A DNA stretch of 48,383 nt from a virus. Taxonomy: Duplodnaviria > Heunggongvirae > Uroviricota > Caudoviricetes. Shown here piece by piece: positions 1 through 48,383 of the stretch. The position numbers and the translations under genes were made by a program. The stretch is from IMG/VR virus record IMGVR_UViG_2671180501_000010; one strand, 5' to 3'. The notes under the pieces were generated by a model. The model saw nothing but the letters and a program-made list of their open reading frames with translations, ran no database searches and was not told the origin of the DNA. The stretch's first letter is position 1. Each line of letters begins with the position of its first letter.

Positions 1-212
1 CACAACATCCGAGGACAGCATCGTCCGCTGGCCCACAGAAGTCCGGAAAGTCATGGAAGGTCGTTGTTGGGAGGAGGTACAAATTCTCTCATGCAAAAAA
101 TACGTAAAATCGATAATAGCTGGAAATAATTCAATACATGCACTCTCGAAAGTGCATCAGCCAACCGCAGAACGTTATTGCATACAACGTTTCTGCGGCA
201 TAATCCCAATGA

Positions 213-797
213 TTACTCCCTGACAGGGTTCGTAGGCCACTCAATATCAGGTGCAGTTGACGTATCAACACGGTTCAGCAATACCCGATACTTTTTCCAT
301 GCTTCCAGCAACGAGATTTCTTCCTCCGTTGCAATTTCCAGATCTGCAGCATCCTGAAGCGGCGCAATATGCTCACTGGCTACCTGCATCAGGTTGTTTT
401 TTGTTTCTTCCGCCTCCCGGATCCGGAACAGTTTTTCTGCTTCCGTATCCTTCACCCAGGCTGTGCCGTTCCACTTCTGAAACTCCCCTTCCGGCGATAA
501 CCAGGTAACATTTTCCGGTAACGGACCGAGTTCAGAAATAAATAACGCGTCGCCGGAAGCCACGTCATAAACCGTTTTACCCCGATGATCTTCAACGAGA
601 TGCCACGATGACTCATCACTGTTGAAAACAGCCACGAAGCCAGCCGGAATATCTGGCGGTGCAATATCGGTACTGTTTGCTGGCAGACCTGTATGAGGCG
701 GAATATATGCATCACCTTCACCAATAAATTCATTAGTTCCGGCCAGCAGATTATAAATTTTTATGGTCCGTGGTTGTTCACTCATTCTGAATGCCAT
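213..797 (-). CDS. tfaR: Tail fibre assembly protein (Tfa family)
   Basis: 194-aa ORF; translation matches recalled Rac TfaR / lambda Tfa sequence; start overlaps stop of upstream stf (ATGA). Confidence 0.85.
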
Positions 798-3625
798 TAT
801 GCAAGCCTCACAATATAGTTAAATGCGATGTTTTTGACGGTGTTTTCCGCGTTACCAGCAGCGTTAACGGTGATGGTGTGTCCATGTGAACCAATCGCAA
901 CGGAGTGCGTATGAGCACCAATACCGACAGTATGCGCGTGTGCACCTGCAGATGCTGCTGTGCCGGACAGTGAATGGCTATGATTACCATCTATACTGGT
1001 ATTCGCTAACCACCCCGTAGACATACCTACTGAGCCTTGTACACCCCAGGTATTTTGACCTGAGCTTGTATAACCATATTGATAAGTATCTTTAAAAACA
1101 CTGGGGTTAAATCGACGGCCATCTCTATGGCTGTGATTACCAGCTGCATTCGTGCTGCCACTTAAACTATGGGTATGCGCACCAGTGTTATTCGTGGATT
1201 TAGTGCCGTAATCAAACGACGATGTGGTTTTCGTCCCCAAATCCGTACTGGATGCGCTGGCGCTGTGGGTATGCGATTTAATGCCGTCCTGTTCCTGAGA
1301 CAATACGGCCCGACCACTGGCAGGTTTGCCCTTAATCGTCCAGCCACGCATATCAGGGATCACGCCTGACGGATAAGCCGCTGCAAGTTTCGGGTATGCA
1401 GATTTGTCAAAAGCCTGCCCCTGCATCAGGGCATAGCCAGACGGAACGGTATCTGATGGCCACGGGATTGGTGCGCCAGGCGGATAAAACTGCTCTGATG
1501 GCGTATAGAGTGAATAAACTGTACCGTCCGTTAACCCTTCCGGCTTATTAGCAGAATATGCTGGTGACGTATGAATCGTCACGCTGGCATTACTGGTATA
1601 ATCCCATTGAATATTTACACCAGTCGCATAATTTCCGATTGCAACGTAAATATCGTAAGTATCACCAGATGTATTAACCCAGGCAAAATTTGTAAACCCT
1701 GTCAATGTGCGCTGCCATAAAGCACCAGTAATCCCCTTCGGATTACCATTACCTGCACGTAAAACAAGTTCAGATATACCTGCCTGTTGAGGTGACCCCA
1801 CGTTAAATCCAGCGCCACCAATCAACGTAATTGAAACAACAGAACTCGCCTGTGGCATGGTTACCGTTGCTAATTTGAACCAACCAGCACCACCGCTGAA
1901 TGACATTGTTGTTGAGTTAAGCGTACCAATATCTTTCGGCGTCAGTGTTATATCCGCTGAAAGCGCCTTACCATTCACCTTACGGGCAGAAGGTACCCGA
2001 CCATTCGCATTGTCATTAGCTGCTTTCACTGCTTTCGGTGTCGCAGCAAGCGTTTCAGATGTGCTGTTGGTTGCACTACTGAGCTGGACAATTCCTTTTT
2101 GTGCTGTCGTAGCGTCCTGTGCGGTGTATTTCCCGTTAGCCAGGTCATACGCGGCCTTAACGGCTTTTGGCGTTGCCGCCTGTGACTCGGAAGTGCTGTT
2201 GGTCGCACTGCTGAGCTGTACTATCCCCTTTTTCGTCGTGCTCGCATCCTCAAGCGCCACGGCGGATGCAATATCCTCTGCCCGTTTTGCTGCTGTCTCG
2301 GCGCGCGTTGCCGCGGATTCCGCCGTACTTTTGCTCTGTGCTGCCGCTGCCGCACTGCCAGCAGCCTCTGTCGCCTTCGTGGATGCCGTCGTGGCGCTGC
2401 CCCTCGCTGCTGACGCCTGTCTGGTCGCCTCATCTTTTGAAGCAGACGCAGATGATGCCGATGACGCCGCCGAACTGGCGGACGATGCGGCAGCCGTTTT
2501 TGAGGATTCTGCGCTGGTTTCCGACGCTTTCGCGTTCGTTTCGGATGTCTTCGCTGCGGAAGCAGACCTCGCTGCTGCGCTGGCCTGTTCAGTGGCTTCG
2601 CCAGCCTTCGTTGTGGCTGTTGAAGCGGATGATGCGGCGCTTTCTGCCGATTTTCCGGCGGCGGTGGCACTGACTGCTGCCTCCTCTGCCTTAATGGACG
2701 CCTCACGGGCCGATGATGCAGCTGCTGTCTCAGAGTCTGCCGCAGCTGAGGCGCTCTGTTCCGCTGCCGTTTCAGAAGACTTAGCATTCGTCTCGGACGT
2801 TTTTGCCGCCTTCACGGAATTTCCTGCCGCCGTTGCCGAGGAGGCTGCACTGCTGGCGCTTGTGGAGGCGTTCGTTTCTGATGATTTTGCCGCCTCTTTG
2901 GAGGCCGCCGCATCTCTGGCTGAAGTGGCGGCTTCTGACGCTTTCGTTGTCGCAGTGGATGCAGAAGTGGCTGCTGATTTTTGTGACGCTGCAGCATTCG
3001 TTTCTGACGTTTTCGCCGCACCGGCACTGGTGGCCGCCGCGCTTTTTGAGGACTCTGCAGCGGCAGCACTTTTTGATGCTTCAGTGGCCTTTGTTGATGC
3101 CGTTCCTGCGCTGGAAGACGCCTCCTGAGCCGAAGTCGCGGCCTGTCCGGCTGACGTGCTGGCTGCACGCGCTGAGCCTGCAGCATCAGTCGCATGGGTT
3201 GCCGCCTCACGGGCAGATGTGCCGGCATCACTGGCTGACTTCTTCGCGGCTGCCGTGTTCTGTGCCACCGCGGACGCGTTACGCGCCACCTCTTCCACCA
3301 TCAGTTCAAAACGGCGCAGAGCCTCCGGACGGGCATCATCCTCCGTCATGGCACCGAGAAAATCATTCAGCGTACCGGGTCGGGAATCTTCATACACAGT
3401 GATGGTCCCGGCATGTGACGGCGGGAATCCTTCCACCAACAGAATAACGCTGTACTGACCGTACTCAACGTCCATGCTGTAACGCCCGGCTTCATCCGGA
3501 TTTTCTGAGGCCAGCGTGTTCACCACCACCGTGGTGCTGTTACGTTTTGCTTTCAGCTGGATTGTGCAGTTCTGTACCGGTTTTCCTGTGCCGTCTTTCA
3601 GTACACCTGAAATCTTTACTGCCAT
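797..3625 (-). CDS. stfR: Side tail fibre protein (Stf); long Ala/Ser/Thr-rich repetitive shaft and His-rich C-terminal domain
   Basis: ORF 797-3631; likely ATG at 3625 ([12 protein letters not shown]...) matching lambda Stf N-terminus; central low-complexity repeats; C-terminal GAHTHS/GSHGHT motifs typical of lambda-type Stf. Confidence 0.85.
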
Positions 3626-3634
3626 ATTCACCCC

Positions 3635-3663
3635 ACAAAAAAGCCCGCCTGAACCGGCGGGCT
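3635..3663 (-). terminator. Rho-independent terminator between lom and stf
   Basis: GC-rich 8-bp stem (agcccgcc / ggcgggct, loop tgaacc) followed on the minus strand by a T-run (plus-strand A-run 3637-3641). Confidence 0.5.
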
Positions 3664-3689
3664 GTCATAACACTGTGTTACCTGGCTAA

Positions 3690-4249
3690 TCAGAACTTAT
3701 AACCGACACCCACGATGAAACCGTCAGTGCGCCAGTCGCCACTGCCGGAGCCTTCATAAGCAATATCAATGGCCACGGATTCGGTCGGGTTAAACTGCAC
3801 GCCAGCTCCCCACGCCAGAGACGTGTTGCTGTGGCGACCGTCATCACTTCCGGTCAGCACGTCGTGCGTTTTCCCCTTGTTGTCAGTTACGCGGAGATAA
3901 TCCCCGGAGAAAGTCGACACACGGCTGTAAGCCACACCCGCCATCGCATACGCGCTGAACCATTCATTCACGCGCACAGACGGCCCCGCCATTACGCTGA
4001 ACCAGCGGTTACGAACGGAATCTTCATGCCAGCGGGTATCGCTGTAACGGGTCAGCTGGCGATTCTTGTCTCCTGCATAGCTGAATGACGTCACCAGCCC
4101 CAGCGTATCCGTAAACTCATAACGGTATTTCACGTTAATCCCGTTCAGATCATCACTGCCGGGAACGTTGGTCCGGGCATGAAGATACCCCGCGCTCAGC
4201 GTGGACTGATGTTCAGACGCCCATGCAGGCGCACCGGATACGGCCAGGC
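3690..4249 (-). CDS. lomR: Lom-like outer-membrane beta-barrel protein; 5' end lies in the N-masked run
   Basis: Translation (…LAVSGAPAWASEHQSTLSAGYLHARTNVPGSDDLNGINVKYRYEF…GVGYKF) matches recalled lambda Lom; C-terminal aromatic residue; reading frame continues upstream into Ns starting at 4250. Confidence 0.8.
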
Positions 4250-4676
4250 NNNNNNNNNNNNNNNNNNNNNNNNNNNNNNNNNNNNNNNNNNNNNNNNNNN
4301 NNNNNNNNNNNNNNNNNNNNNNNNNNNNNNNNNNNNNNNNNNNNNNNNNNNNNNNNNNNNNNNNNNNNNNNNNNNNNNNNNNNNNNNNNNNNNNNNNNNN
4401 NNNNNNNNNNNNNNNNNNNNNNNNNNNNNNNNNNNNNNNNNNNNNNNNNNNNNNNNNNNNNNNNNNNNNNNNNNNNNNNNNNNNNNNNNNNNNNNNNNNN
4501 NNNNNNNNNNNNNNNNNNNNNNNNNNNNNNNNNNNNNNNNNNNNNNNNNNNNNNNNNNNNNNNNNNNNNNNNNNNNNNNNNNNNNNNNNNNNNNNNNNNN
4601 NNNNNNNNNNNNNNNNNNNNNNNNNNNNNNNNNNNNNNNNNNNNNNNNNNNNNNNNNNNNNNNNNNNNNNNNNNNN
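4250..4676. other. Run of 427 N (masked or unsequenced bases)
   Basis: Literal n characters; length fits the expected lambda-like J C-terminus, J-lom spacer and lom N-terminus, suggesting masking of real sequence rather than an arbitrary gap. Confidence 0.95.
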
Positions 4677-7600
4677 ATACCGTTAAAAATAATGGGCGGA
4701 ATAATAATCTGGCGGTCAAAGTTATGATCATCGCTGATGGTGACTGTAACCGTACCGTCTGGTGTTTCCGTGTTACCCCACGTACCGACTTTTTTCGGGA
4801 AGGCTTTTGATACAGCTTTAACGAAATCCCCTCTGACCTGGGTCGCCTCCAGCATGCCCTTAATCGTACAGTTCTGGTTAATCGTGACATTGTTGAGCGT
4901 TCCTGAGTTCGCATTCACACTACCACTGATATCCGCATTTTTAGCGGTCAGCTTTCCGTCTGATGTCAGGGAAAATACCGGAGGACTGCCACCGCTGGTA
5001 ATGGCGGGGGCTGTCAGGCGCTTCAGGAACACGTCGTTCATGAATATCTGGTTGCCCTGCGCCACAAACATCGGCGTTTCATTCCCGTTTGCCGGGTCAA
5101 TAAACGCGATACGATTGGCGGCAACCAGAAACTGGCTCAGCTTGCCTTCCTCCGTGTCCTCCATGCTGAGGCCAATACCCGCGACATAATGTTTGCCGTC
5201 TTTGGTCTGCTCAATTTTGACGCCCCACATCGCATTCCATTTATCGTTAGCGTCCTTCCACTCTTTCGAAAACTCATCCAGTCTGCTGGCGTTATCCTCC
5301 GTCAGATCAACTTTTTCCAGCAGCTCTTTACCGAGATGGGATTCGGTTATCTTGCCTTTGAAAAAATCCAGGTAACCTTCCGCATCATCGCTCGCCCGAC
5401 CGACGGCCTCCACGAATGCCGATTTGCCAACGGTGTTCACACTGCGGATATAAAAGTAATAATCATGGCCCGGTTTGATATTGATACTGGCGGCTATCCA
5501 GTACAGCCCCGCGCCAAGGTAGCGGGCTGTGGTTTCAACCTGCCTGATATCGGTAATCCGCGTTTCCGAGAACCAGAACTCAAACTGTACCGTCGGATCA
5601 TAAACCGCAAGATGCGGCGTGGCAGTTATCTGAAAATAGCCCGGCGTCAGCTCAATCCGCGACGGTGCTACCGGTGCGGCAATCCTGAACGATACCGACG
5701 CCGGATCGCCCTGCTGTCCCCAGGCATTTACCGCCCGGACTGTCAGCGTGTACCGTCCCAGCGCCAGTTGCGTGAAGCGGTATGTGGTTTCCGTCGTCCG
5801 GGCCGTGCTGACCAGCCGCTCACTGCCGTCATCCGCTGCCACGGTCAGGCGAAGCATAAAGCTCACCCCCTTCACCACCTTCGGCGTGTCCCAGCGCGCC
5901 AGCACCTGATATTCCCCGCTGTCTGCGGTGACTTCGGCAGTCAGGTGCTGCACCGCTGGCGGCGTGACACCATTCACCGTGCCGCTCTGGTCGCCGTCAA
6001 AGTGCGCCCCGTTATCCACGATGGCTTCTTTTTCCGGTACATGCTGCACGGCAGTGATGGCATACGTGCCGTCATCGTTCTCACGGATACTCACACAGCG
6101 GAACAGGCGCTGGCGCAACGTCGGCAGCTTCAGCCCCCACACGCTGTATTCAGCAACGCCGTCAGGAACACGGCTCACTTTCACCTTCACGCCGTCGGTG
6201 ACGGACTGAACCTCCACGCTGACCGGATTGCCACTTCCGTCAACCAGGCTTATCAGCATGGTACCGGAGGATGGCAGCGTGATTTCACGGTCGAGCGTCA
6301 GCGTCCGGGTCTGGCTGTTTACCGCCAGCACGCGCCCGCCGATGCTGATACCCGCATAGTCATCATCACAGATTTCAATGACATCGCCCGGCACATGGCG
6401 AAGCCCTTCTGCGCCCACGCTGAAGTCCACGGTCTGCGTTTCCAGCAGTTCTGTTTTAATCAGCCACAGCCCGGCGCGGTGTGCCTGCCCCCGGCTGGTA
6501 CAGCCAAAAGCATCCATCTTCGTGACGTTACGACCGTAACGGGCAATGGCCTGCGTATCCTCCACAAGCTCTGTCGCCGTCTCCCAGCCGTTATCCGGGT
6601 CAATCCAGTTCACCTCAACGGCATTATGGCGGTCTTTCAGGGCGCTGAAGCTGTAGCGGAACGGCGCGCCATCATCCGGCATCACCACATTACTGCGGTT
6701 ATAGGTCCACACCTTATCCGACGGTCGGTCCTGCACGAACGTCAGCGTCTGCCCGTTCCATACCGGCATACAGCGCATCGCCGAGCAGAAATCACTGAGC
6801 ACATCCCACGCCTTGCGCTGTGTGGTCAGGTACGCATTACAGGTGATGCGCGGCTCCGTGCCGCCAAAGCCGTCCGGCACTGACTGGTCGCAGTACTGGC
6901 CGATGACATACAGCGCCCATTTGTCCACATCCGCCGCACCAAGACGTTTCCCCATGCCGTAGCGCGGGTGGGTCAGCATATCCCACAGACACCAGGCCAT
7001 GTTGTTGCTGTATGCTGGTTTTAACGTTCCGTCCCAGATACCGCTGTATTGTCGCGTCTGCGGGTTATAGTTCGACGGCACCTGCAGAATGCGCCCGCGA
7101 AGATGATAATTACGACTCACCTGCTGGCTGCCGAACTGCTCCGAGTCCACCTGTACGCCGACCAGTGCAGTGTTCGGGTAGCACTGTTTCACATCGATGA
7201 TTTCGGTGTATGACGACCAGAGCGTTTTGTTCTGCAGCTGGTCTGTGGTGCTGTCCGGTGTCATCCTGCGCATCCGGATACTGAACGGGCGCGGAGGCAG
7301 GTTATCCACCACCACCGAGACCAGATACTGCGAGGTGGTTTTGCCCTTAATGGTGATGTCTTTTTCCGTCACCCAGCCACCGTTACGCTGTATCTGAACC
7401 AGCAGGCGGACTTCCGACGGATTCCTGTCTCCCTTTGAGGTGGTTTCNNNNNNNNNNNNNNNNNNNNNNNNNNNNNNNNNNNNNNNNNNNNNNNNNNNNN
7501 NNNNNNNNNNNNNNNNNNNNNNNNNNNNNNNNNNNNNNNNNNNNNNNNNNNNNNNNNNNNNNNNNNNNNNNNNNNNNNNNNNNNNNNNNNNNNNNNNNNN

Positions 7601-7817
7601 NNNNNNNNNNNNNNNNNNNNNNNNNNNNNNNNNNNNNNNNNNNNNNNNNNNNNNNNNNNNNNNNNNNNNNNNNNNNNNNNNNNNNNNNNNNNNNNCCATC
7701 CACCGGACCTTCAACCGGCCCTTCACTGATGGCATCGATCACACTCAGCAGCTGCGTGGACTTCAGGTTGTCCTTCGCTTCGCGCGGGGTATGCCCCTTA
7801 CTGCTGCCTTTACCCAT
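4677..7817 (-). CDS. J: Host specificity / central tail fibre protein J (tail tip); C-terminal ~95 codons and an internal segment are hidden in N runs
   Basis: Starts [22 protein letters not shown] at 7817; long stretches match recalled lambda gpJ; visible 3' end (…[13 protein letters not shown]) runs into Ns at 4676; internal Ns 7448-7695. Confidence 0.85.
7448..7695. other. Run of 248 N inside J
   Basis: Literal n characters; corresponds to about residues 41-122 of lambda-like J by length. Confidence 0.95.
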
Positions 7818-7877
7818 TCCTCACGCTCCATAAACGACAAAACCGCCCGCAGGCGGTTTCTCATAAAACATTTTGCA

Positions 7878-8525
7878 TCAGCGACCAATCACCACAACCT
7901 GACCACCATCCCCTTCGTCTGCCGTGCTGATCTCCTGAGAAACCACACGTGACCCCACGCGCATTTCCCCGTACAGAACAGGCAGAACATTACCCTGGGC
8001 AACCATGTTATCCAGTGACGAGAAATACGTGTTCTGTTTGCCGTTATCTGTACTGGCTGCCGTGGGCGTCCTGGCTTTCGGTGCCAGCATCTGCGCCACA
8101 CCACCCAGGATCATACTGGCCCCTGCTGCATACATACCCGATACAGCCGCGGCCCCCAGCCAGCCCACAGGGTTCCACCATGCCACCGCAATCAGCGCCG
8201 CACCCAGCACCGCCTGAAACACACCGCCACTTTTGGCACCCGCCAGACGCGGAACGATGTGGATCACGGCACCATTTGCCAGCGGTTCATTAAGACGGGC
8301 AGATAATTCATTTTCGCCTGCATCACGCCCGGCAATGCGCACCTGATACCAGCCGTCGCTCAGTTTCTGACGAAATGCCGGGAGCTGTGTGGCCAGTGCC
8401 CGGATGGCTTCGGCCCCCGTTTTCACACGAAGGTCGATGCGGCGGCCAAATCGCTGCAAATCCCCGTAAAGGCAGATGCGTGCCATGCCCGGTGACGCCA
8501 GAGGGAGTGTGTGCGTCGCTGCCAT
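7878..8525 (-). CDS. I: Tail tip assembly protein I
   Basis: 215-aa ORF starting MAATHTLPLASPGMARICLYGDLQRFGRR, matching recalled lambda gpI. Confidence 0.85.
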   Translation of the reverse strand: MAATHTLPLASPGMARICLYGDLQRFGRRIDLRVKTGAEAIRALATQLPAFRQKLSDGWYQVRIAGRDAGENELSARLNEPLANGAVIHIVPRLAGAKSGGVFQAVLGAALIAVAWWNPVGWLGAAAVSGMYAAGASMILGGVAQMLAPKARTPTAASTDNGKQNTYFSSLDNMVAQGNVLPVLYGEMRVGSRVVSQEISTADEGDGGQVVVIGR

Positions 8526-9166
8526 TTGTCGGTGTACCTCTCTCGTTTACTCAGTTGTTCAGGAATATGGTGCAGCAGCTCGCCGTCACCACAGTAAATG
8601 GCGGCATGATTCGGCACCGATGAACCAAAACAGCACAGCAGCACATCGCCCGGCTGCGCCGTTGACAACGGCACCTGATACAGCCCTGTAGCCTCCAGAT
8701 TATCCAGATAGAGATTCTGACCATTACGCCACCAGTCGTCCTCACGATGAAAATCTGGCATCTCAATTCCCGCCAGATGGTAAGCGTCCCGGAACAGCGT
8801 GTAACAGTCCGTCACCCCGTGCTCAAAGCGCCGCCCGGTGAGATGCGGCACACAGCGGAACTTGTGAATCGCCCCGCGGCAGACCAGCCACCACGACAAA
8901 TCACTCTGCACCTGCAGCCGCCGGTCGGCCTCACTCAGCCAGGGCAGACCACCGGGGTGGCTGTGGACCAGCGCCACAATCTCACCCTGCATCTCTGCCT
9001 GCAGCCAGTCCTCCGGAGCCATCCGGAAATACTCCTCCGGCTCACCGGAAATATTCACGCAGGGAAAATATCTTTCCCCCTCCGGTGTTCTCACCACGAA
9101 GCCGCACGACTCCGCTGGCGCACATCGCCGGGCGTGCGCCAGAATCGCTGATTCTGTCTGTGTCAT
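8423..9166 (-). CDS. K: Tail tip assembly protein K (MPN/JAB-like plus NlpC/P60-like)
   Basis: ORF starting MTQTESAILAHARRCAPAESCGFV; HSH motif (ALVHSHPGG) and Cys-containing C-terminal half; position between L and I. The ORF overlaps I by about 100 nt, so the true 3' end is uncertain. Confidence 0.75.
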   Translation of the reverse strand: MTQTESAILAHARRCAPAESCGFVVRTPEGERYFPCVNISGEPEEYFRMAPEDWLQAEMQGEIVALVHSHPGGLPWLSEADRRLQVQSDLSWWLVCRGAIHKFRCVPHLTGRRFEHGVTDCYTLFRDAYHLAGIEMPDFHREDDWWRNGQNLYLDNLEATGLYQVPLSTAQPGDVLLCCFGSSVPNHAAIYCGDGELLHHIPEQLSKRERYTDKWQRRTHSLWRHRAWHASAFTGICSDLAAASTFV

Positions 9167-9171
9167 GGGAT

Positions 9172-9870
9172 TTACTGCGAAAGTTTGTTAATGGAAAGGA
9201 AGCCGCCAAAGTTGCCGACGTTATTGCGGAACTTACAACCGCTCAGGCATTTGCTGCATTTATCCTTCGTGATATCGGACGTTGGCTGGTCATATTCATC
9301 CGCGACAGCCGGACCGTGATAACCGCACTCATCACCGCGATAGGTCCAGGTGCAGGTATTAGCAAGCATGATGCGCCCCGGAAAAACAGCGCCGTCCGTT
9401 TCCGTCGGCGTGGACAGTACAAAGGAGGCACTGACCGCGCTCAGTTCGCTGCACTGCTCAATACGCCAGCGGCTGATCACCTCCTGCTCCGGATCGGCGT
9501 CACTGTTTCCGTTGACGAAGTTCACCGCATCCAGAAAACGGGCGTAAACCTTACGCCTGACCACCGTTCCGCCGACCAGACTCTGCAGGTCTTCCGCCAT
9601 CCCGGTGACCATGCCGTGCAGATTAGAGACTTTCAGCGTTGGCCTTGCACTGGCACCTTTGCCGTTCATCTCAAATCCACTCCCCTGAATGGGATAGGCC
9701 TGATACTGCCGACTCTGCCAGGTGACAGACTCTCCTTTCTCGTTCTGCTCATTGCAGAAAAAGTAGCGATCCCCGCCTACCTCGGTCAGGTCGATTTCCC
9801 AGAGCACCACGCTGGCCGACTGCTCCGCACGAATGCATTCATTCAGCGTTTCCTGTTGTATGTCCTGCAT
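9172..9870 (-). CDS. L: Minor tail protein L
   Basis: 232-aa ORF matching recalled lambda gpL (MQDIQQETLNECIRAEQSASVVLWEIDLTEVGG…), including the C-terminal Cys cluster. Confidence 0.85.
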   Translation of the reverse strand: MQDIQQETLNECIRAEQSASVVLWEIDLTEVGGDRYFFCNEQNEKGESVTWQSRQYQAYPIQGSGFEMNGKGASARPTLKVSNLHGMVTGMAEDLQSLVGGTVVRRKVYARFLDAVNFVNGNSDADPEQEVISRWRIEQCSELSAVSASFVLSTPTETDGAVFPGRIMLANTCTWTYRGDECGYHGPAVADEYDQPTSDITKDKCSKCLSGCKFRNNVGNFGGFLSINKLSQ

Positions 9871-10166
9871 CAGATCACCACTTCGTCAAACTGACACGAA
9901 AAATCGGTATAGGTGATATGTTCTGTCGCTGACCACGTTCGACACACCACTCTGATTTTTCTGTTAATACCCGGCGGGCGCCAAAAAAAAGATTTATAGC
10001 CTTCATGCCGGGCTAAAAATTTTTCAAATGAATCACGTTCATTCGCCTCAACTTTGAAATCACAGGTGAAAACGCGCAGAGAATGATTAAGTCCATTTGG
10101 ACTTCGTTGCTCATAACCATCACCAAATCTTACAGTTTTTATCGATGGTTTATTTTCTGTTTTCAT
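9870..10166 (-). CDS. M: Minor tail protein M
   Basis: Lambda gpM-like (…VRFGDGYEQR…); ATG at 10166 (MKTENKPS) preferred over GTG at 10208 by alignment to lambda M (MKTFRW…); alternative start 10208 overlaps H stop. Confidence 0.75.
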   Translation of the reverse strand: MKTENKPSIKTVRFGDGYEQRSPNGLNHSLRVFTCDFKVEANERDSFEKFLARHEGYKSFFWRPPGINRKIRVVCRTWSATEHITYTDFSCQFDEVVI

Positions 10167-10200
10167 TCCATCCTCTGGTAACCAGTGAAATTCTTCCGTA

Positions 10201-13200
10201 TTAGCCACTTAACATTCCCCCATCACGTCGCATATTTAACAGATTGCCCTGCACCCGCTGATCAACCATCCCCATAAGTGCTTTTATTGCCTGAGGGCCA
10301 ATCTCTCCATTCTGGCCGTCATTTTGAATAGTGATTTGGTATACAGGGGCATAGGTAATATCTCCGCCTCCATTACCACTTTTACTATTAATAGCTCTGA
10401 CACCAAGAGAACCATCGGAAGTTCGTGTTAATGGCATAATGGCTTCCGGTCCAGCCTCACCAAAAACACCAGCCCCTTTTGCAAAAGCAAAAAATTGCGG
10501 GGAATCATAAATACCGTTCGAATACGTGCTCAATGACGGAGACTCATAAACACCGCCCTTTGCATTCGGAATAAATTTACTAATAGCACTCCCGATAGTT
10601 CCTAAAATCCCCCCAGAAGAACTGTTACTAATGCTGTCGAAAATCCCAGTAATTGAAGCCTTTAATGCTATTCGACTAAGATCCGAAATCACGGAAGTAG
10701 CGAAAGAACGAAAATTTGCCTTGCCTGTCGTGACAAAATCACCCAGCGCATCGGTCATCCCATCAAACATCTGAGTCGTGGTTGATTTTATCTGCTCACT
10801 GATATCCTTAGTGTCATCCAGCCAGTTATTGAATCCCTGGGAGGCACCACTAACCCAGTCTCCTGCCTGAATATCGAGCTGCTCGTTTTTCTGTCTGACA
10901 ATTTCTTTTTCCCGTTCCAGAGCATCATTCAGAGCCTGCATTTTCTCTTGAAAAACATGATCTGACATTCCACGGGATTTATCTGCATAGTCACGTTCAA
11001 GTTGCAGACGCTGATTGTTATATCCATGTTCAATCCGCAGTAATTCCTGCTGGCGTTGCTGATTTTTATCGCCAACCCCATAACCAGCAATCTGAATATC
11101 ATACCCCTGCTGACGATTATCAATCGAAGCCTGCAATGAATCACGCCATGCTGTTATTTCGGCGGATTCCTTGATTAGCCTGTTATTTTTTTCAATCGCA
11201 ACATTTTTCTCCATCAACGTGGTTATTTCTTCCCGGTGTAAGAGAAGCGATTTCTGATCCTGGGTTAATTTCGATGATGGTCGTGACTCTAGGTCGGCAA
11301 TCCGCTGACGCCACTTAACCAGTTCCTGTTCAGAGGAACTTAATTTAACGGTCAACTCAGCTTGTGAACTTAGTAACGCATTCTGTTGATTCAGATGATC
11401 AATCATTCGTTGGGCTGCATCATCAGAATAACCTTTCGCCTTTGGTTGCTTTGGATCTTTATAACGCTCATTTATTTGAGCGATAAGATTATTATATTCT
11501 TCCTTTGAATACTGATTCTTTAGCTTTTCCAGTTTTGCAAGTTCACTAGCTCTCTGCTGCTCCCGGGTCTGATATTGTTTTGAAAAGGCATCTGCTCTCT
11601 GTCTGAGTTCAATTCCTTCCTGTTGTCGCTTGTTGTAATCGTTTATTGATGAATTTAGTACGTCCTGAGCAATTTTTTCTGCTTGAAGTACGCCCAATTG
11701 CTGCTTTAATCGTGCCAGCCTTTTATTTTGAGCTCCGCCATCTCCAATGCCACCTAACCCGAAAACTCCGGGTCGGGTATTTTTTTCTATTTCATCAATT
11801 TGACGGAGAACATCTGAGATTTTTTGATCAAGGGAGGCCTCACGGCCAATATCCAGCATGGAATCCCATGCCCATTTTGCGGAGTCTGCGACAGCTTTCC
11901 ATGCAGTCTCAAGATAACCAAGATTTTCTTTAATCTGGTTGGTGCGCTGGATCATTGAGGATGAGTATTCTTCTGTCGCAATGCGGGCGGCCTCCTGCTG
12001 GTTCCCTTCATCCTGTAGCGCCTTAATCTGGTTATAAGTCGCAAGTGTCAGAAAATGGTACTGATCATTAAGTTTTGATATGGCACTGACAGGATCCTTT
12101 GCAATTTCATTGAAGTCATTAACCAGTTGTTCGGTTGATATTCCTGTTACTTCGCTCGTTTTTACTATCGCTGTCGTCACTTGCTCCAGCGAACTGCTCG
12201 CTACCTTTCCCGAACGCACAAGCTGATTTAATACTGCCGCCGCAGCACCAGTTGTCGAATCAGCCGCATTCCCGGCACGTTGAGCTATATCGCCCAATTG
12301 CCCGCTGGTTGTCCCCAACTGATTTCCGGTAAGAATAAGAGATTTATTAAATTCGTCCTGCTCCTGAGAGCCTTTATAGTAAGCCAGTCCTAAGACCCCA
12401 ACGGCTGCTGCGGCCAGGGTAAAAGGATTAATTAATCCCAGCACATAAGAACCTACACCTTTGATCGCCGGGCCAATCCCACCGAACATATCTTTTAGCT
12501 GGCCGCCCTGCTGCATTAACACCATAAATGGCGACTGACCAGTGGACAACCCAACAACAATATCCGTCATTTGTACAGGCAACATGCGCATAGCAAAAGC
12601 CGTTTGTTTTGCCGACATTCCGGTTTTGCTTAATTGTGATTGAGTAACCTCAAGCTCACTCCGCATAGCACGAAGTTTTCCAGAAAGCTCCTCATACATT
12701 TCAGGAGAAAGCATCCCCTTAGCTTTTGCTTCATTGAGCTGTTTCTGTTGTTCTACCAGACGATTAAAAGCAGTTCCGACAGGATCAAGTTGAGCAATCA
12801 GACGTTGCAAAGCAACAACCTGTTCATCATGCGCTTTTGCTGCTTCTCGCTCTGCCTGAGCCTCTCCGGTAAGCTCTCGCCGTGTTTCCTGTATTTTTCG
12901 GCTATAATTCTCAAACTGAGAACCATTTATTTTCCCGGATGCAAACGCAGCATTAAGTTCATCATGCTGTTGTTCAAGATTTCTTAGCGCCGCAGCCAGA
13001 GGGTCGATCTTGTCCAGCATTCTTTGAAAGGCCTGAGCCTGCGCTTCCTGCTGGGCGGCAGCAAGTTTTCCGGCCTTCTCGGCTTCTCTCTGCGCTTGCG
13101 CAACCCCGCTCAATTCCTCTGTGGTTTCATTAAGTTTACGGACAAGAAATTCATATTCTTCTTTATCAATAAGCCCTTTATCGAAAAATTTCTTTAATTC

Positions 13201-13434
13201 AGAATAGCGTCGACCGACAGTATCAATTGCGGCACCAACTGGATCAATAGCTGCTTTTAATTTTGCGAGCGCGTTCTTCTCATCTTCTGTTGCCTTAGTC
13301 ACTTTCCCTGCGCTATTTGCAGCAGTTTCCCCAGCCTGCGTCATTTTGACTAATGAGGAGGTCAGATTGTCAGCATTATTTTTCGCTCCAGTGCTATCAA
13401 TAATTATTGCGAGACGCGAGGTTTGCTCTGCCAT
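10201..13434 (-). CDS. Tail tape measure protein (gpH-like)
   Basis: 1077-aa ORF, coiled-coil-rich (Q/E/K/A-rich heptad-like stretches), hydrophobic/Gly-rich segment; AGGAG RBS before ATG at 13434; position between G/T and M. Confidence 0.85.
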
Positions 13435-13599
13435 TTATTAAAACTCCTGACAACAAAAAACCCACCGCGAAGTGGGTTTCAGGCGACATAATAGTAGATA
13501 TAGCGATTACGAGGCCACGCAATGCTTTTCTCCAGGAGCATCATCGATTTAATTAAAGACACCATCACATCTCTGTAACAGAGTGTACGTAATTAACAA

Positions 13600-13920
13600 C
13601 TACACACACTGCTCCTGAAAATACTGGTCATCCAGTGCAAAGATCACTGCTTCAAATTCATCGCGCTCAATCAATACCGGATGAGTGGCTAAATATTCAT
13701 TTATCTCTGTCAGAGATAAAGGCAAAGGCACCCCAGCCATTCCAGCATAACGTCGGGCACGGGATATTACCGAATAGGCGTACAACAACTCCTTAAGCAC
13801 CGGGTCTATTTCTGGTTCCGGTATCGGTGGCAACCTGAGTTTTTCTCGCTTCCATCTTGCCTTTTCCCCCCTTTCTCCCCCGAACTCCGATAACCACCGC
13901 TGGGCAGCTATGGCTTTTTT
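13600..13920 (-). CDS. GT: T extension of the G-T tail assembly chaperone, reached by programmed -1 frameshift from G
   Basis: Slippery heptamer A_AAA_AAG (minus strand, plus coordinates 13914-13920) at the end of G; the -1 frame is open from there to 13600 (…KKAIAAQRWLSEFGGERGEKARWKREKLRLPPIPEPEIDPV…). Confidence 0.65.
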   Translation of the reverse strand, partial: KKAIAAQRWLSEFGGERGEKARWKREKLRLPPIPEPEIDPVLKELLYAYSVISRARRYAGMAGVPLPLSLTEINEYLATHPVLIERDEFEAVIFALDDQYFQEQCV

Positions 13921-14357
13921 ATCGTATCCTGCTTCTGCTGCTCTTTACCCTGGGCGATGCTGGCTGCTTCTGCAAGGATCTGCCAGTACAACTCTGGATT
14001 CTGCTTAAGCAGCGCGATCCCTCGTTCTGCCGTATATTCCAGTGCAACCTCAACACCATTAACCAGTTCACCAACCCCTTTCCAGTCTTTCAGCAGATAA
14101 CGAGCGGCATTATCAATGAGTAAATCATCAACAGAATCCACCTCGGAAACCTTTGAAATATCAAACTCCTTCGTTCCGACGTGCAAACTGGCATCCATTT
14201 TCTCAATGTGGCGACGGATTAATGCATTACGGGAGCGATACTGATCGTTATCGCTGCTTGCCACCAACAGTTTTAACCCGTCTACAGGTTTTAAGTCCTT
14301 CATTGGCGTAAACCAGCGTTCTCCACCAATGATAATTTTCTGATTAAGAATAAACAT
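13908..14357 (-). CDS. G: Tail assembly chaperone G
   Basis: ORF 13908-14369; GAGG RBS favours ATG at 14357; ends …QDTIKKP with an A_AAA_AAG heptamer just before the stop. Confidence 0.7.
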   Translation of the reverse strand: MFILNQKIIIGGERWFTPMKDLKPVDGLKLLVASSDNDQYRSRNALIRRHIEKMDASLHVGTKEFDISKVSEVDSVDDLLIDNAARYLLKDWKGVGELVNGVEVALEYTAERGIALLKQNPELYWQILAEAASIAQGKEQQKQDTIKKP

Positions 14358-14417
14358 CCATAACCTCATTCAATGCGTCCCCCTGTAGGGCAGTACCACA
14401 GGAGGAATAACGGAAAA

Positions 14418-15380
14418 TCAACTAATCGCCTCAGCACTGGCTTTTGCGATCACGGCAGCCGGGGAATTTTTTTTTCTGGTTATCGTAGGTGCTTCATCTG
14501 CTGCGGTAATGCTCAATTGAACCTGGATAATGTCGCTATTACCCCCATCAGGCCATTCACCTGACACCTGAACCTTCGGGAAACTGAAAGTGTATGCCCC
14601 CTCTCCATTCGAAAGCGTGAAGCTGAACGGAACTGTTTCTCCAGTCAGTGTTTTACTCCAGATTTCCCACGCGGCTTTAGACCATGAAAGCGTCACCGTA
14701 CCGGACGGTGTAAAAGTAGTCGGAATATTTGCTCCTGCATAAGGCGAGCCAGTCCCGATACAACGCTGTGTCTGGAGTTTGTTATCGAACTGAATATCAA
14801 AACTGTCGATACAAAAACCGTTACCTCCGGCAACACCATTCAGGCTTACTGCTGAAACCTCCTTAAACGAATAACGTAGCTTTCCTGCACTATCCACAGG
14901 TTCGCCTTTGATAAAATTCGTATCATCGGCCTTTGATTCCCAGTCCAGTCCGGCAAAGGTTACGGTCGCTGTAATATCGCCGTCGTTAGGGATCTGCATT
15001 TTCCATGAGCCAACCTGCGCTCCTCTGACGACAGAGGCAATTCCGACATCGGACGCATAGGTCGCCAGAGAAAATGTTATTCGCTCATTCCCCATTGTCA
15101 GAGAATCGCCTGACCATTCCGCGCCGAAACAGGATGCAAGAAAATCATCATGTTGACCCCAGCGAAATTTGGTACCAACATCACCGCCGACATCCACAGT
15201 GCCAGGCGTCGCCCCCTGAGCCATCCGGGAGCCACCAATCTCATTATTTTCGCCTTTATTCTGGGTGGGTTTTACTCCCCAGCTTGTGCGTTTTAATAAA
15301 CTCCAGTCACCACTTGCTGGCGTAGTGCCTGCAACCGTCTCCCGGATAAATGCCGAGATAACCTTTGCACCTGAACTCAC
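14418..15380 (-). CDS. Major tail (tube) protein, not lambda-V-like
   Basis: 320-aa ORF immediately upstream of G; GTG start at 15380 preceded by GGAGG; assignment from conserved gene order (terminator-tube-chaperone-tape measure). Confidence 0.55.
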   Translation of the reverse strand: MSSGAKVISAFIRETVAGTTPASGDWSLLKRTSWGVKPTQNKGENNEIGGSRMAQGATPGTVDVGGDVGTKFRWGQHDDFLASCFGAEWSGDSLTMGNERITFSLATYASDVGIASVVRGAQVGSWKMQIPNDGDITATVTFAGLDWESKADDTNFIKGEPVDSAGKLRYSFKEVSAVSLNGVAGGNGFCIDSFDIQFDNKLQTQRCIGTGSPYAGANIPTTFTPSGTVTLSWSKAAWEIWSKTLTGETVPFSFTLSNGEGAYTFSFPKVQVSGEWPDGGNSDIIQVQLSITAADEAPTITRKKNSPAAVIAKASAEAIS

Positions 15381-15406
15381 AGGAGCCTCCTATGTCATTA
15401 ATTGCG

Positions 15407-15799
15407 CTAGAGCGCGCGATATGGAATTTGAAGATTAAGCTGGAACCAGCCATTCTTTTCGCCAACGGCTATTGAGGAAACAGCCTGGTAACTGAGACGA
15501 TCGTCATCCTGAAACTCAAACAGTTCCCGCAATTTATCGGCTGTCTCAGTAATGAGTTTTGAACCAGAACCTGCGGGGACAAATAACTGAATAATGATTA
15601 TCCCCGTGCGATAAACAACCGGCCCCGCGCCAATTTCATTAACTCCAGCCTGCCCGGGAATATTACTTAACCGCGCCCAGATTAACTTACCGGAAGGATC
15701 GAACGTTGGCCCGTTCGGATACAATACGTCTTTTCCATCAATAATCGTCTGTGCCGTCATTCTGGAAATAACCGTATTTCTGATTTCAGTAAACTTCAT
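15407..15799 (-). CDS. Putative tail terminator / tail completion protein
   Basis: 130-aa ORF between the gp10-like gene and the major tail gene; call by position only. Confidence 0.4.
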   Translation of the reverse strand: MKFTEIRNTVISRMTAQTIIDGKDVLYPNGPTFDPSGKLIWARLSNIPGQAGVNEIGAGPVVYRTGIIIIQLFVPAGSGSKLITETADKLRELFEFQDDDRLSYQAVSSIAVGEKNGWFQLNLQIPYRAL

Positions 15800-16176
15800 T
15801 TGTAAGCCTGTAAAACACCATGAAAAGCGTTGGCATACACGCCAGTTGGCGCTTGTTGTGAATGACCGTTTTCAAGAGCCTCTGCATAAGGAAGGTTATT
15901 CTGGATATAAATAACCCCGTAATTTGCAGCTTTCGAAATAACCCCGATCCCACGCTGAACAGCAATCGTACCGTTCGGATCCACGTTATCAGATATACCA
16001 AAATCGGGATGCTGTAACGACACCAGGTTGTTATTTCTGAAACGTCCGGTATCAACCGGAGCAGCAATATCAATAGCAGTAAGAATCTGCATAGCGATGT
16101 AGCGAATCTTCAGCCCTACATCTTCCTCAATCATCCCGGCAAATATTGACGGTTCTATATCCCATGCCTTTGCCAT
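15796..16176 (-). CDS. Head-tail adaptor, HK97 gp10-like family
   Basis: 126-aa ORF with a DTGRFRNN motif resembling the HK97 gp10 family; 4-nt overlap with neighbours. Confidence 0.45.
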   Translation of the reverse strand: MAKAWDIEPSIFAGMIEEDVGLKIRYIAMQILTAIDIAAPVDTGRFRNNNLVSLQHPDFGISDNVDPNGTIAVQRGIGVISKAANYGVIYIQNNLPYAEALENGHSQQAPTGVYANAFHGVLQAYK

Positions 16177-16560
16177 TTACGCTCTCCTTAACTGGATAGA
16201 GTAAACTGATGCGGAAGGATCTACACTTGCTGTAATTACCTCGTATCGTTGTAACTGCCTTGATACAGGATCATAAATCTCAATAATATGGTCGACAGCT
16301 GGTTTATCCGTAACCTCGCATACCAGAGCGGTTAATTTAAGGTCACCATGCAAAATATTAATCCCATCAATTCTGCCCAGCTTATAACGTGTCAACACGC
16401 CTCGCCCGGTATAGATTGCGGTTGATTCGCCGCCAGTTTCCGTCACAGGATCCCAGTGCCGGTGCGTAACGTAAGAACCAGAAAAATCACTCACGGCGTC
16501 CGCTAAATCCTCATCAAAAGCAGCGGCAACCTCTGACTGAATCTCTTCACGAAGCCCCAT
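16177..16560 (-). CDS. Putative head closure / head-tail joining protein
   Basis: 127-aa ORF, translationally coupled to neighbours; call by position. Confidence 0.4.
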   Translation of the reverse strand: MGLREEIQSEVAAAFDEDLADAVSDFSGSYVTHRHWDPVTETGGESTAIYTGRGVLTRYKLGRIDGINILHGDLKLTALVCEVTDKPAVDHIIEIYDPVSRQLQRYEVITASVDPSASVYSIQLRRA

Positions 16561-16955
16561 TATCCCCCCCTCACAACCCTGACTTGTGAGCGACTAAGTC
16601 CGTACGGTTTCAGCAGTGCTATCGCAAGCTGTAAATCGGGTTCAAGCAATGCAGTGCTGTTTGCTGGCAACTCAGAAAATGATTTCGATACACTGACCCC
16701 GTCAGCCGACACGGCTTTACTGATAACAACGCCAGAATCATTTTTCTGCTGAAACAACTTACCGAATGAGGCAATTCTGGCTGCATATGCTCCCGCAAGT
16801 TTTACCTCTTCCGGAATACGGGATGGGTTAATTTTCAGGTTGAAGCCATTAAGCCAGGCATTAGCCATTAAAACAGCTTTATTTTTAGCGTTCTCACTCG
16901 TCCAGGCGTTCCCAAACGCATTATCAACGTCATCACAGGTCACGTAAGTGATCAT
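16560..16955 (-). CDS. Putative head-tail connector protein
   Basis: 131-aa ORF; position downstream of capsid gene. Confidence 0.4.
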   Translation of the reverse strand: MITYVTCDDVDNAFGNAWTSENAKNKAVLMANAWLNGFNLKINPSRIPEEVKLAGAYAARIASFGKLFQQKNDSGVVISKAVSADGVSVSKSFSELPANSTALLEPDLQLAIALLKPYGLSRSQVRVVRGG

Positions 16956-16958
16956 GTG

Positions 16959-17135
16959 TTACTCCTGAGTTTTCCAGCCCATAGCCTTCCAGTTGTCAAC
17001 TTCATCAGGATGAACATTAGCGATAGTTGGTGCGCCGGGAAACATCTGATAATCGGTCACCATAACCACTAACTCAATTTGCGTTTTTTGTGCGGCTTCA
17101 CGCTGTGCTCTTTGCTCTTTAGTTAATCCGGCCAT
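16959..17135 (-). CDS. Small hypothetical protein (58 aa), not in the ORF track
   Basis: ATG at 17135 preceded by a G-rich SD; MAGLTKEQRAQREAAQKTQIELVVMV…WKTQE; stop 3 nt before the ATG of the next gene, suggesting translational coupling. Confidence 0.35.
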   Translation of the reverse strand: MAGLTKEQRAQREAAQKTQIELVVMVTDYQMFPGAPTIANVHPDEVDNWKAMGWKTQE

Positions 17136-17143
17136 ATGCCCCC

Positions 17144-17170
17144 CATTAAAAATGGGGCCGAAGCCCCGTT
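17144..17170 (-). terminator. Terminator-like hairpin downstream of the major capsid gene
   Basis: GGGGC-cgaa-GCCCC stem-loop (17154-17167) followed on the minus strand by ATTTTTA. Confidence 0.4.
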
Positions 17171-17177
17171 TGAATGT

Positions 17178-18317
17178 TTAACCAAGAATCAGACAACCAT
17201 GTGCCGGCTTCACTGATGAAACACCCCATGCCAGTCCAACTTCATAGCGCACCTGGCGATACTGACGATACAGTGCAATCTGGAACGTAATCCCTGAAAT
17301 CGGGTCCGTAACATTCATTACATCATCAGCATTATCGCCACCTTCCGGCATTGCCGGAGTACGGGATGCCAGCAGAAACGCGTTGCGATCAAACGCCATA
17401 TTTGCAGTAAAGGCCCCAACAACTGTGATGGCAGTATCATCGGCCAGATCCTGACGCAGTCCGGGCGCTGCAAGAGTAATCAGATTGCTGGTCGCTGCTG
17501 CCACAACATACTGATTCGGATCACCAGCGAACGTAACAATCTGACCTGCAGAAATACTCCCCGAACCAGTATCAATGGAAATAAGAACATCGCCTTCTTT
17601 TTTCTCTCCATTCACGAGATAACCAGTTGCAGCAACCTTTGGCGCTCGTTTCACACCTGCCGAACTGTGAATATTGAATCCCTCCAGACGCCCCAACACG
17701 CCCTCACGCAGTAGCTGTTCAGTGCCGGATTCATTCACTTTAAACAATACAGACTGTTTTCCGCGCAAATTAGCAATGGCAGTGGAGCCAAGCACCATCT
17801 GCAGATCGGTTGTCGGTGCGCCGTTATCCTCCAGAACCTGACGAGCCAGAGCAGCATCAGAAAGATCATCTTTAACACCAAACGGCGTTGTCCCTGCGGT
17901 TCCCACGGCGCGGGAAGCACCGAAATACAACGCACCAAGATCAGCCTCAACCTCGTTTGCAAGGGCGCGAAAAGCCTGCTTGAACTGATCAGCCAGAATG
18001 GTGTTGTAAGTCCCTGAAGGGCCAAGAGCCAGTTGTTCTTCACCATTCCATTTAACCGGTGCCATTTTGGATTTAGTAATTTTTACATCAACAGTGCCAA
18101 TATTTTGATCACCGGTATTCGGAGCTGACGGCCCCGGTACGATATCTTCGGTTTTCGCCTCAGGCGCAACTGGCGCGGTTACCGTCTGATCTTTTGCTGC
18201 GGCGTCAGCTTTTGCGTTTTTTGCTACCGCAGGGATAAAACCTACCTGCTCACGGGATACAACATCCAGGGCGGTATAAATAGTCGGGATCAACCCGGTC
18301 AGGGTATTTCCAGCCAT
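17178..18317 (-). CDS. Major capsid protein
   Basis: ORF 17178-18410; ATG at 18317 (MAGNTLTGLIP…) has an AGGA RBS; about 380 aa; position after the scaffold gene; terminator immediately downstream. Confidence 0.6.
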   Translation of the reverse strand: MAGNTLTGLIPTIYTALDVVSREQVGFIPAVAKNAKADAAAKDQTVTAPVAPEAKTEDIVPGPSAPNTGDQNIGTVDVKITKSKMAPVKWNGEEQLALGPSGTYNTILADQFKQAFRALANEVEADLGALYFGASRAVGTAGTTPFGVKDDLSDAALARQVLEDNGAPTTDLQMVLGSTAIANLRGKQSVLFKVNESGTEQLLREGVLGRLEGFNIHSSAGVKRAPKVAATGYLVNGEKKEGDVLISIDTGSGSISAGQIVTFAGDPNQYVVAAATSNLITLAAPGLRQDLADDTAITVVGAFTANMAFDRNAFLLASRTPAMPEGGDNADDVMNVTDPISGITFQIALYRQYRQVRYEVGLAWGVSSVKPAHGCLILG

Positions 18318-18415
18318 AATTAAATATTCCTTAAAAATTTGCGTAATTGTGAATAGATGGAGTAATGAGCTATCCAGCCCTGACACCAGCTCCCATCCGG
18401 AAGCTGACAAATGTG

Positions 18416-19180
18416 TTAATCAACGATTGTGATACCGTCTTTCAATGCGTTTTGCTTACCTGCAACATCCAGTGCATCAAAAGCAGAGCGTTTCATCGTT
18501 TTCTGACCAATATCATGCTGTGTCGGACGGGAGCCGCCGCCATTGTTGCCACTGGCTTTCAGGATGTAGTCTTTCTGAGGGTAATTTTCGACAAGGAACT
18601 CCAGCGCCTCATCAAACTGCGCCAGTTCGCCAGGCTTCGCGCGGGAATAAATTTTGTTGCCGGAAGCGTCATAAGCAACGATCCTCCCTTCTTCCACTTT
18701 GAATGCCTGCCCGAAGCGGGCTTGTAATAAATCTGCCGGGATCGCAATTTTATCGGCAATATATTTTGAACCCGCAAAACTACCGCCAATCATAGAATCG
18801 TAAAGCTGCTTCTCCAGCATCTGAGAGCGTTGCTTTTCTTCATCTAATTGCTGCTGAAAATTTTTCGTAATTTCTGCCTTAACCTGGTCAACCTGTCCCG
18901 CATCGAGCAGCTTTTTCTGGTCGATTTTTGACAGCATTTCCAGTGCCTCGATCGCCTTCTTCGGGTCTTCGATAGCGGCAAACTTAGCCAGTTTTTCCTC
19001 TGCAGCTTCTTTAGCCAGGCGATGATTTTTTGCCTCGCCATTAAGCTCTGTAATTTTTTTTGTCGCCAGCGGTGCATCGAAGCCAATTTCTTTACCATCG
19101 TCGTGCACATAAACTGGCAGGCCAGCAGTATCAATTTCTGCGTATTGTTTTCCGTTAATCTCGACCGTTTTCAGTTTCAT
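18416..19180 (-). CDS. Putative scaffolding protein
   Basis: Acidic, coiled-coil-rich protein (EEKQRSQMLEKQLYD…) between Mu F-like gene and capsid; likely start MKLKTVEINGKQ at 19180. Confidence 0.5.
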   Translation of the reverse strand: MKLKTVEINGKQYAEIDTAGLPVYVHDDGKEIGFDAPLATKKITELNGEAKNHRLAKEAAEEKLAKFAAIEDPKKAIEALEMLSKIDQKKLLDAGQVDQVKAEITKNFQQQLDEEKQRSQMLEKQLYDSMIGGSFAGSKYIADKIAIPADLLQARFGQAFKVEEGRIVAYDASGNKIYSRAKPGELAQFDEALEFLVENYPQKDYILKASGNNGGGSRPTQHDIGQKTMKRSAFDALDVAGKQNALKDGITIVD

Positions 19181-19284
19181 ATTAGTACCTGGTTTAAGTC
19201 TTCCGACAGTTACGCTGCTCACCATCCGGATCGCAGCAATAAAAAAGGCCACCCGAAGGTAGCCTGTTGTAATAAATGATTTAT

Positions 19285-20400
19285 TTAAATCCCTGCTTTT
19301 CTGAATACCTGTGCATCACGCTCACGGAGCTGCTTCAGCGTCAGCCATTCGCCTTTATCGGTGTAAAATTCATCTGGCGACATACCACCATCCCGAATCA
19401 GCTTTGCTCGGCTTTCCCCCACAATCTGTTTTTGTCTGGTGTAAGGCTGACGCAAAAACCATTCCCTGTAGGTTGTATCTCCGGCCACCACGCCATCCAT
19501 GCTGGCCCGCTCAGCCGGGGAAATATCGCGAACATCAATACCCAGTTCCTTCGCTGATTTCAGAATGAACGTTTCCGTTGAGCGGCAGCAGAAATGAATT
19601 TTTCCCGGCCCCTGCAAATAAGGCACGCTGTGACCTACAGGTTTATTATTCAGCGTATATTTGAGGCGATCCCTGATTCGACATTGTGGCGTAGTACGAT
19701 TATCAAGCGTTGATAACCATTGCTTACCCTTAATCAAATCATTATTCGCGCTGGCAAAACTCTCACGGGCAGTAGCAGCAAGATGTCCAACCGCTGTTTT
19801 TGCAATGCTGGCCGCATTAGCCCGGCTCATCTGCAATGCACCATCCTGAAATCCCTTACTGACATGTCCCCGAATTTTTCTTGCGATCTGCTCATTGGTA
19901 TCCCCCAGCAAAAAACCCTGACGCACTGTATTTGTTATGCGTCTGAGCCGATCCGCCTCAAGATCTGAGGCCCACTCACTGAGCAGTCGTCCCTGGAATG
20001 GTCGCGCCATTGCAGCGGCATAAAGTGCATCAGGAGAGATACCAACCAGAGGGTGAACATCAGCAACAAAATCAGGTAGCATAGAATCAAACAGACTTAA
20101 CTGATAACCAGCCTCATAAATTGCCAGCTCGTTCAGCTCTCCGGAGAGACTGGTAAACATGCTGTTAATAGCAGTGCGGTTAACCTCTCTGACGCTCGCC
20201 AGAAGTGACTCCAGGCGCTTAACGGTAAAACTACCTGGATCGAGGCTGTCCAGTGCTATCAGCAGGCGAGCAGTAAGTTCCGCATCGCTGTCATTCAGTA
20301 TTTTCACCATTCTGGCAGCCACGCCAGTGCTATAGCGGGATATCCAGACTGCATGAGCAATTGATTCATCACGCAGCCGTTCATTCACGGTTTGCATCAT
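19285..20400 (-). CDS. Head morphogenesis protein (phage Mu F-like / minor capsid)
   Basis: 371-aa ORF directly downstream of the portal gene with overlapping stop/start; family call from gene order and recalled Mu F-like features. Confidence 0.5.
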   Translation of the reverse strand: MMQTVNERLRDESIAHAVWISRYSTGVAARMVKILNDSDAELTARLLIALDSLDPGSFTVKRLESLLASVREVNRTAINSMFTSLSGELNELAIYEAGYQLSLFDSMLPDFVADVHPLVGISPDALYAAAMARPFQGRLLSEWASDLEADRLRRITNTVRQGFLLGDTNEQIARKIRGHVSKGFQDGALQMSRANAASIAKTAVGHLAATARESFASANNDLIKGKQWLSTLDNRTTPQCRIRDRLKYTLNNKPVGHSVPYLQGPGKIHFCCRSTETFILKSAKELGIDVRDISPAERASMDGVVAGDTTYREWFLRQPYTRQKQIVGESRAKLIRDGGMSPDEFYTDKGEWLTLKQLRERDAQVFRKAGI

Positions 20401-21787
20401 TGATTTCCATCAGCATTACACTCTGATTTTTTAATTCATCGATCACTTCCTCTGGACGGGAATCCTGATCGATAAATTTCAACGCCTGCAACACCCGAAC
20501 CGCATCAATCTGACGTATATCACCGCCCTGACGCAATGACTGAACAGCCAGCGCGGAGGATGAGTCAAACACCTGGGCAGATACATCCAGTTCAGTGCGC
20601 ACATCCACATTGCCACCGCAACTCTCTCCGATCCATTCCGCCATTATCTGGAGAATATTATCGAGGGCATCTTCGAGGGAGTTCGCCATTGTATAAAGCG
20701 GCGAGTTTTCCTGCATTCGCTCTTCATTAGTCTGATCAACAGATTTGGTGGATGTATTTTCAGCACGCAGAAGTTTAGCGCCGGCATGACGCATCTGATT
20801 TTCCAGCTTCTCAAGTGATGTTTCGCCAGATTCTATCGCTGCGCCACTATGTTCAACATATTCGAGGCCATTTTTTGTTCTGTCCTCAAAAATCGTAGCG
20901 GTGGATGCACCAACCGTCAGTTCTTCATTCCTGTCCAGCCCGTAGGCCACCAGCAATGGAACGCGGGCAACATGAAGAATATTGTCCTGCTCGCTCTGGC
21001 TTTGCCAGTGCTTGATATTCAGCAAGCCAAGATTAAGCAATGGCGGTGTACCACGCATAAATCCTGTTTTCTTCGTGTACAGTGTTACCAGAGGAATATC
21101 ATCACGGCTGGTATTCCATGACTCATGAAGCGTCCAGACAGATTCGCCATTAGTGCCTTCGCTACGTCGATAAATTTCAACTCGACGGGGCATAATATGG
21201 CGGATCTGCTCCACCTTCTTCTGCCCGAAATCATCACCATCAATAATGATGACCTCTTTTATACGCAAATCAGTGAGAACAACTTTCCCTTTTTCAACTT
21301 TCGATTTCCATCCAATAACCTGGCGTGGATTCAGCATCGTAACGTACGGACGACCACCGGTCGCGTTTTCATCGGCTTTTGTCCGAATCTCTTTCATATC
21401 CGTTCGTGGATAGTCCACCAGCGCATGTGCCACACCATACTGAAATGCGAGGCTGAAAAATTGCTGCGCCCACACATCCAGTCGGCTCCCCTCCATGTCG
21501 ATATTTTCTGCATATTCCCTGATTTTTGCCGGCGTTTCCTCACTCAATACTGTCGGCTCTGCAAATATGCGCCCAATATTTTGCTTGATGCTTTCTTCAT
21601 ACACAGGAAGTAGCGTAGCCACAGACAGGCGTTTTTTATAAGCGTCTTCATCTTCGTTAGGCCATTTTGGGAGATAATTTTCCCCCTGCCTGCGCATTTC
21701 AAGCGTACCGCCCATCAGTGCGTCGTTAATATCCCACGCCTCCAGCATATCGTTATAGTCGAGGTTGGGTGTTGATATATCAGCCAT
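20381..21787 (-). CDS. Portal protein
   Basis: 468-aa ORF directly downstream of the large terminase gene; acidic C-terminus. Confidence 0.6.
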   Translation of the reverse strand: MADISTPNLDYNDMLEAWDINDALMGGTLEMRRQGENYLPKWPNEDEDAYKKRLSVATLLPVYEESIKQNIGRIFAEPTVLSEETPAKIREYAENIDMEGSRLDVWAQQFFSLAFQYGVAHALVDYPRTDMKEIRTKADENATGGRPYVTMLNPRQVIGWKSKVEKGKVVLTDLRIKEVIIIDGDDFGQKKVEQIRHIMPRRVEIYRRSEGTNGESVWTLHESWNTSRDDIPLVTLYTKKTGFMRGTPPLLNLGLLNIKHWQSQSEQDNILHVARVPLLVAYGLDRNEELTVGASTATIFEDRTKNGLEYVEHSGAAIESGETSLEKLENQMRHAGAKLLRAENTSTKSVDQTNEERMQENSPLYTMANSLEDALDNILQIMAEWIGESCGGNVDVRTELDVSAQVFDSSSALAVQSLRQGGDIRQIDAVRVLQALKFIDQDSRPEEVIDELKNQSVMLMEINDANRE

Positions 21788-21789
21788 AA

Positions 21790-23100
21790 TTAAATCCGAA
21801 GTGATGTGACTCTTCCGGTCGGTTTGACAATAGGGAATTGCTTAACGATGAAATAACCTCCGGCATCATTCGGGTGATCATTGCCAGATTTTTTATCAGG
21901 CTCCCCCTTCTCATCCCAGACCTGTTGCTCCAGAGATTCGGCATATAACGGGCAACGCTTCACATTAACTTTATAGCGACGCTCACCATTGGCATTGCAG
22001 AACATTGCATTCATTGAGTTAACGCGATCTTTTACTGGCGGGTTCGAGCTGTTCACCACAACGTTAAAACCAGCCTGCTTAAGCTGGGCTATATCCGTCG
22101 TACTTGCGTTACTTGATTTTCTGGAATCCCCGGAAGCATCTGGATAAATATAAATTTCCCTCACTTTCCGGTAATCATTCCCATCATACAGCCAGAAGCG
22201 TTCTTTAATGATGCGGATCATATCCGGCGTATCGTAGGCATTGATGATTTCAGTTACCGCACATGGAAGCCCCAAACGCAGCACATGGACGATTCCCGCC
22301 ATCTTTCCAACGTTAAAATCCATCCCAATATAAATCGGCTCCCCTGGCTGCTCCACTTCTTCGCAATTATTCAGTTTCCGGTCAAACTGATGGTAAACAG
22401 TACCACTTGTCAGGTTAGTAAACTGTCCTCGAAGATAGGCTTTAATCAGCTCTGGAGGGTATGATTCAAGAAGCGAAGGAATGTAATCTGCTGGCAGGTT
22501 CTTTTCATTATCGAAAGTAGATGCCTGCACCAGACCATACAGTGAGGCCAGCTCTGTTTTTTCACGCACGGCTTTAACAAACTGCTCGTAGACAAATTTG
22601 AATCCTTCCGGCGTGGTTGTAACGTCAATACCGTTGCGAAGTCCATCAATCTTATAACGCATACGTGCAATTATCTTGCGCCACGCCGTTCTGGCTTTTT
22701 CCTTCGGCAAAATGTCCAGTTCATCCACCAACGCATTACCAATTTTGAAACCGACGATCGTTTGTGGCTTCTCCATCGATCTGCAGATAGTGGTTCCCCG
22801 ATACTGGCGTCCGTAATAAAAGTGAACCTCTTTATTTCCCTCATTAATTTTTACGTTCAATCCCCAGTCAGCAGCAACTTCTTCCACTGTAGGGTAAAAA
22901 ATATCGCGAATTTGGGGATACGTTGGCGCAAAATATCCCTGATTTATACCTGGATGCTCCCAAATCCCCTTGCATATGCCGCCACACCCAACCCATGTTT
23001 TGCCCGAGCCAAAACCAGCAATATAGGCTTTAAATTTATGGGGCATTGAAAGAAATCGCGCCTGAGGCACATTAAGCGTCGGAGAGATCATCTTCATCAC
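21790..23100 (-). CDS. Terminase large subunit
   Basis: 436-aa ORF with Walker A-like YIAGFGSGKT near the N-terminus and acidic residues consistent with a nuclease domain; follows the small subunit gene. Confidence 0.65.
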   Translation of the reverse strand: MMKMISPTLNVPQARFLSMPHKFKAYIAGFGSGKTWVGCGGICKGIWEHPGINQGYFAPTYPQIRDIFYPTVEEVAADWGLNVKINEGNKEVHFYYGRQYRGTTICRSMEKPQTIVGFKIGNALVDELDILPKEKARTAWRKIIARMRYKIDGLRNGIDVTTTPEGFKFVYEQFVKAVREKTELASLYGLVQASTFDNEKNLPADYIPSLLESYPPELIKAYLRGQFTNLTSGTVYHQFDRKLNNCEEVEQPGEPIYIGMDFNVGKMAGIVHVLRLGLPCAVTEIINAYDTPDMIRIIKERFWLYDGNDYRKVREIYIYPDASGDSRKSSNASTTDIAQLKQAGFNVVVNSSNPPVKDRVNSMNAMFCNANGERRYKVNVKRCPLYAESLEQQVWDEKGEPDKKSGNDHPNDAGGYFIVKQFPIVKPTGRVTSLRI

Positions 23101-24166
23101 TCCTTACTCTGGCATCAACCACATTAATATTGATCGCCACAGGCTGGGGATGTTCATTATCTTCCACCGTTTCGATCTCTTTGCGCAGCTTCTGGTTTTC
23201 CATTCTGCGCCGTTCAATTTCCAGTTCCCGTAGCCGCTTATCTGCACATAAAGCCCCGCCAGCAGAAAACAAACGCAACAATTCACGCCGGGCGGCAGCC
23301 TTATCCTCCAGCAGGATCTCAACGCCGAATTTTCCGAATTTTGCCCCTGCATATAATTGCCGCGCATCCCCATCAAGCAGAGTGGTATCAGCCATATAAA
23401 GCTGTCCCGTTCCCTCACCGCAGCACTTCGGGCAGTCCGGATTGGGTATGGCGTTATCAACAAAGCCGAGGCCTCCATATTCCGGTTCGGGTTTGCCATC
23501 TCTGGAAGCCTGCGCCGCTGCCTTGTCGAATTCTGCTATATCGCGCCACTGGTAGAGATGATTCTCGCCCCAGCAATAACGGCAGTTAACACGGCGAAAT
23601 TGTGCAAGCTGATTGGGGTCGGCCAGGACAATAGCCATCAACTGACTCACTAGTAAATCCAGGTCTGCGGTATAGCGTTTCTGGTACTGATTGCGGAAGT
23701 AGCTGATAGCGCGAAAAACCCTGGCATTTCTAAGCATACGACTGGCGTTGCTGTTAGCTGTCGCACCTTGCCCCTCATAACCGGCTAGTCGGTACGCCTC
23801 TGTCGGCTTTTTACCCTGAGCAACAAGCATCGCAAACTTAGCCTGCTGGTCAGAAATGCCGAATTCATCGGGACAGAACGAAAATTCCTCCGCGTCGCCC
23901 TCATTCAGGCCCGCATCGAATACTGGCTTTTTTTCCTGAGATTTTTCGTTCCGCTTTTGTGCAGTCTGCGCAGATTTTTTCTGCGCACTTTTTTGCGCAG
24001 TTTTGCACATTTCTGTCTGCGCATTTTTCGGAGTTTTTTTGATGTAACGACGGGCTGTTGCGTAATTCAGTCCCCTTGCTTCACACCATGCCACCGGAGA
24101 TATACCGGAGCGGGTGTATTCAGCAATATACTCCTGCTGCAACGCCCCCCAGTCCGGTCTGCTCAT
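23072..24166 (-). CDS. Terminase small subunit (HTH N-terminus plus Terminase_2-like segment)
   Basis: Segment QQAKFAMLVAQGKKPTEAYRLAGYEGQGATANSNASRMLRNARV resembles small-terminase family motifs; immediately upstream of TerL. Confidence 0.5.
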   Translation of the reverse strand: MSRPDWGALQQEYIAEYTRSGISPVAWCEARGLNYATARRYIKKTPKNAQTEMCKTAQKSAQKKSAQTAQKRNEKSQEKKPVFDAGLNEGDAEEFSFCPDEFGISDQQAKFAMLVAQGKKPTEAYRLAGYEGQGATANSNASRMLRNARVFRAISYFRNQYQKRYTADLDLLVSQLMAIVLADPNQLAQFRRVNCRYCWGENHLYQWRDIAEFDKAAAQASRDGKPEPEYGGLGFVDNAIPNPDCPKCCGEGTGQLYMADTTLLDGDARQLYAGAKFGKFGVEILLEDKAAARRELLRLFSAGGALCADKRLRELEIERRRMENQKLRKEIETVEDNEHPQPVAININVVDARVRSDEDDLSDA

Positions 24167-24169
24167 CAG

Positions 24170-24421
24170 TTAGTCCTGATTTTTATCCACCCTGAGTAGT
24201 TCGCGCAGAGCAAAGGCATCCCCTTTTCTGGCAAGCTTAAACAATGCCGCTCGTAACTCGGCTTCACCTTTCGCTCTGCCCTTACGGATGGCCGCATAAA
24301 AATCTGTCATTGCTTCCCGATTTTCTTTCAGTCGGTTCAGATCAACATCCAGAACGTCAGCGATTTGTTGTGCAGTCATCCGGCACGCTGCCAGAGACTC
24401 GACTTTCGAATACGGAATCAT
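24170..24421 (-). CDS. Small helix-turn-helix protein (83 aa), function unknown
   Basis: ORF with TAQQIADVLDVDLNRLKENR HTH-like segment; overlaps the 3' end of the upstream ORF, so coding status is uncertain. Confidence 0.3.
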   Translation of the reverse strand: MIPYSKVESLAACRMTAQQIADVLDVDLNRLKENREAMTDFYAAIRKGRAKGEAELRAALFKLARKGDAFALRELLRVDKNQD

Positions 24422-25307
24422 TTGTCACCCCCATTGATATGCAGGGTGTCTTCTTCCTGTATTTTTCGTGAAGGATTTTTACTGCAGCGTTGTTCCAGGT
24501 GACCTGATGGTGAATGCGTTTATGACTGGCACCCATAAGTGAGATTTTTACGCACGACGGCGCATACATGACGGAGTAAAAACTTTTAACGTAGGTTCCG
24601 GAATCCAGATACAGCTCGGTCATTCCGCCGCTGTTTTTCTGCGTCTGTTTCTGCCCTAACTGGACAGCACCGATCGTCATAAACAATTCACCACAGCGAC
24701 CGAGATTCGTGTACGTATTCACATCCTCGTTAATGCGCCCCATGAATGAGAACGGTCGATCAACCGAACAGATAAAGCTGTTCATTGCCTTGCGTTTCAC
24801 CCACGAAGCATGGCCGCCATTGTCACCAAGAAAATCCCCGCCCTGCGACATAGCGATGGAAAGAGCAGGTATTGATTCGTAGTACGCAAGCATTTCAGAA
24901 AGGATCTCATCCAGTTTCCTTATCGGGAAATAGGCCTGGTCATAGTTGCGATCCACCCGAAACTGGAACTCGTGATAATCATCATCGAGCTGAATGAAGT
25001 ATTTACACCCGACCAGTTTTGCCTGGTCGAAACAGGCATTACGGGCGTAAAAAATTGAGCGGCGGTCACTAAAATTATCGGCTTCGTCAAAACGACTAGC
25101 AATATCGGCTTTGGAAAATACCAGCACCTGTTCACCAAATTCAGCCATGTACTGATGCCGTGTCTTATCTTCATCATCAACAACGATAAAAATTTTCCCG
25201 GTATAGCCAGCACGACGCAACGTCCGGTAAGTCAGAACTTTGTCCGGTCGCCCGTGAGTCAGAATAAAGGCGCAAAAATCATCACGCATATTCCTCCTCC
25301 CCGCCAT
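24357..25307 (-). CDS. Hypothetical protein with GT-A-fold glycosyltransferase-like motifs
   Basis: 316-aa ORF; N-terminal FILTHGRPDKV…IFIVVDDEDK and later FIQLDDDYHEF (DxD-like) resemble family-2 glycosyltransferase signatures; pattern recognition only. Confidence 0.35.
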   Translation of the reverse strand: MAGRRNMRDDFCAFILTHGRPDKVLTYRTLRRAGYTGKIFIVVDDEDKTRHQYMAEFGEQVLVFSKADIASRFDEADNFSDRRSIFYARNACFDQAKLVGCKYFIQLDDDYHEFQFRVDRNYDQAYFPIRKLDEILSEMLAYYESIPALSIAMSQGGDFLGDNGGHASWVKRKAMNSFICSVDRPFSFMGRINEDVNTYTNLGRCGELFMTIGAVQLGQKQTQKNSGGMTELYLDSGTYVKSFYSVMYAPSCVKISLMGASHKRIHHQVTWNNAAVKILHEKYRKKTPCISMGVTNDSVFESRVSGSVPDDCTTNR

Positions 25308-26070
25308 GCATGATCTCCACCATGCGCTGCGTCATTCGGACAAATCCATTTTCAATAGCCTGCTGATAATCAATGATCACCAGCGCCGACTCCTCGAAAA
25401 GGCACTGAATTTCAGCGGGGGCATGAGCGTAATAGTCCGCAATTCTGCTGAAATTAAACACCGTGTGACGTTCTGCTGCACACAGGAGGAATTTCTCAAT
25501 ATCAGGATCAAGGGACGCCGAACGTATCCGGCTGATCAGCTCCTGAGTTTTCGTATCGTCGTACAGTTCACTGATATCCGGTTTACCGCCTGACGGCTCA
25601 TAAACAGGCGTATCAATTTTCGTCGTATACGGCTCCTCCTCATTTCCTGTACCGGGCAAAACATCCGTCAACAGTTCATCAATTTCTGCCGGGATGAAGC
25701 CTGTCAGGGAGACATCAAAATCAGCATTGATTAGGTCCGACAGCTCCATCCGCAACAGATCTTCATCCCAGCCAGCATTCATCGGCAGGCGATTATCTGC
25801 CAGGCGGTACGCCTTTTTCTGCTCATCCGTCAGGCCAGACAGAACAATGACCGGAACAGAATCCATTTTGAGCATTTCAGCCGCCATAACACGACCGTGA
25901 CCCGCAATAATTTCGCCCTTTTCGTCAATCAGCACCGGATTAGTCCAGCCGAATTGCTTAATACTTTCTACCAGTTGTGCCACCTGCTCAGTACTGTGCG
26001 TCCTGGCGTTGTGCGCATACGGTGACAATTCTTGTAATGGGCGATAGACTATCTTTAATTTCTCGCTCAT
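25282..26070 (-). CDS. ParB-like nuclease domain protein
   Basis: N-terminal ParB/Srx-like signature (LSPYAHNARTHS…GWTNPVLIDEKGEIIAGHGRVMAAEML…VPVIVL); C-terminal 160 aa unassigned. Confidence 0.7.
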   Translation of the reverse strand: MSEKLKIVYRPLQELSPYAHNARTHSTEQVAQLVESIKQFGWTNPVLIDEKGEIIAGHGRVMAAEMLKMDSVPVIVLSGLTDEQKKAYRLADNRLPMNAGWDEDLLRMELSDLINADFDVSLTGFIPAEIDELLTDVLPGTGNEEEPYTTKIDTPVYEPSGGKPDISELYDDTKTQELISRIRSASLDPDIEKFLLCAAERHTVFNFSRIADYYAHAPAEIQCLFEESALVIIDYQQAIENGFVRMTQRMVEIMHGGEEEYA

Positions 26071-26207
26071 ACAGCCTTGCTTTATGAATAAAACGCACCC
26101 CAGCAGCCAGTGCTACTGGGGGCGGAGGTGTTGCTGGTAAAGTTAGGTATTGGATCAATGAGTGAGTCAACATAATATTAAACTCACAATTATAAATCAG
26201 CCATATA

Positions 26208-27665
26208 TTAGGAGCGCCAAAAAAAACCTGAAAACAATATAATAACAGGATAAATTTCAAGGCGACCAAGAATCATAGCTATGCACATTAAATATTTTGC
26301 AATGTCATTAAGCACTCCGAATGACGATGCAGTAGCCCCAAAACCTAATCCCATATTATTAATACATGCAGCCACTGTTGCAAATGATGTAAGAAAATCA
26401 TATCCCATACCATTTAACACCAGTATAAAAAACACCGTGAAGAGAGTATAAAGAAAAAAGAAACTCCATACAGACCTCATTACACGATCTGTAACTATCT
26501 TCCCTCCTACATTTACACTCAACAACGCTCTGGGATGAGAAAGCTGATTTATCTCGTGTTTGCTTTGTTTGAAAAGTATAAGAAATCGAAGTGACTTAAT
26601 TCCACCACAGGTTGAACCTATACATCCCCCAAAGAAACTTGACAACAGCAAAAACACTATCGTGTGCGTGGGCCAGTTTGCATAATCCTGCGTAGCTAAA
26701 CCATTATCAGTGAGCATGGAGCTGGCAAGAAAAAACGAATGAATAAAACTTCCATGCAAGTCATACATACCTATATGCCAGACCTGGAAAGAGGTAACAA
26801 TGATCACCCCTAAGGCTATTAACAGAAAGAAACGAAGTTCAATATCTCTGATTAAAGGTTTTATCGTTTTTCTGCTAATAACAATATACCAAAGAGTGAA
26901 GTTGAAAGCCGATAGCAGGGAAAAAGAACCAGCCACCAGCTCAACCAAATAGTTATTAAAATATCCGATACTCTCGCTATGAGTTGAGAAACCACCAAGC
27001 GAAACTGTGGAAATCCCGTGACAAATAGCATCAAACAAAGGCATTCCTGCAAGTCTATAACAGACAATACAAGCAATACCTAATAAAGAATAAGTTATCC
27101 ACAGTGTCCGTGACGTATCGGCCAGGCGGGGAGTGAGTTTGTCATCCTTAAATGGCCCCGGCATTTCTGACTGATAAAGCTTTGCACCACCAATACCCAA
27201 TAATGGCAATACTGCAACCGCCAGAACAATAACTCCTAAACCACCTATAAAATTTAACTGTGACCGATAGTACAAATATGCCCGAGGTAATGAACTAACA
27301 TCATCAATTACAGTTGCTCCTGTTGTTGTTATTCCAGAAACCCCTTCAAACAGAGCATCAATGAACGTTAAATTAAGTTCTGAGTCAATCCATAAAGGGA
27401 ATGCACTAATAACAGAAAACAAAATCCAAAACATTACAATTATAATAAACCCATCACGGGTACGTAATTGAATGCCAGATTTCTTAGTTGTATACCACGC
27501 TCCGCCACCAATGCAAAAAAATATAACGAAAGTTATAAAGAAAACGAACAGGCTTTTTTCTTTATAAAACAATGCTACAACCATTGGTGGCAACATTGAA
27601 AGACTATAGAGCCAAACCAGGAACCCACACATATGAGTAACAACTCTTACATGAGATGTATTCAT
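26208..27665 (-). CDS. trkG: Trk-system potassium uptake protein TrkG
   Basis: 485 aa from ATG 27665 (MNTSHVRVVTHMCGFLVWLYS…), matching recalled K-12 TrkG; polytopic membrane protein; markedly AT-rich gene. Confidence 0.9.
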   Translation of the reverse strand: MNTSHVRVVTHMCGFLVWLYSLSMLPPMVVALFYKEKSLFVFFITFVIFFCIGGGAWYTTKKSGIQLRTRDGFIIIVMFWILFSVISAFPLWIDSELNLTFIDALFEGVSGITTTGATVIDDVSSLPRAYLYYRSQLNFIGGLGVIVLAVAVLPLLGIGGAKLYQSEMPGPFKDDKLTPRLADTSRTLWITYSLLGIACIVCYRLAGMPLFDAICHGISTVSLGGFSTHSESIGYFNNYLVELVAGSFSLLSAFNFTLWYIVISRKTIKPLIRDIELRFFLLIALGVIIVTSFQVWHIGMYDLHGSFIHSFFLASSMLTDNGLATQDYANWPTHTIVFLLLSSFFGGCIGSTCGGIKSLRFLILFKQSKHEINQLSHPRALLSVNVGGKIVTDRVMRSVWSFFFLYTLFTVFFILVLNGMGYDFLTSFATVAACINNMGLGFGATASSFGVLNDIAKYLMCIAMILGRLEIYPVIILFSGFFWRS

Positions 27666-27802
27666 ATCTAAATATTCTTTCAATTATAACCACCTTGCTG
27701 CAATATTATGATTATACTGTATAAAATTTAACTCCTCTTAGATCTTACTTCACTGTTCCTTATGAAACAATCATCAAAATGAATCATATTGTAGTTAAGA
27801 TT

Positions 27803-28267
27803 TTACTTTAAACACTGCTCGGTTATGTATTGCTGAGCACCTTCAAGTTGGGCCTGCATCATTACCAGTCGTTCCCGGAGGGTGAAATAATCCCGTTCAG
27901 CGGTGTCTGCCAGTCGGGGGGAGGCTGCATTATCCACGCCGGAGGCGGTGGTGGCTTCACGCACTGACTGACAGACTGCTTTGATGTGCAACCGACGACG
28001 ACCAGCGGCAACATCATCACGCAGAGCATCATTTTCAGCTTTCGCATCAGCTAACTCCTTCGTGTATTTTGCATCGAGCGCAGCAACATCACGCTGACGC
28101 ATCTGCATGTCAGTAATTGCCGCGTTCGCCAGCTTCAGTTCTCTGGCATTTTTGTCGCGCTGGGCTTTGTAGGTAATGGCGTTATCACGGTAATGATTAA
28201 CAGCCCATGACAGGCAGACGATGATGCAGATAACCAGAGCGGAGATAATCGCGGTTACTCTGTTCAT
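27803..28267 (-). CDS. rzpR: Spanin, inner-membrane subunit (Rz)
   Basis: N-terminal TM helix then coiled-coil periplasmic domain; ATG at 28267 overlaps the R stop (ATGA); directly downstream of the endolysin. Confidence 0.8.
27862..28047 (-). CDS. rzoR: Spanin, outer-membrane lipoprotein subunit (Rz1), embedded in Rz in the +1 frame
   Basis: 61-aa ORF with lipobox (LVVVGC) and proline-rich region (PPPPPAW…PPPDW), wholly inside Rz in another frame. Confidence 0.75.
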
Positions 28268-28761
28268 TGCTGACCCCACAAACAGATTTCACGCTCAATC
28301 TCACGACGAGTCATGAGACCTTTCCATTGCTTACCGCCAGCATATGTCCAGCGACGTAGCTGATCACATGCGCCTTTGATATCGCCCTGGTTTATTTTGC
28401 GAAGAAGCGTCGATGTTCTGAAATTGCCAGCACCCACGTTGTAAACGAATGAGTAAAGAGCGCCGCGCGTTGTTTCCGGTATATCGACTTTGATGTACGG
28501 GTTAATTTGTCTGGCGACAGTGGCAAGGTCTTTATTCAAGAGTGTTTTGCATTCTGCTTTGGTATACGTTTTACCGAGCATGATGTCTTTTCCTGTATGC
28601 CCGTGACATACAGTCCATACACCAACAATATCTTTGTATGGTATGTAGCTGACACCTTCCAGACCATCGTTACCACTTGGGCCAGTGATTAACACTGATG
28701 CTATAGCAATTGCTCCGCCACCAATAGCAGCAGCAACGACTTTTCGTAATGATGGAGGCAT
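28264..28761 (-). CDS. R: SAR endolysin (T4-lysozyme-like muramidase, phage 21 R-type)
   Basis: Gly/Ala-rich weakly hydrophobic N-terminal SAR helix ([18 protein letters not shown]) followed by a lysozyme catalytic region (E…D/C…T); start overlaps holin stop. Confidence 0.85.
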
Positions 28762-28976
28762 TATTCACCTCTCGCAGCCTTGCGCTTATCTTCTTTAATC
28801 TTGAAATAAAGGTTTGTCAGGTACGTCAGCAGGCCAAATACCAGACTACCCAGCACACCGATTGCAGCCCACTGTGACGGAGTTACTCTATCGAGCAACT
28901 GTAAAAACCAGTAGCCAGCACTGCCTGCGGAGGTGCCGTAGGCAATGCCTGTTGAAATTTTGTCCATGGATTTCAT
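28761..28976 (-). CDS. S: Pinholin (phage 21 S-type) with dual-start motif
   Basis: [26 protein letters not shown]…KAARGE matches recalled S21; starts at 28976 (MKS, antiholin) and 28967 (MDK, holin); two TM segments. Confidence 0.85.
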
Positions 28977-29077
28977 AGCCTCACCTCCGCACGGAACGGA
29001 TGGCATAGTTATTATGTGTAGGCTTTCAGACACATCAATCAGAGCCTTAATTGATATATATGCTGGAGACGATGCAA

Positions 29078-29102
29078 TATAAAAAGCTCGCCGTAGCGAG
29101 CT
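29078..29102 (-). terminator. Rho-independent terminator downstream of lipoprotein gene 1
   Basis: 7-bp stem agctcgc / gcgagct with loop cgta (29085-29102), followed on the minus strand by a T-run. Confidence 0.5.
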
Positions 29103-29227
29103 AATAAAATGTATTTCTCTGATATTATGTTTATTTGTATTAGCTCAGACTTGACATCACAGGTTTCGTATATAGAACATCATCAAATCTGTCAGTTTGC
29201 TATGAATGAGATATAGTAATTGAAGAG

Positions 29228-29623
29228 CTAACCTCGCATGTCAAAGCCAGATTTCTGAAAATCTCTGTAGACTTCCGGATTGTTGAAGGCCGGAAATTTG
29301 GCTTTATGAGCTGCGGACTTTATCGCTTCGCAATAGGCTTTATCACCGTTACTGGTAGATATTTTTAACGCCGTGCCATCCTGAGAGAATTCCATATGCA
29401 ACCTGCATTTTTTCCCTTTCCAGTTATGCGGCTCATCAAGTTTGGCATTAATTGCAGCTCTGATTCCCCGCGCTTGCGCCCCCCATTCATCCTGATCATC
29501 CCAGCGTCCTGAACTGCAACTACCTGTAGCAGTAGTTTTGTGGCAATCTGAAGGGTGTAAAGGTGTGCATCCCGCAACAAAACCGACCCAAAAAGTCAAC
29601 ATAACGATTTTCTTTAATCCCAC
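29228..29623 (-). CDS. Lipoprotein with TolA C-terminal (domain III)-like domain, paralogue 1
   Basis: GTG start at 29623 with GAGGAG RBS; signal peptide plus lipobox (FVAGC); C-terminal region (…KGKKCRLHMEFSQDGTALKIS…YCEAIKSAAHKAKFPAFNNPEVYRDFQKSGFD) parallels TolA domain III. Confidence 0.7.
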   Translation of the reverse strand: MGLKKIVMLTFWVGFVAGCTPLHPSDCHKTTATGSCSSGRWDDQDEWGAQARGIRAAINAKLDEPHNWKGKKCRLHMEFSQDGTALKISTSNGDKAYCEAIKSAAHKAKFPAFNNPEVYRDFQKSGFDMRG

Positions 29624-29773
29624 TTCTTGCTCCTCAATCCATTAAAATCTCAGCAATAGTAGTTGTTACGTCCGCCACTGGCTCAGAGCTGACTATCCGC
29701 TAAATTTAGCTCAGTGCCGTAGCTGTGTCAGAACAAACCTAAGCCGAAACCGTTTATTACAAAACAATAAATA

Positions 29774-30202
29774 TCAGGGTTTAAAATCCAGCACCCCATT
29801 TTGAAATACTTTATATACTTCCGGCGAAGGGGGGGCAGGTATATCAGCATTCTTTATCGCATTCATCGCTTCACGACATAAATCGAGGTCTCCACTTTCT
29901 CTTTTAACCTCCAGTAGAAGGCCATTCGGGGCCATATGCATTCTCAGTGTACACTCTTTTCCTGAATACTTACTCGCATCCCCGAACTGTTTTTCGATGG
30001 CGCTCTTGATTTGATGGGCATACAGACGGATATCCTCACTAACATCAGAAGTACGTTCAGATGAACTCACATACTGTGTCTCTATTGCTTTATCGGAGTA
30101 ATATGATGTACGGTCATGATAATTTGTCGATACAGCATCAGTGCACCCGATAATAATCCCACTAATAATCAACGTAAGAATTGATGCGCTACGAAAACCC
30201 AT
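29774..30202 (-). CDS. Lipoprotein with TolA C-terminal (domain III)-like domain, paralogue 2
   Basis: ATG 30202 with GAGGAAAA RBS; lipobox (IIGC); C-terminus YAHQIKSAIEKQFGDASKYSGKECTLRMHMAPNGLLLEVKRESGDLDLCREAMNAIKNADIPAPPSPEVYKVFQNGVLDFKP closely parallels recalled E. coli TolA C-terminus. Confidence 0.75.
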   Translation of the reverse strand: MGFRSASILTLIISGIIIGCTDAVSTNYHDRTSYYSDKAIETQYVSSSERTSDVSEDIRLYAHQIKSAIEKQFGDASKYSGKECTLRMHMAPNGLLLEVKRESGDLDLCREAMNAIKNADIPAPPSPEVYKVFQNGVLDFKP

Positions 30203-30232
30203 TTTTCCTCACATATGTCATATAGTAAAGGA

Positions 30233-30261
30233 TTATATATACCGTTGTTTTGGACGCTCAA
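30233..30261 (-). promoter_or_regulatory. Candidate sigma-70 promoter for lipoprotein gene 2
   Basis: On the minus strand: -35 TTGAGC (30261-30256), 17-bp spacer, -10 TATAAT (30238-30233), about 25 nt upstream of the ATG. Confidence 0.3.
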
Positions 30262-30789
30262 ACAGCGAATCAGATCAAATAAAACGCACATTTGTTAACA
30301 TTTACACAAAGTCTGCGTGGGATATTCTGAAAGAATATCCATAATGTGGAGAGAATCTATTGAAGTGCATGGTGCCGGGTGCCTCCCGGTGAACAAAATG
30401 TTCGTGATACCTGTCGGCGACAGAAAAGGTTAATGGTATCACCCCACCGCACAGGGGGATTCACCATGCAGGAGTTTTCTTAGCAAACTCACTGCGCGCC
30501 CGGCAACTCCCAACCACATAAAATGCGGAGTTTGTGGCATTTATGCATATAACTCGCAGGAATTATCTTAAAAAACTGATGTCGATCCGGATTAAAAAGA
30601 AGCAGGTCATCATCAGATGACTGGAAAAAAGGAAAACAAAAAATACTCATCATACAGTTTTGATTGCAGGGATGAGCCTGCTATGCACAATATGCAGAAT
30701 ATAAGCAAGATAAAAATATGCAGGCATATTATTTCGGATCTTGTTATTAACACAACCTTTTTAATAATCATTTGGCATACAATAAACCA

Positions 30790-30819
30790 GCCCAAAAAGA
30801 ACCGCCTAAACAGGCGGTT
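30790..30819 (-). terminator. Rho-independent terminator (second terminator downstream of the Q gene)
   Basis: Stem accgcct / aggcggt (30801-30818) with 4-nt loop, followed on the minus strand by TCTTTTT. Confidence 0.45.
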
Positions 30820-31140
30820 GGTCAATACAAAGGATGCTTCGTCTTTATTATAGTAATCTGAGGCGTCGGGTGTCTTGTATCAGACAACATATTGTCCCGC
30901 TAAACAGCGAATTACAAACCACCCTGCAATGATCTCTCATCTCATTTTATATGAGTTGACGACATCAGGATAACGCATCATCAGCCCCTGCCAAGAAATA
31001 TCAAAACTCCCGCCAGCAATGTGTTATCACAATATTGTAAAAAAAACACAGCACCGAAACTATAACTGGTCTCTGTTATAATTTGGAGCAGAAAGACCAG
31101 TTGCCCAACTAGCAGCATTCTCCCCTGCTTTCCTGACGTA

Positions 31141-31166
31141 AAAAAACCGCATTAAGCGGTTTTTTT
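31141..31166 (-). terminator. Rho-independent terminator, candidate tR' (late terminator acted on by Q); bidirectional in appearance
   Basis: aaaaaaccgc-attaa-gcggtttttt: GC stem flanked by an A-run and a T-run; about 80 nt downstream of the Q stop (31247). Confidence 0.5.
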
Positions 31167-31246
31167 ACGATGTCCATGTCTGCAATCCGCCTCGCGATAC
31201 AGCTTTGCGAAGCATAGCAAAATTGAAGCAGTTTATACGTAAGAAA

Positions 31247-31789
31247 TCAAGCCATTTTCTCAGCAAATGATTCACGCATGGGAATATATAGGGCATACTC
31301 AGCAACAGCTAACCAATTAGCAATCCGTTTTTCGCATGTGCTAAAACACCACTCTGGGTGTGCATCATTTAGCAATTCAGCCATTTTGCGCTTAGTCATC
31401 CCCCGCCCTTCATAGCGTTGCCGGAGAATGCAAATCAATCCTGGATGCTCTGCCAGCACCTCACTTATGACTCGATCAATACATAACGCCTCTGCATCAG
31501 TACAATGCGCCAGCCAGCTCTTTTGCTTGCCGTTGATCATCTCTCGCAAAAACGCTTCCAGCTCAGCTTTCTCTATTCCCGCTTTTTTCATTCTGCGCAG
31601 GGCTTCATTAATGGCTGTTTTCGTCAGTTTTTTGGATGCCAACAACTGATTGAACATATTCCCTGACCTGCCACCGCCAATATACGACCAGCGCCCCCAC
31701 ATACGTAGTTTTCCCTGAATCCAGACACTTTCCAGCGTGGTGAGGCGAAGGTGTTCTCCGCTTTTTCCTGTATTCGTTGGGTAAATCAT
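31247..31789 (-). CDS. Putative late-gene antitermination protein Q
   Basis: 180-aa ORF at the position expected for Q (after rusA/YbcO-like nin genes, before terminator and lysis genes); GKLRMWGRW motif recalled from Q-type antiterminators; not verified by search. Confidence 0.5.
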   Translation of the reverse strand: MIYPTNTGKSGEHLRLTTLESVWIQGKLRMWGRWSYIGGGRSGNMFNQLLASKKLTKTAINEALRRMKKAGIEKAELEAFLREMINGKQKSWLAHCTDAEALCIDRVISEVLAEHPGLICILRQRYEGRGMTKRKMAELLNDAHPEWCFSTCEKRIANWLAVAEYALYIPMRESFAEKMA

Positions 31790-32076
31790 AAATGACCTTT
31801 CTTTCTCCAGATTTCTTGTGTGCGAAAAACCCCTTCAGCATGCATCAGGCGCAATTCTTCTTTGGTGTAATCGCTGGTTTTTACCCGCCCGTCGATTAGA
31901 TCGTGGCATGAGCTACAGGCTATCGCCGCCTGCATATCATGTGGTTTTGTCGCTGTTCCGCACGTCCCCGCCAGCCTGTAATGCGCCAGCACAGAGGTTT
32001 CGGGATTGTGATTGCAGTAGCCAGGGATTCTGATCTGGCACATCTGGCCTTTAGCCGCTTTACGTAAATTCACCAT
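31786..32076 (-). CDS. YbcO-like protein (DUF1364, putative Zn-binding nuclease)
   Basis: 96-aa ORF MVNLRKAAKGQMCQIRIPGYCNHNPETSVLAHYRLAG…CHDLIDGR, matching recalled DLP12 YbcO including the Cys cluster. Confidence 0.7.
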   Translation of the reverse strand: MVNLRKAAKGQMCQIRIPGYCNHNPETSVLAHYRLAGTCGTATKPHDMQAAIACSSCHDLIDGRVKTSDYTKEELRLMHAEGVFRTQEIWRKKGHL

Positions 32077-32675
32077 TACGCAAACTCCAGTAGTTGTGCG
32101 GCCACATTTTCAACTTCCTCCTGAGAGGAGAATTTACGGAACAGAATCCAGTTCCACAGCACATTCAGTACAGATTTATAAACCTGCTGAAACTCGACTT
32201 CGTCCATATTCGCAAAAGCGATGGATTTTGCCCGACGCCCACGGCTACCGTCCGGATAAATATGCTCGGTGTAAAATCCGGCCTGAATGGTTACCCACTC
32301 GCGGAAAGCCTCAAACGACTTTAGCAACGCCGTATCCCGGGTTCTACGAGTCGCAACGGTGTTAAGGTATTGCTCTGCGGCATCACTCAGGGCTGGCGTG
32401 TGTTCCCGACCAACTGATTCGCACAGGTAATCAACGAAACCAGACAGCAGTTCTCGTTCGCGAGGCGTGATCGCCCCACCGACCGGAGTCCAGTAATCGA
32501 ATCCCAGTTGCAGGAGTTTGAAAAAACGCTTGTGGAATGCGTAGTTACGCACACGCTTAAAGTCTGCGTGTATCCACTCACCTATTTTGATTTGATGCAG
32601 AAAATCGCAACTCTCCGGCGTCGCCGGGAGAAGTAAACCAGAAGAGGTTTGTTTGACCAGTTGTATATGCGCCAT
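32076..32675 (-). CDS. nin-region protein, possibly DUF1367-like
   Basis: 199-aa ORF whose stop overlaps the ybcO-like start; family name is a weak recollection. Confidence 0.45.
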   Translation of the reverse strand: MAHIQLVKQTSSGLLLPATPESCDFLHQIKIGEWIHADFKRVRNYAFHKRFFKLLQLGFDYWTPVGGAITPRERELLSGFVDYLCESVGREHTPALSDAAEQYLNTVATRRTRDTALLKSFEAFREWVTIQAGFYTEHIYPDGSRGRRAKSIAFANMDEVEFQQVYKSVLNVLWNWILFRKFSSQEEVENVAAQLLEFA

Positions 32676-33433
32676 TTCTCAATCTCTCGATGGCGCAGCG
32701 CAGCAGATGCCAGTTGTTCAGGCTGACGAATAAAGTATAAATAAACTGGCTATGGTGTAAAGCCCCACATAGCATGAACAAACACTACATATCAAATAGC
32801 TGGTACAAGGATAGAAATACGACACTTATTATTAAAAACGATTAGATAAATTACATTTTAATGTTATGCAAAAGTTCTTTTTTATCATAACATTTCAATA
32901 AAAGCATTACAGATGCAATCATCCCGTCATCATCAATTATTTAAGGTGGTTAAACATGGAAAATAACAAGTTCGCACATCTCGCTCCTTTTTTATCCGTA
33001 ATCCTTTTCGCTTGTTGTTTTATATGGGCATTATTTTTATAAAGTAGCCACATGATAAGTTGCTGGAATCATATTTCCCACTCAAGTCATTAACATTTGA
33101 TAAGATATATCTAAAAGGACGCCTTTACATTATTTATGCGTATATAATTTATTTATATACACAGTAAAGGTATCCTGGGAAAATATTTATCGTTAAAAAA
33201 TACATCATAAATAATTAAGCTGAAATTTCAGAACACAACTAATACACACAATAAGGTTCAGTAACAGTAATCTATGTGGACTACATCGAGATTTTTTGAT
33301 TAAACTTTAATAACTTATTCCTAACACACAGAATGCATAAACTAAAAGTAAAACAAATAGTTATACGAAAAACAACCATATTTATTCTATCTTCTCCTCT
33401 AATCAACATATCAATTATGTGTTTCATAACAGC

Positions 33434-33466
33434 TTGACATAACCCTCCAAAAGATGCATTTTTAAT
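33434..33466 (+). promoter_or_regulatory. Candidate promoter for the YeaR-like gene (consensus -35, weak -10)
   Basis: Perfect TTGACA at 33434-33439; possible -10-like elements CATTTT / TTTAAT downstream; GGAGGAGG RBS at 33476-33483. Confidence 0.3.
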
Positions 33467-33488
33467 GCATGTTTTGGAGGAGGTGGTT

Positions 33489-33827
33489 ATGACACACAAG
33501 AGAATTCCTAAAGATTGGGTAATCAAACGCTCAACTCCGTTCTTCACAAAAGAGAACGTACCTTCAGCGTTATTAACACATCATAATACAGCAGCAGGTG
33601 TTTTTGGGCAGTTGTGCGTAATGGAAGGCACTGTAACATATTATGGTTTTACTGATGAGAATGCTACTGAACCGGAGATAAAAGTAGTCATTAATGCTGG
33701 CGCTTTTGCAACAAGCCCACCACAATACTGGCACCGTGTTGAACTAAGCGATGATGCTCAGTTTAATATTAACTTTTGGGTCGCTCCAGACTTTTCGGGC
33801 GAAAAAGTCTATAGCACCAAAAAATAG
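33489..33827 (+). CDS. YeaR-like protein (DUF1971; TehB N-terminal-domain-like)
   Basis: ATG 33489 after GGAGGAGG RBS; MTHKRIPKDWVIKRSTPFFTKENVPSALL…GTVTYYGFTDENATEPEIKVVINAGAFATSPPQYWHRVELSDDAQFNINFWVAPD parallels recalled E. coli YeaR. Confidence 0.75.
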   Translation: MTHKRIPKDWVIKRSTPFFTKENVPSALLTHHNTAAGVFGQLCVMEGTVTYYGFTDENATEPEIKVVINAGAFATSPPQYWHRVELSDDAQFNINFWVAPDFSGEKVYSTKK

Positions 33828-33856
33828 ATGATCATATTAAAAATGCTTTAACAGTC

Positions 33857-33895
33857 AGACCCGGCAGGGCTATCCCCGACGGGTCTCATTTTTGT
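33857..33895 (+). terminator. Rho-independent terminator after the YeaR-like gene
   Basis: agacccg…cgggtct imperfect stem with inner GGG/CCC pairing, followed by CATTTTT. Confidence 0.45.
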
Positions 33896-34447
33896 AAATA
33901 TATTGGTTCTACATTGACAGGAGACTTCAACCATAAGAAGTAATCTGAATACTTGAGCAATAAATTTACTTAAGATTAATGAGCGCACCTTGCCGGACAA
34001 AGATAAACCAAGGTAACACCTTTTTTCTAGCCAGTATGTAATCAATCAGAAAGCCGCTCCATAAGAACAACAGCAAGACAATAAATTGCCATTACAGCCG
34101 CAATAGCCAGCGCACATTTGAGAACCAGCACGACAACCCCCTGTATTAGACGCACACCAGTCCTGATAAATATGAGGCTGTCTCGTCAGTGATTCAATAC
34201 AACTATTGGGTATAGTTTCTGTGATTTTATTCTGTAGAAATGGAACACAACAACCAGTCACCACCAGCACTTCCTTAAATGCTCTAAGTCAGAAACAAGC
34301 CAACATTTTAGTCCGCTTTGAGCGATCTGCAGACATTGCTAGCAGCCTTCTGTGTGAATTCTCAGGGAGCAGGTCGGCATAGCATCACGTTGAGGCTCTT
34401 ACCCTACTTGTTCACACCAACCCTAACTCCACAGACTGATTCATAAA

Positions 34448-35449
34448 TTAGTAATCTGCGTGTTTCGCACTTTTCAGAAATGCTTTCATATTTTCATTAG
34501 GTCGCTCAATTTCGAAGTTACTTCCATATAACTCTTGTAATTTTGGCCATAACTTACTTAATAACCCTCTCCTGCGATAAAATGGATGTATCCAAACGGT
34601 AGATAGGTACGGAGAATTTGCATTTGAATTGTTTATTGTGACCAGCCCAACTAAACATTGTCGATAACCACTATTATCCATTGATTGTATTTCTTCGACG
34701 AATGGATACGCGATTACATCAGTCCAACCATGATCGGTTGTATCCCATTGCATTCCGTCATGACATTCCTTCGACTGATAGCGGCGTAAAGCTACACACG
34801 CGAGCTTTTGCCAATCTGGAGAATTAATTGTGATCTCTTCATCGTATGACGCGCCTATTGGAGCGGGTATTGGTCTGATTAATCCAGCATGGCATTCATC
34901 ATAGAACTTCATGTTTCCCTCAGAAACGTTGTGTACGTTGGGTTGCTCCATGTGTGCGCCATTCAAAAATAGCTCTGATAGTAGTGTATCTACACTGTAA
35001 TCTTTATTGATTATTGTCGGCTTAGAGTTTTTCTTATTAAGGCCGCGAGTAACGATTTTTTGATCAATGTTAACAACATGGAATAATCCGTCGGGGAGGC
35101 TAGCGAACCACGATGGGGCATCGGACCAGAATAGCATGCCTTTTGTACTTCTTAAGAGTTTAATTAAGTTAATACAAGCTTCTTCACTAGTCTTGCCGTT
35201 GATGCGAAGTATGTTAGGACTAAAGTAATATTCATCCATATCAGGGAATGCAGCTTCGCAAAACTCCTGTACATAATTTAGCACCTGGATTCTACAGAGA
35301 TCATCATAGCTGGTAATAACTAAGGGGGTATCTTCATTACTATTATGATTATCAATAATGCAATCTATAGCGAGACTTACTGCTTTGCGTATCACTTCAG
35401 TTGAATCTAACGACTCTAAAAATTTTGTCTTTCGTGTGCGAATATCCAT
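34448..35449 (-). CDS. Hypothetical protein (333 aa) with GNAT-acetyltransferase-like C-terminal region; second gene of a two-gene cargo operon
   Basis: ATG 35449 lies 15 nt after the stop of the upstream gene; C-terminal YLSTVWIHPFYRRRGLLSKLW resembles GNAT motif A; N-terminal 230 aa unassigned; about 35% GC. Confidence 0.7.
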   Translation of the reverse strand: MDIRTRKTKFLESLDSTEVIRKAVSLAIDCIIDNHNSNEDTPLVITSYDDLCRIQVLNYVQEFCEAAFPDMDEYYFSPNILRINGKTSEEACINLIKLLRSTKGMLFWSDAPSWFASLPDGLFHVVNIDQKIVTRGLNKKNSKPTIINKDYSVDTLLSELFLNGAHMEQPNVHNVSEGNMKFYDECHAGLIRPIPAPIGASYDEEITINSPDWQKLACVALRRYQSKECHDGMQWDTTDHGWTDVIAYPFVEEIQSMDNSGYRQCLVGLVTINNSNANSPYLSTVWIHPFYRRRGLLSKLWPKLQELYGSNFEIERPNENMKAFLKSAKHADY

Positions 35450-35464
35450 GTATGACCTGCGCTA

Positions 35465-36487
35465 TTAAAATTCATGAATGAACGGTTTGTCATCTGGTTG
35501 CAAAATGGTGGTTTTATTCGTTGCTACATTTAAACTGTTGTAGAGCATAATTGCCAGGTTCGATGCATTTTCAATCAGCGTTTCAAGATCCTGGTCTGTA
35601 ATCACTACGAGGTTCCCTTCTTTATCCTTTCCACCACGATGCACTAAGTGATTTCGATTGAGGGTTGCCAATTCAATAGCTTCTATCGGACAGTCTTTTT
35701 GTACTTTTATATCGAATGTAGCTTCATAGCGGTCGATTACCTTTTTAGTGCTATGCCAGCTTGCACTGATCAAGTGTTCCTTGATTGACCTGATTAGCTC
35801 TCCCCTAATTTTCTCGATGGGTTCACCCTTGAAAGGCAACGCAGCAATATCTTTGCTTACTTTAAATTCAGTCTTACCTTTTTCTATACAATTGGCTATG
35901 TAGACATCATCTTTCTCTATAGAATTAATGAATAGCTCAACATAAAGCGTTTCCAAAGCTGTAATAACATTCGTGTAGAGCAAACTAAGCAAGTGGTTTT
36001 TTTGCTGTTGTTCAGTTTTATCTTTTGCAAGTTTTTTTATTTTATCGATATTATCAATGAATTTTAAATACGGATTACCGGAAGACGTTACAGCGTCGTA
36101 GATATCATCATCGTACCAATCATCTATATTATTTGAGTTTCCAGACCAGTCAAAACATTGTGTTTGTAATTCATCTACTAATTCCTCAATATACTCAGAT
36201 TTAACATATTGACCGAAGATGGATTGTAGTTCTTCGCTCGCATCATACGGCCCGCCATATATGTAAGCATAGCCACCTTCTCTACTTTCATACGGACAAG
36301 CATTTGCCGGATCTTCAAAGTTTTCAAAGAACCAGTTTTTCATTACTTCGAGTTGATCTTTTTTGCTTATGTATTTTAAAGATTTTAGTGGAACTTTCTT
36401 TCCATTAACCTCGAAAACAATTTTCACGATGTAACGCTCCCTTGTATCAATTGCGCAACTATTATACCACAGCGAAATACAGGGCAT
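35465..36487 (-). CDS. Hypothetical protein (340 aa) with C-terminal R-N-x3-H (HEPN-like) motif; first gene of a two-gene cargo operon
   Basis: ATG 36487 preceded by AAGGAGG RBS (track ORF extends to 36556 but lacks an RBS); motif LNRNHLVHRGG at residues 277-287; AT-rich; candidate TTGACA -35 upstream. Confidence 0.7.
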   Translation of the reverse strand: MPCISLWYNSCAIDTRERYIVKIVFEVNGKKVPLKSLKYISKKDQLEVMKNWFFENFEDPANACPYESREGGYAYIYGGPYDASEELQSIFGQYVKSEYIEELVDELQTQCFDWSGNSNNIDDWYDDDIYDAVTSSGNPYLKFIDNIDKIKKLAKDKTEQQQKNHLLSLLYTNVITALETLYVELFINSIEKDDVYIANCIEKGKTEFKVSKDIAALPFKGEPIEKIRGELIRSIKEHLISASWHSTKKVIDRYEATFDIKVQKDCPIEAIELATLNRNHLVHRGGKDKEGNLVVITDQDLETLIENASNLAIMLYNSLNVATNKTTILQPDDKPFIHEF

Positions 36488-36625
36488 AACCTGCCTCCTT
36501 AAACTAACATACCATGAGCCAGCAATGTCCGCTATTGGCACAAAGCGGACAACCACGCTAGCTCTCCCCTGTGCCAGAAAAATGTCAATTTACATATGAA
36601 CTAATGCTCTTTGATCTAGTAACGT

Positions 36626-37042
36626 CTATAAATACCGAAGATTTCCTTGATAAAATGCCAGTACACGTTTCATAACTTCACTCTTCCGGCACTCGCGACA
36701 GATTATGTTCTGACGCCTGTCATAGCGGCGTATTTCTCCGTCTGGTAATGACCAGATAAGGTCAGGATCAACCACAACCGTTTTTTTCACCTTTGCCCTG
36801 GATAGTTTTTTGCGGGCGTTTTTCCAATCCTTACGAGCCTGTTCAGACGGGAATAACCCATAGCCAGAGTTGTATACATCGCCACTGGCAACCAACTCTC
36901 TGGCAAGAATGCTCATCAGATATCTTGTCGCACCTGTCTTGGCCTCCAGTTGCCTTAACGTCTCGCGCCCACTCTGGCGTACCAACTCAACAACCTGCTC
37001 CTTAATTTTTTCACGCTCTTCCTGTGTAAAAACTTTTGCCAT
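36626..37042 (-). CDS. Hypothetical protein (138 aa)
   Basis: ORF 36626-37057; ATG 37042 (MAKVFTQEE…) preceded by GGAGGCG; basic C-terminal half with a CRECRK motif. Confidence 0.6.
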   Translation of the reverse strand: MAKVFTQEEREKIKEQVVELVRQSGRETLRQLEAKTGATRYLMSILARELVASGDVYNSGYGLFPSEQARKDWKNARKKLSRAKVKKTVVVDPDLIWSLPDGEIRRYDRRQNIICRECRKSEVMKRVLAFYQGNLRYL

Positions 37043-37057
37043 AAGCGCCTCCGGCAA

Positions 37058-37819
37058 TCACTTTTCCGACACAATACGACTGGAGGAATCGACAATCTGT
37101 CGGACAATATCCCGGTGCTTGTTCAGCTCCCGCAGCGCGGCGCAGACTCGCTCCCACTTCTGGACATGATTTTTCGCCCGACGCAGTTCGCGGTTTGCCA
37201 TATGCAGCGATGGTAAAACTAGGTCATCCGCTTGCGTTTCAGTAAACGATGGCAGCGACTGCACAATGTCCGCCACAGTTTCTGTTTTAATATCTTCCTG
37301 TGTTGCCGCTTCCTGTACTGGTAACGCAACACCGGCTGGCTGAGGAAAGGCTTTACCATCAGTTTCCGCTACCGATGCAGCTTTCGGCTCTGCTGGTAAA
37401 TTATCGCCCGGCATGCAGTAACGAAATTTACTGTTCTGGTTTACGCGAATCAGGCGTCCTTTGCTGATTGCCATTGCCAGCGTTGAAGCAACTTTGCGGG
37501 ATGTTGTACCGAACAGCGTAGCCAGTTCATCCGCCGTTTGTGGTCCGCGTTGTTCAATCGTCGCGGTTAAATCGCACTCTGAGATTTTCACTACAGTTGC
37601 CGTGGTGGTTTCTTCCGGCAGTTCTGCCTGCATTGGCTGTTCCTGCTGAACGTTGTTATCAGCCACACGCCAGGTGTACGCGCTTTTATCAACGAAACCA
37701 GCTTTTTTCAGTTCCCATAGTTCGTTCAGCACTTCTTCACGACTGATATCAAGTCGCGCAGCAAGTTCTATGGATGTGGCTTTTCCCATTGCTTTCAGTG
37801 CGTCAAAAACAGTCTCCAT
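37058..37819 (-). CDS. ydaW: YdaW-like DNA-binding protein (full length)
   Basis: ATG 37819 ([13 protein letters not shown]…) with GGGAGGAAA RBS; winged-helix-like N-terminus; position after the DnaC-like gene as in Rac, where K-12 ydaW is a fragment. Confidence 0.6.
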
Positions 37820-37841
37820 AAAAATTTCCTCCCGGTAAAAA

Positions 37842-38588
37842 TTACTTCTCAATTCCTGGCTGGACGACATTCGGACGCCAGCTCTCCCAGTTAAAATTCA
37901 CCCATCGCCCGCCGTTCATGGTCATGCGATCCATAATCCGCTCGCCGAGCAATGTTTTCATGGCCTCATAGTTCAGGTTTGTCAGCATCCCCACGCTGCG
38001 CATCGACGCTGTCCGGCGATCAACAATCTGGTGCAGCACCACCTGCTCGTTTTTCGTCTCGCGCTGAATGCCAATTTCATCAAGAACCAGCAGATCCACT
38101 TCGCATAGTTCCCGCAAAAATTTTTCGCCTGACTGCCCATCGTCATAGCTGGCGTGCAGGGCACTCATAACATCAGCCACGGTAACCACAATCACTGTCT
38201 GACCGTCTTTCAGCAGGCGATTCCCGATAGCTGCCGCTAAGTGGTTCTTCCCGGTACCAGGTTTTCCGCTGAACGCAAAATTTGTACACCCGGTCATCAG
38301 TTCATCAGCGATGGATTTCGCCTGACTCAACGCGTATCGCTGCGCTTCGTTCTGCACCTGGTAATTCGAAAACGAGCATTTGCGGTGCAATGGCTGGATG
38401 CCAGAGCGATTCAGAATTTTTTCCACCCGCAACTGACGATTCTGACGGTTGATCTCCTCACAACGTTTCTGGCCTTCGGAAAGTTGCCACTCGCGCCACT
38501 CCGCTACCGTCTTGAATGGCGCGGTTACATGTGACGGGGCCAGTCTGCGGATACGTTCAAGAACGTCGCCTGTCGCAATATTTTTCAT
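37842..38588 (-). CDS. ydaV: DnaC/IstB-like AAA+ replication (helicase loader) protein
   Basis: Walker [18 protein letters not shown] and Walker B LLVLDEIG; 248 aa. Confidence 0.8.
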
Positions 38589-38594
38589 GGTCAG

Positions 38595-39452
38595 TTACCC
38601 CCTGAAGCCTGGCGGGATCGCACTATCCGGTAACGAGACGGTGTTAACCTGTCGGAGTAACGTCTCAGGTCGAACACCTTTCGGCGCGAACAAGCCCTGG
38701 TATTCATTGGCGATGCTGTGTCGAATCACCTGCTCAGGTGAAAAACCCTGCTGGCGGAATTTTTCCAGCTCCCGTATCGCCCCGTTAGCGCCCTGCTCCG
38801 TTCGAATCGGTTTTCGCAATGCCTGGCGAAATTCAACCCACTCACGCCAAAGCGAGACAGAAATCCAGTTCGGCAAAGCAATATCCAGAGGGTCAAACTT
38901 TTTGACACCTCGATTCCCCCGGGGGGGATTTAGGGGGGGATCTGTTTTTAGATCTTTATCTGTATCTTTATTAGTTGCCTTTGTGTTGACATCATGTTCA
39001 AACACCACTTCAACATCTGTTTGAACACCTGTTAAATTTCTCTCTTGTTTTGTTTGAACATCTGCTTCCTTTCTGCTTCTTCTGGCCTGAACAGATGCTT
39101 TTCCTGCGGCTGATTTTTTGGTTAATTTTTCCCTGACTGATGCCAGATCTTCCTCAATCCGAAGATGCACCCATTCCTCGCCGTTATCGCAAAAAAACTC
39201 CTGCAAGGATGGTTCAACATCAGCCCATCGCTCGTTAGTCAGACGGGCAATTTTTGCCAGCCTGTTTTTAGGTATTGGCTTTCCTGTTTGCCAGTAATTG
39301 AACATCAGCAACAAATACGCACCATGCTCCTCTGCTGACAAATGCATGGTGTCAGCCAGGTAATCAGCTATGTACAGTTGCATGTATGGTAATGCGGCCA
39401 TAATTGCCCCGTATGATGCTGCCCGGTGGCTTAGAATAAGCACAAACAGCAT
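38595..39452 (-). CDS. ydaU: Replication initiation (O-like / primosomal) protein YdaU
   Basis: 285-aa ORF upstream of the DnaC-like gene; size and sequence consistent with recalled Rac YdaU. Confidence 0.7.
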   Translation of the reverse strand: MLFVLILSHRAASYGAIMAALPYMQLYIADYLADTMHLSAEEHGAYLLLMFNYWQTGKPIPKNRLAKIARLTNERWADVEPSLQEFFCDNGEEWVHLRIEEDLASVREKLTKKSAAGKASVQARRSRKEADVQTKQERNLTGVQTDVEVVFEHDVNTKATNKDTDKDLKTDPPLNPPRGNRGVKKFDPLDIALPNWISVSLWREWVEFRQALRKPIRTEQGANGAIRELEKFRQQGFSPEQVIRHSIANEYQGLFAPKGVRPETLLRQVNTVSLPDSAIPPGFRG

Positions 39453-39464
39453 GGAAACTTTTGC

Positions 39465-39887
39465 TTAATGAACAATGACAGAATCGTCGGAAGACCCGCC
39501 GCCGCTGAAATGCGCTTTCCGGTAAACGGCTTGGACTGCATCATCATGCGCATCAATTGCCGTACTTAACGCTTCCTGCGCCGCCAGTAATGCACGGCGT
39601 TCCAGGGTATCGAAGATGCAGAGTCGGTGACGCAGCTCGCGCGGAAGGATTGCCAGAATTGCTGGGATCAGCTTCTGAATTTTTTCTCTTTGCGTTTTCG
39701 TTTCACCTTTCAACCAACGGTGATAGATATTCTGCTGATTATTCCAGTCCTTGCCTGGTACCAGGGGCAATTCGCCGCCCCCCTGGCGCAGATATTCTTC
39801 AGTAATGGCATTGGCTACCCATGCCTGCCCTTTTTCGGCTGCCAGGGCTAACAACACTGACTCGATGTGCTCATGCTTGATTTTCAT
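39465..39887 (-). CDS. ydaT: YdaT (Rac toxic protein; cII-position gene)
   Basis: 140-aa ORF immediately downstream of the cro-like ydaS; matches recalled YdaT length and sequence. Confidence 0.8.
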   Translation of the reverse strand: MKIKHEHIESVLLALAAEKGQAWVANAITEEYLRQGGGELPLVPGKDWNNQQNIYHRWLKGETKTQREKIQKLIPAILAILPRELRHRLCIFDTLERRALLAAQEALSTAIDAHDDAVQAVYRKAHFSGGGSSDDSVIVH

Positions 39888-40138
39888 GAATCAACTCCCA
39901 TCAGCTTTTTCGTAGTAGTTTTATTTCTGCCAATAGTTAAAATTACATCAGCAGAAAATAATCCGTTTGATGCATGAGCGATTTTTTCAGCGTAATTTGT
40001 TTCGCCGGTATATTCTGTGCGAGGCAATTTTCCGTTATCCATCCATTTGTAGATTGCTCTTTGGCTGACACCACAAACGTCGGCCACAACAGAAACGCGA
40101 ACAGTTTTGATTACATCTTCAAGTGTTTTCTGGTTCAT
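39884..40138 (-). CDS. ydaS: YdaS, Cro-like HTH protein
   Basis: HTH segment VSQRAIYKWMDNGKLP; ATG 40138 preceded by GAGGG; in-frame alternative upstream start at 40210; divergent from racR. Confidence 0.75.
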   Translation of the reverse strand: MNQKTLEDVIKTVRVSVVADVCGVSQRAIYKWMDNGKLPRTEYTGETNYAEKIAHASNGLFSADVILTIGRNKTTTKKLMGVDS

Positions 40139-40199
40139 ATCACCCTCACAATGTGAACTTTGAGTACATGCTATAACAGAACTGACAGTACATTCAAGA
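40139..40199. promoter_or_regulatory. racR-ydaS divergent promoter/operator region
   Basis: 61-bp intergenic region between divergent repressor-like and cro-like genes; AGTACAT repeated at 40163-40169 and 40187-40193. Confidence 0.45.
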
Positions 40200-40637
40200 G
40201 TGAATATCATTGAACTTATGGTTCATGAAGATAAAGCGCGTAAAGAGTTCGCCAGTAGGCTTGCGCTAGCCTGTGAAAACGCTGGTTATGAACAACATGG
40301 AAGGCAGGCAGAAATTGCCCGTCGAATGAAATTAACACCAAAAGCGGTTAGCAAATGGTTTAATGGCGAAACAATTCCTCGCCGAGAGAAATTAAGGGAA
40401 TTAGCAACACTCATTGGAACAACACCAACCTATCTTTTGGGAGAGGATACAGAAGAAAGTGGACAGGTACGTTTCTATCAGGAGTTAAATCCAAGACAAA
40501 AAATCATCATTGACCTTCTGGACGAGCTCCCTGACAGTGAGACAGATGAACTTTTAAAAACTCTTGAGGAGAAAAAACAGAAGTACAATGCAATTTACGA
40601 AGAGCTAGCACGAAAGAAAAAACAAAAAGCCTCTTAA
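40200..40637 (+). CDS. racR: Prophage repressor RacR (HTH, cI-position)
   Basis: ORF with Cro/C1-type HTH (QAEIARRMKLTPKAVSKWFNGETIP); GTG at 40200 or ATG at 40218 as start; divergent from ydaS. Confidence 0.8.
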   Translation: MNIIELMVHEDKARKEFASRLALACENAGYEQHGRQAEIARRMKLTPKAVSKWFNGETIPRREKLRELATLIGTTPTYLLGEDTEESGQVRFYQELNPRQKIIIDLLDELPDSETDELLKTLEEKKQKYNAIYEELARKKKQKAS

Positions 40638-40927
40638 ACCAGCATAAATCCGGTAGCGTCCCCCTCCGGGTTTGTGCTTCACTTTATCCCATCTCATTTT
40701 TTTACACACAAAATGTACTTATAGTACTTTACATCAATGAACACAAAGTACATTATATACCTACCAACCCACCCCGCCCCACAGAACGCAGGGCAATACT
40801 TCGAGTTACCAGGCAGTGGTCAGGGGTTAAGTAGCCAGCCCGAGGCGTATGAACATGACGGCAGGGTTCAGATTTTGCAGTGCAGCAGGTTTCAGTTCCG
40901 CCACCCGGCGTTAAGGGGAGAGATAAG

Positions 40928-41062
40928 ATGGTGCATTACGAAGTAGTTCAGTATTTGATGGATTGTTGCGGTATCACTTACAACCAGGCTGTGCAGGCTT
41001 TACGCAGCAACGACTGGGATCTCTGGCAGGCAGAAGTCGCTATACACAGCAACAAGATGTGA
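40928..41062 (+). CDS. ydaG: Small Rac protein YdaG-like (44 aa)
   Basis: MVHYEVVQYLMDCCGITYNQAVQALRSNDWDLWQAEVAIHSNKM; RBS GGGGAGAG upstream; name from recalled Rac gene order. Confidence 0.5.
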   Translation: MVHYEVVQYLMDCCGITYNQAVQALRSNDWDLWQAEVAIHSNKM

Positions 41063-41072
41063 GATTCGCAAA

Positions 41073-41228
41073 ATGCAAAAAATCGACCTCGGCAACAACG
41101 AATCCCTGGTGTGCGGCGTGTTCCCCAACCAGGATGGAACGTTCACTGCCATGACGTATACCAAAAGCAAAACATTTAAAACCGAAACTGGTGCGCGCCG
41201 ATGGTTGGAGAAGCACACAGTAAGCTAA
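41073..41228 (+). CDS. ydaF: Small Rac protein YdaF-like (51 aa)
   Basis: MQKIDLGNNESLVCGVFPNQDGTFTAMTYTKSKTFKTETGARRWLEKHTVS; converges on the sieB 3' end; below the ORF-track length cutoff. Confidence 0.5.
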   Translation: MQKIDLGNNESLVCGVFPNQDGTFTAMTYTKSKTFKTETGARRWLEKHTVS

Positions 41229-41713
41229 CGATTAAAACGTCTACTCCTGCTGTTCCAGAATAACTTCATAAAATGGGAGTATTTTTCGGTGACGAGATAA
41301 TAAGAACAGTTTGCGCTATCACTCTGATGTTGAATGATGCCCTTCCGTTCTAATTTTTTCATAACCGGGTTACGGCAAGGAGAAGTGATAATAAGATTTC
41401 CTGTTTTAAGGAAATCTTTAAATACAGCGATTTCTTTCTCAGATAAACGAAGCAATACTCGTTGCTCTGGTAGTAATGAATAATGCTTTTGAATATGTGC
41501 TCGCAATCTTGAGAAGGAAATGGCGACCACGAAAGAAAAGGCAAAAACGATAATCTGAAAGAGCCAAGGTATTTCAGTATAAGCATTGAATGCGACAGTA
41601 AACTCTTTCGGTATCAGCCAGAGAGTGAGACCAAAAATGATAATCGTATACATAAGTATTTCGAGTGGCTCGTTAGCAAAAAGTTTCAACAATGGAGTAA
41701 ATACATCCAACAT
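41225..41713 (-). CDS. sieB: Superinfection exclusion protein B
   Basis: 162 aa from ATG 41713 (MLDVFTPLLKLFANEPLEILMYTIIIFGLTLWLIPKEF…), matching recalled SieB; membrane protein; AT-rich. Confidence 0.85.
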   Translation of the reverse strand: MLDVFTPLLKLFANEPLEILMYTIIIFGLTLWLIPKEFTVAFNAYTEIPWLFQIIVFAFSFVVAISFSRLRAHIQKHYSLLPEQRVLLRLSEKEIAVFKDFLKTGNLIITSPCRNPVMKKLERKGIIQHQSDSANCSYYLVTEKYSHFMKLFWNSRSRRFNR

Positions 41714-41930
41714 ATCAATAACTCTCAACTGTAAGGGTATTGAAATGTTAACACAAGCTCTCGCTGTAGGGGTATAGCCGAGACCACCGAAGCCCGGAGG
41801 TGGTGAAATAAAACCGGGCACAACACGAAGGCGCATTTCCGATATCCATAAAGAGTCGGTCTTGTCTGTTAAATTTAAATGGTGGGAGTGCGCCTCCGGT
41901 TGTAAATAACGACATTGCTGTGTGTAGTCC

Positions 41931-41980
41931 TGGCGGCATCAGTTTTTTTCTTGAAGTTCGGCTGATGTCCGCCCTTTTTA
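41931..41980 (+). promoter_or_regulatory. Inverted repeat / terminator-like hairpin in the kilR leader
   Basis: Arms ggcggcatcag (41932-41942) and ctgatgtccgcc (41962-41973) with one bulge, 19-nt T-rich spacer, followed by CTTTTTA. Confidence 0.35.
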
Positions 41981-42154
41981 AAGTGAATTTTGTGATGCGG
42001 TGAATGCGGCTAAGCGCACGTGGCACAGTTAAAAGTCATGTTAGTCCTTATTGGTTTGGGTGGGAAAGCCGACTGTAATTGTTAACTGGTTGCAGTCACC
42101 TGGAGGCACCAGGCACCGCATCAACAAAGTTCATTTGTAAAAATGGAGATAATT

Positions 42155-42376
42155 ATGATTGCACATCACTTCGGAACTGATGAAATACCACGTCAGTGTG
42201 TGACTCCTGGCGATTATGTTCTTCATGAAGGCCGGACATATATTGCCTCGGCAAACAATATTAAAAAGCGAAAACTATATATTCGTAACCTGACCACAAA
42301 AACATGCATTACTGACCGCATGATTAAAGTCTTCCTCGGTCGTGATGGTTTACCTGTAAAGGCGGAGTCATGGTGA
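42155..42376 (+). CDS. kilR: Killing protein KilR (inhibitor of cell division)
   Basis: 73 aa from ATG 42155 ([29 protein letters not shown]…), matching recalled KilR. Confidence 0.85.
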
Positions 42377-42546
42377 TGACTAAGAAAATAAAATGTGCTT
42401 ACCACCTTTGCAAAAAAGACGTTGAAGAAAGCAAAGCTATTGAAAGAATGCTTCACTTCATGCACGGGATTTTATCAAAAGACGAACCGAGAAAATATTG
42501 CAGTGAAGCTTGTGCCGAAAAAGACCAGATGGCACATGAACTTTAA
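42376..42546 (+). CDS. ydaE: YdaE (56 aa, Cys-rich small protein)
   Basis: ATG overlaps kilR stop by 1 nt (TGATG); [56 protein letters not shown]; below ORF-track cutoff. Confidence 0.6.
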   Translation: MTKKIKCAYHLCKKDVEESKAIERMLHFMHGILSKDEPRKYCSEACAEKDQMAHEL

Positions 42547-42620
42547 TTAATTGACTATTCGAAACTGAATTTATGCCAGAAATGGCAGGTATTCGCTCAA
42601 CCTTAATTAAGGAGAAAAAC

Positions 42621-42896
42621 ATGATTACCAATTATGAAGCCACTGTTGTAACTACCGATGACATTGTTCACGAGGTGAATCTGGAAGGAAAGCGCATTGG
42701 CTACGTAATTAAAACAGAAAATAAAGAAACCCCATTCACTGTGGTTGATATCGATGGTCCATCAGGCAACGTAAAAACACTTGATGAAGGTGTCAAAAAA
42801 ATGTGCCTGGTGCATATCGGAAAGAATCTGCCCGCAGAAAAAAAAGCCGAATTTCTGGCAACTCTAATTGCAATGAAATTAAAAGGTGAAATCTGA
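42621..42896 (+). CDS. racC: RacC
   Basis: 91 aa from ATG 42621 (MITNYEATVVTTDDIVHEVNLEGKRIGYVIKTENKETPF…) after GGAG RBS; matches recalled RacC. Confidence 0.8.
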   Translation: MITNYEATVVTTDDIVHEVNLEGKRIGYVIKTENKETPFTVVDIDGPSGNVKTLDEGVKKMCLVHIGKNLPAEKKAEFLATLIAMKLKGEI

Positions 42897-42997
42897 AAGA
42901 AATAGCCTGCGTATGGCGCAGGCTATGAACAGTGTGTATCCGGCAAGATCATTCACTGAACAAAACGAATTTTAATCTGAGTTGAGGTTAAAAAACA

Positions 42998-45598
42998 ATG
43001 AGCACAAAACCACTCTTCCTGTTACGGAAAGCGAAAAAATCATCCGGTGAACCTGACGTCGTCCTGTGGGCAAGCAACGATTTTGAATCGACCTGTGCCA
43101 CTCTGGACTACCTGATCGTTAAGTCAGGTAAAAAACTGAGCAGCTATTTTAAAGCTGTTGCCACGAATTTTCCTGTCGTTAATGACCTGCCCGCTGAAGG
43201 TGAGATCGATTTTACCTGGAGTGAACGCTATCAACTCAGCAAAGACTCCATGACATGGGAACTAAAACCGGGAGCAGCACCAGACAACGCTCACTATCAA
43301 GGCAATACCAACGTCAACGGCGAAGACATGACTGAGATTGAGGAGAATATGCTACTCCCAATTTCTGGCCAGGAACTGCCCATTCGTTGGCTTGCTCAAC
43401 ACGGCAGCGAAAAACCGGTAACGCACGTTTCACGCGACGGACTCCAGGCATTACACATTGCTCGGGCTGAAGAACTACCGGCTGTTACTGCCCTGGCTGT
43501 TTCCCACAAAACCAGCCTGCTCGACCCGCTGGAAATTCGCGAACTCCACAAACTGGTTCGTGACACTGACAAAGTTTTCCCTAATCCTGGTAATTCAAAC
43601 CTGGGACTGATAACTGCTTTTTTCGAAGCATACCTGAACGCTGACTACACCGATCGAGGACTGCTGACAAAAGAGTGGATGAAGGGTAATCGTGTTTCAC
43701 ACATCACTCGCACGGCTTCCGGTGCTAATGCTGGCGGCGGAAACCTCACCGATCGCGGCGAAGGTTTCGTACACGATCTGACGTCACTGGCGCGGGACGT
43801 AGCCACTGGCGTACTGGCCCGTTCAATGGATCTGGACATCTATAACCTTCATCCGGCACACGCTAAACGCATTGAGGAAATTATCGCTGAAAATAAACCG
43901 CCCTTTTCTGTTTTCCGCGACAAATTCATCACCATGCCTGGCGGGCTGGATTATTCCCGCGCCATCGTGGTTGCGTCCGTAAAAGAAGCACCAATTGGGA
44001 TCGAGGTCATCCCCGCGCACGTCACTGAATATCTGAACAAAGTACTGACTGAAACCGATCATGCCAACCCTGATCCGGAAATCGTGGATATTGCCTGCGG
44101 TCGCTCCTCTGCCCCGATGCCGCAGCGAGTAACAGAAGAAGGAAAACAGGATGATGAAGAAAAACCGCAACCATCTGGAACAACGGCAGTTGAACAGGGA
44201 GAGGCTGAAACAATGGAACCGGACGCAACTGAACATCATCAGGACACGCAGCCGCTGGATGCTCAGTCACAGGTAAATTCTGTTGATGCGAAATATCAGG
44301 AACTGCGGGCAGAACTCCATGAAGCCCGGAAAAACATTCCATCAAAAAATCCTGTCGATGCCGATAAATTGCTTGCTGCATCACGTGGTGAATTTGTTGA
44401 CGGAATTAGCGACCCGAACGATCCGAAATGGGTAAAGGGGATCCAGACTCGCGATTGTGTGTACCAGAACCAGCCAGAAACGGAAAAAACCAGCCCGGAT
44501 ATGAATCAACCTGAGCCAGTAGTGCAACAGGAACCGGAAATAGCCTGCAATGCCTGCGGCCAGACTGGCGGGGATAACTGCCCTGACTGTGGTGCGGTGA
44601 TGGGCGACGCAACATACCAGGAAACATTCGATGAAGAGAGTCAGGTTGAAGCTAAGGAAAATGATCCGGAGGAAATGGAAGGCGCTGAACATCCGCACAA
44701 TGAGAATGCTGGCAGCGATCCGCATCGCGATTGCAGTGATGAAACTGGCGAAGTCGCAGATCCCGTAATCGTAGAAGACATAGAGCCAGGTATTTATTAC
44801 GGAATTTCGAATGAGAATTACCACGCGGGTCCCGGTGTCAGTAAGTCTCAGCTCGATGACATTGCTGATACTCCGGCACTGTATTTGTGGCGTAAAAATG
44901 CCCCCGTGGACACCACAAAGACAAAAACGCTCGATTTAGGAACCGCTTTCCACTGCCGGGTACTTGAGCCGGAAGAATTCAGTAACCGCTTTATCGTAGC
45001 ACCTGAATTTAACCGCCGGACAAACTCCGGAAAAGAAGAAGAGAAAGCGTTTCTGAGGGAATGCGCAAGCACAGGAAAAACGGTTATCACTGCCGAAGAA
45101 GGCCGGAAAATTGAACTCATGTATCAGAGCGTTATGGCTTTGCCGCTGGGGCAATGGCTTGTTGAAAGCGCCGGACACGCTGAATCATCAATTTACTGGG
45201 AAGATCCTGAAACAGCAATTTTGTGTCGGTGCCGTCCGGACAAAATTATCCCTGAATTTCACTGGATCATGGACGTGAAAACTACGGCGGATATTCAACG
45301 ATTCAAAACCGCTTATTACGACTACCGCTATCACGTTCAGGATGCATTCTACAGTGACGGTTATGAAGCACAGTTTGGAGTGCAGCCAACTTTCGTTTTT
45401 CTGGTTGCCAGCACAACTATTGAATGCGGACGTTATCCGGTTGAAATTTTCATGATGGGCGAAGAAGCAAAACTGGCAGGTCAGCTGGAATATCACCGCA
45501 ATCTGCGAACCCTGGCTGACTGCCTCAATACCGATGAATGGCCAGCTATTAAGACGTTATCACTGCCCCGCTGGGCTAAGGAATATGCAAATGACTAA
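42998..45598 (+). CDS. recE: Exodeoxyribonuclease VIII (RecE)
   Basis: 866-aa ORF, the recalled RecE length; acidic linker; C-terminal nuclease region; stop overlaps recT start. Confidence 0.9.
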
Positions 45599-46400
45599 GC
45601 AACCACCAATCGCAAAAGCCGATCTGCAAAAAACTCAGGGAAACCGTGCACCAGCAGCAATTAAAAATAACGACGTGATTAGTTTTATTAACCAGCCATC
45701 AATGAAAGAGCAACTGGCAGCAGCTCTTCCACGCCATATGACGGCTGAACGTATGATCCGTATCGCCACCACAGAAATTCGTAAAGTTCCGGCGTTAGGA
45801 AACTGTGACACTATGAGTTTTGTCAGTGCAATCGTACAGTGTTCACAGCTCGGACTTGAGCCCGGTAGCGCCCTCGGTCATGCATATTTACTGCCTTTTG
45901 GTAATAAAAACGAAAAGAGCGGTAAAAAAAACGTTCAGCTAATCATTGGCTATCGCGGCATGATTGATCTGGCTCGCCGTTCAGGTCAAATCGCCAGCCT
46001 GTCAGCCCGTGTTGTCCGTGAAGGTGACGAGTTTAATTTCGAATTTGGCCTTGATGAAAAGTTAATACACCGCCCAGGAGAAAACGAAGATGCCCCTGTT
46101 ACCCACGTCTATGCTGTCGCAAGACTGAAAGACGGAGGTACTCAGTTTGAAGTTATGACGCGCAAACAGATTGAGCTGGTGCGCAGCCAGAGTAAAGCTG
46201 GTAATAACGGGCCGTGGGTAACTCACTGGGAAGAAATGGCAAAGAAAACGGCTATTCGTCGCCTGTTCAAATATCTGCCCGTATCAATTGAGATCCAGCG
46301 TGCAGTATCAATGGATGAAAAGGAACCACTGACAATCGATCCTGCAGATTCCTCTGTATTAACCGGGGAATACAGTGTAATCGATAATTCAGAGGAATAA
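45591..46400 (+). CDS. recT: Recombinase RecT (single-strand annealing protein)
   Basis: ATG 45591 ([23 protein letters not shown]…) overlaps the recE stop; matches recalled RecT (269 aa). Confidence 0.9.
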
Positions 46401-46455
46401 TTCAGCCTGGCGGTGTAATGCACCGCCAACTTGAAATATTTTTATGAGAAAAATT

Positions 46456-46650
46456 ATGAGATATGACAATGTTAAACCATGTCCATTTTGTGGTTGTCCA
46501 TCAGTAACGGTGAAAGCCATTTCAGGATATTACCGAGCGAAGTGTAACGGATGCGAATCCCGAACCGGTTATGGTGGAAGTGAAAAAGAAGCACTCGAAC
46601 GATGAAATAAACGAACCACTGGAAATAATAATGGAGGTGTTCATGTATAA
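46456..46650 (+). pseudogene. ralR: Restriction alleviation protein RalR/Lar, interrupted by an in-frame TGA at codon 50
   Basis: Reads MRYDNVKPCPFCGCPSVTVKAISGYYRAKCNGCESRTGYGGSEKEALER-TGA-NKRTTGNNNGGVHV-TAA; the final TAA overlaps the ydaC ATG as in the intact arrangement; the recalled intact protein has W at the TGA position. Confidence 0.6.
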
Positions 46651-46831
46651 AATTACCGCCACTATTGAAAAGGAAGGTGGCACTCCTACTAACTGGACAA
46701 GATATTCAAAATCTAAACTAACGAAATCAGAATGCGAAAAAATGCTCTCAGGTAAAAAAGAAGCAGGCGTTTCCAGAGAGCAGAAAGTAAAACTGATAAA
46801 TTTTAATTGCGAGAAACTTCAGTCCTCGTGA
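46643..46831 (+). CDS. ydaC: YdaC-like small protein (62 aa)
   Basis: ATG 46643 after GGAGGTG; MYKITATIEKEGGTPTNWTRYSKSKLTKSECEKMLSGKKEAGVSREQKVKLINFNCEKLQSS. Confidence 0.6.
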   Translation: MYKITATIEKEGGTPTNWTRYSKSKLTKSECEKMLSGKKEAGVSREQKVKLINFNCEKLQSS

Positions 46832-46930
46832 ATTGCATTGTATTCAAATTAAAACTTCATAGCTGATTATTAATAATCAACATCGGGCGTCAATTTAAGT
46901 CTAACATTGGCGCCTGCCAGAGGTGATGCG

Positions 46931-47146
46931 ATGGCACAAGTAATCTTTAATGAAGAGTGGATGGTTGAATACGGCCTGATGCTTCGCACTGGTCTGGGGG
47001 CCAGACAAATTGAAGCATACCGCCAGAACTGTTGGGTGGAAGGCTTCCACTTCAAACGAGTATCTCCTTTAGGGAAGCCAGACAGTAAGCGAGGGATTAT
47101 CTGGTATAACTATCCAAAGATAAATCAGTTTATCAAAGACTCATGA
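46931..47146 (+). CDS. xisR: Excisionase (Xis-like)
   Basis: ATG 46931 ([43 protein letters not shown]…); small basic DNA-binding protein ending 1 nt before int. Confidence 0.75.
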
Positions 47147-47147
47147 T

Positions 47148-48383
47148 ATGTCTAAATTACCAACAGGTGTCGAGATTCGAGGTAAATACATTCGCATCTG
47201 GTTCATGTTTCGAGGAAAACGATGTCGGGAAACATTGAAAGGCTGGGAGGTTACTAACAGTAACATTAAAAAAGCCGGGAATTTAAGAGCGTTGATAGTT
47301 CATGAAATCAATTCCGGTGAGTTTGAGTATTTAAGACGTTTTCCCCAGTCCAGCACTGGGGCAAAAATGGTGACAACGAGGGTCATAAAAACGTTCGGGG
47401 AGCTTTGTGATATCTGGACAAAAATTAAAGAAACAGAGTTAACAACAAACACAATGAAGAAAACGAAATCACAATTAAAAACACTCAGGATAATAATTTG
47501 TGAGAGTACTCCGATATCGCATATTCGTTATAGCGATATCTTAAACTACCGGAATGAACTGCTGCATGGAGAAACGCTTTACCTGGATAATCCAAGATCC
47601 AACAAAAAAGGAAGAACCGTGCGCACAGTTGATAACTATATCGCCCTGCTCTGTTCGTTGTTACGTTTTGCGTATCAGTCGGGATTTATATCAACCAAAC
47701 CATTTGAAGGAGTAAAGAAATTACAGAGAAACAGAATAAAGCCTGACCCGTTATCTAAAACAGAATTCAATGCATTAATGGAAAGTGAAAAAGGACAGAG
47801 CCAGAACTTGTGGAAATTTGCCGTATACTCCGGGCTTCGTCACGGGGAACTGGCTGCTCTGGCGTGGGAGGATGTGGATTTCGAGAAGGGAGTTGTGAAT
47901 GTCAGAAGAAACCTGACGATACTGGATATGTTCGGTCCCCCAAAAACAAATGCGGGGATCCGGACGGTAACACTACTGCAGCCTGCTCTTGAAGCACTGA
48001 AGGAGCAATACAAACTGACCGGGCATCATCGCAAAAGCGAAATCACTTTTTATCATCGGGAGTACGGCAGAACCGAAAAGCAAAAACTGCATTTTGTTTT
48101 CATGCCCAGAGTGTGTAACGGAAAACAGAAACCTTATTACTCGGTAAGCAGTTTGGGTGCGAGATGGAATGCAGCAGTAAAACGTGCTGGTATTCGCCGC
48201 CGTAATCCGTACCATACGCGGCATACTTTTGCCTGCTGGCTGTTGACGGCAGGAGCGAACCCGGCGTTTATAGCCAGCCAGATGGGGCATGAAACTGCGC
48301 AGATGGTGTATGAAATTTACGGTATGTGGATTGATGACATGAACGACGAACAGGTAGCCATGTTGAATGCGCGGTTATCGTAG
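47148..48383 (+). CDS. intR: Tyrosine-type site-specific integrase
   Basis: 411-aa ORF; C-terminal catalytic signature (…NPYHTRHTFACWLLTAGANPAFIASQMGHETAQMVYEIYGMW…) with R/H/R/Y residues; matches recalled Rac IntR; the stop is the last codon of the window. Confidence 0.9.
   Translation: MSKLPTGVEIRGKYIRIWFMFRGKRCRETLKGWEVTNSNIKKAGNLRALIVHEINSGEFEYLRRFPQSSTGAKMVTTRVIKTFGELCDIWTKIKETELTTNTMKKTKSQLKTLRIIICESTPISHIRYSDILNYRNELLHGETLYLDNPRSNKKGRTVRTVDNYIALLCSLLRFAYQSGFISTKPFEGVKKLQRNRIKPDPLSKTEFNALMESEKGQSQNLWKFAVYSGLRHGELAALAWEDVDFEKGVVNVRRNLTILDMFGPPKTNAGIRTVTLLQPALEALKEQYKLTGHHRKSEITFYHREYGRTEKQKLHFVFMPRVCNGKQKPYYSVSSLGARWNAAVKRAGIRRRNPYHTRHTFACWLLTAGANPAFIASQMGHETAQMVYEIYGMWIDDMNDEQVAMLNARLS

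Follow-up and report, generated by a model that had tools for sequence, protein, structure and literature searches.

The gene now called ralR is said to have been named lar in the 1995 account of King and Murray, and whether its product acts as a DNase toxin or in restriction alleviation is disputed. In the RalR/RalA type I toxin–antitoxin system of the Escherichia coli K-12 Rac prophage, a 16-nt repeat is shared by the RalA antitoxin RNA and the ralR mRNA, and non-synonymous changes in ralR codons 42–47, where this pairing site lies, abolish toxicity; the study of Guo et al. that describes the system contains no truncation or C-terminal data on RalR (PMC4041452). A related prophage of O157:H7, Sp10 of strain Sakai, excises, circularises and transfers to K-12 (PMC2669165). 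Here we compare with these systems a ralR locus in which the tryptophan codon at position 50 is replaced by an opal stop.

The window, by which we mean the whole stretch of DNA analysed (48,383 nt, positions 1–48383), looks like a complete lambdoid prophage of the Rac type, 48 kb long: genes for tail, head, terminase and lysis accompany trkG, an immunity region, recET and int. Its genes run in the order recE-recT-ralR-ydaC-xisR-intR, adjoining ttcA, and two features of the RalR/RalA system are present, namely the RalA small RNA and its complementarity inside the ralR coding region. The Rac remnant of K-12 is about half as long as this prophage. The features on which the analysis turns are as follows.

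45591–48383, plus strand: the recT-ralR-ydaC-xisR-intR module, which carries the TGA allele and appears to have moved between strains.
46456–46605, plus strand: ralR (lar) in its truncated form, 49 codons and TGA; the identical 150-bp coding sequence is that of RefSeq RalR WP_001443846.1.
46580–46595, plus strand: the RalA pairing site in the ralR mRNA, codons 42–47, a direct repeat whose sequence is unchanged.
46603–46605, plus strand: the derived opal codon (TGG to TGA, W50*), TGG in K-12 and O145; the next base is A, at 46606.
46606–46650, plus strand: the former ralR tail, codons 51–64 and TAA, 100% identical to the intact alleles of K-12 and O145.
46643–46831, plus strand: ydaC (DUF1187; rcbA in K-12), 62 aa, Pfam PF06688 at 132 bits, RefSeq WP_001302840.1.
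46649–46827, minus strand: the full-length RalA antitoxin small RNA, Rfam RF02694 at 225.1 bits, model positions 1–179 of 179.

The ATG at 46456 is the ralR start, and the frame that it opens encodes MRYDNVKPCPFCGCPSVTVKAISGYYRAKCNGCESRTGYGGSEKEALER and stops at codon 50, leaving no full-length 64-aa toxin ORF in the window. A sequence-only reading of this DNA had proposed that the TGA at codon 50 stands where intact RalR has tryptophan, and the K-12 MG1655 alignment bears this out, with TGG at that codon and 100% identity over the following 45 nt. The other elements of that proposal also hold: the base directly 3′ of the stop is A, and 14 further sense codons, NKRTTGNNNGGVHV, lead in the same frame to a TAA at 46648–46650. 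Because 14 open codons are expected by chance about half the time ((61/64)^14 ≈ 0.5), an open tail would be unremarkable alone; what appears meaningful is its base-for-base identity with intact alleles. This tail encodes Asn51 and Arg53 and is untranslated unless the UGA is read through. Over its 195 bases ralR differs from K-12 at two positions, and the comparison with intact alleles yields nothing besides codon 50 and one synonymous change at Arg49, codon 49 being CGA in all TGA carriers and AGA in K-12. Together with the ancestral state of Trp50 (see below), these differences support the earlier view that a change of one base put a stop into a gene that is not decayed in other respects. The finding that the sequence-only reading named as fatal to it, a reference RalR ending at this position, does not apply to K-12, whose protein has 64 aa, although RefSeq has a 49-aa reference protein for the TGA allele.

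One detail of the sequence-only reading was wrong, namely that the TAA overlaps the ydaC start codon: the ydaC ATG occupies 46643–46645, and the TAA lies over ydaC codons 2–3. The overlap between ydaC and the ralR 3′ end is 8 nt (ATGTATAA), and both the ydaC Shine–Dalgarno sequence GGAGG (46633–46637) and the ydaC start fall within the former ralR tail. RalA, to which ydaC is antisense, scores well above the RF02694 gathering score of 170 bits and shows zero differences from K-12 over its span. The pairing site ends about 8–10 nt upstream of the TGA stop. The 14-nt core of the repeat lies at 46580–46593 and again at 46752–46765, with 13 of 14 bases matching, 11 of them contiguous, and its position and spacing agree with those of the 16-nt RalA:ralR repeat reported by Guo et al. 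(PMC4041452).

Several further observations concern these neighbours. The ydaC stop (46829–46831) is TGA in the window and in O145, giving 62 aa, and AGA in K-12, giving an RcbA/YdaC of 69 aa; the variable base, 46829, lies just outside RalA, 2 nt upstream of its 5′ end, and might affect RalA initiation. Upstream of the annotated ATG the ydaC frame continues without a stop for another 72 nt and spans 46571–46831 in all; it runs in +1 relative to ralR codons 39–64 and offers further in-frame ATGs, at 46571 and at 46631. Between recT and ralR, at 46409–46427, there is a GC-rich hairpin, GGCGGTG-TAATG-CACCGCC, 9 nt past the stop of recT and with ralR starting about 30 nt further on. The otherwise divergent O145 module keeps the stem, with a different loop, and a terminator scan missed the hairpin because its T-run is displaced. 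The best sigma-70-like site of the region (46866–46893, minus strand, TTGACG-16-AATAAT, 10 of 12) points at RalA, but 39 nt separate its end from the downstream RalA 5′ end that Rfam and primer extension place at about 46827; either this site does not serve as the promoter of RalA, or RalA has a longer precursor.

To ask how widely the allele occurs, we used a 55-mer centred on 46605, a design that forces each 28-nt megablast seed to include the variant base. The TGA form is present in 310 of 5,426 complete E. coli genomes, every match at 100% (O157:H7 Sakai and EDL933, O55:H7, O111:H8 and others), and the TGG form in at least 1,310 genomes of the same set. The 195-bp ralR ORF was found in 1,905 genomes, exactly 310 of which match at ≥99%; the two sets of 310 are taken to be the same from their equal counts, and codon 50 was typed in all ralR-bearing genomes except about 300 whose alleles are more divergent. 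Because the collection is rich in pathogens, the resulting frequency of 16% is uninformative on selection. Over 521 bp around ralR, the window is 100% identical to O157:H7 Sakai, EDL933, O55:H7, O111 and others. PLSDB plasmids gave no match to the TGA 55-mer.

The 49-aa allele is already catalogued in databases. The exact protein occurs on at least 1,000 contigs and has both a MULTISPECIES RefSeq record, WP_001443846.1, and a UniRef entry; RefSeq annotates it as RalR on the 150-bp coding sequence in EDL933, NCTC10444, O111 and others, without a pseudogene flag, and the Sakai record leaves the 49-aa ralR unannotated. Our literature search found no paper on ralR in O157 or on the W50* truncation. 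Phage records that carry the allele (vB_EcoS-666R9 and others) were considered as evidence of particles and set aside, as they are prophages read from genome sequences (bioRxiv 10.1101/2022.06.29.498070).

Relatives indicate which state of codon 50 is older. The comparison with related ralR alleles called for by the sequence-only reading gives tryptophan in K-12, O145, Salmonella and Citrobacter alike, and since the Salmonella and Citrobacter homologues retain R-W-N-K/R-R, Trp50 is ancestral and TGA derived. A full HMMER scan covered 1,690 Lar-family representatives, and conservation was scored in 60 single-domain representatives, each from a different 50%-identity cluster. In this sample Trp50 (60/60), Asn51 (60/60) and Arg53 (59/60) are on a par with the four cysteines, and none of the 60 proteins stops short of the W-N-x-R motif; residues 55–64 are unconserved. 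Many Lar-family representatives are multi-domain, with two to five tandem Lar zinc-ribbon repeats (P0050, P0055, P0071, P0156 and others; one example has 322 aa and four matched stretches), in contrast with the single-domain phage proteins.

The 49-aa product contains the zinc ribbon, CPFC ... CxxC, with C9, C12, C30 and C33 (each 60/60 among the representatives), and is missing the W-N-x-R motif, W50 being the stop and N51 and R53 being encoded downstream of it. Its match to Pfam PF14354 (Lar_restr_allev) covers profile positions 2–52 of 58 at 39 bits, down from 53.5 bits for the intact protein and above the gathering score of 28.6. An AlphaFold model of an intact homologue, of moderate confidence (pLDDT 69), has three strands and one helix, residues 43–58; the stop falls within this helix, so the only helix predicted would be halved. 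A sequence search of solved structures returned only spurious CbpD matches (E = 0.002–0.016), and Foldseek against the PDB gave nothing under E = 0.23, with generic zinc-ribbon folds only. Loss of the invariant WNxR motif, halving of the helix and the published effect of changes in codons 42–47 make loss or strong weakening of function the likeliest outcome, and the 49-aa product is most probably non-toxic or strongly weakened.

The earlier proposal of a recent inactivating mutation thus stands in part: inactivation is likely, given the lost WNxR motif, and the implication of a recent, private event does not hold, as the module has spread into unrelated backgrounds. As expected of a pseudogene, the allele has a derived premature stop within a conserved domain and intact orthologues elsewhere. 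We detected no secondary decay after the stop: the 310 carriers are identical over the 55-mer, and six carriers show no differences in ralR–ydaC. Because no carrier examined shows secondary ralR decay, relaxed selection is not demonstrable.

Other lesions affect the same part of RalR. Some E. coli encode RalR–YdaC fusion proteins; in one (P0012), RalR ...SEKEA is joined to YdaC GVSREQ..., exactly the junction expected if 172 bp had been deleted from one copy of the RalA pairing repeat to the other; such a deletion would cost RalR its C-terminus and RalA its 3′ part at a single stroke. A second fusion (P0015) is joined at a different short repeat. There is also a W50S protein (P0002) and one with a frameshifted tail (P0005). 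These variants and fusions suggest that the RalR C-terminus has been damaged repeatedly in nature.

To trace the history of the allele, we compared six TGA carriers, all with the prophage at ttcA: O157, O111, AR_0067, XJ34, EC09 and NCTC10444. Among them the recT–int module differs at 0–11 of 2,793 nt, whereas the adjacent ttcA–zntB chromosome differs at 16–76 of 2,943 nt. O111 and AR_0067 have no differences in the module and 61 in the chromosome, and EC09 has a K-12-like flank (2 differences) next to a module with 62 differences from that of K-12. The window is identical to Sakai Sp10 over 46000–48046. That the module is nearly identical while the chromosome diverges argues for the horizontal spread of one TGA-bearing module, and from haplotype identity we infer that the TGA allele arose once. 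No direct TGG parent of the window haplotype was found in the 5,426-genome collection; three TGG genomes that match over the 55-mer were considered as parents and rejected for their different recT module and ralR 5′ end.

The module occurs on both intact and decayed prophages. In EC09 (L014) and XJ34 (L012) the prophage is heavily decayed, with a truncated recE, an IS1 fragment and a frameshifted recT; even so, their 49-aa RalR, DUF1187 protein, XisR and IntR do not differ from those of intact elements. The closest relative of the window is the prophage in NCTC10444, which matches it over 28 kb at 99.96% identity. With O157 Sp10 the window shares only its right 8.9 kb (39467–48383, 99.2%), the remainder being mosaic; identification of the window with Sp10 was accordingly rejected in favour of a trkG-bearing Rac-type prophage nearest that of NCTC10444. 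Only 133 of the 5,426 genomes cover at least 80% of the window's right 25 kb. Sp10 carries the TGA allele yet is mobile, which indicates that full-length RalR is dispensable for mobility.

We therefore favour, as the probable explanation, that W50* is a heritable opal allele of ralR, null or strongly weakened, with a single origin and module-borne spread, and tolerated by the prophage. On this account TGG would have changed to TGA once, on one recT–int haplotype of a ttcA-integrated Rac-type prophage, and phage transfer, recombination or both would have carried the module into unrelated E. coli lineages; the module would now sit on backbones as different as the 48-kb Rac-type prophage of the window with its trkG, the Sp10 element of O157 and the remnants of decayed prophages. 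The protein of 49 residues would keep the four-cysteine zinc ribbon and lose the second half of the helix together with Trp-Asn-x-Arg. Loss of RalR may be tolerated because ralR is accessory and unneeded for excision, transfer or lysogeny. RalA, its pairing site and ydaC would be untouched because drift has had little time to act since the mutation and because RalA shares its DNA with ydaC, and the ralR tail would likewise be intact owing to the youth of the allele and to the ydaC Shine–Dalgarno sequence and start that overlap it.

The other explanations differ in what they make of the stop. An error of sequencing or assembly at 46605, which the sequence-only reading had listed, was possible a priori and has nothing further in its favour; the identical base in 310 complete genomes, which were sequenced independently by many laboratories on many platforms and include Sakai, EDL933 and NCTC strains, and the exact 49-aa protein on at least 1,000 contigs refute it for the allele as such, and its probability is practically nil. 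A second view takes the stop as real and the 49-aa protein as still functional, with the zinc ribbon alone sufficient for toxic (DNase) or restriction-alleviation activity and the C-terminus dispensable. Both CxxC pairs are indeed retained, the PF14354 score of 39 bits exceeds the gathering threshold of 28.6, RefSeq names the protein RalR without a pseudogene flag, and residues 55–64 are unconserved in the family. However, the family varies no more at W50, N51 and R53 than at the zinc ligands, no representative ends before these residues, the stop halves the only helix, and amino-acid changes in codons 42–47 already abolish toxicity (PMC4041452). We consider a functional 49-aa product quite unlikely.

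The remaining views let ribosomes pass the stop. If the UGA-A were read by the normal Trp-tRNA, wild-type 64-aa RalR would be made at about 0.1–4% of normal output, and the allele would be a dose-reduced toxin, not a null, which might be favoured for its lower dose; we judge both statements unlikely. They draw on the UGA-A context, on the intact 14-codon tail and TAA, identical to those of functional alleles, and on the persistence and spread of the TGA allele. A 3′ A reportedly favours UGA suppression by normal tRNATrp, a finding attributed to Engelberg-Kulka in 1981, and phage Q-beta relies on UGA readthrough of this kind; the RF2 of K-12 is unusually weak. With a K-12 reporter, Trp-tRNA readthrough of UGA in competition with RF2 reached about 2% at 37 °C and 4% at 25 °C (PMC10570021). 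As these figures come from a weak-RF2 strain, readthrough in natural isolates is expected to be lower. Against a leaky stop, UGA is not conserved at codon 50 in any homologue, an Rfam scan at E ≤ 10 revealed no recoding element, and preservation of the tail is explained by the youth of the allele and the overlapping ydaC Shine–Dalgarno sequence and start. Rfam scans at the gathering threshold and at E ≤ 10 returned RalA only, with no SECIS or other recoding RNA, and shuffled sequences fold as well as the 45–81 nt that surround and follow the stop (z from –0.14 to 0.29). Trp readthrough is neither supported by nor contrary to the evidence in hand. Programmed recoding, either as selenocysteine at the UGA or as a +1 frameshift at CGA-UGA-A that would yield a RalR–YdaC fusion, is highly improbable. 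In its favour, the +1 frame after the stop is that of ydaC, open from 46571 across the junction, and natural RalR–YdaC fusions exist, though these arose by deletion. Against it, there is no SECIS-like match and no hairpin, the homologues do not share the UGA, TGA occurs on a single haplotype, and the site lacks both a slippery P-site codon and an upstream Shine–Dalgarno-like stimulator as in prfB. The codon CGA cannot re-pair on GAU.

A more speculative extension of the leaky stop is that W50-opal is a self-correcting allele, in which readthrough at a level of about 1% regenerates authentic full-length RalR. We regard this as rather improbable. If true, toxin dose would track Trp-tRNA and RF2 status, and hence growth state, temperature and cAMP, and this could explain the spread of a mobile module through EHEC and other lineages with RalA intact.

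Considered as the heritable null or strongly weakened allele that we favour, W50* is ordinary in kind and of modest importance, and it is no surprise to a specialist. Its chief practical value lies in an annotation caveat and in a ready natural mutant for settling RalR/Lar function. The 49-aa product is labelled a RalR endodeoxyribonuclease toxin in RefSeq and phage records, and because of these labels toxin–antitoxin surveys would count a toxin that lacks the invariant motif in O157:H7, in O111 and in some 6% of the complete E. coli genomes. The locus also offers a natural experiment on the dispute between DNase toxin and restriction alleviation: isogenic TGA and TGG modules occur in nature, and Sp10 is transferable. 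More generally, it provides a clean case in which a single nonsense allele has been carried across phylogroups as a hitch-hiker on a prophage module that recombines.

Among described systems, the nearest is RalR/RalA of K-12 Rac (PMC4041452), with which the window shares the locus, the gene order at ttcA, the RalA sequence and the 16-nt pairing site. It differs in having TGA rather than TGG at codon 50 and a RalR of 49 rather than 64 aa without WNxR, and in carrying a full-length 48-kb element and a YdaC of 62 aa, where K-12 has a 23-kb remnant and a YdaC of 69 aa. The 49-aa entry 'Restriction alleviation protein, Lar family' (WP_001443846.1 and UniRef; EDL933, Sakai Sp10) is the same allele, identical in protein and over 521 bp of DNA; its records present an ordinary RalR toxin and mention neither the truncation nor the missing invariant motif. 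The examples of UGA readthrough by tRNATrp, Q-beta coat/A1 and E. coli nudL (PMC10570021), likewise have UGA-A and an open in-frame extension. In those cases, however, the stop is conserved and the extension functional, whereas in ralR the stop is derived, falls within a conserved domain and shows no sign of conservation or of stimulatory signals. Finally, the locus resembles the inactivated chromosomal type I toxins represented by the hok homologues, which in K-12 are described as mostly inactive (PMC4041452), in that a toxin gene is disabled and the antitoxin RNA region persists; unlike theirs, the ralR lesion consists of one clean nonsense codon, with no IS insertion or rearrangement, and the element that carries it is still mobile.
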